This document shows positions 1 through 64,000 of a stretch of DNA of 64,000 nt, one piece after another. Origin of the DNA: Rebecca billardiae RCC1528. Lineage: Eukaryota > Protista > Haptophyta. The stretch covers positions 1,550,001-1,614,000 of the forward strand of contig OZ251225.1 in the NCBI GenBank assembly GCA_965240325.2, in the 5' to 3' direction. Position numbers and translations under genes: made by a program. The notes under the pieces are model-generated. The model made no database searches, had not been told where the DNA came from, and saw nothing but the letters and a program-made list of their open reading frames with translations. The stretch's first letter is position 1. Every line of letters begins with the position of its first letter.

Positions 1-672
1 AGCTCGCGGCATTCCAGTGGACGCCGCTCTCGTTTGCGATGCGCGCACTTTGCGGTTGCGCGGCCCTCAACCAGCACGTGTCGTCGGAAGTCACGTCGAC
101 GGACAGCATTTGCCATTCAGAGGCAGGCGGCATTCGGATACTCTGTCACGCGCAGTGGCGCCACATGGCCCGCCGCCCAGACTGGGCTATCCGGCGCTGC
201 CGCCACATCTAATTGGCGGTTCAAGGCTTCGGGCCCGTTCTCACTCACATAAGCCGATTTCATATCAGTAAATGCCGCACGTGACCCCCGCGGGGCCGGG
301 GCAAGTAAGTGCCAGGACAACTCCGACGCCTGTCGGACAAGTACGTGTATAACGTGCTAAGAGTGACAGCATCAGAAGCAGCAACACCGGACTCCGGAGC
401 CGCCAGCCGGACGACGTTGTCGTCGACGCTGCTCGGCTGCTCCGACGCCGGCGGCCGGCGGCCGGTTTGTTTGGCGGTTACGAGTATACTGACAGCGCCA
501 CGCCCACTGCCGGCATGGCGCATCCAATAGTCGACGAATTGATGATCGCGCGTAGGTAGCTAAATAGTCGCATATGCTGGGGCAAGGGCCCTTGGCTGGG
601 GGTAGTAACTAGAATACGTACTAGTGTCGTATCCCTTGTCGTATCCATGGTAATGACTAATGGCCAGGGGCG

Positions 673-961
673 GGTACAGTTTATTTACTAAGAGTAAGAG
701 ACGCACACAGCTCAGGCAGGCGAGATTGACGCCCGCCAACTGTCACCGCCCATGAACTGATGAAGCCGTCGCCGATGGTAGCGCCGAAGGAAAATTCGTT
801 CAGCCGTCCGCCTGCGAGGCCTGGATGAGGGCTGCGGCCGCCTCGCGGCGCGCCAGCGCCCGTCGTCCTCGCCCCACCGTCGTCCACAGTCCGCCGGTCC
901 ACACTGTCACCGTCCACACAACGTCGTCGTCCGAACTCGCCGACTGAGTGGGCGCCGATGC
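673..961 (-). repeat. Dispersed ~290-bp repeat ending in the conserved ~50-bp motif (..CTCGCCTGCCTGAGCTGTGTGCGTCTCTTAYTCTTAGTAAA..CTGTAC)
   Basis: Reverse complement aligns by eye with 35630-35905; the terminal motif also occurs at 21509-21547/23518-23530, 47763-47812 and 49204-49254. Confidence 0.8.
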
Positions 962-1491
962 AACAGCGCGCCGACAGGATGAGGATGAGGATGTAGCACG
1001 GGGGCGTTCCCCGCATTGGTCATACGCCAAATTGAACCACCTTCCTATTGCAACGAGCTTCCTTCATTTGAAGCGGGTACGTTTGAATACGGGAAAAGGC
1101 AAAGCCCCCGCAGCGGGGGCTTTGCTTTTCACGAGCGTGTGGCAGGATCCCGGCGCGGAACGCCCTTGAGGGAACGTGGAGCCCCACTGTCGGTTGGGGA
1201 AGGCGTGTATCAAGCGGCATGACTGGGGTAGCTTATCACACAGAAGGCCTGGCCCTCAGGTGATATGTGCCCCGGTATGGCGTGTCGGCCTCAAGGCCGG
1301 CGGCAGGGTTCTGTTGCCCGGAGGGTTCGCTGGCTCACCAGCGGCGAGGGCCGGGGCGTCCAGTATGTATGGGGTTTACAAGGTCAAGGGCGGTAGGGTT
1401 TATCCATGAACACCGCGGCGGCCGGGCCCGGCGGCCCATAATAATTTATTCGGGCCGGAAACTGCTTCGTGGAGTGTCGACTGCATCAAAG

Positions 1492-3063
1492 ATGATTGTC
1501 GTCAGCAAAAGATCAGTGATGAAGATGGCGGCAGCTGCACCGAGACGTGAGCTGCCAGCAAAGTCGGGCGTGGGCGCCGCCGTGGGCGCCGCCTGGCTGC
1601 TGCTGCACGCGTCAAGCTTGGCAGTGCGTGCCGCCAGGGAGTGCGACGCGACGTGGGCCCTCTTCCGCTCCGGCCTTGCCGTCGAGATGGACCGGCTGCG
1701 CTGGCCTGAAGGCGGCATGCATGTGCCACCGCCTGCGCGCACCGCGCCGTGCGCGATGGGCTGCGGCCCATTGACGGCCTGCGAGCCGTGGGCAATGGAC
1801 GCGCCGCTGCTCGAGCCGCGGCGCAACCACGACTGCCGCCTGCTGGAGGAGCGCTTCCTCGTCAACGTCCTCGGCCGACACGCACGCTCGGTCGAGGTGC
1901 GCGACTTGCGCTCGGGCAAATCGCGCCTCTTCCCGGCGCCCGGCACCGACCCAGCGGGCTGGCCGCTCGACGACCTGAACCACGTGTACGGCGTGCGCGT
2001 GCGGTCGCTCGACCGCGCGAAGGACGAGCTCTGGCTGCCATGCGGCTTCCACGGTGACCGCGTCAACCACGAGATCGCCTCGCAGTATGCGCGCATCGTC
2101 GACCTGCAGAGCTACGCGGTGCGCGTGGGGCCGCGGCTACCACGCGCGGGCGGGGCGTGCGCGGCGCTGGCGCTGCACCTCGACGGGCGGGACGCACCAG
2201 CCCACGTCTGCACCTTCGGCGGCACCGACGGCACGCACTCCAACGGCACCTTCATCGACAGCGCGCACTGCTACGACCGCCGCCGCGGCGCGTGGCACTC
2301 GCCGTTTGCGAGGCTGCCGTACGGACTCGACCACGCCAACGCGGCGTACGTGCGGCCGGGGCGGTGCGGCCGGGGCGAGCCCGCGCGCGTGCTCGTGCTC
2401 AACTATCGCACGGATCACTACGCGGCGTACCGCACGGAGGTGCTCGCGCACGATCTCCCCGCCGACGCCGACGACGCCAAGGCGGAGCGCAGCCGTGCAC
2501 TCGCGCGCGGCTGGTACGTCTATTATGCTGCGCCGGCCAGCGAGGGCTCGTCGGGTGAGCTCCACGGCGCCCGCGACGCAGGCGGGCTGATCACAGCGCG
2601 CGGCGGGCGCTTCCTGCTCAACTTTGGCGGGCTGACGTACAGGCCCTCCAGCCTGAGCGGCGCGGCGTACCTGCGGAAGAAGATCCCGCGGCCGTACAAA
2701 AGTGTGCGCGCCTTCAACGTCTGCAGCCGCAACTGGGTGAAGGTGCGCGCGCAGCTGGGCATGCCTCTCTTCGCGCTGCAGACGTGCGCGTCCGCCTCTC
2801 GTGGCGTCGCGATCACGTGCGGCGGCGCGGGGCCGGTGACCTTTCCGCCGAACAAGCACGTGATCGAACGCATGCAGCGGCTAGCTGACGCCGACGCCGA
2901 GCGCGGTGCGCCGCACATCGACGTGCTCGCCGGCGTGCGCCGCGTCGGCGCCCGCGCCCTGCCGTCCATGCGCCCATGGGGTGCGTCTGCGAACAATTCT
3001 AACTTCCACTATTGCATCGTCAACCGGCTGCCGCCCCCGTTTGACCTGCTGGACACGCGTTGA
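1492..3063 (+). CDS. Kelch/beta-propeller-like protein with N-terminal hydrophobic anchor
   Basis: Long ORF (1267..3063) with strong GC3 bias; Kelch-type GG motifs (CTFGGTDG..HCYD..W, LNFGG, ITCGG); hydrophobic GAAVGAAWLLL. Start uncertain (1492/1519/1525). Confidence 0.65.
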   Translation: MIVVSKRSVMKMAAAAPRRELPAKSGVGAAVGAAWLLLHASSLAVRAARECDATWALFRSGLAVEMDRLRWPEGGMHVPPPARTAPCAMGCGPLTACEPWAMDAPLLEPRRNHDCRLLEERFLVNVLGRHARSVEVRDLRSGKSRLFPAPGTDPAGWPLDDLNHVYGVRVRSLDRAKDELWLPCGFHGDRVNHEIASQYARIVDLQSYAVRVGPRLPRAGGACAALALHLDGRDAPAHVCTFGGTDGTHSNGTFIDSAHCYDRRRGAWHSPFARLPYGLDHANAAYVRPGRCGRGEPARVLVLNYRTDHYAAYRTEVLAHDLPADADDAKAERSRALARGWYVYYAAPASEGSSGELHGARDAGGLITARGGRFLLNFGGLTYRPSSLSGAAYLRKKIPRPYKSVRAFNVCSRNWVKVRAQLGMPLFALQTCASASRGVAITCGGAGPVTFPPNKHVIERMQRLADADAERGAPHIDVLAGVRRVGARALPSMRPWGASANNSNFHYCIVNRLPPPFDLLDTR

Positions 3064-3247
3064 GCGGCCGCATCGTTTGCAGTGGTGCGGCGAGCGCTTG
3101 CTGTGCCCGACAGGCTGTGGCAGCAGCGCTGAGGCTGATATGCCATCTTGACGATTCCCCGCGCTGCTCCGGGTGCTCCGCTAGGGTAGTACTCCGCGAC
3201 GAGAGTAACTACTACTGATGCGTAGTCGTACTATACATACAGACTGC

Positions 3248-3248
<1 letters not shown>

Positions 3249-3312
<64 letters not shown>
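3249..3312. repeat. (TA)n microsatellite
   Basis: Direct reading. Confidence 0.95.
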
Positions 3313-3319
<7 letters not shown>

Positions 3320-3332
3320 CATATACATACAT

Positions 3333-5136
3333 GACCGCGTTCCGCGGTCCTTCCGTAGAACCAACGTAGTTACTAGTTAGTTAGGGGCCCGCGGTGCACC
3401 CTCCGTCGGCTGCTGTCTCAGTCTGGTCAACATGGCGGGCCGATGAGGACTGTCGCCGCGGGCCGCGCGAAGAAGTACGGACCCCAGCCTGCGCTCACGG
3501 CGCTGCGCGGCCGCGCACCGAGAGGCGAGACCGAGCGCGGAGCTCGGGGTGGAACGAGGCGAGCGGCGGGTCGCGCCTGCCGCCGCGCGTGCGCGCCTGC
3601 TCCACCGCGCCACCGTGCTCGCCCGCCGCCTCCTCCGCCGCGTCGGCCTCGAAGCCACGGCGGCGGCCAGCCAGCCTCCGACCGAGGCGGAGCCCGTGCG
3701 TGCTCACTCACCCGGCGCGGTGGCGCCCTCGAGTCGACGGCCGTCTACTCCACAGCTGGCTGCTCGAGCTGCTGCACGGGGCGTCGCGACGAGGGCGCCG
3801 CGCGCGCCCAGCGCGTCCGTCGCCGCGTCGCGCAGCGCGTCGAGCTCGGCGCCGCGCTTCGCCAGCTCGGCGCCCAGCGCCTCCGTGCGCACTCGTGCTC
3901 ATTCGATTGTCGTCATCGCGCTCGTCGGCTCCGTGGCGAGCCCGCGGGGCGGACGAGCGGACTACTGCGCGCCGCAGCAGGAGCAGCGCGCGGCGCGCAG
4001 CGCTCCGCGCGCAGCAGGGCCGTCTCCTCATCCACCGAGTGCACGGCCTGCGCGGCGGCGACGCCGCGACGGCGGCGCGCGCCGCCGCGGGGGGACGCAC
4101 GCGCTGCGGGCCGAGATGAGTCCGGCCGCCGAGCCGCGGTGGCGGCGTCGGCGTGCGCGCCGGGCGAGGTGGGCGAGCTCACGCGGCCCGGGCTCAGCAC
4201 GCCCGTGCACAGCGCCGGCCGCGGTGGCGAGCGCGCACCGCTCGGCCGCGGTGGCAACCGGCTGAGCGGTTGATGTTTGAAGCCGCGAGGTCAGTGACGT
4301 CTCCGATGACTCGGCCATGATTGTGGTCCTCCTTCGCCCACGGGTGCTTTGTCGACCATCCGCTGGAGGCGCGCCAACGTCGGTACGCACAGCGCCTGCT
4401 TGAGCGTCGTGATGTGCATCAGCTCGAGCCGGCCGAAGATGGGCCCGCCGACGGCGATGATCATGATGTGCGCGCTTGCCGCTTGGGCACCCGTCCAGCG
4501 TCCTCGTCGCGAGACGCTGGCGGACGGGTAACCCGTTTTTCTTTCATTATGGCAAAGGAGGTTCATCCATCGAGGCAGGCGGGTAACTTGGTTTAACCAG
4601 CGCTATTCAAAACAATCCCTTCATTATGACACAGGAGGTTCATCCATCGAGGCAGACGGGTAACTTGGTTGGACAAGCGCTATTGAAAAGAATCTCTTAT
4701 TTTAATATGACGAGGCGGTTCATCCATCGAGGCAGGCGGGTAACGTATTTGAACAAGCACTATTCAAAAGAATCTGGCCTCATAGCTGTTTTCGACCCAA
4801 AACAATCAAACGTCGCTCGGCAAACTCGTACTTCAGCATACAAGAGGGGTAGGAATACTCACTTGTTTCACCCCCGGGGTATCTGATCCCACGTCCGTCC
4901 ATCGACATACGGCGAATTGGCGGGCGCGCTTATTTCGTCAATCGCGTCTTGCGGATAGACAGCAATGTACGGTACGTACCCCTCGAAAAAGCGAAAATTC
5001 ACCCTCCAACAGCCCTCATTCCTCAAAATCGTCCCCCGTCCCCTTTTCTTTGATCAAAATAAGATCTTTTTGACAACGTAGTGAGGGCCCCCGGCGGGGC
5101 TTACCACGCTACGCGCTCCGCCCTGCACCGCGGGCC
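3333..5136 (-). mobile_element. Non-autonomous TIR element, copy 1 (AT-flanked; PIF/Harbinger-ISL2EU-like)
   Basis: Both ends (GGCCCGCGGTGCAGGGCGG.. and ..CCGCGGAACGCGGTC) are shared with 19167-20778 and 25408-27162; AT dinucleotide on each side. Confidence 0.75.
4540..4775. repeat. Minisatellite, ~3 units of ~79 bp inside element copy 1
   Basis: GGTTCATCCATCGAGGCAG core recurs at ~4560, ~4638 and ~4717 with related intervening sequence. Confidence 0.8.
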
Positions 5137-5386
5137 ATGACATACATACTACGTATCGATAGCTAGTCTGCGCGTTATTATCATCGGCCGCCGGTACAGC
5201 CGGTAAACTACGGTTTAGTCTCGGGTAGTCAGAGTCAGACTTCAGTACCATAAGTAGTTATAATATAAATGTGACGCTGTTAATAATCGTAGCAGTCAGC
5301 CCGACTCAGCCAGCGGCTAGTGAGCCAGACACTGCAGTGACTCCGCGTCTGCACCGCCATCCTGTCACTTCGTCTGCTGTCAACGG

Positions 5387-6652
5387 TTATTGAACACTAG
5401 GAGCTGGAGCCTGGGTCTGCTGGGTGCAGCAAGCTCCGATTGGAAGAGCGCCTGCAGTGCTGGCCGTCGTCACAGCGCGATGAGGGCGGCAGCAGCTTTC
5501 GCGCAGCGCAGTACGCCGCCAAAGCTGCGGGTGCTGGACCATGCTGGCGGCGATGGCACGGGCACGCGTGCGCATCCAATCGTCCCGCACGTCGGCTCGG
5601 TTGGCGTACTTGGCCGCGTTCACGGCGCCGAGCAGTCCGTAGACATCACGGGTGCTGCTCTTAGCGTGCCACGCACTCCATGAGGTGATGCGGTAGTGGT
5701 GCGCCGCGAGGGGGAGATGGCAGATCCCCGCCTCGCCCGGCATGGCGAATTTCTGCTGGAGCTGCACCGTGCTCCCCCGGCTCACGTTGCGCAGCTCCAG
5801 ATCAACCGCGACTTTGCCGTCTTGGAGCACTCTAACCGGCTGGCACAAACGCGCCGTCCTGTTGCCCTCTGCCGTGTGCGCGCTCGTGAGCAGCGTGTGT
5901 CCGTGCACGTGCAGCGTGTGCAACACGTCGAGCCGCATCACGTGCTTCACATCCTGCACCCGCCAGCGGTCGCGGTACTTCCAGCGCAGCGCGCGGGACA
6001 TCTTCGACTTCCCCAACACCTCCGGCCGCCCCCGCGCGTACTTCTTCTCGTAGCCCTCGCGCCACGTGAGCGAGGTGCGCACGTGCCCGCAAGGCTCCTC
6101 CTCGCGCTCGCCCCACGCAAATATGAGCCACGGGATGAGGACCGAGTCGCACGCGCTGAGCTCGCCGTGCAGCATCGCCGCAAGCGGGCGGCCCGGACAC
6201 ATCCGGCTCGAGACGAACTCGTCCACGTCAACGACGAGCAGCCACTCGTGCGCTCTGGACCGCCGCGCCGAGAGGCGTCGGATGCGCTCGAGTGCGACGT
6301 GGTACAGCGCGATCTGCCGGGGCTCCCACGACGAGCGGTTGGACGAGGCCCCACTCAGCGCACCTTTCGACGGGCCCAGTAGCTCGCGCGCCGGCCATAA
6401 AGTGTACCACTCACTGCGCACGCACGCGAGCGCCCCGTTCGGGCTTTCGCGCGAGAAATCGTCGACAATGTACAGCATCGACGCACCCTCCTCGACATAG
6501 TGCGTGACGAACTCCTCGATCTGCGTGGCGGCGTCGCGCACGATCGTCAGTACGGCGAGGTCGGCGATGCCGCCAGCCACGCTCGCGCCGCCCCGGAAGC
6601 GGTTGCACGCAGGCTGCCACCCGAGGACGAGCGTCACGAGCAGCGCGAGCAT
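5387..6652 (-). CDS. GT-A fold glycosyltransferase (Glyco_tranf_2_4 / GT92-like), type II membrane or secreted
   Basis: Signal anchor MLALLVTLVLG; motif IVRDAATQIEEFVTHY..G...YIVDD.S; DxD motif WLLVVDVDEF; C-terminal HHY. Confidence 0.8.
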   Translation of the reverse strand: MLALLVTLVLGWQPACNRFRGGASVAGGIADLAVLTIVRDAATQIEEFVTHYVEEGASMLYIVDDFSRESPNGALACVRSEWYTLWPARELLGPSKGALSGASSNRSSWEPRQIALYHVALERIRRLSARRSRAHEWLLVVDVDEFVSSRMCPGRPLAAMLHGELSACDSVLIPWLIFAWGEREEEPCGHVRTSLTWREGYEKKYARGRPEVLGKSKMSRALRWKYRDRWRVQDVKHVMRLDVLHTLHVHGHTLLTSAHTAEGNRTARLCQPVRVLQDGKVAVDLELRNVSRGSTVQLQQKFAMPGEAGICHLPLAAHHYRITSWSAWHAKSSTRDVYGLLGAVNAAKYANRADVRDDWMRTRARAIAASMVQHPQLWRRTALRESCCRPHRAVTTASTAGALPIGACCTQQTQAPAPSVQ

Positions 6653-6738
6653 GGCGACACTGAGTTGCCGCTTGCAGCATGCAGAACTGAGTCGACTCCG
6701 CCGCCGGATGCACTGATCCCGGACGCCGCGGCGGCTCA

Positions 6739-9164
6739 CGGCAGCGCTAAATCAGCCCGGGCTGATTTAAGCTTATCTCAGCCCGGGCTGATTTAAGCCC
6801 TTAAATCAGCCCGGGCTGAGATAAGCTCCGCGCGAGCTTATCTCAGCCCGGGCTGAGATAAGCGCTTATCTCAGCCCAGCGGCTCGCGACTCGGCCGCCG
6901 TGGACTCGGAGCGCACGTCGCGCGGTGCGGCCCGCCCGCTCCATGGCTGCACGCGCTGCTGTGTCTTCGGTGGCCACAGGGTGAAGTGCGCTGAGTCTAG
7001 TGGCGGGCCCAGCTCCACCCACCCCCTTCTCCCTGGCCCGCCCCGCCTGCCCTCGCCCGCATCGGATGCCTTCCTCGCGCATGCAACGGCCTCAGCCAAC
7101 GCCATTGTTCCACCATCGATTCCACCATCGACGGTCGCGGGTACTTGTACGTCGTGTACTGTACATGTGTGTCATGTGTAATCGCACGCATGTGGCCACG
7201 GCCCACGTGCACCTGTCTGCCGTGTGCCGTCGCCCTTGTACCGCGTTGCCCTTGTACCGTTCGCGCGTTGCGGCATGTGCTTGCCCAGCTTGGCATACTT
7301 GCCGGTCACGCTCGACGCTGGATCAGCCAGTCATCGCGATCCCGTCAGATCGAAACGGTCCCTTCGCGCGGCGCACTACTCTGCGCGGCGGCTGCCGGTT
7401 CATGACCGAGCTTGGACCATCAGCTGACAGCTGTGGTGTGCGGCTCGCTGCGTCTCAAGCGTGGCAGGCGCTTCGGCAGAGTAATACACTGTCGACGGTC
7501 GTGGCGCCGCAGCTGGTGGGCTCACCGGCGCCCTCGCGCTCGCAGCTTTCGGCGCGCTTGGCGAGCACGCCAAGGTCGCCGCGCGCACCGTGGTCCGCGT
7601 GCACACAACGGCCGCCGCGCGCGCCGCAGCCGTCTTGCGCGCCGCAGCCGGCGAGCGCGCTGCGGCCGGCGAGCGCGCCGCGGCTGCTGAGCGCGCCCGG
7701 CCGGTGAGCGCGCCGCGGCTGCCGCGCGCCGCGCGGCTGGCGATTGCGCCGCGGCTGCCACGCGCGCTGCGGCCGGTAAGCGCGCCACGGCGGCAGACAG
7801 CGTAACTCGGCCGTCGCGCCCGGCCGGCGAGCGCGCCGTGGCTGCTGCGCGCGCCGCGGCTGCCGCGCGCGCCGCGGCTGGCGAGCGCGCCGAGGCCGAC
7901 CAACGCGCCGCGACCGCCCCGCGCACGGCGACCGAAGGCGAGTCTGTGGCGGATAGCGAGCTTGCCGCTGCGGCTAGTGAGCGCGCCGCAACCGGCGCGG
8001 ATGGATGGTGCAGCCGGGGCTTGCGCCACCGCGACCGGTGAGCAGGCCGCGCCAGCATGCGTAGGTATTGGCGAGCGCGCCACCGCAACCGGCGAGCGCG
8101 CACCGCACGGGCCACAGATGCCCATTGGTCCAACGCCGCAGGTGCCCATCAAGCCTGGCGCCAACACGTGACAGTTGCGCGATGAGGCTGAGCGTGCTCG
8201 CCGGCCGCTGCGCGCTCACTGGCCGCGGCGGCGCGCTCGCTCGCTATCCGCCACAGACTAGCCTTCGGTCGTCGCGCACGGCCGCGGCGCGCTGGTCCGC
8301 CGCGGCGCGCGCGGCAGCCACGGCGCGCGCGGCAACCGCGGCGCGCGCGGCGGCCACCGCGCGCGTGGCGCATGCGGCGGCCGCTGCGTGCGTGCGGACC
8401 GCGGCGCACACCGCAACCTTAGCTTGCTGTCCGTGCGCACCAGCCCCTGAGCCGCGGCACGCGCTGCGAGCTTTGCGTGCTCGCCGTGCGCGCCGACAGC
8501 TGCGGGCGTGCCGGCGTCGGCGCGCCCACTAGCCGCAGCGCCATGATCGTCCATGGAGCTGCGCCGGTGCCCATGCCTGTGCCGCTGGCACCGGTACGCC
8601 CGCGCGCGGCGGCCGCGGTGGCAACGTTCAGCACATTTTGAACAACGTGCAATGGCAACAGCACACAACCGACTGTAGCGCACGGGCCGTGTTCACCCGC
8701 GTGCGACTACGCGCGGACATGGTCAACTGGCGAACGTCGATGGTGCGTCCATGGTGTTGGCTGCATGCTTCTCATGCGGGCAGCAAGTCCACAAGCCGAG
8801 TTGCCGCCGTGGAGTTGCATGCGCGAGGAAGGCATCCGATGCGGGCGAGGGCAGGCGGGGCGGGCCAGGGAGAAGGGGGTGGGTGGAGCTGGACGCCCGC
8901 CACTAGACTCAGCGCACTTCACCCTGTGGCCACCGAAGACACAGCAGCGCGTGCAGCCATGGAGCGGGCGGGCCGCACCGCGCGACGTGCGCTCCGAGTC
9001 CACGGTGGCCGAGTCGCGAGCCGCTGGGCTGATTTAAGCCCTTAAATCAGCCCGGGCTGAGATAAGCTCCGCGCGAGCTTATCTCAGCCCGGGCTGATTT
9101 AAGGGCTTAAATCAGCCCGGGCTGAGATAAGCTTAAATCAGCCCGGGCTGATTTAGCGCTGCCG
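6739..9164. mobile_element. Non-autonomous Mutator/foldback-like element with ~350-bp TIRs and 9-bp TSD
   Basis: TIRs 6739-7087 / 8814-9164 (CGGCAGCGCTAAATCAGCCC..); TSD GGCGGCTCA at 6730-6738 and 9165-9173. Confidence 0.85.
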
Positions 9165-9618
9165 GGCGGCTCACGCGCCCTACCAGTACGTTCACGAGGA
9201 GTGCAGCCCGTGAACTTCGGCATCGTAAGCTGCACTGGACTGAACGGCGAGTGACACAGTGTCAGGCGAGTGGGTCTGGCTTCAATGACAACAGTGAGCA
9301 CAGCAGAACAGAGAACAGACCGACGTACCGACTCCGCAGCCGCGACCGAGTCGCCTGTAAACGCCGGCGGCAGGTAATGGTCGGAGGCGGCCCAGAGCCA
9401 CTGCTGCGCATGGCGTAGCACTCCGAACCGCGACGTGCGCGTCCTCATAGGTTGCTTGTTGGACTGGGCGAGCGCACCGTCCCATCAGCGCGTCCCGACC
9501 TTGGCGTACACCCGCGCGCAAGCCATCCGGCGCCAGGCCTGAACGCTTCCAAAGCGCGAGTTCGCGAGCGGGCGATTTGTCACGGCACGGCCACGAGGTG
9601 GCGCGATGGGGCGGGCGC

Positions 9619-9906
9619 TTACGCGCACTCGTCGATCCGCTTCGTCACCTTGCCGCACGTGATCTCCTGGAAACCCACACCGTTCACGCACTGCGCCGTG
9701 ATCTGCTCCTTCTTGCAGCACTTGCTCCCGGAGAAGTCCTCAAGGCTCATGCCCTCGACGTCCTCCTCCTTGCGGCAGTTGAGCTTGTGCTCCTTGTCCT
9801 TGTGCTTGTGCTCGTGCTTGTGCTCCTTGTCCCTCTTCTTCTCGAACAGATCATCGTCGAGAATGTCGTCCAAATCGAGCGCGGGGGCGACGTTGAAGAG
9901 GTCCAT
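9619..9906 (-). CDS. Probable exon of a small hypothetical protein (acidic, His/Lys-rich, Cys-containing)
   Basis: Coding-like codon bias (DDILDDDLFEKKRDKEHKHEHKHK..C..CC..C..C); preceded by CAG and followed by GTAAG, so probably spliced; other exons not resolved. Confidence 0.45.
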   Translation of the reverse strand: MDLFNVAPALDLDDILDDDLFEKKRDKEHKHEHKHKDKEHKLNCRKEEDVEGMSLEDFSGSKCCKKEQITAQCVNGVGFQEITCGKVTKRIDECA

Positions 9907-10500
9907 CCTGCCGCAGAGCACGCACGCGCAAACAGCCGCGCACGTCGGTCGACACAGCAGCCGCCGGCGATTTGTGCGCGCGCCAAAGTGCGGAGTGACG
10001 CCAATCCACGTGCGGCTCGCCGGTTTGTCACTCTGGATTCGGTGCGTCCGGGTGGCCCGCCGGCGCGGGTTGCGGCTCCGATGAAGCGGCCAGCTGCGGC
10101 TCGAGCTATGGCCGCGACGGGCGTGATGATCGACCATCTGTGGAGAGGGCGAGCCGTACAGTACCATCTCTCCTCGTGATCAGGCGGTGCGCGCACGATG
10201 CGGTGGCTGCACGCGCGTCGCTCATGTGCCGCCCGCTGGCGAGTATGACGACGCCTTTATTGCACATCGACGCCCCCGTGGCGCGTGATGATCGCAACTT
10301 GATTTCTGTTCTACCGACTCGTCGGCGTGCCGGCAGCGCGCATCACGGCCGCGCACGGCGCTCTGCTACCGCGCCTCATCCCAGGCACACACGGCCCTCC
10401 CCCCCCATCCCCCCCTCCCCTCCTTCCCCCTCCCTCTCCCCCGGCGCGCGCGCACCCACCGTTCGCTTCCGCAGCGCCTGAGCGCTGGGCACCGCGCGCG

Positions 10501-13500
10501 ATGCAAGGCAACGCAGTGCCGGACTGTGCGACGAGCCAGATGCGCGCCATCCTCGGCGATCCGCCGGGCGTGCGCGACGCGGACCTGGCCAAGTTCCTCA
10601 AGCTGGCAAAGGGCGACCTCGAGCGCGCGGTGAACTACTACTTTGACAGCCCGATCTCCAAGGTGACGCTGCAAGCTGACAGCGGCGCCGCGCCCGTCGT
10701 GCCGCCAAGGAGCCCGAAGCAGCCCCCTGCGCCGCAGCGGGGAGCGCCGCGGCGGGGATCGCCGCGGCCTCGCTCGGCGCAGCCAGGCGCGCCGCGGCCT
10801 CTCGAGTCGCCTCCGATCGAGGACTTGGACGACGATGACGATGATCACAGCCGCGAAGGCGGGGCGGCGCACTCCACCGCTAGGCCGGGCGAGGCGGCGG
10901 CGCCCGGCGCTGCGGGGCGGCCGCCCTCGCCTGCGGCTCCGGCCGCCGCCCCGAGCACGGCGGCGGGGGCGCCGGCGGTTGAGGCGGTGAGCAGGGCCCC
11001 GACGCGAGACGTGCCCGATGCCGCGCCAGATGCATCCGAAGACGCGCAGCCCGCCGTGGCCGCAGCGGCGCACCACGCGCGCGCGGCCGGCTGCGCCCCG
11101 AGCGCCGCGCCACCCGCTCCGCGGGCCGAGAGCGCGCAGGGCGCGCTCGCCTCCAGCTTGCACGGCCCGGACTGGGCGGAGGGAGCGCCCGTGCCGTACA
11201 GCCACCTCGCGCACGCCTTCGAGGCGCTCGCGGCCACGCGCTCGCGGCTGCGCAAGGAGACCATCCTCTGCGCCTGCCTCGAGCGCATGCTCGCGCGCCG
11301 CGCGTCGGGTGCAGAGCTGGTCGCTGCGTGCCACCTGCTGGCTCCGACCAAGGACCCGCAGGGCGGCGGCCACCGGCTGCTGCCCGACTGGGAGGCGGGC
11401 GACGTGCTCAACATCGGCCGCGCCGCCATCACGCAGGCCATCGCCGACGCCACCGGCTCCACGCCCGCCGCCCTGCGCGCTGCCTCTGAGCGTGCGCGCG
11501 ACATCGGCGACGCTGCGATGCTGCTTCGGGATGGCGGCGGCGGCGGCCGATCTCGCGGCGGGCGGCAGGCGTTGCTGCTGCAGCCGGGCGCGCTGAGCGT
11601 GCGCGCGGTGTACGAGGGCCTGCTCTCCCTCGCGCAGATCAGCGGCGCCGGCGCCGAGCGCCGCCGCGCCTCCGTCCTCACGCGGCTGCTCCGAGCCGCG
11701 TCCGGCTCCCAGCTGCGCTGGCTGGCGCGCACGCTGCCGCCCCACCTTGCTGTTGGGGTCTCGCTCGAGGCGAAGGTGCTGCCGGCCCTCGGCGCGGCCG
11801 CGGCGGTGAGCGCGGGGCTCGCGCGCGACGAGACGGGCGAGCTGGCCAAGGCCGCGGCGGACGCCGCGCGCCGCTGCTTCGCGCTCTGCCCGCGCGTCGA
11901 TGCTCTCGTCGGTCGGCTGTGCGCGCGCGCGCCCGAGGCGGCGCGCGCCGACGCGGTCCGTCGGCTGATTGCGACTTTCGAGCCCGCGCGCGCCGAGGGG
12001 GCGCCCGCGTGGTCTTCGGTCGTGCAGCTCGGCAGCCCGCCGCAGCCGATGCTGGCGAAGGCGGCGACGAGCGCGGCCGACGTGCTCCGGCGGCTCGCGG
12101 CCGCCACGCCCTCCGCCGCGCGCGGGTCGGCTGACTTCTGCGCCGAATTTAAATATGACGGTCAGCGTGCGCAGGTGCATGTGCTGCGAGCGGGGCGCGC
12201 CGCGGCGACGGGCGGCGACAGCGGAGGGCGCGGCGCGGGCGCGGGCGGCGGCGGCAGGCACCTCGACGTGCGGCTCTTCTCGCGCAAGCTCGACGACATC
12301 AGCGCAAAGTACCCGGACGTGGCGCGTGCGGTGCGCGCCGCGGTCGAGGCCAGCGGTGCAAGCGGCTTTGCCCTTGACTGCGAGATCGTGGCGGTGGGGC
12401 CGAAGGCGGCGGGAGCGGGTGCGGCGGCGGTGGGCGCGGCCGCGGCTGGGGGCGCGCGGGACGAGGCGGAGGGCGGGGCTGGAGGCGAGCCAGCTGCTCC
12501 TGCTGCGCAGGCCAGCGCCGACGCCACGCCCGCCCACGGTGTGGCTGAGGCAGCGGCGGCCGCGGCCGCCGCGCCCGCGGCCGCGGCCGCCGGCGGTGCC
12601 GCCGGAGTGCACGCCGCGCGCGGCAGCGGCGGCGAGCTGCTGGCCTTTCAGGCGCTGTCCACGCGCAAGCGCACGCACGCGAGCGCGGCCGCGGCGGACG
12701 CGCAGCTACCCGTCTCGCTCGTCGTCTTCGACCTGCTCGTCCTCGACGGCGTGCCGCTCCTGCACGAGCCGTTCCGCACGCGGCGCGCGGCGCTGCGACA
12801 GCTGCTGCCGGGCGCGCGGCCGTCTCACGGCGCGGGCGCGCACGCGGGCGCGCGCGTGTGCCTCGCCGCGAGTGTGGACGTGTGCGAGCCGGCGGCGGGC
12901 GAGGAGGGCTGGGGCACCGCGGCGGGCGTCGAGCCGGCCGTCGCGCAGCTCACCGACTTCCTCGACCGCGCCCTCGACGCGGGCTGCGAGGGGCTCATGT
13001 GCAAGCGCCTCGCCTCGCCGTACACTCCCGACGCGCTCAGCCGCTCCGACGACTGGCTCAAGCTGAAGCGCGACTATATCGAGGGGCTCGGGGACTCGCT
13101 CGACCTGGTGCCGATCGGCGGGTGGCGCGGGAGCGGGCGCAAGAGCCAGTGGGTCTCGCCGTGGCTGCTCGCGTGCTACGACGCGCGGAGCGCCACCTTC
13201 CAGTCCGTGTGCCGTGTGATGTCCGGCTTCAGCGACGGCTTCTATGCCGAGCACACGCGCGCGTACACGGGCGTGGAGGACGTTGGCGAGCTGGCGGCGG
13301 CGGCCGCCGAGGGGGACGGCGAGGACGAGGGCGAACAGCCGATGGGCGCGGGGCCTTCGCGCGCGCACCGGCTGCTCGACGCCCGCCCCGCCGCGTACCT
13401 CACGGCCGAGCACTGCCGCTACTGGTTCGGCGAGGGCGAGGGCGGCGCGTTCGAGGTTTGGGAGATCCGGGGCGCCGAGCTGAGCGTCAGCCCAGTGCAC

Positions 13501-13908
13501 TGCGCCGCGCGCGGCCTCGTCGACCCGCAGCGGGGGCTGTCGCTTCGCTTCCCGCGGTTCATCCGCAAGCGCACGGACAAGACGCTGGCGCACGTCACGA
13601 CGCCCGAGCAGCTCGCGCACATGTACAACGCGCAGGCCAGGCGCAAGCAGGGCGCGGGCGACTCTGCAGGCCGTGAGCAGGCAGCGGCCGCTTCCGACGG
13701 CCGCGCCGCCGGGCGGAAGCGAGCGCGCCCGGGCGCAGCCGGTGATGCCTCTGCCGCCGGGGCACCGGATGACGATGCGGAGGCCGACAGCGATGGCTGC
13801 TCGTCCGAGGCCCGTGCCGCTGGCCTGGCGGACGCCGGCGGCCCGAACGCCGAGCAAGTAGCAGGCGACGAGGTGATTCCCAGCGATGACGACGACGACC
13901 ACGACTGA
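10501..13908 (+). CDS. ATP-dependent DNA ligase, LIG1 family, LIG6/fungal Adl1-like paralogue
   Basis: Motif I EFKYDGQRAQVH; LDCEIV, VFDLL, CEGLMCK, WLKLKRDY, DLVPIG, SLRFPRF; FQSVCRVMSGFSD resembles plant LIG6; N-terminal UBA-like helix. Confidence 0.9.
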   Translation: MQGNAVPDCATSQMRAILGDPPGVRDADLAKFLKLAKGDLERAVNYYFDSPISKVTLQADSGAAPVVPPRSPKQPPAPQRGAPRRGSPRPRSAQPGAPRPLESPPIEDLDDDDDDHSREGGAAHSTARPGEAAAPGAAGRPPSPAAPAAAPSTAAGAPAVEAVSRAPTRDVPDAAPDASEDAQPAVAAAAHHARAAGCAPSAAPPAPRAESAQGALASSLHGPDWAEGAPVPYSHLAHAFEALAATRSRLRKETILCACLERMLARRASGAELVAACHLLAPTKDPQGGGHRLLPDWEAGDVLNIGRAAITQAIADATGSTPAALRAASERARDIGDAAMLLRDGGGGGRSRGGRQALLLQPGALSVRAVYEGLLSLAQISGAGAERRRASVLTRLLRAASGSQLRWLARTLPPHLAVGVSLEAKVLPALGAAAAVSAGLARDETGELAKAAADAARRCFALCPRVDALVGRLCARAPEAARADAVRRLIATFEPARAEGAPAWSSVVQLGSPPQPMLAKAATSAADVLRRLAAATPSAARGSADFCAEFKYDGQRAQVHVLRAGRAAATGGDSGGRGAGAGGGGRHLDVRLFSRKLDDISAKYPDVARAVRAAVEASGASGFALDCEIVAVGPKAAGAGAAAVGAAAAGGARDEAEGGAGGEPAAPAAQASADATPAHGVAEAAAAAAAAPAAAAAGGAAGVHAARGSGGELLAFQALSTRKRTHASAAAADAQLPVSLVVFDLLVLDGVPLLHEPFRTRRAALRQLLPGARPSHGAGAHAGARVCLAASVDVCEPAAGEEGWGTAAGVEPAVAQLTDFLDRALDAGCEGLMCKRLASPYTPDALSRSDDWLKLKRDYIEGLGDSLDLVPIGGWRGSGRKSQWVSPWLLACYDARSATFQSVCRVMSGFSDGFYAEHTRAYTGVEDVGELAAAAAEGDGEDEGEQPMGAGPSRAHRLLDARPAAYLTAEHCRYWFGEGEGGAFEVWEIRGAELSVSPVHCAARGLVDPQRGLSLRFPRFIRKRTDKTLAHVTTPEQLAHMYNAQARRKQGAGDSAGREQAAAASDGRAAGRKRARPGAAGDASAAGAPDDDAEADSDGCSSEARAAGLADAGGPNAEQVAGDEVIPSDDDDDHD

Positions 13909-14796
13909 CGCAGGACGACGACGCGACGTGAAGAGAGATCAGACGGATATCCCACTGCTGTCCTGTGCCATAGGACTGGGTCCTATGCCATTCAGGACAC
14001 TGGACAGCCACACTGGGACGACTCAGTAGACGACATTTTCGTCTCATATTGCCGAATGGTACAACTGCACCTAGGGGTCGGTAGCAGTGTCGCCACCATC
14101 CGCCAGAGCGAGCTTGTTGTGATTTTCGACCACCACCGCATGTTTTGGGCTCCATGGATGGAGCGCGTGAAGCCGTCGCGGTCGTTGCCGCCTTGCAACT
14201 CCACGGCGGCAACGCCGACCGCCATGTGGCACTTGTAGATGACACCCAGCTTGATGCTCACACATCGTGGTTCACTGTGTTCGACCAGAGCCGTATGAGG
14301 TTCATCCACACTGCGTTTTGGTCCTCGCCAAGCATGGCATTGTACGTCACGCCGGGGCTGCGCGCGCAAGCCGCTGCGGGTCTCTCGCGTCGTCAGGTGG
14401 TTGCGATCGAGCATCGGCGCGCATGTAGAGCAAGCCTCGGAGGTAGCCGGAACATCTTGCCATGTCGCGTGCGTGGATGGTATCGCACCTGTAGACACGC
14501 CATGCGTGTGCCGCAGTCGATTGACGCGACGCTCGACCCGCACGCTCTTGGATTCGTGGGCTCGTGGTCCACAAGGACGGCCGCCACCATCGTGGGAGGT
14601 CCGTGGCCGCACGCACGATGGCGGTTGCCCTCTCTTCGCCCCGCCCCAGAATCGGTGTGCTACGGGCAGCAACGCGCCTGGCGGCGTGGGCGGCGGTGCG
14701 GGCGGCGGCGCGGGCATCCGGCGCGAGCACTCGCCTGCGCTGTCCGTGCCCAGGGTCGCCGCTCGGCTGCCAGGGGCGAGCAACTGACGCTGTCAT

Positions 14797-17121
14797 GTGC
14801 TGGTTGTGGGGCCGTCCCTGGACACCTTGACTGCCCCCGGCTACGACAGACGAAATCGGGACATGCCGCGGCACGGCGAAGGTATGGCAAACGTGACCTG
14901 TGTTGACGGTTTATCGATGGTCTTCAGCTCGACAATCGCGAACCTCTTCGGCCGCGGCATCGCCTCTCACGTCAATACAAGCTGGCACGAGGCGGTCCCG
15001 CGCCGAGCAGAGGACGTCCCGGATCCTGTCGGTGCTGCAAGCGCGTCCGCGCCGGACGATCCTCTCAAGCCGCGCGCCCCGGACACTGAGAACCATCTCA
15101 AGCCGCGTGCGATGGTGCAGTACGAAACGTTCACTTCCGGAACGCCCGATGACGTGCGTACAGGTAAGCACGCTCATCCCTCCACGAATCGCGCACCCGC
15201 AGCCGCTGGCGCCTTCCGCTTGCCGTATACGGAGCCCGCACCTGCCGGCGAGAGCGGCGGCGGCGGCCTGGCAGCGGACGAGCGCGCGACGCTCGGCGCG
15301 CTGCGCTCGCGCCTCGGCGCCCTCCTGCTCGAGCACAGCCTGCCGCAGGAGGCGCTCGTCACGCAGCTGCACTCCATCCACCAAGAGCTCGGCGAGCTCA
15401 CGCGCGCGTGGGAGCCGGCGGCGGACAAGCCGCCGGCGTTGTTCGGCGCGCTCAGCGATGAGATGCTCGTCAACATCCTCGCACGGCTGCCGCTCGAGCC
15501 CGAGCTCGCGCGCATCGCGCGTGTGTGCCGTGCCTTTGGCCTGGGGAGCCGGCGCGGCGCAGCCGGCAGCGTCACGCACGGGCGCGAGGCGGCCGAGGGC
15601 GCGCCCGGCGCGCTCGAGGAGCTGTCTCTCGTGCAGCGCGCGTTGCACGCGCGCGCCCTCGAGCAGCGCAACCCGCTCCCGCTCCCGCCGGGCGGCTTCC
15701 GCGCGAGCGCGACCGCACTCGCCAACCGCGAGCGCCAGTGGCGTGCGTCGTGCGCGCCGCAGCTGGCAGTGAATGCGCATGGGGTGCTCTGGCGCACGGC
15801 CGAGGGCGGCGTGCATTTTGACTGCTGCTTGGATAGTTGCACCCACGAGGACCTCCTCGAAATGGAGCACGCCCTCGACGACCTGCCCGCCATCTCCGGC
15901 CGCGGCAACGGGCGGGACGACGACGACGACGGCGACGGCGATGGCGAGGGCGAGGGCGAGGGCGAGGGCGAGGCCGTGGGCCCGTGGAGTGGCCCGATCC
16001 GGCTGCCGAGCGGCGTGCGTGTGCTCGGGCTGAGCGCCGGGTCACGTCACGTGCTGGCGCGCACGACGGATGGCCTCGTGCTCGCGTGGGGCTCCGGCCC
16101 GCGCGGGCAGCTTGGCCACGGCCTGGAGCACGTACGCGTGTGCGCGCCCCGCGCCGTGAGCGGGCTGCAGCGCGTGCTGTGCGTCGCGGCCGGGTGCAGG
16201 CACAGCCTGGCGGTCGATGAGGACGGCACGCTGTGGGGCTGGGGCGACGACACGCAGGGGCAGCTCGGCGTGCCGTTCGCCGACTCGGTCGACCTTGAGC
16301 ACGGCTACGACGGCCGCCGCCGTTCCGCGCCGCGGCCAGCACGCGTGCCGATCGCGACTGGCGCGTCGGACGGCGTCACAAGCAGCAGCGACGATGGCGT
16401 GTGCGCCGCGGCGGGCGGGATGCGCCACAGCCTCGCCCTGCTGCGCTCGGGCGTGGCGCTCTCCTGGGGCGCGCGCGAGGCGCCGCACGGCCACCCGCGT
16501 GCCGAGGGTCCAGAGACGGTGCCGCCTACGCCGATCGCGGCGCTGCGCGGCGTGCGCGTCGTGCAGCTTTCAGCTTCGGCGCTGCACTCGCTCTTCCTGA
16601 CGGAGGGCGGCAAGGTGTACGCCTGCGGGCGTGGCAGTTGCGGTGAGCTCGGCCTCGGCGCGGGCATGAGCCACTACGACCCCACCGATTACGGCTTCGA
16701 GTACGACGCGCAGACGCCCGTGCTTGCAAGCACGCTCGCCTCCTACGTCGTCGTGTGCGCGCGCGCCGGTCTTCATGGCTCGATCGTCATCACGCAGGAC
16801 GGGCGCGCGCACGCCCTCGGCGACCAGACGTCGATCGGGCCGCACGCGCCGAGCTACCATAACCCGCACACATACACCTTCCAGCTGGTCCGCTGCGTGA
16901 GGCCCGCGTGCGTGGCGGCCGACCTTGTGAAAACCGCGTCGGCCGGGCTGCCCGCAGTGCCCGCGCACGCCGTGGTCGACGTTGCTCCGCAGCAGTGCGA
17001 TGAGTACCAACAGTCGTGCATACTCGCCGCGGAAGACGAGCGGCCGTCGACGGTGGCGGTGCCGGTGCTGCAGCCCGTCGACCGGCGCTACAAGGTCAGC
17101 ATGGCCGAGAAGCTCTGCTAG
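14797..17121 (+). CDS. F-box-like + RCC1-repeat protein
   Basis: F-box-like ALSDEMLVNILARLP..ARVCRAF; RCC1 repeats (SAGSRHVL..AWGSGPRGQLG, AAGCRHSLA..WGWG..GQLG, HSLFLTEGGKVYACG). True start uncertain (possibly 15112 or spliced). Confidence 0.8.
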   Translation: MLVVGPSLDTLTAPGYDRRNRDMPRHGEGMANVTCVDGLSMVFSSTIANLFGRGIASHVNTSWHEAVPRRAEDVPDPVGAASASAPDDPLKPRAPDTENHLKPRAMVQYETFTSGTPDDVRTGKHAHPSTNRAPAAAGAFRLPYTEPAPAGESGGGGLAADERATLGALRSRLGALLLEHSLPQEALVTQLHSIHQELGELTRAWEPAADKPPALFGALSDEMLVNILARLPLEPELARIARVCRAFGLGSRRGAAGSVTHGREAAEGAPGALEELSLVQRALHARALEQRNPLPLPPGGFRASATALANRERQWRASCAPQLAVNAHGVLWRTAEGGVHFDCCLDSCTHEDLLEMEHALDDLPAISGRGNGRDDDDDGDGDGEGEGEGEGEAVGPWSGPIRLPSGVRVLGLSAGSRHVLARTTDGLVLAWGSGPRGQLGHGLEHVRVCAPRAVSGLQRVLCVAAGCRHSLAVDEDGTLWGWGDDTQGQLGVPFADSVDLEHGYDGRRRSAPRPARVPIATGASDGVTSSSDDGVCAAAGGMRHSLALLRSGVALSWGAREAPHGHPRAEGPETVPPTPIAALRGVRVVQLSASALHSLFLTEGGKVYACGRGSCGELGLGAGMSHYDPTDYGFEYDAQTPVLASTLASYVVVCARAGLHGSIVITQDGRAHALGDQTSIGPHAPSYHNPHTYTFQLVRCVRPACVAADLVKTASAGLPAVPAHAVVDVAPQQCDEYQQSCILAAEDERPSTVAVPVLQPVDRRYKVSMAEKLC

Positions 17122-17390
17122 CCGCGGCCGCCAGCTCGCGGGCTCCCCTTCCGCTCGCGGGCGACCTCAGTCACAGGCAGTGCCAGACGCTGAGGGAGCC
17201 GCAGTGACGGCGGGTCGTGGGGGAGGCGCTCTTGCGCTGCCGACGACCACGCGGTCGCCCCACTGGGCACTTAAATCGCGCGCGTTCAGTTCTTTATTCA
17301 TGGACGAACACTGCGTTCATCCACTTCCATCGCGTGACCGGCGGACCTTTATTCCCAGCGTGATTATTACATATATGACTTAATAAATCG

Positions 17391-17392
<2 letters not shown>

Positions 17393-17430
<38 letters not shown>

Positions 17431-17643
17431 CGACGTGGCAGCATCGGACAAGCGTCAGGCTCAGAGTGCGACAGACACATAAAATGCGTCCGCGCCTTCC
17501 GTCCAGCCTCCAGGTCAGACAGTGCGCCAGCCGCAGCCCTGCCCCCCCGCTACGGGAGCGGGGCCGGGAGTGCAGAGCACCGCCTCGGCCTGGGGCACGC
17601 GGCGGCGACGGCAGATGCCGCCGCAGCCGAGCGCCTTCCGGAG
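17393..17643 (+). repeat. (TA)n followed by microsatellite-anchored repeat, type A
   Basis: GACGACGTGGCAGCATCGGACAAGCGTCAGG.. matches 27313-27516, 47942-48123 and 48899-49075. Confidence 0.8.
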
Positions 17644-17811
17644 CACTTGGATGAGGGTGAGGTCGTAGTCAATGTCGCCGCCCGCCGACCTAGCGGCGTC
17701 AAGCAGCTGCGGCAGACGGCAGCCGCGGCTGTCGCCCCCGTGCGCCCGCGTGGGCGCCTGGATGAGGATGAGGTCGTAGTACGCGTCGCCGCGCGCCGGC
17801 CTATACGCTAT

Positions 17812-18155
17812 ATGGCGGGCCGTAGGTCCGCCCCTTGTAGTGCCCGGGAAAAAGATAAGAAAAAGAAAAGGAAAAAAGAAAATCGCCTCGCAAAGAAAAG
17901 AAAATCGCCTCCCTCATCGCCTCCCTCACTGCCGGGTCGCTTCGCTCACTACCGGGCGCCCTCGCAGCTCCCACTGGGGACGCTCGGCCGAAAACCATCT
18001 CCCCGATGGCGCGGAGCGCGTGGGCGGCGCGCGCCAAATCCAACGCCGGCGCGGACATCGTGAGAGGACTCCCGAGACGTGTTTTCGCCCGATTCGCGAT
18101 TGCTGCCCTCGTCGTCTCGCGTGCAGGTCGAACGAGGGCCAAAGTCGACCCGTTT
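17812..18155 (+). repeat. ~340-bp direct repeat, copy 1
   Basis: Near-identical to 21042-21376. Confidence 0.9.
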
Positions 18156-18558
18156 GGAGGTACGCTCGGCGCGTCGACACGATCGTGCGACCTGGGGCGG
18201 TCCTCGCCCGACTTGCACGTCGAGCGCTCGCACCGGCCATAGCATCAAGCGCTGCGCACGATGGCCGCCTCGCGCGATTCACCGCCGCGCGTCGGGCTCG
18301 GTACGGAAAGGCCCTCAGCACGAGGTGTCTCGCGGGTGGGAAGCGCCATCGCACGCGACGCAAGCTTTGGCGCGGCCTTCTGAACACCATAACCGGAATC
18401 CACACACCGGACTGTCGCGTGCCCCGCGGTGGCAAGGTCGGGCGCATGCAAATCCGTTTGCTACGGTCGGTGGCGTTCCAGAGCGAGCGCTCATCATTCG
18501 CGCTCGCGAGCTCGCGGCCAAAGATCGCTCGGCGCTCGGGGGCCCACGTCCGGCCTGC

Positions 18559-19137
18559 ATGGCGTCGACGGTGACCAATGCGACGGAGGCGCAGCGCAAA
18601 GCGGCGTACGACGCGCACCGCACGCACCTCCCGGGTTTGCAGCCGTGGAAGGAACCGCATCGTGGCGAGTCGGCGGCCCTCGTCGCACAGCGCTATGACC
18701 GATCCAAAGCGCACATCCGCGACGAGCTGAAACGCCGAGCGTGCAAGATCGCCGCCCCATCCTCTTCCATTGCACGAGCGCTGCGGGACGAGGCCGACGT
18801 CGTGAAGCCAGTGGCACATGCGCTGCGCTTCATGTGCCTGCTCGAGCAGCGCGTGCCCACCCCCGATCGCGAGTGGCACACGCTCTCGCACTGCGCGCGC
18901 GTACACCGCCAACAGCTCCTGATACCGCCGAACGTGCGAGTGCCGGACCTGTCGCGCGGAGCGGCGAGCGCCGACGAGCGCTTGGACCCAAGGACAAACC
19001 GTCACCGTCAGGCGCACACCGGCACGACGCCGTCGCACGCCAATCAGTTGGCAGTGCGTGCGCGCAGTCGAAGGCTTGGCACGATGACGGGTAGCGCCGT
19101 GGGTGCACGAATACACGCGCAATCACACTGTCGGTGA
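18559..19137 (+). pseudogene. Unidentified coding-like remnant, probably TE-borne
   Basis: ORF segment MASTVTNATEAQRKAAYD.. with coding-like codon usage, lying between repeats; no recognisable domain. Confidence 0.3.
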
Positions 19138-19166
19138 GCTCGCACCAGAGTCATCTGTCGCGTTAT

Positions 19167-20778
19167 GGCCCGCGGTGCAGGGCGGAGCGCGCAGCGTGGA
19201 GCCCGCACCAGCGGGCCCGAATCACGTTTCAAAAAGATCTTTGATCAAGAAAAAAGGGACGGGGGGCGATTTTTAGGGCTGGCGGAGACCGAGTTTCGAG
19301 TTTTTGAGATCGCATAGAGAGGTCTATTAGGCCGAAAATAACCGCGCCCAGCTGATTCCCTTAAGTAAAATGCGATCTGGACGTCAGCTGGACGTGACAT
19401 TAGTGTAACGGTTCGTTACGAGCGCGATTTTGTGGGTAGACTCTCGTTCATGTGTGATAGTTTGCCTCCGCCTTGATGAATATGAACTTGGCTTCGCGGC
19501 GGTTGGTATCTAGAGTCTAAAACCCGCAAGCCTCATTGAAAATACCCGCGCAGCTATTCGTTGCCAGCCCATTCCATAGTCACTGACTTACCGAGCTGGC
19601 GAGCTCAAAACCTGCCGCCGTCGCAAGGACGACGTGCTGTGCAGGTTTCTTCTGGGGTGGCGAGCGAGCCGCGACGACTCTTGGTTGGTCCGCAAGGGGG
19701 CGCTCGATGGGCAGGTGCGCGTGGCAAGTGCCGAGTGGCGCCTGGAGCGCGCGTCTGCGGCGGGTCCCGACGGCCGTCGACATCGCGTTCGTGCCCGCTC
19801 ACTAGTCACTCCGCACGCCCCTGCCGCGCCCTGTCGATGCCTGCGCGGCCGGCCGGCGCGCGGCCGCGCCGCCGCCGCCGCAGCCGCCGCCCTGTGTTCG
19901 GGCTCTCGCAAGCTCGGGGGCAGCGGCGCATGATGCCGGACTGATCGATCTCTGAGTCTCCGACTTCACCACACGCCCCCCTTGCCATGCCTCTCCGCCA
20001 GGGTCTCCCAGAACTCTTCTTCAGAGCAGGCGCAAGTCGAACTCGGAACTGGCCGCGGCCCCGCGCGCCGTCGGCTCCCCGTGGCTGTCAGCTCCGCGTG
20101 GCCTGGGCGCCTGGCGTGCCCAGAGCTGGCCGTGCCTCTGCGACGCGTGCCGAGCCTGACCGAGGTGTGTCACCCCGTGCACGCGCGGCGCGCGCAAGCA
20201 CCGGTGCTGCATGGCTGCTCGCACCGTGCTCCCTGGCTCGCGGTCAGTCAGCTCGGCCGCGTGGTGCCTGGTGTGCACGTAGAGTCGCGCTCATGCGTCG
20301 CTCACGCCTCGCGCCCGCCTGTCGGCCGTCGCGCAGGCGCGCAGGTCGAACCCTACTGACCTGCAGATCATCTACTCCTGCGCTGCTGGCGTCGCGGCGA
20401 CGACGGTCAGCGGCAGGCCCGAACGAACGGTCGAATCCGCGCGGTCCCGCGCCGTCCGGCTCCCTGGCTGTCAGTCAGCTCCGCCGGTGGCCTGGCGTGC
20501 AAGAGTCGCGCTCGTGCGTCGATCACGCCGAGTCGCATCCGCCTGTCGGCCGTCGCGCACGCGCAGGGGGTCAGGTAAGGGCCGTCTGTGATGAGGGCAG
20601 CTCGGCCGACGACCGACATCCACACTCGGCGCACGCCGGCGGCGGCGCGGCGCTGGGGCGGCGCGCCGCTGGATGGAGTCTAGTTACACGTGTACGGGAC
20701 GACTGCGACGGAGGGTGCACCGCCACCGCGGGCCCCGAACTACGTTCGTTCTACGGAAAAGGACCGCGGAACGCGGTC
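19167..20778 (+). mobile_element. Non-autonomous AT-flanked TIR element, copy 2
   Basis: Same two ends as 3333-5136 and 25408-27162; different interior with degenerate tandem duplications (~20060-20580). Confidence 0.75.
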
Positions 20779-21041
20779 ATTATTCGTCAGTAAGTCGGGT
20801 AGCTCACAATCATCTGCTCGGTATGTCGCATTGTTATTCGTAGTCATCCTGCCCGTCAAACCGCTATAAATAAAAGGCGCGAACCCGCTGGGGAAATATT
20901 GCGACAGCACTGGCACGGCCCGCCGACCCCCCCGCCCGCCAGGGCAGAGTTTATCACTTATCAGCCGCCTGACACGGTCGTGATCTAAGCTAATAGACTC
21001 AGACTGATGACTGATACTACTTAAGATTAATTGATTGACGA

Positions 21042-21376
21042 ATGGCGGGCCGTAGGTCCGCCCCTTGTAGTGCCCGGGAAAAAGATAAGAAAAAGAAAAG
21101 GAAAAAAGAAAATCGCCTCGCAAAGAAAAGAAAATCGCCTCCCTCACTGCCGGGTCGCTTCGCTCACTACCGGGCGCCCTCGCAGCTCCCACTGGGGACG
21201 CTCGGCCGAAAACCATCTCCCCGATGGCGCGGAGCGCGTGGGCGGCGCGCGCCAAATCCAATACCGGCGCGGACATCGTGAGAGGACTCCCGAGACGTGT
21301 TTTCGCCCGATTCGCGATTGCTGCCCTCGTCGTCTCGCGTGCAGGTCGAACGAGGGCCAATAAAGTCGACCCGTTT
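21042..21376 (+). repeat. ~340-bp direct repeat, copy 2, bracketed by a 58-bp direct repeat (20895-20952, 21377-21434)
   Basis: Direct comparison. Confidence 0.9.
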
Positions 21377-21547
21377 AATATTGCGACAGCACTGGCACGG
21401 CCCGCCGACCCCCCCGCCCGCCAGGGCAGAGTTTTAGACGACGAATTAGCGTACGTACCTCGGCGGGCACAGCACTCGCGTGTCAAGCGACTGCGATGGC
21501 GGAGAGTGTAATCTCGCCTGCCTGAGCTGTGTGCGTCTCTTATTCTT

Positions 21548-23517
21548 GGTTGTATAACCGCTCGGTTATGCGGGTATAACTCACCGGTAGCCCCCATGAG
21601 GGCGGGCTGGCAGCCAGGGTCCGGCTGCCTGGAGGTTTTCCGGTCGTCAAGCCGAGCCAGGCCCGGATTGGGCGCGGGTCTGGATTTGCTCAGCAGCTGC
21701 TCGGCAAGCGATGCGCGTCTGGGTGCGGCCGCGCTCGCTGGCTGCACCCGCGGCGCTGCGGCCGGCGTGGCTGCTCTGGTCACCGCTGCGCTGGTGGCTG
21801 CTCCTCCTCTGGGAGTTGTTTCTTCCAGGTGCGTGTGCGTCGGCGGTAGGCCGCCCTCAGCCCTCGCTCTCTCCACTCGTGCACCTGCCCTGCTTGCTCT
21901 CTGCTTTCGATGGGGGCGCCTCGGAGCCGCTTCGAGGCGTCCCCGTCTGCAATCTTCTCATGCTCTATCTGCTTTCGATGGGGGCGCCTCGGAACCGCTT
22001 CGAGGCGTCCCCGTCTGCAATCTATCTTCTCATGCTCTGCTTTCGATGGGGGTGCCTCGGAACCGCTTCGAGGCGTCCCCGTCTGCAATCTTCTCATGCT
22101 CTGCTTTCGATGGGGGCGCCTCGGAACCGCTTCGAGGCGTCCCCGTCTGCAATCTTCTCATGCTCTGCTTTCGATGGGGGCGCCTGGGAACCGCTCCCAG
22201 GCGTCCCCGTCTGCAATCTTCTCACGCTTCGCAGTCTCGCTTGCCTTCATCGCCTGGCGGGTGGGTGCTGCTCTCTCCTTCTCTGCCGCCTCCTCTGCAG
22301 TCTGCCGTGCACTGCTGTGTGTGGGATGCGACCTGCTACCTTATCTGACGCTACGCGTGCGTGTCTCGCGCCTGCTCCCCGCCTGCGCCGCCGCCGCCGC
22401 GCATGTCTTCGTGCCCACTGTCGCATGCCGTCTGGATCGTCCTTACTCATACAACCCTGCGGGGAGCCCCTCTGGGCCTCTGCCGCCTTCGGTCCTCGCG
22501 CTACCCCTTCGGCGGCCTCGGCCTCTTCGGGCCCCCGGCCACCACCCCTGCGGGGTGTGGCATTCCACACCTCCTTCTGGGTGGAGGCCCTCGAGGCCTC
22601 TGCCTCCTGGGGCGCCGCGCTCTGCCCAAACTTGCGTTGGGGGGGGGGGGCGTCGGCTGCCAGCGCCTGCGGTCTACGTGCTCCATCGAGTACTTCCTCT
22701 TCGGCGTCTAGGCGGTCATCGGCTTCTGTCGGCGTAGTTGCTCGAATGCATCGGCGAGTCCTTCCTGGTCGGCGTCGCATCCTGGACGGCTTCGGGGGTG
22801 TGACCTAGTCACCTCACGCGTTTATCAACGCGGCCCCCACCTCAATCTACTCTCATGTGGGTCTACCGAGTGAGTTATGGTTGTATAACCGCTCGGTTAT
22901 GCGGGTATAACTCACCGGTAGCCCTCATGAGGGCGGGCTGGCAGCCAGGGTCCGGCTGCCTGGAGGTTTTCCGGTCGTCAAGCCGAGCCAGGCCCGGATT
23001 GGGCGCGGGTCTGGATTTGCTCAGCAGCTGCTCGGCAAGCGATGCGCGTCTGGGTGCGGCCGCGCTCGCTGGCTGCACCCGCGGCGCTGCGGCCGGCGTG
23101 GCTGCTCTGGTCACCGCTGCGCTGGTGGCTGCTCCTCCTCTGGGAGTTGTTTCTCCCTGCCCTCCCACCCTGCTGGTTGCTGGGTGGGCATGGCCTTGGG
23201 TGCGCGCGGTGTCGGGGGGGTGGAGGCCCTCGAGGCCTCTGCCTCCTGGGGCGCCGCGCTCTGCCCAAACTTGCGTTGGGGGGGGGGGGCGTCGGCTGCC
23301 AGCGCCTGCGGTCTACGTGCTCCATCGAGTACTTCCTCTTCGGCGTCTAGGCGGTCATCGGCTTCTGTCGGCGTAGTTGCTCGAATGCATCGGCGAGTCC
23401 TTCCTGGTCGGCGTCGCATCCTGGACGGCTTCGGGGGTGTGACCTAGTCACCTCACGCGTTTATCAACGCGGCCCCCACCTCAATCTACTCTCATGTGGG
23501 TCTACCGAGTGAGTTAT
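21548..23517 (+). mobile_element. Non-autonomous tyrosine-recombinase retrotransposon (TOC1/PAT/Ngaro-like split direct repeats)
   Basis: A1 21548-21823, B1 22579-22878, A2 22879-23154, 63-bp unique, B2 23218-23517; no TSD; internal tandem repeats. Confidence 0.85.
21894..22224 (+). repeat. Tandem repeat, 5 x 64-68 bp, inside the TOC1-like element
   Basis: GCTTTCGATGGGGG at 21903, 21971, 22039, 22103 and 22167. Confidence 0.9.
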
Positions 23518-25017
23518 AGTAAACTGTACCAGCCAGATCCGGTGGACTGGCGCGGGCCGGGCGGACGCACGTGTGCGGCACCGGAAGCCCTCTCTGCAGC
23601 TCGTCACCAGGCGCGCCCGTCCTGGGTGACGCAGCCGGGCGACGCGCGCGCCAGCCGGTGCGCTGCGCACAAGCTGGCCGGCATGGTCGACGTGAAGCGC
23701 CCCAAGTGTGATCACACCGGCTGCACCACGCGGCCTTACTTCGGCATGCCGGGCGACGCGCGCGCCAGCCGGTGCGCTACGCACAAGCTGGCCGGCATGG
23801 TCGACGTGAAGCGCCCCAAGTGTGATCACACCGGCTGCACCACGCGGCCTTCGTTCGGCATGCCGGGCGACGCGCGCGCCAGCCGGTGCGCTACGCACAA
23901 GTTGGCCGGTATGGTTGACGTGAAGAGCCCCAAGTGTGATCACACTGGCTGCACCACGCGGCCTTACTTCGGCATGCCGGGCGACGCGCGCGCCAGCCGG
24001 TGCGCTACGCACAAGCTGGCCGGTATGGTGAGGAGCCCCAAGTGTGATCAGACCGGCTGCACCAAGGTGCCGTACTTCGGCATGCCGGGCGAGCGGCGCG
24101 CCAGCCGGTGCGCTACGCACAAGCTGGCCGGCATGGTTGACGTGAAGAGCCCCAAGTGTGATCACACCGGCTGCACCACGAGGCCTTCGTTCGGCATGCC
24201 GGGCGACGCGCGCGCCAGCCGGTGCGCTACGCACAAGCTGGCCGGCATGGTCGACGTGAGCCACCCCAAGTGTGGTCACACCGGCTGCACCAAGCAGCCT
24301 TACTTTGGCATGCCGGGCGAGCGGCGCGCCAGCCGGTGCGCTACGCACAAGCTGGCCGGCATGGTCAACGTGGTGAGACCCGAATGTGATCACGTGGGCT
24401 GCACCACGCAGCCTTCGTTCGGCATGCCGGGCGACGCGCGCGCCAGCCGGTGCGCTACGCACAAGCTGGCCGGCATGGTCGACGTGAAGAGCCCCAAGTG
24501 TGGTCACGCGGGCTGCACCAAGGGGCCTTACTTCGGCATGCCGGGCGAGCGGCGCGCCAGCTGGTGCGCTACGCACAAGCTGGCCGGCATGGTCAACGTG
24601 GTGAGCCCCGAATGTGATCACGTGGGCTGCACCACGCAGCCTTCGTTCGGCATGCCGGGCGACGCGCGCGCCAGCCGGTGCGCTACGCACAAGCTGGCCG
24701 GCATGGTTAACACTCAGATCGCCGTCCCCAAGCGCAGGCTGGAGCATAGCACCAGCGACCACGGCACGCGCGCAGCGAAGCGACGGCACAAACCCACCAG
24801 CCACCTCGTCACTGTACTGGACGCCGCCCCGCAGCTGCCCCAACCACCGCCGCCGCTGGTCGGGACACTCGAGGGAGGCAACGGGGCGGATTGCCGAACG
24901 CCGCCACACGGTGACACTGAAGATGGGTCTGACCATTGGACGGTGATGGCATCCGATCTGTCATTCTCGTCCGACGATGATAAATTCGGATGCATGACGA
25001 TGCTGATGCACTGCTGA
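23494..25017 (+). CDS. EsV-1-7 cysteine-rich repeat protein (~9.5 x 38-aa repeats)
   Basis: Tandem 114-bp units encoding C.H.GCT..P.FGMPG..RASRCATHKLAGMVDV, the EsV-1-7 consensus; 5' end abuts the TE so the native start is uncertain. Confidence 0.8.
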   Translation: MWVYRVSYSKLYQPDPVDWRGPGGRTCAAPEALSAARHQARPSWVTQPGDARASRCAAHKLAGMVDVKRPKCDHTGCTTRPYFGMPGDARASRCATHKLAGMVDVKRPKCDHTGCTTRPSFGMPGDARASRCATHKLAGMVDVKSPKCDHTGCTTRPYFGMPGDARASRCATHKLAGMVRSPKCDQTGCTKVPYFGMPGERRASRCATHKLAGMVDVKSPKCDHTGCTTRPSFGMPGDARASRCATHKLAGMVDVSHPKCGHTGCTKQPYFGMPGERRASRCATHKLAGMVNVVRPECDHVGCTTQPSFGMPGDARASRCATHKLAGMVDVKSPKCGHAGCTKGPYFGMPGERRASWCATHKLAGMVNVVSPECDHVGCTTQPSFGMPGDARASRCATHKLAGMVNTQIAVPKRRLEHSTSDHGTRAAKRRHKPTSHLVTVLDAAPQLPQPPPPLVGTLEGGNGADCRTPPHGDTEDGSDHWTVMASDLSFSSDDDKFGCMTMLMHC

Positions 25018-25407
25018 TGATACGTGATGCATGCTGATGTATATATTGTATATAATATGCGCATGCGCTGAGCGGCTGCGCTGCTGGCAGCATCGTCGTC
25101 CGAATACTCACAGTCTACTCCTGGATCTCCTCGCTCCAATGATGGCGCACGCCCCCCCGAAAGGTCTGAGCGTGAGCGAAAGCCGGGCGAAGCTGTACGC
25201 GATGAACAGGTAGTAGCGCTTCAACCAGCAGAGGGCCAGCTCTGCTGCGGAGGCGCGGGGTACCGCGAGGCAAGCGGCTGCAGCACGCGCGTCCGATATG
25301 ATGGTGCGTTGACGTCGCGAAAACAGCCAGCAACTGTTTCGCCCAGTATGTAGTACGATGCGCTAGCGGACAAAGTCGATCGGCTGGTAGTATGACCACG
25401 TACTAAT

Positions 25408-27162
25408 GGCCCGCGGTGCAGGGCGGAGCGCGCAGCGTGGAGCCCGCTCCGTGGGCCCTAACCACGTTTCAAAAAGATCTTTGATCAAAGAAAAAAGGGA
25501 TGGGCTGCCATGGGGGACGATTTTCAGGGCTGGAGGAGACCGAGTTTCGAATGTTGAGACCGCAAGAGACATCCATTGCAGCGAGAAATGGACGCGTCCG
25601 CTCTTTTGATAGTCAGAGGAATCAACGAAACCCACGTCCAAGTGTGCGAGGGTGGGTAATTGTGGGTAGACTGTGACCATAGTAAATAAGCGCACATGAC
25701 GATAGTAAAACAAGCATAGTCAGTTGACAGGCCTCGCTGCCGCTACTAGGCGCGCGCCAGACACGGAGCGCGCGCACCAGTTGCGTCGCGCTGCGCACGG
25801 AGCATGCGCGACGAGATCGCGGCGGGGGCGGCGAGATCGCGGCGGGGGCGACGGGCAACAGCCTGCCCGCGGGCGCGTTCGTCACTCGAGGAGCAGCGCG
25901 CAAGGGCGAGCCGAGTCCGGAGCACGCGAGCTCGTCGCTCGCCGCCCGGAGCAGAGCGACCGCCGAGCGAGCGGCGACGGCAGAGCTGATGAGCCGGATG
26001 CGCCCGGAGCTCGCGCGGCTGAAGGGCGAGCTCAAGCACGCGAGCTCGCGCCTCGACGCTGAGCGCGAGCTCCTCCTCAACTCGGTCGACGGCGGCGCGG
26101 AGGTGCAGCAGCGTGAGGACGAGCAGGAGCATCAGTGAAACGCGCGCCGGTTCCGGCCCGGGCGGGGTCGCGCAGCGGCGCCCAGCTGCCTGCACGCGAG
26201 CGGCGGCCACGTGGCGCGAGGAGCTGCGTGGGGAAATCGCCGCGCGCGTCGACGCGGCGATCACCGGGCTGCAGGCCTCGGCAATCGACGCGGTGCGCAC
26301 CCTCGCCGCCAGCCGCGACGACTCCGCCGTCGAGCTGCAGCAGCTGCGCGCGCAGATGCCAGAAGTGCCGATGGGCGGCGGCGTTACCCGCGGCGTATCA
26401 GCAGGCTGACGTGCACGAGCACGTGACACGCGGAGGCGCTACGCGCCAAGCTGGCGAAGTGCGGCGCCGAGCTCGACGAGCTGAGCGACGCGGCAACGAA
26501 CGCGCTGGGCGCCCGCGCTGCCATCGTCGCGGCGCCCTCCAGCAGCTCGAGCAGCTGTGGATAGATGGCTGTCGAGGCGACCGCGGGTGTGACTCACAGT
26601 GTGAGTGAGTCGCGCGCGGCTCAGCCTGCCGCTGGCAGCCGCCGTCTTCGAGGCCGACGCGGCGGAGGAGGCGGCGGGCGAGCACGGCGGCGCGGTGGAG
26701 CAGGCGCGCACGCGCGGCGGCAGGCGCGACGCGCCGCTCGCCTCGTTCCACAGCCCCGAGCTCCGCTCGGTCGGTCTCGGTGCGAGGCTGCGCAGCCGGC
26801 AGGCCGGGGCCAGCAGTGGCGCGCGCTCTCGCTCTGCCGGCACGAGCGACCAGCGGCCCGTCGTCGAGCGCATGGCGCAGGGCGAGTACCTCAAGCAGGT
26901 GCGCCCGCTCGCGCGCACGCGCCGGCTCGCGCCGCGCCAGCGCCTCTCGCCCTGCCTGCGCGCGCGCGCCGGCCGCTAGTCCCCGCGGCGGCCCGCGGCG
27001 ACAGTCCTCGGCCCGCCGGCCCGGTGGGCGGCAGTGACTGAGTTGGCGGTGGCAGCTCAGGCGAACTGTTACACATGTCAGACTGAGACAGCAGCCGACG
27101 GAGGGTGCACCGCGGGCCCCGAACTACGTTCGTTCTACGGAAAAAGACCGCGGAACGCGGTC
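25408..27162 (+). mobile_element. Non-autonomous AT-flanked TIR element, copy 3
   Basis: Same ends as copies 1 and 2; interior ~26440-27010 is homologous to ~3460-3870 (decayed coiled-coil-like coding sequence). Confidence 0.75.
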
Positions 27163-27221
27163 ATACTTCTCGCCGGCGGACACAATCCGCAATCGATTAT
27201 ATTGTGCCAATAACACTGTCA

Positions 27222-27225
<4 letters not shown>

Positions 27226-27315
<90 letters not shown>

Positions 27316-27509
27316 ACGACGTGGTATGCAACGGGCAAGCGTCAGGCTCAGAGTGCAGCAGACACATATCAGAATGCGTCCGCGCCTTCCAACCAGGTCA
27401 GGCAGTGCGCCACCCGCAGCCCTGCCCCCCTATGGGAGCGGGGCCGGGATGCCCGGATGGAGCACCGCCTCGGCCTGGGGCACGCCGCGGCTGCCCGCGG
27501 CCGAGCGCC

Positions 27510-27559
<50 letters not shown>

Positions 27560-27584
27560 ATACACACACACACACACACACTCA

Positions 27585-27658
<74 letters not shown>

Positions 27659-27678
27659 CACATATATATATATATATT
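27226..27678. repeat. Compound microsatellite (CT)n-[type A repeat 27313-27516]-(CT)n(CA)n(TA)n
   Basis: Direct reading. Confidence 0.9.
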
Positions 27679-28036
27679 TGTGGCTCATCATCATCGATCT
27701 CCGATCAGCCGATCAGCAGGGCCAGGCAGACGACCGCCAGCAGGCTCATCTGTCATCATGCATCAATAAGACTACGCATATCATCATCAGCTGCAGCATC
27801 ACGCCCCATCACGCTGATCGCAGCGCAGCAATAACTATGCTGATGACGAGAGAGAGACGAGAGAGAGACTACGGCCCGGCGGTCGTCCTCTGAGGAACGG
27901 CAGCAACCTGGGAGCAGCGGCGTGACCAGCAGGAAGCGTGGCACTGGCAGTGGGTTGGCAGGCCGCCCGACGATGCAAACGACGACGCCAACTACCGCGG
28001 CCAAAGAATCCGCGCAACCACCGCCAGCGTGATGCA

Positions 28037-31000
28037 CTACCGGCTGGCACCCCGCCCACGCCCGCCGCCACGCCCGCCGCCGCCACGCCCGCCACCGCCA
28101 CGCCCGCCACCGCCACCACGGACACCGCCACCGCCGCCACGCCCGCCACCGCCGCCGCGCCCGCCGCCGCCGCGCCCACCACCGCCGCCACGGCCGGCGC
28201 CGCCACGCCCGCCGCCGCCGCCGCGCCCGCCGCCGCCACGCCCGCCGCCGCCGCGCCCGCCGCCGCGCGCCTTGCGCATGTGGAAGAGCGACTTCTTCTT
28301 CGCCGCGAGCTTGCGCTCCTTGGCGATCTTGGCGAGCGGCTTGATCTCCGACTTGACGCCCGAGTTCGCCACCGGCGCCTTGTACCAGCGCCGGCCCTGC
28401 ACGCCGACGCGCGGCCGCTCGCCCGCGCCCGACACGTCTTCGTCCTCGCCCGGCGCCTGGATGCGCCGGTGCTCCTTCTTGACCCACGTGCCGTACAGCT
28501 CGCCCGGCTTGCGCTTGCTCTTCGCGACCGGCGCGCCGCCCTTCCCGCGCTTCGCCGCCGGGCGCTCGGACAGCAGGTCGGCCATCCCCACGTGCTCGCG
28601 CACGTACTTCTTCTTGCGCACGTCCCAGCGCGTGAGAGCGCGCTTCTTCGAGATGCCGGCGCGCTCGTCGTCGACGAGGTCCATCACGGCGGAGGCGAGC
28701 TGGCTCTCGCGCTCGTCCGCGTGCACGCCGAGCGCGTCGCCCGGCTCGGGCGCGTCCGCCGCGCGCGTGTGCGGGATGAAGAACTCCGGATCGCGGAAGC
28801 CGTCCTCGGTGCGAGCCTTGCGCTTGGCGGCGGCGGCGGGCCGGCTGCGTGGCGGCGCGGCGGGCTCGGCCGCACGCGCCGCGGGAGCAGCGCGCCTCGC
28901 CGCCGCCGCGCTCGCGGACGCGGCCTCGGCCTCGCCGCCGCCGCCCCCGCCCTCGCCCTCACCCTCAGCCGCGGCGTTGCCGCCGCCGCGCAGCGCGCCG
29001 GCCGCGGCCGCGTTCGCGCTGCGCTCGCGCGCGCGCGCGCGCGCCGAGTTTGCCCGACGGATGTGCTCGGCTGCGCGCGCGTGTTGCACCGCCGCCTTCT
29101 CCGCCGCGGGCGTCGACGCCGCGTTGGGCGCGCCGAGCCGCGCGTTCGCGTCGATGATCGACGACGGCGGGCGGAACGACGAGATGCGTGACATGAACGC
29201 GTCGCGAGCGCCCTCGGTCCGCGCGTCGACGAGCGAGCGGAGTGCCTGCGCCGCACAGCCGGCAAGCGTGGCGCGCGGCGCGGCGGCGCGCGGCGCGGCG
29301 GCGCGCGGCGCGGCGGGGCGCGCGGTGAGCGTGCGGCACGGGCGGCGCGTGGCAGCCCGCGCGCCCCGCGCCACGCCCGGCCCCACGCCGCTGCGCTCGC
29401 GCCCGCCGAGCCCGGGCGCGCCGCGCAGCGCGCGGGAAGCGGCGGCGGGCGCGGCAGGGCGGGCGCGGCAGGGCGGGCGCGGCAGGGCGGGAGGGGCTGA
29501 CTGACTCACCGGGCGAATCGCGCGCGTGGCGGGCGCGAGTAGCTTGGCGCGCGCGACCGAGGCGGGCGAGGCGGAGGCGCGCGTCTTCTGGTACAGGGCG
29601 TACGCGTTGGTGGAGTGGCGGAGGAACGCCTCGAGCTCGTCGTCCTCCTCCACCATGTTGTGCACCGCCTCCACCTCGAGCGCGAGCACGCTCTTTGGGA
29701 AGCAGCCGACATGCGCAACGCGCGGGTCGAGGGCGGGCAGCGTCGGCTCGGGGTCGGCCGCGCCCTCGGCCGGGAGGAGCTGCCGGCCGAGCACGAGCTG
29801 CAGGTCGACGAGGTACGGCAGCTCGTCGGGCTGCACCAGCGAGTACGCCGTGCCCGTGCGCCCCGCGCGCGCCGTGCGCCCCGCGCGGTGCACGAACAGC
29901 TTGGGCTTGGGCGGGAAGTCGTAATTGATGACGACGTCCAGCATCGGGATGTCTATGCCGCGCGCCGCCACGTCCGTGACGACGAGCGCGCGGCACTTGG
30001 CCGCGCGGAACTTGGCGAGGTTGATCTTGCGCGCGGTCGGGTCCATCGTGCCGTACACCGCCGCCGTGCTCACCCCCGAGCGCCGCAGCAGCTCGCTGAC
30101 GAACTCGACGTGGTGGCGCGTCGCGACAAAGACGACCGCCTGCTCCTCCGGCCCCAGCACGCGCGCCATCAGCACGAGCAGCGCGGCGGGCTTCTCGGCG
30201 GGGCGCGCGGCGAAGAAGGCGAGGGCGAGGGCGTCGGAGATGGTGCGTTCCACGTCGAGCCGCACCACCTGCGGCTCGCGCAGCCCCGCGCGCGCGAACT
30301 CGGCGAGCAAGGCGGGCATGGTCGCGGAGACGAGAACCGTCTGCCGTCCTTCCGGCATGCGGCGCAGCACCTCGTGCAGCTGCGCGGCAAAGCCGAGCTC
30401 GAAGAGGCGGTCGGCCTCGTCGAAGACGACGTACTCGCACCGCGCGAGGCTGAGCCCCGCCTCGATCAGGTGGTGCATCAGCCGCCCCGGCGTCGCGATG
30501 ATCACGTCCGGGTTGCGCGCGAGCAGGTCGAACTGGTCCTCGATCGAGTCCCCACCCACGAGCAGGCAGAGCTCGAGGTGCGGCGTGAGGAAGTGGCCGA
30601 GCTCCTTGGCGAACTTGAGGGTCTGCACGGCGAGCTCGCGCGTCGGCGAGAGCACCACCGCGCGCACGCCCACCGTCGTCGCGTGCGCCTTCAGCCGCTC
30701 GAGCATCGGCACGAGGAAGGCGGCGGTCTTGCCCGAGCCCGTGCGCGCCATCGCGACCGCGTCGCGGCCCGACATGATGAGCGGGATCGCCTTGCGCTGG
30801 ATGGGCGTGGGCGTGCGGTAGCCTTTACGCATCAGCGCCTTGAACACGGGCTGGGACAGCTCCATCGCGTGGAAGCCCGTGAGCTTCTTCCGCCGCTTGC
30901 CCGCGCCGCCGACGCCGTCGTCGTCAGCATCGTCCGCCAAGGCGCCAAAGTCGAGGGTGCCGTCGGCCGCCGCGTTCAGGTCTGCCGGCTCGCTCCCATC

Positions 31001-31120
31001 GTCAGACCAGTCCTCTGCCTCCGCCTCCGCCTCCGCCTCCGCCTCCTCCTCGCTCCCGTCCAAAGCGTCCGACCCATCGTCGTCCTCGGAGGATTCGTGG
31101 CCACGCGCGCGGGCCTTCAT
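28037..31120 (-). CDS. DBP10: DEAD-box RNA helicase DBP10/DDX54; intron 29246-29509
   Basis: PTPIQRK, AMARTGSGKT, SPTRELA, DEAD, SAT, ARGID, HRAGRTARAG; C-terminal RWD.RKKKYV and RGG tail; GTGAG..CAG intron. Confidence 0.93.
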   Translation of the reverse strand: MKARARGHESSEDDDGSDALDGSEEEAEAEAEAEAEDWSDDGSEPADLNAAADGTLDFGALADDADDDGVGGAGKRRKKLTGFHAMELSQPVFKALMRKGYRTPTPIQRKAIPLIMSGRDAVAMARTGSGKTAAFLVPMLERLKAHATTVGVRAVVLSPTRELAVQTLKFAKELGHFLTPHLELCLLVGGDSIEDQFDLLARNPDVIIATPGRLMHHLIEAGLSLARCEYVVFDEADRLFELGFAAQLHEVLRRMPEGRQTVLVSATMPALLAEFARAGLREPQVVRLDVERTISDALALAFFAARPAEKPAALLVLMARVLGPEEQAVVFVATRHHVEFVSELLRRSGVSTAAVYGTMDPTARKINLAKFRAAKCRALVVTDVAARGIDIPMLDVVINYDFPPKPKLFVHRAGRTARAGRTGTAYSLVQPDELPYLVDLQLVLGRQLLPAEGAADPEPTLPALDPRVAHVGCFPKSVLALEVEAVHNMVEEDDELEAFLRHSTNAYALYQKTRASASPASVARAKLLAPATRAIRPVSQSAPPALPRPPCRARPAAPAAASRALRGAPGLGGRERSGVGPGVARGARAATRRPCRTLTARPAAPRAAAPRAAAPRATLAGCAAQALRSLVDARTEGARDAFMSRISSFRPPSSIIDANARLGAPNAASTPAAEKAAVQHARAAEHIRRANSARARARERSANAAAAGALRGGGNAAAEGEGEGGGGGGEAEAASASAAAARRAAPAARAAEPAAPPRSRPAAAAKRKARTEDGFRDPEFFIPHTRAADAPEPGDALGVHADERESQLASAVMDLVDDERAGISKKRALTRWDVRKKKYVREHVGMADLLSERPAAKRGKGGAPVAKSKRKPGELYGTWVKKEHRRIQAPGEDEDVSGAGERPRVGVQGRRWYKAPVANSGVKSEIKPLAKIAKERKLAAKKKSLFHMRKARGGGRGGGGRGGGGRGGGGGRGGAGRGGGGGRGGGGRGGGGGRGGGGGVRGGGGGRGGGGRGGGGRGGGRGRGASR

Positions 31121-31337
31121 GCTGGCGAGCGGGACCCACGTCCACTGCCGCCACGCGCTGCTCCGGACCGCGCGCGGCAGTTGGAAAGTCCGGGCTCGCT
31201 GGCGGGGGCCTGACTCTCAACTCGTCGTACCTCGCCAGCGCGGGCGCGGAAGCGCTGCTGCCCGGTTGACAGCGGTCGTGCAGACACCTTCGAGACACAA
31301 GCAGACGCGCACGGCCTCCAACCACGGCGTCGGCGTC
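31121..31337. promoter_or_regulatory. Probable bidirectional promoter between divergent DBP10 and DSK2
   Basis: Only 217 bp between the two divergent ATGs. Confidence 0.5.
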
Positions 31338-32492
31338 ATGGCAGAGACAGTCAAGATCAACGTGAAGTGCTCGAACGGGCAGACGATCTCGTTCGACGTG
31401 GACACGAGCAAGACAGTGCGCGAGCTCAAGGAGCAGGTCGCCGAGAAGTGCGAGATCCCCGCCGCGTCGCAGCGGCTGATCTTCAGCGGCAAGGTGCTGA
31501 AGGACGACAACACGGTCGACTCGTACGGCGTGAAGGACAACCAGACGATGCACGTCGTGCGCGGCGCGCCGCCGCCGGGCAGTGCGCCCCCACAGCCCAC
31601 GCCGGCCTCGACGACGCCCGCGCCGACGCCGGCGCAGCCCACGCCCACGCCGGCGGCCACAGGCGCGCCCACCCCGCCGGTGCAGCTTGGCAACCTCGGC
31701 GGCGGCGGCATGGGCGGCGGGATGGGCGGCGCCCTGGGCGGCCTGGGCGGCCTGGGCGGTATGGGCGGTATGGGCGGCATGGGCGGCGGCATGGGCGGCG
31801 GCATGGGCGGCGGCATGGGCGGCATGCCCCCACCCAACCCCGAGCTGATGGCAACGATGATGCAAAACCCGCAGATGCAGCAGATGATGATGCAGATGAT
31901 GCAGGACCCGCAGATCATGCAGCAGATGATGGGCGGGCTGCCGCCGGGTGTGGACCCGCAGATGATGGCGGAGATGCTCCAGAACCCCGCGATGCAGCAG
32001 ATGATGCAGACCGTCATGTCCAACCCGCAGCTCATGCAGCAGATGATGGCAAACCATCCGCTTATGGGCGGCGCTGGCGCCGGCGGCCTCGGCGGCCTCG
32101 GCGCCCTCGGCGGCGGCATGGCCAACCCGCTGCTTGCGCCGCCGCAGCCGCCGGCGACCGGTGCGAACGCGACGACGGACGGCGCCGCGCTGGGCACGAA
32201 CCCCGGCGCGGGTGCTCAGGCCCAGCAGGCGCAGCAGCTCGCCGCCCTCCTCGGCGCGATGGGCGGCGGCGGGATGGGCGGGATGGGCGGGATGGGCGGG
32301 ATGGGCGGGATGGGTGGCGGCGGCGCACCGCCGGCGCAGCCGGCCGTCTCGCCTGAGCTGCAGTATGCCACGCAGCTGGGCATGCTCAACGACATGGGCT
32401 TCTTCGACCCGACGGCCAACCTCAACGCGCTCGTCGCCACAGGCGGCAATGTAAATGCTGCCGTGGAGCGCCTGCTGGGCGGCGGCCAATGA
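31338..32492 (+). CDS. DSK2: Ubiquilin/DSK2 (UBL-STI1-UBA)
   Basis: UBL (QRLIFSGKVLKD..TMHVV), Met/Gln-rich STI1 repeats, UBA (YATQLGMLNDMGF..NLNALVATGGNVNAAVERLL). Confidence 0.95.
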   Translation: MAETVKINVKCSNGQTISFDVDTSKTVRELKEQVAEKCEIPAASQRLIFSGKVLKDDNTVDSYGVKDNQTMHVVRGAPPPGSAPPQPTPASTTPAPTPAQPTPTPAATGAPTPPVQLGNLGGGGMGGGMGGALGGLGGLGGMGGMGGMGGGMGGGMGGGMGGMPPPNPELMATMMQNPQMQQMMMQMMQDPQIMQQMMGGLPPGVDPQMMAEMLQNPAMQQMMQTVMSNPQLMQQMMANHPLMGGAGAGGLGGLGALGGGMANPLLAPPQPPATGANATTDGAALGTNPGAGAQAQQAQQLAALLGAMGGGGMGGMGGMGGMGGMGGGGAPPAQPAVSPELQYATQLGMLNDMGFFDPTANLNALVATGGNVNAAVERLLGGGQ

Positions 32493-32988
32493 GCGGGCAG
32501 CTGCCGAGCGTGCAGCCATGAGCCGCATGGTCTGCTGGCTGGCTGCTGACCTGGCGAACGTGGGCTTGAACCTCTCATCGAGGCCCATGCAAATTTGTCC
32601 GCGCGCCAGCGTGCGGTGGCGTGGCAGGGGCGGACGTATGCGGAACTGACCGCGTGCGGATACACCTGCAGCGTGTGTCACAGGCCGCACTGCCACGGCA
32701 TGCGGGCCACGGCAGTCAATCACAGTGTTCCGAACAAAAGGTCTGATGAATAATAACGTCGCATCCGGCGTGTACACAATATATAACTCATACTATCAGC
32801 ATAAATGATAATATAATGATGATATATGAATTTCTACTGTGCGCTGATACTAAGTCTAATCGGAATACTAAATAGTCCATCACCGCCTCGGACATTCGAA
32901 GTGATGATCCGAGTCTGCCGCCACAGCCACAGTAGTGCCACTGCATGGAGAGCGTCTATATTGATCCCGCGCGCAGCACCGCCGGGCC

Positions 32989-35415
32989 TCACACGACCTT
33001 GTTGAGGCGTCGCACGACGCCGCCTGACGACTTGACGAGCGAGGGCTGGCCGCGGGGTCGGATGACCTCATCCGAGTCATCCGCGCCGTCGGCGGCATCG
33101 GCCGAGTCGGCGGTCGCCGCATCAGGTGGCGCGGACTCAGAGCCGGCCACAGGCGTGCGTGACTCATCAGACGCAGCCGTCTTTGCAGCAGCGCCGTCCG
33201 CAGCGGCGGGCGCGCTCTCCGCCGCCCTGAGGCGCGCGCGGGCCGTGGGCGCGGAGCGCAACGGCAGCGTGTGAGCGAGAGCTTGGTGGCTGCGGGCGTG
33301 CCTCGCGCGGGCACGCGCAGCGGCGGTGGGCGGCGGCGCACCTGCGCCGAATCTCCTTGAACGCATCCAGATTCGCGTAGTACAGCCCAGTCTGCGGGTC
33401 TCGGTACTTTGCCGGCAGGCCGGTGATGGCGCACACTTTGGCGGCCGGGCCTGTGGCGCGGCAGGGCGCGCGTCGCATGTGGTGGTTGAGTGCACGTCTC
33501 CGCACCCGTGCTGAGCGATGGGCGCGGCGGGTCGGCGGCGGTGCCGAGCGCGCACCGATCACGTCGGCGGGCTTTGGCTTCGCAGCCTTGCCCTCGTCCG
33601 CCGCGCGCGCGCCCACAACCTCCGGTGTCTCCAGATCCGCCGCCGGCGCCCCTGTCTCCGGGGCGTCTGCCGCGGGCGCGCTCAGCGCACCGCCGAGGGC
33701 GGCGCCGCCGTCGTCGGCCGCGGCCGCGTCGGCGGGCGCCTCCGCGGCGCCATACTTGGCCGCCGCCGCCTCGCGGCGCTCCTGCTCGCGCGCGCGGTCG
33801 AACTCAAAGCGCACCCAGCTCGCGTGCACGCCGTCGAGCGCCTCCGAGCCCGGCGCAGGCGCCAGCCCGGCGCGCTCGCCCAGCTCGAGCACCTTGTGGC
33901 AGTACGCGCGCTTCGCCTCCTTGTGCACCTCGACGAGGAAGCGCGCGGACTCGACGCTGAGCGTGGCGCGCGGCGCGAGCACCTTGCACAGGAACGCCGC
34001 GAGCAGGTGCGCCGCGTGCGAGCCCACGTGCGCGTGCGCGAACCGGCCGCCGAGCCGCGCCTTGCCGAGCGTGTCGAGAGGGGAGCCCGTGAGAAGCAGC
34101 AGGCGGAACTTGGGCAGCGCCTGCAGCCGGCGGCGCGCGAGCTCGCGCTGCTTGGCGGCGCGCTGCTCGGCCTCGGCGGCGGCGGCGGCAGCTGCGGCCT
34201 CCGCGCTCAGCGCGCCGCCGCCGCCCTCCTCCTCCTCCTCCTCCTCCTCGGCGCCCCCCTCCTGCACCTGCTGCAGCGGGCGCGGGCCCGGCTGGTCGGA
34301 GCGCAGGAACCCCTTCTGCCAGCCCGCGCCCACCGACGAGCCGTACGCAAAGTCGTCGAAGTCCTCCTGCTTCACGCCGAACGGCTTGCCCGTCTCCAGC
34401 CGGTGGAACCAGCCGACCACGTTGTAGTACGCCACGTCGCACGCCGTCTTGAGCTGCTGCTCCGAGCGCCGCTGGAAGAAGCGCGAGTCGTCGCACTCGA
34501 CGCCGAGCGCGGCGTACGGCGAGTTGACGACGTCGCCCCAGAAGCCGCGCTTGAGCACCGAGGCGCCGCGCTGCTTGCCCGCCGCGCTCGAGGCGAGCGA
34601 GCGGTTCGGGCTGTCGTACGCCGCGTCGCGCAGCTCGAACGCCAGCCCGCTCATCCGCCACTCGCGGAAGTGCACGCGGTGAATGATCGGCGCGGTCTCG
34701 ACGAGGCCCATCGAGTAGTCCCAGTCGAGGACGTTGCGCCGGTGGTCGTACCGGTCCTTGTAGAAGGCGCGCAGCCGCTCGTCGCGCAGCTTGACCACGT
34801 CGAACGGCACGCCCTCGAGCCACGTGCCCACCGCCTCCTCGAGCGCATCCTTCTGCTTCATCTTGAGGCCGGAGAGGTCAAACAGCGGCGCGAGCGGCCC
34901 TTCGCCCCGCGCGAGCGCGCGCTTGAGCTCCTGCGCGCGCGCCGCGACGTACGCGGCGGTGCGCTCGCGCAGGACGACGTTCGCGAACACCTGCGCGCGC
35001 GAAGGCGGGCGCGCGCGAGCACGTCGGTCAGCGCTCGCCCGGCCCGACTCGGGCGGCGGGAGGCGGGCGGCGCGGCGCGCGCGCGGCGGCATACCTCGAG
35101 CCAGACTTCGGCGCGCTCGCGGCGAGGCAGCTCAAAGTCGAGCGCAATGGCGACGAGGAGCAGGTGCCGCGCGAGCGCCTCGGGCGTGTCCTCGTACACG
35201 GCGAACTCGAGCTCGCGCTCGGACGGCGCACCCTCTCGCGCGCGCGCGCGCGCGAGCGTGTGCAGGATGTGGCGCGCATCGCCCGGGCAGAGCAGCAGCG
35301 TCGCGTGTGGCATCGAATCGTCCGCAGGGGGCTCCGCCGAGGCCTCGCGCACGTCGTACGACGGCGAGAAGCCCCAGAAGCGGTGTGGCCCGGAGCCGGG
35401 GAGCTGGTGAGCCAT
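32989..35415 (-). CDS. DNAAF3: Dynein axonemal assembly factor 3 (PF22) with YL1_C-like C-terminal domain; introns 34991-35094, 33451-33555, 33227-33341
   Basis: FWGFSP..GDARHIL.T..EALARHLLL (DUF4470); RLR.FY..RYD.R.N..DWDY, EWR.SG.AFE, PNRSLAS, GFWGDVVNSPY (DUF4471); GT-AG splices keep frame. Confidence 0.88.
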
Positions 35416-35629
35416 GGCGCCGAGCTAACGGCCCGCGTATCCGCCGTTCGCGGGCTGACGGGGCTGGCTGTTTTTATGGAACTTGGGCCAGTGGCCACGA
35501 TGGCGGCGGCGGACCGGCGGCTTCACACAATCAGGGCACAATCATGGCGACAATCATCGCGGCTCGACCAACGGTCGGCATGCACGTGCCCTGCAGCCGT
35601 CAGCCGTGCAGCGCGTGTCGGCGCGCTGT

Positions 35630-35905
35630 CGCATCGGCGCGGCGCGCTGTCGCATCGGCGCCCAGTCGGCGAGTTCGGACGACGACGTTTTGTGGACGAC
35701 GGTGGGGCGAGGACGACGGGCGCTCACGCTGGCGCGCCGCGAGGCGGCCGCAGCCCTCATCCAGGCCTCGCAGGCGGACGGCTGAACGATTTTTTCCGGC
35801 GGCGCTACCATCGGCGACGGCTTCATGGGCGGTGACAGTTGGCGGGCGTCAATCTCGCCTGCCTGAGCTGTGTGCGTACCTCTTATTCTTAGTCAACTGC
35901 AGTAC
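35630..35905 (+). repeat. Second copy of the ~290-bp repeat with a degenerate terminal motif
   Basis: Homologous to 673-961. Confidence 0.8.
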
Positions 35906-36316
35906 AGCGGCCCGTCGGCGGCCTGATGGCTGATGAGCCGTACGAGTCGAGGTGTGTGACAGTCTGTACCGGCGTTTGCTGTGCGGCCGACACGCCAGGC
36001 ACTCGGTGGCCGCGCCGTGCCGTCGGCCGCGCACTGGCCAGAGTGCGCGCCGGGCCCGTGGACAGAGATGGGAGGGCGGACCGACGCCAGACTCCTGTCG
36101 GTGTCAGCCTTGGACTTGAATGTGAGTTGTGATGACCGCGGCAGCGCGGGGAGCAGCAGGCAGCTGCCGCGCGCTGCAGCGGGGGCACGGACAACAGGCA
36201 TCGGGAGAGACAACCCGCGCCAACCAAGGGCAGCGGTCGCGCGTGCAGAGGCCCGCCTCGCACGGCCAGCCGGCCACACGCGCAACGGCCGCCCAGCCGC
36301 GCCACGGCGGCTCGGC

Positions 36317-39300
36317 TCAGCTCGCGGCCGCGCGCTGCCGCAGCGCGCTCAGCTCGCGCCGCATCTCCGCAACTGCGGCGCTCATGTCCGCCTTGTCGCG
36401 CCGCGCGTCGGCCACCTCGGACGCCGCGCGCTCGGCGGCGCGCACTGCGTTGGCGCGCTCCGTCGCCAGCGCCTCGGCGCGCCGCTCGGCCGCCTGCGCC
36501 GCCTGCGCTCGCGCCGCATCGCAGGTCGCGCGCGGCGGGCGCGTGCGTGCGGCCGTGTGAGCGCGCGCGACGACCGCCACGGCGCACGGCGCGCGCGCGC
36601 GTGGGCGCGTGGCAGGTCTGCGCGCACACACCTGAGCACTCTCGCGCGCGCGCGTGCGCGCCTCAGCGAGCTGCGTGCGCAGCGCCTGGAGCTCGTCAGC
36701 GAGCGCGGTGCGCGCCTCCGCCGCGCGCGCGTCCGTCGAGCCGCTGTGCAGCAGCCGCCCCTCCGCATCGCGCAGCGCGCGGCGCGCATCGGCCAGGTCC
36801 GCTCGCGCCTCGTCCGCGCCCGCTTGGGCGTCGTCGCGCGCCGCCTGCGCCTCGGCGAGCTCGTTGGCGAGCTGCGCGGCGCGCGCGTGCGTGGCGTGCA
36901 GCTCGTCCGCCTGCGTGGCGATCACTTGCTCCTTCTCGTTCAGCTGCGCGCACAGGCAGCGGCAGCGGCAGCGGCAGCGGCAGCGGCAGCGGCAGCGGCA
37001 GCGGCAGCGGCAGCGGCAGCGGCAGCGGCGGCGGCAGTGGCAGCGGCAGCGGCGGGGAGCAGTGAGCAGGCAGCGGCGCGGCCCGCAGCGCGGTCGCGCA
37101 CGCGCGGGGTGGGCTGAGGGGGCACGCTCGGCGACGGCGCGGCGCGCGCGCACCCGGTGCGTCAGGTCGGCCATCTCCTCCTCGTACCCCCTGAGCACAG
37201 CCATGTGCTTGGCCGAGCTGGCCGCCGCGGCCGAGGCGGCCTCGCGACGCTCCGCCGCGGCGGCAGAGTGCGGCGGCGGCGGCGGTGGGCTCGGGCTCGT
37301 GCTGGCGCCGGCCATCGCGGCGCCCGCGGCGAGGCGGCGGCGGAGGTGCGAGATCTCCTGCTCGAGCTCCGCGCGCGTCGCGCGCAGCATCCGCACCTCC
37401 GCGTCCGCCGTGAGCGCGCCGGCCTCCGCCAGCGCCGCGCGCTCAGCAAGCTCGTCCGCCGCGGCGCGCGCGCGCGGCTGCTGCGAGTCCGCAGACGCGG
37501 CCGCGCTCGCGACGCGGCCGCGGACGGCCTGGAGGAGCGCCTCGAGCTCTGCGGCGCGGGCGCGCTCGGCCGCGAGCGCGCGCGCCGCCGCGTCGCGCTC
37601 CGCCGACGAGCGCTCCGCCGCCGCCTGCAGCGCGGCGCACTCCTCGTGCATCGCTACGAGCGATCGCTGGAGCCCATCTGTAGCGGAGGTGGTCGCGCCC
37701 GCGTACTGGCGAGCGGATCGCAGCTCGCGCTGCGTGCCGTCGAGCTCGGCCTCGAGGGCGGCGATGCGCGAGGCGGCCTCGCCCAGCTCGCGCGACAGCG
37801 CCTCGGTCTGCCGCTCGTGCGCGCGCAGGTCCACGGCCTGGCGGTGAAGCCCCTCCGCGGCGGCGGCGAGCTCGGTGCGCGCCGCCTCGAGCTGAGCGGA
37901 CAACTGCTGCGTGCCTGACGCCGCCTCGTCGCGCTCGGCGGAGGCGCGCTCGGCGGCGCGGCGCGCGGCCTCGGCCTCGGCGGCGAGCTGCTGGTACGCC
38001 GCGATCAGCTGGTCCCGCTCGTGCGCCACCGCCGTCGACGTCTGCTCGAGCATCGCCGCGCGCTCGGCGGCGCCGCCGAGTCGCGCGAGCGCGCTCGACT
38101 GCTCGCCGGCCCGGTCGGCGAGCTCGGCCGCGACGATTTGGTTCTCGCGAGTCATCGCCTCGAGGTCGCCCGCGGCGGCGCCGAGCTCGGACTCCTGCGC
38201 GGCGCAGCGCGCCTCGAGCGCGTCCGCGCGCTGCTGCAGCTCCGCCGCGCGCGCGCCCACGCGCGCCAGCTCCGCCTCGCGAGAGGCGAGCAGCGCGTTG
38301 GCTCGGCCGAGCGCCGCGCGCGCCGCGTCCGCGTCTTCGCGCGCGTGCGCGCACTCGTCGCGCGCGCGCTCGGCGTCGGCGCCGAGCTGGGTGCGCGCCT
38401 CGTCGGCGGCGTCGAGCTGCGCGGCGAGTGCGTCGCGCTCGCGGTCCAGCGCGCGAAGCCGCCCCATCGCCTCCTCGCGCGCCGCCTCCGCCTCGGCGGC
38501 GGCGGCGCGCGCCGAGTCCCGCTCGGCGCGCGCGTCGGCCACGCGGCCCTCGGTGCTCTCGAGGTCAGAGGTGGCGGCGCGCAGCCGGAGGGCGGCGCCG
38601 TCGCGCGCGCCGTCGACGGCGGAGACGAGCGCGCGGAGCTGCTCCGCCTCGGACCGCGCGTCCGCCTCCGCCGCGCGCGCCTCCGCCGCCTCCTTCGCCG
38701 CGTCGCGCGCCCGGTCCTCCGCGGTGCGCGCCGCCGTCCGCGCCGCGTCGCGATCGGCGAGCGCGGCGTCGCGCTCGCGCGCGAGCGCGCCGCCCTCGCT
38801 GACGACGCCGCGGGACTCGGCGGCGGCGTCGTCGCGCGCGGCGCGCGCGCGCTGGGCGAGCGAGGCGGCCAGGCTCGCCTCCTCGCGCGCGCCCGCCTCG
38901 CGCGCCTCCGCCTCGCGCGCCGCCGCCGCCGCGTCGTCACGCGCCGCCTCCGCGCGCCGCCGCGCCGCCGCCTCGGCCGCCGCGTCCGCGCGCGCGCGCC
39001 TCACTTCCTCGCGAAGGCCGTCCAGCTCGGCGCTGGCCTCGGCGGTGCCGAGCTCGGCGGTGCGCGCGGCGTGCGCGGCGCGCTCGGCCGACGCCGCCGC
39101 GTTCTGCTGCTCCGTCTCCAGCGCCGCCGCCGCCGCGCGCAGCACCTCAAGCTGCGTGCTCGCCTGAACGAGCTCGGCGCGCGCCGCGTCCGCGTCGGCG
39201 CGCGCGGCGCGCGCCGACGCCGCCTCGCGCGCCGCGCGCGACGCCGCGGCGTCGGCGTCGGCGCGCGCGGCTGCGGCGTCGGCGCGCGCGGCGTCGAGCT

Positions 39301-41624
39301 CGGCGCGCGTCTCGCCCGCCGCGCTCGAGCTCGCGTGCGCCTCGGCCAGCTGCCTGCGCAGCGCCGCCGCCGTGGCTTCCTTGGCGCGCGCCGCCTCGAG
39401 CGCCGCGGCCGCGTCCGCCGACGCCGCGGCCGCGGCTGCCTGCGTCTCGCGAGCCGTCGTCTCCGCGCGCGCGACGGCGTCGCGGAGCTGCGCGGCGGAG
39501 GCCTCGGCCTGGGCGCGCGCGGCGCGCTCCGCCGCGAGCGCGCGCGCCCCCTCCTCCGCCGCGTCGCGCGCGTCCTTCAGACTCAGCTCCAGCAGCTGCC
39601 GGCCGGAGCGGAGCCGAGCCAGCTCGTCCGCGGCGGCGCGCGCGTCTGCCTGCGCGTCGCGGAGTGCCGACTCGGCGGCGGAGGCGCGCGCGACGGCCTC
39701 GTTGCGCGCGTCGGTGAGCGCGCCGAGGCGCGCGTCCGCGCTCGCCGCCTCGCGCGTCGCGCCCGCCGCCTCGCGCTCCGCCACGCCCATCCGCGCGCGC
39801 AACGCGTCGGTTTCAGCCGCCTCCGCGTCGGAGCGCGCCTGCAGCGTCGCGACTGCGTCCCGATACGATTCGGCCTCGGACGCGGCGGCGCGCGTGCGCT
39901 CCTCGAGGGCGCGCATCGCGGCGGCCTGCGAGTCGAGCGCGGCGCGCGCGCTCGACGCCGCCTCCTCCGCCTCGCTCAGCCGCAGCTCGAGCGCCGCCTT
40001 CTCTGCGGAGACACGCGCTAGCTCGGCGGTGGCCTTGCGCACCTGTCCGCCGCTTACGCCGCCGCCGCCGCCGCCGCCCTCGGCCGAGGCGCCGGCGCGC
40101 GCGCTCGCCTTGCCGGCGAGCGCGGCGTTCTCCGCGCGCAGCGTGCCGAGCTCGGCGCGCACGGACTCGAGCTCGCCGCGCAGCGCCCGAATCGTCCGCT
40201 CCTGCTGCGCCGTCGCTGGCTGCCGCTTGGTCACAGCGCCGGCGGCCGGGCGGCGCGCGTCCACGCCGCCGCCGCCGTCGCCGTCATCGGTGTCCGCGCC
40301 GCCGCCGTCGGCCGCGGCGGCGACCGAGCCAGAGCGCGCGCCGAGGCTGGTGGCGAGCGTGCGCAGCCCCTCGATCTCCTTCCGCGCGCGGCGGCGCTCC
40401 GCGCTCGCCTTGTCCAGCGCCGCGCGCAGCTCGACCTCCTTCGCTTCCGCCTTCTGAAGCCGTTCCTTAAGAGGCACGCGAGCGCCGCCGCCGCCGCCGC
40501 CAAACCCGCCCGCGTACCCCGAGCCCTCGTCCGCGGCGACGTTGACGACGTGGTTGGCGGCGACGTCGAGCTGCCGCGTGAGGTGCTCGATCTGCCGCCG
40601 CTGCTCCTCCACGCGGTGCTCCAGCCCGAGCACGCGAGGCTGCCCGCCTTCCTCCACCCGCGCCTGCAAGCGCACCACCTCCGAGTCGCGCAGCCGCACC
40701 CGCTCCTCCAGGGAGCGCGCCGCGTGCTCCAGCTCGGACTGGACGGCGTGCGCGGCGCGCAGCGCCTCGGTCAGCTCGGCGACCTTGGACTCCGCCGCGC
40801 CGAGCGCCGAGATCGCCGCGGGCGTCGGCTGCGCCGAGCGCGGCAGGTCGCTGCCGTCGACAGTGTCCACGGGTGAGTGCGCCTCCATCGCCTCACGGCT
40901 GCGCGGCGCGGCGCGGCGCGCGGCCGGTGCGTGGGGAGGGCGAGGCGGTGAGCGCGCGCGCGCGAACAGACGCGCAGGGCCGGCGCCGGGGCGGGCGCGG
41001 GCGCCGCACGCGACGCCGGGCGCAGCGCCCGCCCGACCCCCCCTGCGCACGCCCTGAGACCAGCCCAGTCGACGCCGCGGCGCAAGCTACGGTGCTGTGG
41101 GTGGCGCGTCGCGCGGGCGGCGCGCGGGCGTCGCGGCGCACGCACCGGCCGCCGTGCGACGCGCGCTTCTTGATCTGCGCGCCCGGCGGCAGGATGAGCT
41201 GCGCCTGCTGCAGCGCCGCCTCGGCGCGCGTGCGCAACGTCTCGTTCGAGCGCTCGAGCGTCTGCAGCCGCTCGGCCTGCTGCGAGCCGACGAAGCGCAG
41301 GTTGGTGTTCTCGCGCTCGAGCGCGCGCTTGTCGCCCTCAAACCGCCGCTCGCGCGCCTCCGCCTCCTCCGCACGCCGGATCAGCTCGAGGTGGAGCTCG
41401 TTGTTCTCGCGGAGCAGGCGCGTATTGTCGCGCTTGAGCGGTTCGTGCTGCTGGCTCATGGCGAGGACCTCCTCCGCCTGCTGCTTGAGCTCGCGGTCCT
41501 TCGCGACGAGGTCGGTCAGCAGCGCGCTCACCAGCGGCGCACTGTCCTCGCTCAGCGGCTGCGTGTACCGCAGCTGCGCGAGCGTGTCGCGCAGCTGCGC
41601 CACATTCGGAACCTCGGCCACCAT
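36317..41624 (-). CDS. CEP135: Centriolar coiled-coil protein CEP135/BLD10; introns 40899-41145, 36944-37153, 36503-36631
   Basis: N-terminus LRDTLAQLRYTQPLSEDSAPLVSALLTDLV..PLKRDNTRLLRENNELHLELI resembles CEP135; internal DLEAMTRENQ; long coiled coil. Confidence 0.8.
36956..37052. repeat. (GCAGCG)n hexamer microsatellite in a CEP135 intron
   Basis: Direct reading. Confidence 0.9.
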
Positions 41625-41995
41625 CGGCGCGGCTCGTGCGTCGCGCTTGGGACGCGAAGGGCGCGTGCTCGGCGGCTACCTCGGGCCACGCGCAGCGGCG
41701 ACGCCGTGCGGGCCGCGCAGCCGGCGGCGCAGTCGCGCGGCTTGCCGAGCGGCCGCTGCTCAGTGCAGCAGGCGTGTGCCTGCCCGCAGCCGCGCGAGCT
41801 CAAAGCTCGCTGCTCGCTTGACGGTGGCGAGCCCGGTGCCACCGCTCGCGAGCCAGCGGCCGCAAACGCCCAACGGTGAGAAGTCAGAAGTTGTCCGGCC
41901 AGGACCGGGCCTCCGGACGCCACGACGGAGCCGGCAGGAGCAGCTCCTGCTGATATTATAATATTTTCTCCGCGGCGAATCTCAGCCTGCGGTTG

Positions 41996-44573
41996 GAGAC
42001 CCCTTCAGGGAAATCGGCCTCGGCTTGGGTCAGCGCGCCGCTGGTGGCTTGGGTCGCACCCAAGCCACTCGCGGCTTGGCTTGGGTCAGGGAGATCATAC
42101 GGAATGCCGCTCAGATCATATGCCGTGCGCGCATGCGCGCGGCCTCGCGGCCGTGCACGGCCGCGCACGGCCGCGCACGGCCGCGGCGGGCCGGCATTGG
42201 CGGTCGCACACCAGCGCTGGGGTGCGTGGCACCCGCCCGCGCCCTCGGGGCGTGCCCGCACGCCCTCCTCCGCCGCCGCGCAGCGCGCTTGTGCCTGCGG
42301 CCTCGCGGCCCGCCTGGGCGCGCCGAAAGCACGGGCGCACACCGAGCCGCTTGTGGCGCATCAGGCCCGGCGCGTGGGCGCATGGCATGGTCATTAGTGA
42401 GCATACGCCGTCGGGCTTTCGCGATGCCGGCTGCGCGGAGCCTCCCGACCACGAGCACCGCGCGTTGCGCAGCCGAGCCCAGGCAGTGGCCGGGCTGACC
42501 GCTCGGACGCTCGGCGCCGCCAAGCGACACATCCGCGGTCAGGACGAGGCGGCACGCAGCGTATGCGGCAGCTGTAGACTACGTGTCATGCGCCAAGCCG
42601 CGTGCGGAGTGTCAGAACGACCATCTTAGCCCTCACGATCGTGCCGCGCGTGGGGATTGCACACAAGCAGTGCTCGAGCCCGCTCCGACCGCAGGCGTCG
42701 AGCTGGGAAAGCCGTGGAGTGCTGCGCGCCGGCGCGCGCGCGCGCGAGGCAGGCCTGCGCGCGGCATCGCCCGCGCCTCGGCCATCCTATCGAGCGTGCT
42801 GCACTGTGAACATGATGCCAGCGGGGGCGTGATGTCAGCTATCGCCTTGTTGCGGAACGGAACACCTCCGCCACCCGCCAGCCTACTGGAGCGCTCAGCT
42901 CAGCGCTGTTGTGGCAATGCTGTGTGTGTTCGGCTGACAGCGCGAGGCAACGTTTGACAGCATGTCTTCTGCGCACGTGTGCCTACTAGGTGCGGTAGGC
43001 CTTGTAGAACCTCAACCCGGGACTACTCGTTGCTTGTACCAGATGAGTGCGCAGAGTCAGCACTCTGACTCAGCACGTCACTGCTGTCAGTGGTGTGCCA
43101 GCAGCGCCCAGGCTGCCGGTGCTTGAGACGGCGATGCATCGAAGCCGCTAAAGACATTGCACGCTCGGAGTAGACCACGATCGCAAGTCTGCATCGGAGA
43201 ACAGAACGCGTCCGGTGTACTCGCATGCCCTATCACAGATCGCTGCTGCAAGTATACCCGTGTCACATCAGACGAGTTGTCTGCCCCGGCACTCGGAATT
43301 GCTGAGGGCCGCGCGGGCCGAGCAAGCTATCAGGTCGCCACTCAGCTGCGATGAGTTGCCAGTTGATGCCATCACTACAGCTCAGCCGAGCGGGCAAACC
43401 TAAGAGCGCGTCTCAAGAGCGGCAAAAGCTGCATCATAGTCTTACTGTGACCGCTGTGCTGGCATCATCGCGAGCTCGTGGGCAACAGACGTCACAGCAC
43501 ATCGTCCAAGGCGTAGCCGACAGCGCTAAGCGTATGCTTGCGCGCGTAGATCCAAGATTGCCTCACTCTAGAAGGCGTGGCTCATCTGCTGCTCGCAGTA
43601 GTCGACCAGATATACAGATCAAGCGCGAGAACGGTGTGTAGTGCAGCGGGCGCATCATCGGCGACGCTACTGTCTTCGACTGAGGGCGTGACTGAGAACT
43701 GTCACCATGTGCCAAGCCCATGATGATGTAGGCAGCGCGCACTCACCACACCGGTATATCATTGGTGCAAGCACGCTCGATAGGATGGCCGAGGCGCGGG
43801 CGATGCCGCGCGCAGGCCTGCCTCGCGCGCGCGCGCGCCGGCGCGCAGCACTCCACGGCTTTCCCAGCTCGACGCCTGCGGTCGGAGCGGGCTCGAGCAC
43901 TGCTTGTGTGCAATCCCCACGCGCGGCACGATCGTGAGGGCTAAGATGGTCGTTCTGACACTCCGCACGCGGCTTGGCGCATGACACGTAGTCTATAGCT
44001 GCCGCATGCGCTGCGTGCCGCCTCGTCCTGACCGCGGATGTGTCGCTTGGCGGCGCCGAGCGTCCGAGCGGTCAGCCCGGCCACTGCCTGGGCTCGGCTG
44101 CGCAACGCGCGGTGCTCGTGGTCGGGAGGCTCCGCGCAGCCGGCATCGCGAAAGCCCGACGGCGTATGCTCACTAATGACCATGCCATGCGCCCACGCGC
44201 CGGGCCTGATGCGCCACAAGCGGCTCGGTGTGCGCCCGTGCTTTCGGCGCGCCCAGGCACAAGCGAGGCCGCAGGCACAAGCGCGCTGCGCGGCGGCGGA
44301 GGAGGGCGTGCGGGCACGCCCCGAGGGCGCGGGCGGGTGCCACGCACCCCAGCGCTGGTGTGCGACCGCCAATGCCGGCCCGCCGCGCCCGTGCGCGGCC
44401 GTGCGCGGCCGTGCACGGCCGCGAGGCCGCGCGCATGCGCGCACGGCATATGATCTGAGCGGCATTCCGTATGATCTCCCTGACCCAAGCCAAGCCGCGA
44501 GTGGCTTGGGTGCGACCCAAGCCACCAGCGGCGCGCTGACCCAAGCCGAGGCCGATTTCCCTGAAGGGGTCTC
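41996..44573. mobile_element. Non-autonomous DNA transposon with ~810-bp TIRs, GAG..CTC termini and 5-bp TSD
   Basis: TIRs 41996-42804 / 43765-44573; GGTTG at 41991-41995 and 44574-44578; ~960-bp stop-riddled interior. Confidence 0.88.
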
Positions 44574-44883
44574 GGTTGCTGCCAACCCTCGGTTGGAGCG
44601 GTTGGAACGACTTACACAAAAGGGAAGGGTCGTAGGGCTTCTCCAGGAAAACATCAGGGTTGGTGTCAAACTCGTCGCGGTTATCTGGTTGTGAACGACC
44701 TATTATTTGAATATTTGGTTGTGACCTGTGTGCCAATGAGAGCGCCTGGGCTCCACGTCAAGTGAGTAAGTGACGTCTATCATACTTCTTTTGGGCCTCC
44801 CCCGGTTATTCCGCTTCGCAGGTTCCGGCTTGGTGCCCACTGAATCCTTGATCGCGTGGGTACTCGCGCCGCACGACGAGCCA

Positions 44884-47700
44884 ATGGGCTTGGTCGAGCG
44901 GCGCAAGACGCGCCGAAGGCCAGCGTTGAGCCGCGCCTCATGGCTGGCGGTGGTGTGGGTGGCGCTCATTGGGCCCGAGCCCGCATCTGCCCAGCTCACT
45001 GTCCTCGAAGGGCCGCCCGAATTGGTCGGCAGCACATTCGAGGCGGTCAACTATGAGTTTGCGCCGCAGACGTTCGACGTGCGCGGGCGACTCCTGCGCG
45101 TGGAGCGGTCCGACTGGGATATGTCGGAATGCCCACCCACCTACGTGGGCGCAGGCGAGCCTGCTGGCAGCGTCATCCTGGACGTCCACCCGCTGGGGCG
45201 GTGCTCGTTAAGGGATGTTTCGTTGGCTGTGCGCGCGGTGAACGCTGTCGCGTATCTCACCTATTCCATGGACATCGCCCACCATTTCGCGCCGGCGCCC
45301 GGGCGGTTGCAGCCGCACTACGCGGAGGCGCCGCCACAGGCGCGCTACGGCCCCACGGTCGACGTGACGCAGGGAGACATGGCGTCGTTTGAGAAGGCCA
45401 CGCGCGACCCCGAGCATGGCATCGTCGTGCGCGTGCGGCCGACGCCCTCGCTGTGGGAGGAGTGCTTCGCATCGCCGTGGTACCTGGTGGTACAGGTCGT
45501 GCTCACGCTGCAAGCGTGCGCGTGCGTCGAGCTCGCCGCCATGCGCATCGAGGCCTTCTGCCGCCGCGCCGCCGGGCCGTACGGCCGGTTGCCGCGCGTG
45601 TGGCTCTGCCTCGAGCTGGCGCTCAACCTGCTGCGCGCCGCGTACTACGCGGTCGACCCGGAGGGCGGGCGGGGCGTCTTCAGCTTCGGCGTGGGCCTGC
45701 TTCTGCGCTCGGGCACGTTCGCGCTCGGCTCGGTTGGGACCGTCATCTTCGTCGGTGCGCGCCGCGCGCGCGCCGCGCGGCCGTGCCCCCCCCCCCCCCG
45801 GCGCCGCGTGCCCGCTGGCGTGGCGCCGAGCGAGCGGAGGCGAGGGGTTCGCCGCGCCCAGCCGGCGCTGACCACGCGTCGCGCGCCCGTGCTTCACCCG
45901 CCGCCCCCCGGCGTGCCGCGCAGTGCACTTCGCGCAAGCCGCGGACTCCGTCTTCCACCCGAAGACCACGAGCGCGCGGCGACATAACGCGCGCGCGGCG
46001 GTGATTGCCTTCACCGTCTTTGCGCTGCTGCTGGACTTGTGCACGTCGCTGCCGTTCATCTGGCAGCGCGCGCTGGTCGTGCCGGCGTTGGACCTCTTCA
46101 TCCTGAAGGCGGCGTACACGTACGCCGTCACGCCGATCACACTCGTCTGCATCGCCTACACCGCCGCGTGGCGCGTGAGCCTCGCGCTGCGCCACCTGCC
46201 GAGCACGCGGCTGCGCGAGCTGATCGCTCGCGTGAAGGCGACGGCGCGGCTGACAGTCTTGCTGATGCTGTACGCGCTGGCCTCGCCGGTGGCGGCATGG
46301 CACCCGTACCGCTCGCTGCCGCTGATGTTCGTCGGCGGCACGGTGGGGCACGCGCTCAGCTACGTGCAGATCCTCGCCTTCCACCCGACCGGCACGCGCG
46401 TCAGGCAGGGCCCGCTTCGCTACCTGGCGCTGCGCGCGTGCGCGCTGCTCGCGCCGCTCGCACACGGCGTGCACCGCGCCCTCGGCCGAACCAGGCGGGC
46501 CTTGGTGGCGCCGATGGAAGGCGCAGCCGTGGCCCTGCGCCCGTGGCGCCGCGACGACGGGCAGCACTTCGACGATGCGCGCGAGCTGCCCGCCGTCGCC
46601 ACGGCCGCCGGGAACGACGATGGCGACGCGGCCGGCTCGTCGCGGTCAGGTCCGCTCCCGCCGAGGCTGCTGCTCGGAGTGTCGCTTGCCTTCTTGCAGG
46701 AGTTCGTGGCGATGTACGTGCCGGACGAGAGCACGCCGAGCTACGACATCGCGCCCAAGGTGGTCGCGCTGCTCGGCGGCGCGGACGTCTCGATCGCCGA
46801 GCGCTTCCAGCACTCCGCCACCACGGACGGCACGCCCGTCGTCGGCCGCGCCACGGTGTTTGTGTCGCATGCGCACGCGTGCTCGTTTGCGCGGATGGTG
46901 GACGCGCTGCGGCTGTACCTCGAGATCTACAAGCTCGACCCGCGCTGCACGTTCTTCTGGGTGGACCGCTTCTGCATGCGACTGCCCTCGCAGGCCGCCG
47001 AGGTCCTGCACATCGGCGCGCTCGAGCAGCAGATCGGCCACGTGGTGATGGTGCTCGGTGCGCGCGCGTGCGCGCGCCCGGCAGCGCCGCGTCCTTTTTT
47101 TTGCGCGCGCGGCGCGAGGGCAGTTCTGCTAGCTCTGCGCCGCGCAGCTCAGCCGCCCCGCGCCCGCCGACCATCCGTGCGCGCGCGGCGCGTGCAGACC
47201 CGTGGGACGCGCCCGTCTGCCTCACGCGCGCGTGGTGCCTCTGGGAGGTCGTCCACTCGCTGCAGCCGGACGCACTGTTTCAGATCACGCTCCCTGAGAG
47301 CGAGAGGCGGCGGCTGATCGAGGCGCTCAACACCGACCGCGCGCGCACGCACGAGATCCTGACCTCGTTCGACGTGCAGCTGGCAGGGCTGCCGAGCGCG
47401 GTGGACCGCGACGCGCTCTTCACGTCGATCGTGCAGCACTACCTCGCCTACCAGGCCTCGCGCCCCCGCGGCATGGCCAAGCACGTGCTGCCGCCCAAAC
47501 CGCCCGTGCTCCGTGTGGAGGCTGGCGTGTTGCCACGGGTGGCTGCCGCGGCGGACACGTCGTTGGGCAGAGGAGCGCACGTAATCGGCGGCGGGCCCCG
47601 GTTCAGCGTCGACCTTGGCCCCGCGGTCGAGCACTTCAACGCGATGACGCGCGAGGCGATGCTGTGCGCGCTCGCGTCCTTCTCCTGGCACGTGTCGTAG
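44884..47700 (+). CDS. PA-domain / 7-TM / HET-TIR-like membrane protein; introns 45755-45923 and 47058-47197
   Basis: Three ORFs join in frame through GT-AG introns; signal-like WLAVVWVALIG; PA-like LGRCSL..AVRAVNAVAYL; seven hydrophobic segments; FVSHA..FFWVDRFC..PWD.PV.LTRAWCLWE. Confidence 0.75.
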
Positions 47701-47759
47701 ATGTCGTCGTCAGGCCCCGCTGTGGCCGCAGAGGCCACTTCGTAGTGACACGCGCGGAA

Positions 47760-49256
<1,497 letters not shown>

Positions 49257-49651
49257 CGCGCGTCGCGTTGGTCAAGCTCCTTGAGGCCGTTGAAGAGCAC
49301 ACGCCCGTCGTGCACGTTCGACTCCCGCGAATCGGGGCGCAGCAACACACGCTCACCCTGCTTCACGCATGCACCTGCATGCGCTGCCGTCGCAATGTCA
49401 TCGACTGCGCGCTTGACGGTCCCGGAGTCGAAGTGAGCACGGAGCAACGCCGATTCGATAGAAGTCGCGACGGATTCTCGCCCGTCTCCGCGTAGACGGC
49501 GAGTAGCCCGAGGTGCACGCGCGTGTTGCACTGCGCGCGCATGCGGCAGCGTTTGTGCAGATTCCGGTCCACGGTTCAGCTCGTCGTTCGACTTGATGAT
49601 GTCGAGGAACACGGCGCTACCCCGGCAGAGATCGTCATCGTTGAACGTCAC
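49257..49651 (-). pseudogene. Frameshifted coding remnant, unidentified
   Basis: Coding-like segments in different frames (TFNDDDLCRGSAVFLDIIK / RVHLGLLAVYAETGEN / VHDGRVLFNGLKELDQ). Confidence 0.3.
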
Positions 49652-49747
49652 TCTTCTGGCCTGGGATCAGCTAGGCCTGCTCAAGGGCACGCCGCGCACG
49701 CCGGCGGCGCGTGGGCGCAAGCGCCATCATCAGCGCCGTGGGCGATC

Positions 49748-50004
49748 GCGGCAACAAACCTGAATCAAAGATGCGCAAACGGCAATACAACTGACCCACA
49801 CTACGCGACGGCAATACAGCTGAACAAAGTAGTGGGCCATCATCCACGGCAATACACCTGACACAAGTATTCGACGTTGGCAACAAGATTGACACGTGAT
49901 TCCCAAACATGGAAAACGGCAATACACCTGACCACTGTAGTCAAAACGTGCGTTTGGCAATACACCTGACCACACTTTCCAAAACGGCAATACAGCTGAC
50001 ATTA

Positions 50005-50008
<4 letters not shown>
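49748..50008. repeat. Array of 8 x 14-bp motif GGCAATACAVCTGA with unique spacers; probable subterminal repeats of a transposon end abutting (TA)n
   Basis: Motif at 49750, 49781, 49810, 49848, 49879, 49918, 49956 and 49986. Confidence 0.8.

Positions 50009-50085
<77 letters not shown>
50009..50085. repeat. (TA)n microsatellite
   Basis: Direct reading. Confidence 0.95.
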
Positions 50086-50087
<2 letters not shown>

Positions 50088-50161
50088 CTATACGGTATCG
50101 TTCTACTATGGGTTGAGCTAGCTCGCTCTGACGCACGTACGACTAACGATGATGACGATCA

Positions 50162-52015
50162 TCACATGTCTGCAAATCGCGCCAGCTGCGACAGCAAACG
50201 CTGGACATGCAGCACAGCCTCCGGCTGAGTACCTGCGCCGTCCGCAGATGCCGATGGCTCTGCCGGCGCTCCCGCGGGCGCGCCCTCCGTGACCTGCTGC
50301 TTGGCGCGAGCGGCCTCTGCGGCGGCGCGCTGCTGCGAGCTCAGCTGCGCGCGCCATTGCATTGCCACCGTCCGGATGCCCGCGCGCACGGTGCGACTGG
50401 CGCTCCACGGTGGGCAGGCGCCGCCCGCCCCGCGCAGGCTGTGCACCAGGTGCCGCAGCGCGCTGACCGCGTCGAGGCCGCCGGCTGAGTCCGAGTTGCA
50501 GTGCTGCGCGGAGTGAGGCCCCGCGTCGCACGCTGAGAACGCGCTGCTGGCGAGCGTTCGGCCGATCGTCTCGCACGTGCACGGGAATTTGGCAAGCGCC
50601 GCCGCCGACTCGGCCACGCTCAGCGGCCCGTCGTCCGTGAGCGCAAGCGCTGGCGCGACGCTCAGGAGCGCGCTCACGCGCCGGTCGGCCACGCGCAGCC
50701 ACCGTTGCCGGAGCTGCCGCTGCTCGGCACTGTCGGGCTGCGCGTCGTCTGCAGGGTCTTCGTCTGCGCACGCCACGCCCAGGCCCTCCGCAGACTCGGC
50801 CCGCTCGGCGAGCAGCAGCGCCGGCCCGCCCACGAGCAGCGCGCGGAGCGCAAGAGCGGCGAGGGACGGGACGACACCCGCGCGCGCGGGCGGCGCTTGC
50901 CACGCGCGCGGCGGCTCTCGCGCGCCCTCCGCGCCCGCGCCGCCGTCGAGCCGCTCGAGCGCCATCGCCTCCCGCCAGAGCGCGATGCGCGCGTCGTCCT
51001 GCCGCGTGACCCCCTCCTCCGCGATCCGCTCGAAGCGGAACGGCTCGACGCGCGGGCAGAGCAGGTCGTACACATCCGCCTCCTCATATGCAGCGTGCGA
51101 CAGCGCCTGCGCGGCGCTCAGCCGGTGGCGGCTGTCGAACTGGAGGAGCCCGCGGATGAGCGAGACGAGCGGCTCGGGCACGCCCGCGAGCGTCGCGCCG
51201 AGCTGCGGCTCCGCGTCGCCCAGCGTCGCGCGCAGCTCCTCGAGGAACTCGAGCGCGCGCGGCAGCTCGACCACCTCGCACAGCGCGTCGCGCGCCGGCA
51301 GGCCGATCAGCGTCGGGATGAGCTTGAGCTCGTGCATCGGGTCTCGCGCGGGGAAGAGCACCTTCCTCGTGAGCATCTCGGCGAGCACGCAGCCGGTGGA
51401 CCACATGTCCGCCGGCGGTCCGTACGACGAGTTGCACACGAGCAGCTCCGGCGCGCGGTACCACCGCATCGTCGTGTACCCGTCGAGGTCGTGCTCGGCG
51501 GTGGCGGCGAGCTCGTCGACGTCCCGCGCACCGCGCAGCCCGGCGAGCGACACGTGGCACTCGGGGCTGACGAGTACGTGGAGCGGCGCGATATGGCCGT
51601 GCACGACGCCCGCGCCGTGCAGGGCGCGCAGCGCCGAGAACAGCTGGTAGCTCATGTACGCGACGTGCGCGGGCGAGAGCTCGGTCCTCGAGCGGATCAC
51701 GCGGTCGAGCGTGTACTGCACGTGGCCGCGCACGATGATCACGTGGTTCCACTCGCCGTGGGCGGCGGGCGGCGGGAGCAGCACGCGGCGCACGTTCGCA
51801 ATGTTGGGGTGCGAGCGGAAGTGCCGCAGCACGCGCACCTCGCGCACCATCTCCGCCGCGTCTGCGAGGTCTGCAAACGCAGTCTGCACGTGCTTGACCT
51901 GCACCTGCTCACCGCTCAGCTTGTCGCGAGCGCCGTAGCACTGGTGGGCGATCCGGCGGAACGACTCGTAGCGCCCGCGCAGCTGCGGATGGTCGCTGAC
52001 GTCGGTGATCGACAT
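50162..52015 (-). CDS. MAP-kinase-like protein, probable pseudokinase
   Basis: REVRVLRHF..HPNI, YQLFSAL..LHGAGVVH, YTTMRWYRAPELL, DMWSTGCVLAEML.RK.LFP, SAAQALSH; catalytic motifs are altered. Confidence 0.85.
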   Translation of the reverse strand: MSITDVSDHPQLRGRYESFRRIAHQCYGARDKLSGEQVQVKHVQTAFADLADAAEMVREVRVLRHFRSHPNIANVRRVLLPPPAAHGEWNHVIIVRGHVQYTLDRVIRSRTELSPAHVAYMSYQLFSALRALHGAGVVHGHIAPLHVLVSPECHVSLAGLRGARDVDELAATAEHDLDGYTTMRWYRAPELLVCNSSYGPPADMWSTGCVLAEMLTRKVLFPARDPMHELKLIPTLIGLPARDALCEVVELPRALEFLEELRATLGDAEPQLGATLAGVPEPLVSLIRGLLQFDSRHRLSAAQALSHAAYEEADVYDLLCPRVEPFRFERIAEEGVTRQDDARIALWREAMALERLDGGAGAEGAREPPRAWQAPPARAGVVPSLAALALRALLVGGPALLLAERAESAEGLGVACADEDPADDAQPDSAEQRQLRQRWLRVADRRVSALLSVAPALALTDDGPLSVAESAAALAKFPCTCETIGRTLASSAFSACDAGPHSAQHCNSDSAGGLDAVSALRHLVHSLRGAGGACPPWSASRTVRAGIRTVAMQWRAQLSSQQRAAAEAARAKQQVTEGAPAGAPAEPSASADGAGTQPEAVLHVQRLLSQLARFADM

Positions 52016-52758
52016 CACTTCGAGTGGACGCACGCCGCAAGCCCGCGCTGGAGGGCGTGGGCGGATTGCCCTTGCGACGTCCACCCCAGCGGAGCGCGCA
52101 CGGCGGCCACCGGGTAATTCAGACGACGAAACTTCGTTGACGACTCATGACGAGTTGGTGAATTCAGCATGGAGTCGCCGCCCGTCGTGCGCCGGCTTGC
52201 ATGCGCCCTTGACGGGAAAGTTGGGCGCACAATCATTGGCCGGGCGACACTCGTGACGGCGGAGCCCTCTTGGCCCTGTCTCGCGTGGGAGCGCGCCCGC
52301 GCAGCCCGGGCGCCTTAGTGAGTCTCGCAGGTGCGCGGCCGCACGACCGAGTGTGCGTCGTTTGCTTCAGCGTGTCGGACGGCGTCGATCATGCCAAGTG
52401 AGTCAGATTGTTACTGCCTGGGTGGAGTGTGCACGTCGAAGCATGTAGCAACAGTCGTGCCGCCCAGGGAGGGCGGTGATGTGATGCTAGGCTGCTAGCA
52501 CGTAGTTCTGACAAGTCATGCCTCTCGACCCGAGCGTACAGCCCTGAGTCCGCGCCGGCCCCGCAGCCCGGGCTGACTGCACAGTGCACAGCCCTGAACA
52601 CAAGGGAAGGGGAACACGGGGTCCCGGATCGCGCGGGAATCGGCGCGCAGCCGCGCAACCGCCATAATCACTGCGTATGCTGATACATCACTGGTGCTGT
52701 GCCCGCTGCCCCGCTCTGGCATTCAGCACCGGGCGTACCGTCGTCGTCGTCGCGTCAA

Positions 52759-53070
52759 GACTAATTCTATGATTTAAAGACACAGGCACGAGGGCGCAGC
52801 TCTCCTGATTCGTCTGTAGTGGTACTGGTCGAAGCTTGCAGCAGTGGCAGTGGTGTGAGCGCGTTGATGTTGGTCCCCATGGCGGATGTCGTTGTTGTCG
52901 TCGTCCGGACGGACTAATTCTATGATTTAAAGACACAGGCACGAGGGCGCAGCTCTCCTGATTCGTCTGTAGTGGTACTGGTCGAAGCTTGCAAGTTGCA
53001 GCAGTTGCAGTGGTGTGAGCGCGTTGATGTTGGTCCCCATGGCGGATGTCGTTGTTGTCGTCGTCCGGAC
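52759..53070. repeat. Tandem duplication, 2 x ~155 bp
   Basis: 52759-52910 vs 52912-53070. Confidence 0.9.
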
Positions 53071-53305
53071 GTCGTCAGGCCCACCAGGAAGTGCATGGGT
53101 ACGAAATCAAAGGCGAGTGAGCATGTTGGCGTCGGCCAGGACTCTGACAAGAGTCGCGTCGTGCGTTTTGCATTTTCGTTGGCCGCCTGGGCACGCGATT
53201 TCAGATTGACGATCTGTTTCGCGTTGGGGCTCGGCGCGCGCCGCCATGCACACCGCCCTCCCCGCGCGCGTGCCGTCCGCGTCCCGGCGGCGGCCGGCGA
53301 CTGCG

Positions 53306-55849
53306 ATGCCGCAGCGGCAGAGCTCGCGGGCAGCCTCAAAGTCCATGTACGCCCCCGAGCCGCCCGTGGAGAAGCGCCCCGTCTCCGCCGGCCGGCTGCT
53401 CGAATACCAGAACCAGCTGAAGCAGCAGATGCTCAACCCGGGGGCGCAGACGGCGCAGCAGGGCGAGACGATGTTCCAGCTCACGCAGCTGGACATCGAG
53501 GCGCTGCCCGTGCTGCTCAAGCGCCGCGCGGAGGGCAACGACGACGCCGCGTCCGAGCCCGACAGCGTCCACGGCGCCGCGGCGTTTGTGCTGCAGGACT
53601 ACACGCGCGCCATCGAGGAGTGGAGCCGCGCACTCGAGGGCGACGTGAGCGTGCCGCGCGCGTGCTTCGTGCTGCGCCACCGCGGCGCGGCGTACGCGCA
53701 CCTCGGCCGGCTCGACCACGCCCTCAAGGACGTGGATAAGGCGCTGAGCTACCAGCCCACCTCGTTTGACGCGCTCGCGCTGCGCGCGGACATTGTCGAC
53801 CGGATGGGCGTCGACGCGCACATCGTGCTCGCGACGTACGCGCACGCGCTGCGCGAGGTGCCGAGCTCGACGCGCGTGCTCGCCAAGTTCGCGCTCGTCG
53901 CCGAGCGCGTCGAGGGCCACGCCGTGGCCAGCCAGATCGGCTGGCCCCTCGCGCTGCGCGAGCTCGCGCCGGGCACGGCGCCGGCGGTGCCCGCGGCCGG
54001 CGCGCCCACCGTCGAGGGCGTTCCTGGCTGCATGCTGTCGCTCAAGAGCTACGTGGCAGCGGAGGGCTCGACGCCGGCGCGCCCGGTGTACTGCGTGGCC
54101 GTGCGCCCGACGCGCGGCATGGTCGAGCTCTCGCTCGCCTGCTTCGCCTCGGAGACGTGGGGCACGGCGGATGTCCTCGCAATCTCGGCCGACGACGGCG
54201 GTGTGATTGGCGCCGGCGCCGCGGCCGGCAGTGCCGCCGCCGTGGTCGGCGCGGCGGGGTCGCCGGCGCGGCCAGCGAGCGCCGCGGCGGGGTACGCGCG
54301 GTCGTCGAGCACCGCGGCCACCGCGGCGAGCCTGCAGCACGCCGCGCTCGCCCGCGCCGCCAGCGCGCACGGCCGGCTCAGTCTCGTCAAATACGAGAAG
54401 GACGCGGGCGTGCTGATCCTGGTGTCAGTCCTGCTCGCCGAGGGCGGCCGGATCGAGGTGCTGAGCAACTCGTCGACGCGGGCGGACGCGCTGGCGCGCG
54501 CGCTGCTGCTGGAGCAGCCGCCCTCGTTCCGGCGCACCGACGACTTCGAGGTCTCGTGCTACGGCTGGCTCCCCAACGACGGCGCCGCCAGCCGCCGCTT
54601 CTGTACCGCGCTCGCGCACGCTCAGAAGCGGCACGATACCATCTTCCACCGCGCGCACCAGATCTCGGTCGAGCGCGCGTTCGGCGGCGGCGGGCGGCGG
54701 GGATCGCAGGTGGACGTGGGGGGCGAGGGCGAGGGCGACGAGCGCTCCACCCTCGCGCTCTCCACCGAGCGCGCGCGCGAGCTCACCGCGTGGCTCGTCG
54801 AGATCGGCCTCGAGCACCACGCGGCCGCGCTCATCCAGCGAGGCACGTCGCTCAACGCGCCGCTCGGCCTGTCCTCCGACGAGCTCGAGCTGATGGGCGT
54901 GCGCACGGAGGCGGAGCGGGTGCGGCTGGCGGAGCTGCACGCGGCGGCGGTGCAGCTGAAGGCGCTCAAGGCGCAGCTCAGCGCCGGCGAGCGCCGCGCC
55001 GAGCAGCTCATGCTGCGGCTCGACACCACGGAGACACGCGCAGAGACAGCCGAGCGCGACCTCGAGCGCGCGCACCGCGCGCTTCACGAGCTCACTGTCT
55101 CGCTCGAGCGCGAGCGGAACGAGTCGGCGGGGGCGCGCTCGCGGCTTGCGCACCACGAGGCGCGCGTGGCGACCGACGCGACGCGCAACCGCGAGCTCGA
55201 GCAGCGCGTGCACGACTTCCTCGCCGACGCCGGCCAGCTCGTCGACTCGACGAAAGACCTGCGCGGCACGCTGCGCGACACGTTTTACGACAACCGGCGG
55301 CAGCTCGAGGAGGCGACGGCAGAGTGTATCTCGAGGTTCACGGGCACGAGCGCGGGCGTGGCGCCGGAGAAGGCGCGCGAGGGCGGCGGCGGCGCGCTCC
55401 TCGGCGCGCAGCCTGCGCTCGGCCTGCGCCGCCCGTTCTCCACGCCGGCGCAGCAGCTCGTGGGCCGACCGACCGCCGGGGTCGCGGGCGTGGGCGCGCG
55501 GCACGGCGGACGCGCGCTCGACGGCGCGTGTTGCCAGGAGCCCAAGCCGGCGTCGCAGGGGGGCACGGCGCCGGGCCCGGCACGCGGCGCGGGGGGCGCG
55601 CCCAACCGGCCGCGCACCGCGTCCAGACCTCTCGCCAACGCGAGGCCTGCCTCGCCCTTCTCAGATGCGTCCACAATGGTCGCCGCGAGCGCGGCCAACG
55701 CGCGCGCGACCAAGCTTGGGATCCTGCCGGCCCAGCAGGGTGCCGCGTCAAGGCCGCGCTCGGCTGCGCTCGGTGCCGGGCGGAGCACGTCGTCCGGCGC
55801 AAGGCCGTCATCTGCGCTGCCGTCACGAGCGACGAGTCAACCGCGGTAG
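53306..55849 (+). CDS. TPR + SAM + coiled-coil protein
   Basis: TPRs (DYTRAIEEWSRAL; HRGAAYAHLGRLDHALKDVDKAL); SAM (WLVEIGLEHHAAALI..LSSDELELMGV); heptad region. Confidence 0.8.
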   Translation: MPQRQSSRAASKSMYAPEPPVEKRPVSAGRLLEYQNQLKQQMLNPGAQTAQQGETMFQLTQLDIEALPVLLKRRAEGNDDAASEPDSVHGAAAFVLQDYTRAIEEWSRALEGDVSVPRACFVLRHRGAAYAHLGRLDHALKDVDKALSYQPTSFDALALRADIVDRMGVDAHIVLATYAHALREVPSSTRVLAKFALVAERVEGHAVASQIGWPLALRELAPGTAPAVPAAGAPTVEGVPGCMLSLKSYVAAEGSTPARPVYCVAVRPTRGMVELSLACFASETWGTADVLAISADDGGVIGAGAAAGSAAAVVGAAGSPARPASAAAGYARSSSTAATAASLQHAALARAASAHGRLSLVKYEKDAGVLILVSVLLAEGGRIEVLSNSSTRADALARALLLEQPPSFRRTDDFEVSCYGWLPNDGAASRRFCTALAHAQKRHDTIFHRAHQISVERAFGGGGRRGSQVDVGGEGEGDERSTLALSTERARELTAWLVEIGLEHHAAALIQRGTSLNAPLGLSSDELELMGVRTEAERVRLAELHAAAVQLKALKAQLSAGERRAEQLMLRLDTTETRAETAERDLERAHRALHELTVSLERERNESAGARSRLAHHEARVATDATRNRELEQRVHDFLADAGQLVDSTKDLRGTLRDTFYDNRRQLEEATAECISRFTGTSAGVAPEKAREGGGGALLGAQPALGLRRPFSTPAQQLVGRPTAGVAGVGARHGGRALDGACCQEPKPASQGGTAPGPARGAGGAPNRPRTASRPLANARPASPFSDASTMVAASAANARATKLGILPAQQGAASRPRSAALGAGRSTSSGARPSSALPSRATSQPR

Positions 55850-56085
55850 CTGGCATCGGTGACGAGCAACCCGGGGCTGACGTAGCAGTAAGGCATGAGC
55901 TGACGAGCTCCTCCCTGATCAGCCAATCAGCGCGTTAGTTGTACAGTTTACTATGATTTAACGTGCAGTAGGCCAGTAGCAATCAAACCGCATTACCCAC
56001 ACTGTTTTGACCAACTGGAACGGGCCGCGACCCCGGACCCGACGAGTCATCTACTCACCAACTCGGACGGGCACCACCTAACGTC

Positions 56086-57546
56086 ATGGTCGTGACTACC
56101 ACGACTGCGCCCAGGCCTTCTCCCGCGCCCAGGACACGTGTGAGTCCGGGACATGCACCGCCGCGGCCGATGGTGAGCGGTCCTCACACTCAGCTGGCAC
56201 TTCCGATCCTCCCGCCGGGCTTCACCGCGGCCGGTACCGCGTGCCCGCCGAGGCACGGCATCTTTGCTGGGGTGCCCCCCATGCCTTCTCCCGCGCCCGC
56301 GCCCGTTGCACGTCCCGAGGGACACGTACCGCCGCTGGGCATGGAGACCGCTACTCAGCATGCGCCCATGATCCCCGCGGCCTCCTTTACGGCCGGCGCC
56401 CCGTCGGTGATCGCCAGGCACGGGCCGTGGCACCTCGTCGCTAACATGCCCTCGCCGCAGCTGGCTGGGCCCGGCGTCAGCATTCTCGGCTCGAGTGGCA
56501 GCGCACATGTGGCGCGCCCCTCGTGGCCGCAGCTGCCGTTTCCGCCCACGCTCCCTGCCGCGCTGGACGTGTACGCTGCGCCAGACGTGCGCATCCGTTG
56601 GAGAGCGCGCGGCCACCACGTGCGCCGGCGAGATCGGGGGCGCGCCGAGCTCCTGACGCGGGCCTTCGGCCTGTACGCGCCGCCACCGGTGCGCGACGCC
56701 GATGCGAGCCTCCATGAGGCGGCGGGGCATCTCTGTGATCTGATCTGGGATGGCTCGCTGGTCCCCGTGCCGGCGAGCGCGCTCGCGGCCATGTCGGCGT
56801 GCCATGCGGCTGACGAGGCCGAACTGCGGCGCGTGACGAGCGAGCGCGATGCGGCGGTGACGGCGGCGAGGGCGTCCCAGTGTGCAGCCCCGGGGCCTCA
56901 GGGCGCACTTCTCGGTGGTGTTGGCGCCGAGCAGGCAATGTCGGCGCGCAAGCGCACGCGGGAGGAGGAGACGCAGACAGCAGGCTCCAAGCACCGGAGC
57001 TTCAGCTTGCTCGGCAGCCGGACGCAGAGATCGGTGCTCAAGCAGGCGCAGCCGCTGCTGCAGGAGCTGCAGGATCTGACCGGCGATGACCTCGCGAGCT
57101 TTCTCGGTCGCCTGGTCTCGTCAGGTAGGGCGAGCAAGCTCTTCCCCGAGGGTACGCGCGAGATGGCCAGGCGCTTCGCCGAGAAAATTGAGCCAGGCTC
57201 CGCGCTTGCCAAGGCCTTGCGGGTGAAGTTTGGCCGCAAGGCGGCGGCTGAGTCGGGCGCGCTCGCTGCTTCTCGCCCGCGCAGAGCGTGCGAGCAGGGC
57301 GGCCCGACGGCCGTCGGGCGCGCCGCTGCCCGACGCTCGGCGAGCGTCGCCGCCGCCGGCACTGATGCCAGGGGCAGGGGCGCCCGCTCGCCAGACGGCG
57401 GCCCGGAGAAAACGATCCCAAGCCCGGATCATGCTGCTGATGTGACGACTTGTGAGCAAGACGACGACTCTGACGACGAGGAGGAGTCCGATGACGAGGA
57501 GTCTGACGAGGAGGAGGACGAGGACGCTGGCGACGACTGTCCGTGA
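56086..57546 (+). CDS. Hypothetical protein, Pro-rich N-terminus and acidic tail; probably TE-derived
   Basis: 486-aa ORF with an ATG start, weaker GC3 bias than host genes, in a repeat-rich context. Confidence 0.45.
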   Translation: MVVTTTTAPRPSPAPRTRVSPGHAPPRPMVSGPHTQLALPILPPGFTAAGTACPPRHGIFAGVPPMPSPAPAPVARPEGHVPPLGMETATQHAPMIPAASFTAGAPSVIARHGPWHLVANMPSPQLAGPGVSILGSSGSAHVARPSWPQLPFPPTLPAALDVYAAPDVRIRWRARGHHVRRRDRGRAELLTRAFGLYAPPPVRDADASLHEAAGHLCDLIWDGSLVPVPASALAAMSACHAADEAELRRVTSERDAAVTAARASQCAAPGPQGALLGGVGAEQAMSARKRTREEETQTAGSKHRSFSLLGSRTQRSVLKQAQPLLQELQDLTGDDLASFLGRLVSSGRASKLFPEGTREMARRFAEKIEPGSALAKALRVKFGRKAAAESGALAASRPRRACEQGGPTAVGRAAARRSASVAAAGTDARGRGARSPDGGPEKTIPSPDHAADVTTCEQDDDSDDEEESDDEESDEEEDEDAGDDCP

Positions 57547-57796
57547 CAGTACTCCGCCGACTGTAAGCGCGCGCAAGTTATCATAGTACTAGCAGCCGCA
57601 GGCGCAGCGGCTGTCACCGTACGCGGGTGGCGTCGCCGGCGGCGCCCGCCATTGGCATTACTCTCATTAGTAATTATTAGTTAGTAAATCATTCACAGTG
57701 AGGCCCGTGAGCTGACGACGGCCATCATGGACATGGTGACAGTGTAAACTAGTTACTTACCAAGAATGTGCTGCTCTACTGCTACTAGTCATCAGT

Positions 57797-59280
57797 GGCT
57801 CCGGCTCCGGTCCTGACCCCCCCAGCTCCGTTACGTCTTGGCTCCGAGCCGAAGTCAACCAAGCGGACCATGCAATTGCAGCAGAGTCCCTTCCGCCCCC
57901 CGATTGATGACTTCAACGACGAGAAATGTCGCGCGCATCCGACCACCGCTCCCAATAGGTTCAGAGGCGGCTCCGGTCACTGTCCGGGACGTCCAGCAGG
58001 GGTGCATTCAGACTCTCTGGGGGGGTCTGGGGGGGGCTCCCCCCAGCCGATCGAAGGACCAAATACGCCTCAATAAGTGAATAAGGCCCCAACTCGCCAG
58101 AATTCGCATAGCAGACCGTGTTCGCTGGTGTTGGCTGAGGGCTGAGTCGTGCGGCGTCGGCTCTGCGCCGAGCGGCCATGACGCATTACACACAGCCCCG
58201 ATATCGGCGCCTCCCTCGCGAGTCAAGACGTAGCGCAGTGCAGGATCGAGCAACGCATTGACCGCTGCGGCGCAGGCCGCCGCACCTCGTGGCGCGCTCG
58301 CGAACAAGCTCTGAGCAGCCAGCTGTGGCAGTCCTCTGAGGAGCTGCAGCCAAGCACGAGCTCGTGCGCATGCACGTGCCCGTACGAGCTGACGGCGCGG
58401 CCCGGGGCGCGAGCAGCTCGACGCCGACAAGCTCACGCGCACGCCCGCACCGCCGCGAGCTCAAGGCGCGGCCGCCGGCGCGAGCAGCTCGACGCGGACA
58501 GCGCGCAGCTTGCTCGAGTCGACGAGCAGCTTCTCGCCCATCGGTGACTCTCAGTGCACGAAGGTGCACCCGGGGCGCGAGCGCGACAGGGTGCCGCGGC
58601 CAACCAGCGGATGCGCCCGGATCAAGGCCTCCAAGACGTCTCATCTCCTCGCCCGCGTCCGCGGAACTCCATCGTGAGGGAGACCGGTCCGGGAGGCCAA
58701 AAAAAAGTTCAGCACGATGGAGTCCTCCGTGTTCGACTGTGACGACGCGTTCAAACGCGTCGAGGCGTGAGAAGACGTCGATTACTTCGATGAGGACTAC
58801 GTTACTTCGTCCGCCGCCCCGGAGATCTTTCGATTGGTACCCTCATCGCCCTCTGGCTCCCAGGGGTTCGTCTGAATGCACCCCCCCCCCCCCCCCGCCC
58901 CCCATAGGGTCACTGGACGTCCCTGTCACTACTCACTCCCTGATCCCGTGGCTGGAGCCCAGACTATATTTTTACTATGTGGTTACCCGTCCCTTACTCA
59001 TATTTCAGCACAGTCCGGGAGCGTTCCGGACACCTGTATACATATGCGAAATTATCACCCGGGCTGGGTATTTTAGTTAGAGAAAATAGAGTCTGAACCT
59101 ATTGGAGGTCGGGCTGAATGCTGATGATCCATCTGGCCGTAAATATCGTCCAAGGGACCGCCTGGGGTGGTCTAGGAGCTAGTGCAGATCATCAGAGGCA
59201 GCGATCCCGCCGATTGCAGTGTCAAGATGTAACGCTCCAGTGACCGGACTGGGGGGGGGGGGTGGACCGAAGCCGGAGCC
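57797..59280. mobile_element. Non-autonomous TIR element with 4-bp TSD
   Basis: Imperfect TIRs GGCTCCGGCTYCGGTCC..CCCCCCAG..CGTTACRTCTTG (57797-57843 / 59221-59280); CAGT at 57793-57796 and 59281-59284. Confidence 0.75.
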
Positions 59281-60044
59281 CAGTCACGTACTCGGTCTCG
59301 TAGTCGACGTCGTTATATACTTGTAGCTACTTGTCAGCTAGTCGTAGAGTCGTAGCTAGACTCGGTGATTCCGACGATTCGGCGGACGGAATTAGATAGA
59401 TCGTCACATGATAACTCAGCTACATGTGGCCCACTGCGGGACACGGTGCCGCCAGCCGGTGCGCAGCGCGCAGGCGGCGGCAGGCCCGAGGCCACAGCCG
59501 TCCGAGCAGCGGCGTCATCAGCAAGTAAGCAAGCGGTTCATTCAGTAGAGTCATCTAGAGAGTGAGACTGCCGTGAGACTTAGAGTGACTCCGAGACTCA
59601 CTCGAGAGTGGAGAGTCCCGCCGCACGTCGTCGAGAGTGAGAGTCACGTCCGCGCCATGCTGGATTGATGACACTGCGCGCGCTAACTCTCCTGGCGGTC
59701 CTGGCCGCCACGCGGCCGATCAGATTCGGATTTCGGGGCGGCGCGTAAACTACAGGTAAACTGTCGCGCTATCATCGATAATTGTCTCGATTGCATCTGA
59801 CATACCGTCGCGCTGAAAATCTCATCGGGGTTACCAGATGTATCATGAGGACTCTGAGACGACGACATTGATGAATTATTGTCATTTGAGACGTAGTCTT
59901 AGACGACAAATTGAATTTGTCATTTGAGACATGACGGCGTCGTCCGACTGCATGTAATTCAAAGCTACATGTATACAAACATAGTTAGTAGTATAATATT
60001 AATTTAATGACTGACAATGCTGCTCACGGGCCCGGCGATATTAT

Positions 60045-60166
60045 GGCCCGCGGTCGGCACGGGGCGGAGAGCGCATCGCGGCATGAGTGGGCGTGGATGG
60101 ACTCGGTGCCCCGGGTGGAGCCCGCAGCGCGGGCACTCATCATGTTTCAAAACTAAGATCTTTGAT
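60045..60166 (+). mobile_element. Truncated, diverged end of the AT-flanked TIR family
   Basis: ATGGCCCGCGGT..GGGCGGAG..GTTTCAAAA..AGATCTTTGAT. Confidence 0.6.
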
Positions 60167-60179
60167 GACCATTAATCGG

Positions 60180-60383
60180 ACTATAATAATATATATTGTG
60201 ATAATATATATATAACGTGATTATAATATATATATATATATTAACGACGTGGTATGCAACGGGCAGGCGTCAGAGTCAGCAAGCTGTAGCAGCAGATCGA
60301 GCAGCAGAGACAAACACCAGGGTCAGCGCTCCTCGCCGTCGTCCCCCCCCCTCGTGGTCGCCCATCACTCCATCGCCGAGCGG
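60180..60383 (+). repeat. TA-rich tract plus microsatellite-anchored repeat, type B
   Basis: TTAACGACGTGGTATGCAACGGGCAGG.. is near-identical to 48140-48283. Confidence 0.85.
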
Positions 60384-60752
60384 TATTAAATAATAAATGC
60401 TCAGAGCCTCAGCCCGCCCTCAGGCCTCAGGCTCAGACTGGCGTCCGGGACGTCACTCGTCCGAACAGGCTCACGACACGGCCGCCAACTAGGGGGAATG
60501 GCGCACGCTCGACGACGACGGCTCGGCGGTCAGCGCAGGCGGGCCGTGGCCGCCACCTGCTGACTACAGGCTGACAGTGACGCCTGACCGCTGACGCCTG
60601 ACGGCAGCGGCGCGCGACTCGCGGCTGCGGCATCAGCACTTGTGGCCGGCGGAGACCACGCCGGCATCATCGTGTCGGAGCGGCAGCGCACACAGAGAAC
60701 AAAGCCTGCTGGCTGCCTCGGCGGTTGATTCCCAGGCCCACGGCGTGATCAA

Positions 60753-61706
60753 TCAACGCCAGGCATACGGGTAGTAGGGGGCTGGTTGCCTTGGCACCAT
60801 CATTGGCACCATGACGTACGACACTTGGCCCTCGTCGTGCGCGCCAGGCGGGCCCATCATGCCAGGATGCGGGGCGTAAACCATGCCCGGGGGAGCATGC
60901 ATCACGCTCGGCGGAGTGGCGGGGTGCATCATCACCATGCCGGAGGGATTGGCGTGCACCACGCCGCCAGGAGGAGGAGCGTGCATCACGTTGCCATAGT
61001 AAGGAGGACCGGACATGGTCATCGGCGTCGCCTCGCCGTAGGACGACGGCACAGGCGCCATAATCTGCGTCGTGACGTGCACTGTCGGCGAGAACGGCTG
61101 CGCCGTCGGCTGCGCGATGACCGTCGGGAAGGGTGGCCCGGCGGTGCTGTTCGCCGCCTGCCTTCGCTGGCGCTTTGGGTTGCCCTGCTGCTGCACATTG
61201 CCAGCGGCGTCTGTGCTCGTGCGCGTGCGCATCGCGACTTGGCCGACCATGCCGGGTAGCCTGTGCAACGCGCACCGCCTGGCACGCGTATCGCCCGGCA
61301 TGCCAAACGACGGCAGCTTCGCGCAGCCGGCGAAATCGCACGTGCGATGTTTCACATCGACCATGCCGGCGAGCTTGTGTGCTGCGCACCGCCTGGCGCG
61401 CCGGTCCCCTGGCACGCCGTAGGACGGCAGTTTCACGCAGCCGGCATGGTCGCACGTGCGGTGTCTCACGTCAATCATGCCGGCCAGTTTGTGCTCAGCA
61501 CATCGCGTCGCGCACGTGGCACCCGGCAGGCCGTACGACGGCAGCTTTGAGCAGCCCGCGTGATCGCACGGGCGATTCTTGACGTCGACCATGCCTTCGA
61601 GCTTGTGGGCGTTGCACCGGCTGGCACGCGAGTCGCCTGGCATGCCGTACGACGGCACCTTGTCACAGTCAGGGCACTCGCACATGCGGCTCACCACCTC
61701 GGCCAT
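60753..61706 (-). CDS. EsV-1-7 repeat protein (4 repeats) with Pro/Met-rich tail
   Basis: Repeats C.HAGC.KLPSYG.PG..RA.RC..HKLAGM.DV; ATG at 61706. Confidence 0.82.
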   Translation of the reverse strand: MAEVVSRMCECPDCDKVPSYGMPGDSRASRCNAHKLEGMVDVKNRPCDHAGCSKLPSYGLPGATCATRCAEHKLAGMIDVRHRTCDHAGCVKLPSYGVPGDRRARRCAAHKLAGMVDVKHRTCDFAGCAKLPSFGMPGDTRARRCALHRLPGMVGQVAMRTRTSTDAAGNVQQQGNPKRQRRQAANSTAGPPFPTVIAQPTAQPFSPTVHVTTQIMAPVPSSYGEATPMTMSGPPYYGNVMHAPPPGGVVHANPSGMVMMHPATPPSVMHAPPGMVYAPHPGMMGPPGAHDEGQVSYVMVPMMVPRQPAPYYPYAWR

Positions 61707-64000
61707 GACTGCCTTGCCGAGTGGGCGTTCGCCCCCTTTTGATGTTGTCGACCCCAGGAGAGGTGCTTGGTTGGCTCGCTGCCAGTAGATGCTGCGGTGA
61801 CGAGCGCGACGCGCGTGAGAACCTCTTGAAGCCAATTTCACGTGCCCCGAAGGTGCGCGAACGGGTATGCGACGTTTCAGAATCAGTCGGCCTGTCCTTC
61901 CGAATCCTCGCGCAAGGCGTCAGCTGCGAGTGAGCTGTCCCACCCCTGACAAGCGCCGACTTCGCACTATCTACGCCGGTACGAGTAATTAGGACTAATT
62001 GGCGCGCAGATTTTTCACGAACCCACCACAATCACATTCTTCACCCGGACAAATTCAAGCGCAGGCGCACAAGTTTCGAATCCGTCAGAGGAAGCAAAAA
62101 GCATTTTGACTAACCATATCGTACCCGCATTTGCCTATCATTCATTCAACGACTACGCGATAAAATAATGTTTAGCGGGAACTCTTGCCCATCTACCCAA
62201 GTACCGTACCCATCAAAGATCGAACATGAAAAAATAGAGAGGGCATTGTACCATTGTTGGACACTTGGACTAATGAGGTGTATGATAATGTAGGTACCGA
62301 TGGGCGTCTTACTTACTTACGGCAATCGAAGCTTCCATCGGGACAAACCGCCAAGATAGGGGAATCCACGATCGTCCAACCTTCCGCTCAGAAGCTCCCC
62401 CCCTAAGACGCTTGGGCCCGCCCGGCCCGTGATGTGCATGCGCAGCGGAGGCGCGCGGTCGAAGTCGCGCTTCGCCGCGTCTGAAAAAGCGCCGTGGTAC
62501 CTTTGCGCGCGCTGCGCGCCACTGGGCGCACGGTGGCGGCCGCGCGCCGCCGCGCGGGCCGCATCCTCGCGGCCACTGCCGCCACCGCGAGGCCGCGCGC
62601 TCGGGCTGGGTGGGCTGCCAGCCGCGCGTAGGAGCCCGCCGCGCGCGCCCGGCCCGGCTCGCGGCCTACTCGCCGCCCGTGCGCTCGGCACGCGGCCGGC
62701 GCGACCCGGGCGGCGTGGCGCGCGAGGTTCGCGCGCCCGCTCGCCGGGCGCGTGAGCGAGTCGGGCGCGTTCGGTCGGCGGCGCCTGAGGGAGCGTGTCC
62801 CTCACGAGCTGTAGCGAGCCGGGCTCCCTCGCCTCGACGCCCGAGGCGGTGCGCCGCGCGCGTTCTGTGCCGGTCTGCGGCGGCGCAGTGGCTGCGCTCG
62901 CGCACGGATGGCCGCTGGACTTGGATGGGCGCTCTCGAGCGCGTTTGGCGGCGGATCCCACGCGGAGCGCTGGTGCATGCACAGCGACCCGCTCTGTCCG
63001 CCCCCAGCCCGCCTCGTGACGGAGGCCTTGCCCATCGACCGCTCGCGCGCCTCACCGCCGGTGCTAGACCGGAGTCGGGCATGGGCCGCACGCGCCGCGC
63101 GGGCCGCACGCGCCGCGCGGGCCGCGCGCGCGCCCGGTCAGCCCACGAAGGTGGCGCGGCATCTGGCGGCACGCGAGGGCAATGCATTTGCAGCAGCCTA
63201 CAGTACCTTTCAGCTGGCATCTCTGCTCAGCCGGTCGCACTCGTTTCTCGCCTTGCTCAGCGCTCGTGCATCTTCATGCCTGCGGTGCTGGAGGAGTGCC
63301 CTCCTGCTGCAGTCATGACCACTGGCTGCAGCCCTTTGAGTGCGCTAGCTGGCAGCGTTCACAGACATGCGGCGCGCGGCGCGTGCTGCTGTCCGCGCCT
63401 AATGAGCCCACAGCTGTGCTGACCTTGGCACAGCAGGGCACAAAGCGCTGCTATTGCCCATAGCAGTGACAGTGTGCCGAGCCGACTGAGCACCGGCTGC
63501 GCATGCGCACAAGCTGAGCTAGCAGGCCCAGCTAGAGTGTTGGCGAGCGACATGCGCAGTTGATGCAGCCTGGGCCGCCCGAGCGCAGCCGCACACGCCC
63601 GTCTCACGGCCGTGCTAGGCATGCCGTGCCCGTGGCTGTGAGTGCGCGCTGTTCACTCAGCAGTTAGCTGCACTCTGAGCTCTGTACTCACTGAGTCACT
63701 GTAGTGTGCGCGAGCCCGCGCGTGTGCAGTGCCGACAGCTCTGCCAGACTCGCCAGAGCCCGAGCAGCAGCACGGATGTAGGGAACGTACAGCACCTGTT
63801 GAGCGGACGACGCTGCTTGACACCCGTTGCCATGCGCACCTGGGACCGCACCACCCGGGCCCGGCCTGCTGATGAGTAGTGTCGACCGCAACTCAGGCAG
63901 GCGACGAGCAGATAGTCGATTGCTGACATCTGCTTATTGACAATCTGCTTCGATTTCCAACTCCAAGACCAAGTAGCCTGCTGGCTGACTGGCGCCTCGG

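Follow-up and report, generated by a model that had tools for sequence, protein, structure and literature searches.

The window, a stretch of 64,000 nucleotides of Rebecca billardiae RCC1528 (contig OZ251225.1, positions 1,550,001 to 1,614,000), contains a 1,970-bp element with split direct repeats in the order A1-internal-B1-A2-B2 (Table 1). The host genome is intron-poor, with a size of 72 Mb and a G+C content of 69%. The element starts with GGTTG at position 21548 and ends with GAGTTAT at position 23517. B1 abuts A2 directly, and this joint (GAGTTAT|GGTTG) repeats, within the element, the presumed junction of the circle. The size and the split-repeat layout of tyrosine-recombinase retroelements, which the original prediction had proposed, were borne out by the junctions and the repeat identities. 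No Pfam domain was found in the longest open reading frame of the element. The genome contains at least 56 matches to the element with identities of 86–100% (93–100% for the matches that cover most of it), and its B-end 13-mer occurs 90 times. The window element is young, non-coding, and non-autonomous, and its family is young and comprises about 50 copies.

Table 1. Mobile-element features in the window (positions count from the first nucleotide of the window).
Feature	Position	Strand	Remarks
Near full-length E1 copy	684–1361	-	~170-bp insertion; degenerate tail (motif 684–726)
Left 38 nt of a 47-nt, 5′-truncated LINE tail (T1)	21510–21547	+	E1 positions 420–457 of 466
Split-direct-repeat element, non-coding	21548–23517	+	1,970 bp; A1-internal-B1-A2-spacer-B2
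Repeat A1	21548–21826	+	277/279 identical to A2
Internal region	21827–22578		Holds five tandem units
Five tandem units in the internal region	21888–22228	+	64–68 nt each; repeat-family comparison
Repeat B1	22579–22878	+	300/300 identical to B2
Repeat A2	22879–23157	+	
Spacer	23158–23217	+	60 nt; present between A2 and B2 only
Repeat B2	23218–23517	+	
Right 9 nt of the split LINE tail	23518–23528	+	AGTAAACTG, with the TA found after most sampled tails
E1 block truncated at position 215	35640–35899	+	Degenerate tail (motif 35852–35899)
44-nt LINE tail, E1 423–466	47765–47808	+	Intact motif 47765–47811; left end of a perfect palindrome
44-nt LINE tail	49208–49251	-	Intact motif 49205–49251; right end of the palindrome begun at 47765
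24-nt T2-type tail	55944–55967	-	TTAAATCA context

The element interrupts a conserved motif, the left half of which ends with ...TCTTATTCTT at position 21547 and the right half of which (AGTAAACTGTACC) begins at position 23518. Joining the flanks gives back the motif exactly, with the target bases neither duplicated nor lost, which confirms the predicted split at CTT|AGT without a target-site duplication (TSD). The two intact and two degenerate motif copies that had been reported elsewhere in the window were located at nearly the predicted positions. All three sequences proposed to precede the 13-mer of the motif exist as well (TTATTCT, GAGTTA, and TTAAATCA); GAGTTA, which had been taken for a third upstream family, reflects this one insertion only, as its junction GAGTTAT|AGTAAAC has a single occurrence in the 72-Mb genome. 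The element landed once and cleanly in a 47-nt, 5′-truncated LINE copy (described below), within its A+T-rich end.

The 13-mer is present 4 times in the window and absent from shuffled sequences, and the genome contains 671 copies of it compared with 3 of the reversed control. The motif (designated T1) comprises the terminal ~46–47 nt of a 466-nt 3′ block, E1. At six loci, an Exo_endo_phos match, an RVT_1 match, E1, and the 13-mer lie on one strand in this order with constant spacing: (i) the Exo_endo_phos matches are ~1.4 kb upstream of the reverse transcriptase (RT) and share one open frame with it; and (ii) E1 starts 4,558–4,584 bp downstream of the RVT_1 matches on the same strand. On the minus strand of C5, for example, the endonuclease (111942), the RT (109668), E1 (104915), and the 13-mer (104642) are colinear. 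The coordinates indicate that full-length copies with an RT end in T1; a candidate for such a full LINE lies at C17:676337 to ~684400. The T1 copies start at E1 positions 1, 201, 215, 271, 273, 310, 375, 390, 407, and on to 442, and all of them end at the identical 3′ base, forming a 5′-truncation series with a common 3′ end. About half of the tails are cut in the loop of a hairpin, leaving a stub of 44–47 nt, and the starts of the copies examined peak at E1 positions 420–423. As judged from sequence, the conserved motif is the 3′ terminal tail of an APE-type LINE, of which the genome holds at least 683 short tails. The abundance of the motif reflects the hundreds of short 3′ ends left behind by retroposition rather than a role as a docking site.

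The TTAAATCA context, T2, is the tail of a 1.27-kb non-autonomous retroposon and is homologous to T1. The final 110 nt of the two families are identical at 70 of 110 aligned positions, and the hairpin is at the same place in both. The T2 copies also form a truncation series, with starts from position 1 to position 714 of the 755-nt query, and they reach the query end or stop within 1–2 bases of it, except for five short partial matches. The alignments place the 13-mer at the 3′ end of a single group of related repeats, which comprises the tail of the LINE and the tail of its non-autonomous relative.

To place the window insertion among its relatives, 30 of 76 candidate element loci were sampled. 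The A1-internal-B1-A2-B2 layout recurs in other fetched copies, several of which are 3′-truncated ahead of B2; one copy (L036) has an extra A-spacer-B unit. The flanks of the 30 loci are unrelated to each other, and no TSD was found flanking the 20 copies for which both ends were available. The 5′ flanks of the 30 copies share A at −2 (22/30), T at −1 (21/30), T at −4 (17/30), and A at −6 (18/30), and 18 of 20 copies have a purine at +1. Read as endings, the flanks terminate with T in 21, AT in 15, and TAT in 8 of the 30 copies, to be compared with the TTAT of the B end. The resulting short consensus, A-n-T-T-A-T|purine, mimics the B|A junction of the element itself, its flank positions echoing the B end AGTTAT; the logo from the 30 copies thereby supports the predicted likeness between the internal B|A junction and the target. 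The 20-nt targets have an average A+T content of 52%, compared with 31% for the window.

A target-preference matrix was trained on just 24 sites, all of which are away from LINE tails. With this matrix, TTATTCTT|AGT scores 8.3 bits and ranks among the best 0.1% of positions when both strands of the restored window are considered, and CTT|AGT is the highest-scoring position inside T1. The B|A joint of the element is in the top 0.07% by the same matrix. Among the 30 sampled copies, 24 are away from LINE tails, 3 or 4 are inside tails, and 2 more are within 62 bp of a tail. The tails make up ~0.1% of the genome, and the share of element copies inside them is far above this value. We attribute this excess to sequence preference, as suggested by a matrix based on 24 sites only. 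Because the tail carries one of the best target matches of the window, one tail insertion among ~50 copies needs no special explanation.

We consider it very likely that an element of the DIRS order inserted into a LINE tail and that the motif is not a shared docking site. The same high confidence covers, jointly with the landing in a LINE tail, the placement of the element with the Ngaro/PAT/TOC1-type members of this order, which is based on the A1-internal-B1-A2-B2 layout. From this layout and from what is known of the family, a circle would form from the whole element, the B2|A1 joint of which would be identical to the B1|A2 joint inside the element (GAGTTAT|GGTTG). A trans-acting tyrosine recombinase would then cross the B|A joint with a genomic site, for which a short and loose match (A-n-T-T-A-T followed by a purine) would suffice, and integration would leave the target bases neither duplicated nor lost. 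The "retro" step is assumed from the layout alone.

Coarse Pfam scans of the genome revealed one detectable tyrosine-recombinase family, with five copies that are 100% identical over 213 residues; each match scores 25 bits, which is under the cut-off, yet has the H-x-x-R and Y motifs. Intact copies are located at C18:1305087, C23:1222413, and C33:128821. None of the 55 RVT_1 matches is near the recombinases or near the B ends of the element, and these scans found no autonomous partner that has an RT beside the recombinase or the same A/B repeats. A word search retrieved five relatives of the recombinase with identities of 36–55%, and in an atlas search it matched only "Tyr recombinase domain" clusters; neither search separates DIRS-type from Crypton-type recombinases. 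The element could alternatively be a DNA cassette moved as a double-stranded circle by an RT-less, Crypton-like recombinase, with the split repeats as tandem copies of the junction that recombination left behind. The sole detected recombinase family, lacking a nearby RVT_1, would suit this reading, as would the recombinase copy that directly adjoins an element copy (L038) and the extra A-spacer-B unit of L036, which is expected of recombination between a circle and a junction. Cryptons are recombinase-only DNA transposons that likewise lack terminal inverted repeats and TSDs and have short terminal direct repeats of 4–6 bp as recombination substrates (PMC3212892). By contrast, the A1-[internal]-B1A2B2 arrangement of split direct repeats is a hallmark of recombinase retroelement families (PMC8547959, PMC7192593), the unit amplified to ~50 copies is dimer-like rather than a single A-B unit, four of the five recombinase copies are not near any element copy, and the coarse scans may miss a DIRS-type RT or a second recombinase. 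On balance, we regard movement by such a recombinase as unlikely. Similarly improbable is its extended form, in which the element is mobilised as DNA by the RT-less family and LINE tails and (AT)n tracts are favoured landing pads that mimic the B|A core. If DNA mobilisation were true, the A1...B1A2B2 layout would not be exclusive to retroelements.

The original prediction went further and proposed that the 13-mer region is an att-like site that several families use and that every insertion restores, so that elements stack there like cassettes. The exact split without duplication is in accordance with this proposal, as are the tandem and inverted stacks of tails separated by TA and a second element copy (L035) in a T2-like tail, 3 nt from the CTT|AGT position. 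However, the other sampled copies of the element sit at unrelated sites, mostly away from tails, and the 13-mer forms the 3′ end of a single related repeat group: both of the upstream "families" are homologous retroposon tails with 5′-truncation series, and the third junction is unique in the genome. In addition, the preference matrix learned elsewhere predicts CTT|AGT, the stacks consist of tails only, and no other element family was seen at the CTT|AGT position in 41 tail copies or in further T-repeat loci. The att-like site is close to refuted, and we assign it a very small probability. Tail-only stacking is consistent with repeated target-primed insertion at TA or with template jumping there.

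The flanks of the tails raise the question of whether T1 and T2 are instead the terminal inverted repeats (CAGT...ACTG ends, with a duplicated TA) of Tc1/mariner-type MITEs, one of which was hit by the element. In favour of this reading, TA comes after the ...AAACTG end of the tail in 86 of 100 listed copies, the unit is in most cases preceded by TA or T, and short inverted pairs occur in a few places (L061, L062, and L020). The tails also lack the long TSDs of variable length that are typical of LINEs, which counts against the LINE identity: 39 of 41 tail copies have no flank repeat of at least 8 nt, and the exceptions are L025, with a 16-nt repeat, and L016, in which a 14-nt match represents nested tail sequence. 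Against MITEs, most tail copies are solitary over a range of 1.5 kb, without an inverted partner, and the unit has two unrelated ends that are not inverted repeats of each other. This identity was dropped on the basis of the solitary copies, the continuous truncation series of 5′ ends, and the colinearity of the tail with the endonuclease-RT frame at six loci, and we consider it hardly credible. A Helitron (A|TC start, T after the end) was rejected owing to the lack of a 3′ hairpin-CTRR, and an introner was rejected because an intron would be longer than this unit; both readings gave way to the LINE link. A ribozyme at the truncation hot spot was also rejected, as an Rfam search with gathering thresholds yielded no match for the window, and E1 gave only a chance miRNA-like match (E = 0.26).

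The LINE tail removes the tempting idea of an integron-like docking site common to several element families in a eukaryote. In its place, the annotation gains a young split-repeat family whose target preference can be measured and resembles its own junction. The short LINE tails might readily be misannotated as MITEs or as regulatory motifs.

LINE/SINE pairs of the stringent type, such as UnaL2 and UnaSINE1 of eel, have a common structured 3′ tail without poly(A). The two tail families here likewise consist of an autonomous LINE and a non-autonomous partner with a conserved 3′ stem-loop end and many 5′-truncated copies. Unlike those of UnaL2 and UnaSINE1, the tails in this genome are flanked by TA only, occur in tandem and inverted arrays, and are in about half of the cases 44–47-nt stubs. 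With Cryptons, this genome shares detected recombinase genes that have no RT nearby, whereas A1...B1A2B2 repeats are not described for Cryptons and the window element encodes nothing. In DIRS elements, the target is defined by a short circle-joint sequence, which therefore borders each copy on either side (PMC7192593). Similar to the junction trinucleotide rule of DIRS-1, the 5′ flanks of the present family resemble the B end TTAT, but the match is longer and less strict (A-n-T-T-A-T|R), and the window copy shares the final T only. TOC1 of Chlamydomonas reinhardtii is a non-autonomous DIRS element; it and the window element are both non-autonomous, recently active, copy-number variable, and of the recombinase-retroelement order (PMC9940879), and "TOC1-like" is for the window element a structural label only, set on layout rather than on sequence. 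Compared with Ngaro/PAT-like elements, the window element is only 1,970 bp in length, lacks gag, RT, RNase H, and recombinase genes, has the 60-nt spacer that separates A2 from B2, and has no autonomous relative with the same repeats among those found. The split-repeat layout and the absence of a TSD are common to it and the Ngaro/PAT-like elements of the DIRS order, such as the Ngaros of Cafeteria burkhardae, and both the Cafeteria Ngaros and the window element are G+C-rich and land in the A+T-rich DNA of another mobile element (PMC8547959).

The left part of the motif, ...TCTTATTCTT, stops at position 21547, and GGTTG opens the 1,970-bp element at position 21548; the element closes with ...GAGTTAT at position 23517, directly followed by AGTAAACTGTACC. 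Joining the two flanks reconstitutes the intact motif without adding or removing a single base, which confirms the exact split at CTT|AGT without a target-site duplication that had been read from the sequence. The other copies of the motif in the window were also recovered, intact at 47765–47811 and 49205–49251 and degenerate at 684–726 and 35852–35899. The insertion, a split-repeat element in a LINE tail, is therefore real and was precisely described. The A repeats are identical at 277 of 279 positions and the B repeats at 300 of 300. Another copy of the element (L036, G000 C8:2500118–2505137) has an additional A-spacer-B unit, giving the order A-int-B-A-x-B-A-x-B, which points to recombination across the B|A joint (the B1-A2 junction, GAGTTAT|GGTTG).

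Locations of the parts of the element (window positions) and of the recombinase copies (assembly G000)
Feature	Location	Remark
A1	21548–21826	
Internal region	21827–22578	five tandem units of 64–68 nt
B1	22579–22878	
A2	22879–23157	
Spacer	between A2 and B2	60 nt
B2	23218–23517	
Recombinase copies	C12:523105, C18:1305087, C23:1222413, C33:128821, C38:20749	

A first reading of the motif as a Tc1/mariner repeat was rejected because the inverted partner is absent within 1.5 kb for most copies. The 13-mer of the motif occurs 4 times in the window versus none in shuffled sequences, and 671 times in the 72-Mb assembly versus 3 times for the reversed control. In 30 sampled loci, it is preceded by one of two related 33–36-nt stretches (T1 or T2), and the outer sequence on either side of these tails is unrelated from copy to copy. 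The T1 end is present in at least 683 copies in the genome; among the 100 T1 copies listed, 86 have a conserved part that ends in ...AAACTG, followed by TA and then by any base. Longer copies revealed that T1 is the 3′ end of a 466-nt block (E1); at six loci, this block starts 4,558–4,584 bp downstream of a same-strand RVT_1 match. Exo_endo_phos matches are located approximately 1.4 kb upstream of the reverse transcriptase (RT) in the same open frame, and contig C5 shows the endonuclease, RT, E1, and 13-mer in colinear order on its minus strand. The T1 copies start at E1 positions 1, 201, 215, 271, 273, 310, 375, 390, 407, and on to 442, with an identical 3′ end throughout this truncation series. 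T2 is the end of a 1.27-kb element that has a similar 5′-truncation series and no RT nearby; over their terminal 110 nt, the T1 and T2 families are identical at 70 of 110 aligned positions, and a hairpin forms at the same place in both. The colinear RT and endonuclease, the shared 3′ end, the truncation series, and the T1/T2 homology thus identify the motif as a 3′ tail common to a LINE and its non-autonomous relative. Its high copy number reflects the usual debris of truncated retroposons, and six such tails are present in the window. The LINE, known here by the coordinates of its matches, encodes its endonuclease and RT within open frames that span 1,880–3,371 codons (G000 C17:676337–684400, C11:2613027–2620800, C12:1142684–1150700, and others), or 2,218–3,371 codons where the endonuclease match shares the RT frame, and its RT is separated from the 3′ block by an unusually long distance of 4.57 kb.

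The element has at least 56 matches in the genome at 86–100% identity (93–100% where most of the element is spanned), and its B-end 13-mer occurs 90 times. The flanks of the 30 fetched element loci are mutually unrelated and show no duplication; the remaining copies are known by their coordinates. Their common pattern comprises A at −2 (22/30), T at −1 (21/30), T at −4 (17/30), and A at −6 (18/30) on the 5′ side, and a purine at +1 in 18 of 20 on the 3′ side. This pattern equals the B end (AGTTAT) followed by a purine, so the targets resemble the element’s own B|A joint, as had been proposed for the B1-A2 junction. The targets average 52% A+T versus 31% in the background, and several lie within (AT)n tracts.

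The original prediction of an att-like site common to several families is not supported. The window copy is the only one of 30 at CTT|AGT; the L035 copy occupies a T2-like tail at a position 3 nt beyond, another one or two (L051 and L052) are inserted at other points in tails, and a further two (L040 and L043) are no more than 62 bp from a tail. With about 0.1% of the genome occupied by tails, these copies represent an enrichment. According to a position matrix trained on only 24 element sites, all away from tails, TTATTCTT|AGT scores 8.3 bits; no other position within T1 scores as high, and over both strands of the restored window it ranks among the top 0.1% of all positions, compared with the top 0.07% for the B|A joint. 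Thus, the general preference predicts the exact cut, and a dedicated site is unneeded. In addition, the joint GAGTTAT|AGTAAAC occurs once in the genome. The other copies sit at unrelated sites, and the 13-mer is simply one repeat’s end in two related forms; both findings count against the original prediction.

Approximately half of the tail copies start at E1 positions 420–423, within the 7-nt loop of the hairpin conserved in the T1 and T2 families; L075:1482–1537 (E1 positions 411–466) is one of the T1 copies that represent this region. A stalled RT should not be expected to stop at this loop, and Rfam revealed no ribozyme at the hot spot. No target duplication longer than TA was found around the tails, which are flanked by TA only. 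Tails also occur in tandem T-TA-T and inverted T-TA-T stacks. A repeat family of at least five copies (L064 and L070–L073) bears a chimeric tail that joins T1 positions 1–43 to T2 from position 9, reaching T2 position 43 in complete copies, and its flanks are identical on either side; such a tail could have arisen by template switching between the RNAs of two tails. The stacks and the chimeric tail may have formed by successive insertions at TA or by template jumping there.

The window genes are long intron-free ORFs of 69% G+C. The ORF just downstream of the insertion (23494–25017, plus strand) contains ten EsV-1-7 cysteine-rich repeats (E = 3.7e-138), and a related 114-nt repeat array is inverted at 61244–61713; a 641-codon ORF (33167–35092, minus strand) joins DUF4471 to a YL1_C domain. 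A perfect 1.5-kb palindrome (47760–49256) has an (AT)n core and a TA-flanked 44-nt LINE tail at each outer end, and its arm sequence recurs near microsatellites (17422–17506, 27371–27451, and 60234–60358) and in locus L007. Possible interpretations of this palindrome are a foldback element, an inverted duplication, and an artefact of assembly. Two further large inverted repeats (41996–44573 and 6739–9164), one with arms of 311 and 489 nt (100% complementarity) and the other with arms of 270 nt (96%), showed no LINE tail at their ends. Tandem arrays with a period of ~2.09 kb (G000 C34:8591–27417, C18:227864–234147, C11:675974–682232, C15:1939703–1943814, and C4:11197–15390), two of which lie close to contig ends, were found via the one-mismatch match GAGTTATTGTAAAC.

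The element family combines a split-repeat layout, clean integration, junction-like targets, and youth. We propose that the whole element would close into a circle with the joint B2|A1, and that a tyrosine recombinase supplied in trans would cross this joint with the target. The Pfam recombinase model matched five loci only, at 25 bits, just below the cut-off. These loci are 100% identical over 213 residues, contain the H-x-x-R and terminal tyrosine motifs, and group with eukaryotic recombinase-domain clusters. The C12 copy (L038) directly adjoins an element copy and has an in-frame stop there; none of the remaining four, known by their coordinates, is near an element copy. No RVT_1 match is near any of the five loci, and a DNA-only, Crypton-like route for the element is conceivable but improbable. 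For DIRS elements, site choice has been proposed to depend on a short sequence at the circle junction (PMC7192593), and the junction-like targets of the element agree with this proposal; they are likewise consistent with Cryptons, which employ short terminal repeats (PMC3212892).

Follow-up and report, generated by a model that had tools for sequence, protein, structure and literature searches.

How marine microalgae sense viruses, bacteria and non-self cells is little understood, and one gene of the haptophyte Rebecca billardiae RCC1528 raises the question of whether a single polypeptide may combine a receptor with its own effector. The gene lies within the window, by which we mean the whole 64,000-nucleotide stretch analysed here (contig OZ251225.1, positions 1,550,001 to 1,614,000). 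[quoted passage not shown] Exon translations and paralogue alignments bear out this order of parts, and all the motifs quoted are present at checked coordinates (Table 1).

Table 1. Features of the PA-7TM-tail gene, in window coordinates
Feature	Position	Strand	Basis or remarks
Exon 1	44884-45754	+	read from sequence, translated
Start codon and signal peptide	44884..44991	+	basic stretch, hydrophobic WLAVVWVALIG, cleavage-type site between ASA and Q; called by eye
PA-like ectodomain	44992..45477	+	conserved core CPPxY...G.IV....C.....A....A; paralogue alignment and model
TM1	45478-45570	+	helix of paralogue L007 model, mapped via alignment
TM2	45589-45654	+	helix of paralogue L007 model, mapped via alignment
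TM3, first part	45685-45754	+	L007 model; remainder after intron 1, from 45924
Intron 1	45755-45923	+	169 nt, phase 1, GTGCGC...GCAG (GT..AG), inside TM3
Exon 2	45924-47057	+	read from sequence, translated
TM4	45977-46066	+	paralogue model, mapped via alignment
TM5	46073-46186	+	paralogue model, mapped via alignment
TM6	46202-46294	+	paralogue model, mapped via alignment
TM7	46304-46378	+	paralogue model, mapped via alignment
Helix 8	46412-46468	+	paralogue model, mapped via alignment
Cytoplasmic linker	46469..46666	+	poorly conserved, acidic, Gly/Ala-rich; length varies among paralogues
C-terminal domain, part 1	46667..47057	+	lead-in helices LLLGVS..FL.EF, strand A FVSHA, helix A, strand B FFWVD, helix B, strand C VVMVL
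FVSHA	46859-46873	+	His codon 46868-46870
WVD	46958-46966	+	coordinates checked
Intron 2	47058-47197	+	140 nt, phase 1, GTGCGC...GCAG (GT..AG), between strand C and DPW
Exon 3 including stop	47198-47700	+	read from sequence, translated
C-terminal domain, part 2	47198..47700	+	DPW, LTRAWCLWE, strand D, helical extension, terminal FN..R.A...AL..FSW, stop
RAWCLWE	47227-47247	+	Glu codon 47245-47247

The gene belongs to a large family. Searches of the same genome with each exon separately found 37-70 places per exon, with E-values down to 1e-56, and about 46 of the 55 places of exon-1 type had a further family match (to the C-terminal domain or to at least the membrane part of exon 2) within ~3 kb on the same strand. 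Such a survey of paralogues had been suggested in the initial annotation, and it reveals a family expansion to about 45 full-length paralogues in the genome; the 40-50 paralogues have diverged to 25-46% identity. Identity to the members found in Diacronema lutheri is 33-43%. The structure models described below are those of intronless paralogues, which are 30-42% identical to the window protein.

The C-terminal domain, or tail, is about 310 residues long and carries the family motifs FVSHA(W), W-x-D-x-F-x-x-x-Q-H and R-x-W-C-L-x-E in this order. In 199 copies of the domain, drawn from 164 proteins, the Glu of WCLxE is retained in 98% (167/171 copies), the Arg in 98%, the Trp in 97% and the WxD motif in 94%, and the His of FVSHA is also strongly conserved. 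In the paralogue model, the Glu (residue 147) lies in the helix that follows strand C (helix 142-151).

Structural comparison of the modelled paralogue tail (pLDDT 89.8) supports a TIR-like fold at the superfamily level, with a flavodoxin-like parallel sheet and alternating helices. With VIA-align, AbTir scored Z 7.1 (rmsd 3.4, 113/134 residues), SARM1 Z 6.7, and RUN1 and RPP1 Z 6.2-6.4; because Z 6-7 is a range common for any model, it is the uniformity of the match list, not the score, that carries the fold call. In that list 55 chains reached a Z of at least 5, and the rows listed down to Z 5 are all TIR or deoxyribosyltransferase. An independent wide search of 48,161 representative chains likewise gave 17 at a Z of at least 5, nearly all of them TIR, ThsB or nucleoside 2-deoxyribosyltransferase. 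TIRs also recurred, not exclusively, among the best rows of a Foldseek search (AbTir with probability 0.89; all E > 0.1). Searches of PDB sequences with the family profiles returned nothing significant; the third-best match, to the bacterial TIR 3h16 at a non-significant E of 1.2, places FISHAW..VWYDDFSLRPGD in the same register as FVSHA..WLDLFSLRQHD. In this match the strand-A motif F-[IV]-S-H-A and the W-x-D after strand B align with 3h16. The W-C-L-x-E that holds the conserved Glu, on the helix after strand C, is reminiscent of the sequence surrounding the catalytic Glu in plant TIRs. The catalytic Glu of TIR NADases is E642 in SARM1 and E100 in RUN1, and equating the family Glu with it would rely on the order of secondary structure and on motif similarity. 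Compared with the TIR NADases that are its best structural matches (AbTir, SARM1, RUN1/RPP1/RPS4, ThsB and SPARTA; Z 5-7.1), the tail has ~60 extra residues before the core and ~100 after it, and its loop leading into the Glu helix (DPWxxP) is longer.

We term the tail TIR/HET-like rather than a proven member of either family, because neither the window pieces nor full-length paralogues score above the cut-off of the Pfam models HET, TIR (PF01582) or TIR_2 (PF13676) and because profile-profile comparison was null. Pfam and NCBIfam scans of the three exon pieces were blank, as were Pfam scans of four intronless paralogues; HET (PF06985, gathering score 22.5 bits) gave no match at E <= 10 on either set, and its best score on any member was 11.8 bits (P0014, profile positions 51-73), against the cut-off of 22.5. 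In a six-frame search of the whole genome the HET model scored at best 17.6 bits, at places other than family loci, and TIR_2 matched 24 places, none of them a family locus; hhalign of the family tail against the TIR_2 domains of the same genome gave a probability of 0.2%. Of the HET/TIR-fold signature claimed at the outset, the TIR-like fold and the near-invariant Glu thus stand, whereas the PF06985, TIR and TIR_2 models do not recognise the domain.

The apparent likeness to fungal HET (PF06985) is one of motif order and of position. The HET consensus runs from a strand-A block through a W-I-D..C-I-N-Q block to an R-G-W-T-L-Q-E block, and the tail appears to share its order of a strand ending S-H/Y-x-W, W-x-D then Q, and R-x-W-x-L-x-E, as well as the place as effector end on a recognition protein. 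The one piece of outside support is the UniRef name of the D. lutheri member KAG8471001.1, heterokaryon incompatibility domain-containing protein. HET domains are found on fungal NLR, lectin or other architectures, whereas the domain described here stands at the C-terminus of a 7TM receptor or before TPR arrays, and it differs from HET in having helical extensions of its own at either end. HET is a cell-death domain with a remote relationship to TIR, NAD hydrolysis is the activity of several TIRs, and the mechanism by which HET domains bring about cell death is not known (PMC10890737).

Relatives of the tail domain are widespread in protists, with 6,359 cluster representatives, and are mostly soluble proteins in which the domain precedes TPR arrays. 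They share the arrangement of a TIR-like head followed by TPR arrays with the TNP (TIR-NB-ARC-TPR) proteins of plants and green algae (PMC9806590), from which they differ in that their head is not a Pfam TIR; NB-ARC is absent from the 25 commonest families among 52 scanned relatives. Word-index protein searches with an intronless paralogue tail and with a PA-7TM module found nothing among the 8,000 scored candidates, a result which was probably swamped by Ala/Arg-rich words and is uninformative on absence.

By analogy with TIR enzymes, NADase signalling by the tail is plausible, as is a role in immunity or allorecognition. Alternatively, the tail could be a non-catalytic TIR-like interaction module that recruits partners, such as the soluble tail-domain-TPR proteins, by homotypic contacts, much as the TIR domains of animal TLR/IL-1R recruit adaptors. 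Adaptor-type TIRs (MyD88, MAL, TRAM, TRIF and IL-18R-beta) score about equal to enzyme TIRs against the tail (Z 4.5-6.4), and thousands of soluble TPR proteins with the same domain would be available as partners. The near-invariant Glu, Arg, Trp, Cys and His among the 199 copies, however, resemble an active site rather than a surface patch, and the best structural matches, AbTir and SARM1, are NAD-cleaving TIRs. We therefore regard a purely recruiting tail as rather unlikely, and favour an enzymatic one.

The part of the protein that precedes the tail would be the receptor. The N-terminal segment aligns with the hydrophobic N-terminal leaders of the paralogues, and modelling supports a PA fold for the ectodomain. 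In the PA-7TM paralogue model (pLDDT 86.8), Foldseek matched the ectodomain to the PA domains of ZNRF3, RNF43, VSR1 and aminopeptidases at E 1.3e-3 to 1e-2 (probability 1.00 at E 1.3e-3; TM-score on target 0.55-0.61). Pfam PA (PF02225) found no match on window exon 1, and on the Diacronema members it scored 20.3 and 19.9 bits, below its cut-off of 23.9. The PA-like region that had been proposed is supported at the level of fold, by Foldseek on the paralogue model, but not by a PF02225 match on the window piece. The PA-TM-RING ligases ZNRF3 and RNF43 and plant VSR1 likewise have a PA domain of matching fold immediately ahead of the membrane, where it serves to bind ligand or cargo. Unlike the family, these proteins cross the membrane only once and end in a RING or sorting tail, and the sequence similarity between such PA-domain membrane proteins and the family is at or below the Pfam PA cut-off.

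The seven hydrophobic helices seen initially appear in the paralogue model as seven long helices followed by helix 8, and the model supports a GPCR-like fold for this core. Class A GPCR structures and designed folds of GPCR type match it at Z 16-18.4 (rmsd 3.2-4.0, 211-254 residues), above the level of Z ~13 up to which matches between helical bundles call for caution in the structure search. Neither the window pieces nor four intronless paralogues matched a Pfam 7tm family. As regards possible coupling to a heterotrimeric G protein, a G-alpha HMM found in the genome only partial matches to the Ras-like core, one place reaching 53 bits with neighbouring matches summed. As judged by eye, a topology with the N-terminus outside and the C-terminus inside is in keeping with the signal peptide and with basic loops that follow TM1 and TM7.

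It is also conceivable, albeit improbable, that the protein works in sorting or quality control within the endomembrane system and is not a surface sensor; the PA domain would then bind luminal cargo and the seven-helix core and tail would have a housekeeping function unrelated to immunity. In plant vacuolar sorting receptors and PA-TM-RING ligases the PA domain binds cargo in the lumen, and the ectodomains of VSR1 and of ZNRF3/RNF43 are among the PA matches. Furthermore, in a language-model atlas the PA-7TM module adjoins stand-alone proteins of 460-600 aa from Endomyxa and Zoopagomycota, which, as a lead only, may suggest an older PA-7TM module with a function of its own. The 40-50 paralogues, diverged to 25-46% identity, are nevertheless more readily explained as a receptor family that diversifies than as a housekeeping factor, and the superfamily of the tail is known for defence and death signalling. 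A receptor remains the reading that we prefer.

Such a receptor would have counterparts in known systems, each of which matches it in part. Toll-like and IL-1 receptors, which are single-pass, and the membrane TIRs of the haptophyte Gephyrocapsa huxleyi share with it the logic of a binding domain outside, a membrane span and a TIR-type domain inside. According to PMC12489294, TIR genes of G. huxleyi that encode an extracellular region or several membrane helices show early induction upon viral infection; these are canonical Pfam TIRs by an HHsuite probability of at least 50%, and the example described has one helix and an LRR/EGF-like ectodomain. Unlike the window gene, none is described there with a PA domain or a GPCR-shaped seven-helix core. 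The GPCR-bigrams of oomycetes and other protists (PMC6033456, PMC5784254) resemble the protein in joining an N-terminal 7TM GPCR-like part to a C-terminal domain, which is catalytic in the bigrams, and their output can bypass G proteins because of this fusion. Their accessory domains are PIPK, INPP, adenylyl cyclase, phosphodiesterase and TKL kinase, with neither TIR nor HET among them, and they lack a PA ectodomain. Our literature searches did not find the PA-7TM-TIR/HET-like architecture described, consistent with the initial view that it is uncharacterised.

That all these parts belong to one chain follows from the gene model. The three exons comprise 835 codons and are all open on translation, with the stop in exon 3, and neither intron has a length that is a multiple of 3. 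In alignments against intronless paralogues, the facing ends of exons 1 and 2, and of exons 2 and 3, fall in neighbouring columns, separated by the split codon alone, and both junctions rebuild gap-free family sequence with the conserved residues all intact. A homologue represented by an MMETSP transcript ORF (P0164) is contiguous at the site of intron 1. At the site of intron 2, which separates VMVL from DPW (profile position 131/132), both P0164 and the intronless paralogues are contiguous, many paralogues are split at the same position, and one (L067) has an insert that is read through in frame. The intronless paralogues, of 1,044-1,140 aa, contain every part of the architecture in a single ORF, and P0164 matches the PA-7TM profile over residues 7-462 and the tail profile over residues 500-849. 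Because these proteins carry the whole architecture, the sequence evidence supports one gene that encodes it in full. Long antisense ORFs in 44000-47700 were considered as genes and rejected, since they are expected of GC-rich coding DNA and none has family support. It is very improbable that the gene model is wrong and the fusion an artefact of reading separate genes or a decaying copy: although one paralogue has an in-frame TGA and a search for transcript evidence at 44884-47700 turned up only the database protein P0052, an unspliced ORF call, the three exons are open with their conserved residues intact, the splice junctions restore the family sequence exactly, and the intronless paralogues and the homologue transcript show the same order of parts in one ORF.

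Taken as a whole, the locus is best explained, and on balance probably so, as encoding a single-chain PA-7TM receptor with a TIR-superfamily tail, whose output in defence, recognition or death would be the cleavage of NAD+ or a related nucleotide. In this type-I-oriented receptor, the cleaved signal peptide would place the PA-type ligand-binding domain outside the cell or in the lumen. The GPCR-shaped bundle would span the membrane, with helix 8 and a flexible linker leading to the cytoplasmic tail, whose core would have the TIR-superfamily fold, of the branch shared with the fungal HET death domain, flanked by family-specific helices. Tail domains may be brought together when the PA domain binds a ligand or when the helix bundle changes, and the assembled tails, as in TIR enzymes, could build a catalytic site, centred on the conserved Glu, for the cleavage of NAD+ or a related nucleotide. 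Either a signal or NAD+ depletion would follow, to serve defence, the distinction of self from non-self, or regulated cell death. Such an output would be direct and would need no heterotrimeric G protein.

A broader proposal is possible but tentative. The FVSHA(W)..WxD..RxWCLxE domain may represent a further large branch of the TIR superfamily, the third next to canonical TIR and fungal HET and one that Pfam has not curated, and may act across protists as an effector of death and immunity with NAD+- or nucleotide-cleaving activity. In haptophyte-type algae it would then have been wired directly to a diversified family of PA-7TM surface receptors, giving a GPCR-shaped pattern-recognition receptor with a TIR-type enzyme, and not a G protein, as its output.

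The tail domain has no model in the Pfam release searched, despite its many cluster representatives. Once it is defined, many protist proteins would gain an annotation, and the way in which the related fungal HET domain kills cells could become easier to explain. In Gephyrocapsa, recent work has implicated TIR genes in virus-infected and resistant cells (PMC12489294). If our reading is true, the family joins GPCR-type sensing, ligand binding by PA domains and TIR-type nucleotide signalling, which are usually studied apart, and some 45 seven-helix receptors, each with its own TIR/HET-like effector, would be concrete and testable candidates for sensing in algae.

The gene under study is a single + strand gene at window 44884-47700, and its product is very probably one chain in which an outside PA domain, a GPCR-shaped core and an inside domain of the TIR superfamily follow one another. 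Its borders were set by reading the DNA and translating the pieces, giving a predicted product of 835 codons. Neither intron length is a multiple of three, so the reading frames join only when the introns are spliced out. The two introns have a common GTGCGCGC donor and GCAG acceptor context, and each contains a homopolymer run, of C in intron 1 (window 45770-45800) and of T in intron 2 (window 47085-47095). The motifs quoted in the initial annotation were all found at their places. Long ORFs in the remaining reading frames, including those of the minus strand, were rejected as genes, being expected of 70% GC coding DNA and without support. About 170 bp past the stop lies a perfect 1.28-kb palindrome (window 47869-49148), whose arms are 100% complementary at 47869-48096/48921-49148 (228 nt) and 99% complementary at 48090-48251/48772-48933, and flank long (TA)n arrays; a hairpin-type element and an assembly artefact are both possible origins.

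Features of the gene (window coordinates) and examples of separate TIR_2 places in the genome (contig coordinates)
Feature	Position	Strand	Basis or remark
Exon 1	44884-45754	+	DNA reading, translation
Intron 1	45755-45923	+	169 nt, GTGCGC...GCAG, phase 1
Exon 2	45924-47057	+	DNA reading, translation
Intron 2	47058-47197	+	140 nt, GTGCGC...GCAG, phase 1
Exon 3	47198-47700	+	TAG stop at end
TM1	45478-45570	+	mapped from L007 model
TM2	45589-45654	+	mapped from L007 model
TM3	45685-45946	+	mapped from L007 model; interrupted by intron 1
TM4	45977-46066	+	mapped from L007 model
TM5	46073-46186	+	mapped from L007 model
TM6	46202-46294	+	mapped from L007 model
TM7	46304-46378	+	mapped from L007 model
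Helix 8	46412-46468	+	mapped from L007 model
FVSHA	46859-46873	+	coordinates checked
WVD	46958-46966	+	coordinates checked
VMVL-DPW	straddles intron 2	+	coordinates checked
RAWCLWE	47227-47247	+	coordinates checked
TIR_2	C13:293189-293515		genome TIR_2 search
TIR_2	C5:1949398-1950210		genome TIR_2 search
TIR_2	C34:1015527-1015853		genome TIR_2 search

The C-terminal domain, or tail, was modelled on L006, a compact paralogue of 256 residues that is 35-42% identical to the window pieces. The model (mean pLDDT 89.8) runs from a three-helix lead-in through strand A (FVSH), helix A, strand B with W-x-D at its end and helix B to strand C (VVVVL), the DPW loop, the R-x-W-x-L-x-E helix and strand D, after which comes a long helical extension with a conserved FN..R.A...A...SW at its end. 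Foldseek E-values were weak (0.13 and up), with TIRs turning up repeatedly in the best rows (AbTir with a probability of 0.89, then SARM1, ThsB, MAL and plant TIRs) amid unrelated folds. Among 48,161 representative chains compared independently by VIA-align, 17 reached a Z of at least 5, nearly all of them TIR, ThsB or nucleoside 2-deoxyribosyltransferase, the last having a fold related to TIR. A second structural comparison gave Z 7.1 for AbTir (rmsd 3.4, 113/134 residues), 6.7 for SARM1 and 6.2-6.4 for RUN1 and RPP1, with 55 chains at a Z of at least 5; the listed rows down to Z 5 were all TIR or deoxyribosyltransferase. When the family profile was run against PDB sequences, the bacterial TIR 3h16 came third (E 1.2, not significant alone), aligning FISHAW..VWYDDFSLRPGD against FVSHA..WLDLFSLRQHD in the register predicted by the fold. 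These Z values are moderate, and it is the uniformity of the match lists, together with the motifs, that supports a TIR-like fold for the tail.

The tail had been annotated as HET/TIR-like, which held for the modelled fold but not for membership of the curated families. Pfam HET, TIR and TIR_2 gave nothing above cut-off on any window piece or paralogue, the best HET score being 11.8 bits, reached by one relative over its W-x-D..Q block. Across the whole genome in six frames, the HET model gave no match above its cut-off, and the TIR_2 model matched 24 other places (10 over the Pfam cut-off), in ORFs of 900-1,900 aa, with no family locus among them. Since these places are distinct from the family loci, genuine TIRs and the FVSHA..WxD..WCLxE family coexist in this genome. 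At a distance of 2 kb, one family fragment (C10:349514-350384) has a weak TIR_2 match for a neighbour (C10:352362-352568). An hhalign comparison of a 27-sequence family alignment with six genuine TIR_2 domains of the genome returned a probability of 0.2%, and in view of these failed HMM and hhalign tests we do not file the tail under curated HET or TIR. We take its motif pattern to be HET-like, judged against the HET consensus. UniRef names the Diacronema lutheri members KAG8471001.1 and KAG8471002.1 "heterokaryon incompatibility domain-containing protein"; Pfam HET had no hit on KAG8471001.1, and the two members gave only sub-threshold PA.

Searched against 1.84 billion cluster representatives, the tail profile found 6,359 proteins at E <= 1e-3, 3,629 at E <= 1e-10 and 202 at E <= 1e-30, from sources including MMETSP transcriptomes, EukProt (Paulinella micropora), JGI metagenomes and NCBI (D. 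lutheri). PA-7TM proteins are a minority in the best 150 of the 6,359, most of which are soluble with the domain near the N-terminus. Pfam scans of 52 relatives placed TPR_12, TPR_10 or NPHP3-type TPR arrays in 32, and no Pfam family over the tail domain itself in any. A language-model atlas, used for leads only, puts the domain next to unnamed chlorophyte, diatom and haptophyte clusters. Across 199 domain copies, R-x-W-C-x-x-E is the best conserved element (Arg 98%, Trp 97%, Glu 98%, Cys 91%), alongside WxD (W and D 94% each), the Trp of DPW (94%) and FVSH (Ser 90%, His 87%), a pattern resembling that of an active site. NAD+ is hydrolysed by several TIR domains, which thereby make signalling nucleotides. 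HET is a cell-death domain of remote TIR relation whose mode of action is unknown (PMC10890737). From what is known of TIR enzymes and reported of HET, we infer that tails would come together on ligand binding or on a change of conformation, that their cleavage of NAD+ or of a related nucleotide would thereby be activated, and that either a signal or NAD+ depletion would result, serving defence, recognition or regulated death. The chance that the tail works enzymatically approaches even, and for the explanation as a whole, architecture and enzymatic mechanism together, we lean slightly in favour. A non-catalytic adaptor role of the tail is a rival that we regard as unlikely.

The N-terminus has a predicted signal peptide, read by eye from its basic stretch, hydrophobic core and ASA|Q site. 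For the paralogue L007, the first 465 residues were modelled with AlphaFold2 from an alignment of 18 paralogues plus the two window pieces; the model (mean pLDDT 86.8) has an ectodomain of mixed alpha/beta structure followed by seven long helices and a helix 8. The ectodomain matched the PA domains of ZNRF3, RNF43, VSR1 and bacterial aminopeptidases in Foldseek (E 1.3e-3 to 1e-2, probability 1.00, TM-score on target 0.55-0.61). The annotated PA-like ectodomain is supported by the fold of the paralogue model but not by the Pfam PA model, which had no match on the window exon 1 piece and reached 20.3 bits on the D. lutheri members, slightly below the 23.9 cut-off. The helix bundle of the proposed GPCR-like core gave Z 16-18.4 over 211-254 residues to class A GPCRs and designed GPCR-like folds, above the tool's caution level for generic helical bundles; no Pfam 7tm family matched. 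In the genome, the G-alpha HMM gave only partial matches, to the Ras-like core, one place reaching 53 bits as a sum over adjacent matches. An N-out, C-in topology is consistent with the signal peptide and with basic loops after TM1 and TM7. In the atlas, again as a lead only, the PA-7TM module (L007:1933-3327:-) adjoins stand-alone Endomyxa/Zoopagomycota proteins of 460-600 aa, one cluster of which has Pfam PA in 10% of its members; the module may be older and wider than the tail-fused form. A role of this PA-7TM part in endomembrane sorting is a further rival, which we consider improbable.

Exons were searched singly, with intronless paralogues standing in for the whole protein. In the 72-Mb assembly, exon 1 matched 55 places (E down to 3e-56), exon 2 70 places (E down to 4e-54) and exon 3 37 places. 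Approximately 46 of the 55 exon-1-type places have a second family match, to the C-terminal domain or at minimum the exon-2 membrane part, on the same strand within about 3 kb, which implies roughly 45 full-length paralogues, mostly dispersed but for a few close pairs. Several intronless paralogues carry all parts in one ORF of 1,044-1,140 residues (e.g. L061:1669-4818 and L064:1763-4894), and in alignments with them exons 1/2 and 2/3 abut, the split-codon residue alone lying between. Many other paralogues also split at the intron 2 position. One of them, L067 (G000:C8:3243500-3250000; residues ~3444-4643 of the locus), has an in-frame 40-codon insert, GARAGT...RGSS, exactly at this site, probably an intron whose length happens to preserve the frame. 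P0164, an 850-aa ORF derived from an MMETSP transcript, is matched by both profiles, the N-terminal one at residues 7-462 and the tail one at 500-849, with no break at either intron site; P0039, a shorter member of its cluster, shares 33-38% identity with the window exons. Of the database proteins, P0052 alone derives from the locus itself, as an unspliced ORF call, and no transcript of the locus was found. The one-ORF paralogues, the abutting exons and P0164 make separate genes unlikely, and a wrong gene model is very improbable. An in-frame TGA interrupts another exon-1-type paralogue (G000:C14:659982-660833), which lacks a tail-domain match close by and is possibly a decaying copy. The closest named homologues are from D. 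lutheri (33-43% identity). Two of them, P0013 and P0163 (KAG8471001.1 and KAG8471002.1), are both PA-7TM-tail proteins on one 3.04-Mb contig; their locus tags, KFE25_009422 and KFE25_009423, are consecutive and point, with the shared contig, to a tandem pair.

As had been supposed, the architecture appears uncharacterised, the literature searched containing no description of a PA-7TM-TIR/HET design. Oomycete GPCR-bigrams join 7TM cores to PIPK, INPP, cyclase, phosphodiesterase or TKL kinase domains, but not to TIR/HET (PMC6033456), and the soluble tail-domain relatives loosely resemble TNP proteins (TIR-NB-ARC-TPR; PMC9806590). A 2025 study of Gephyrocapsa huxleyi reports that virus infection induces, at an early stage, canonical TIR genes whose products have several membrane helices or an extracellular region (PMC12489294). 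The window gene is real and intact, and it belongs to a large and diverged family of paralogous putative receptors with a strongly constrained Glu-centred motif; their design, made of known kinds of parts, is unusual.
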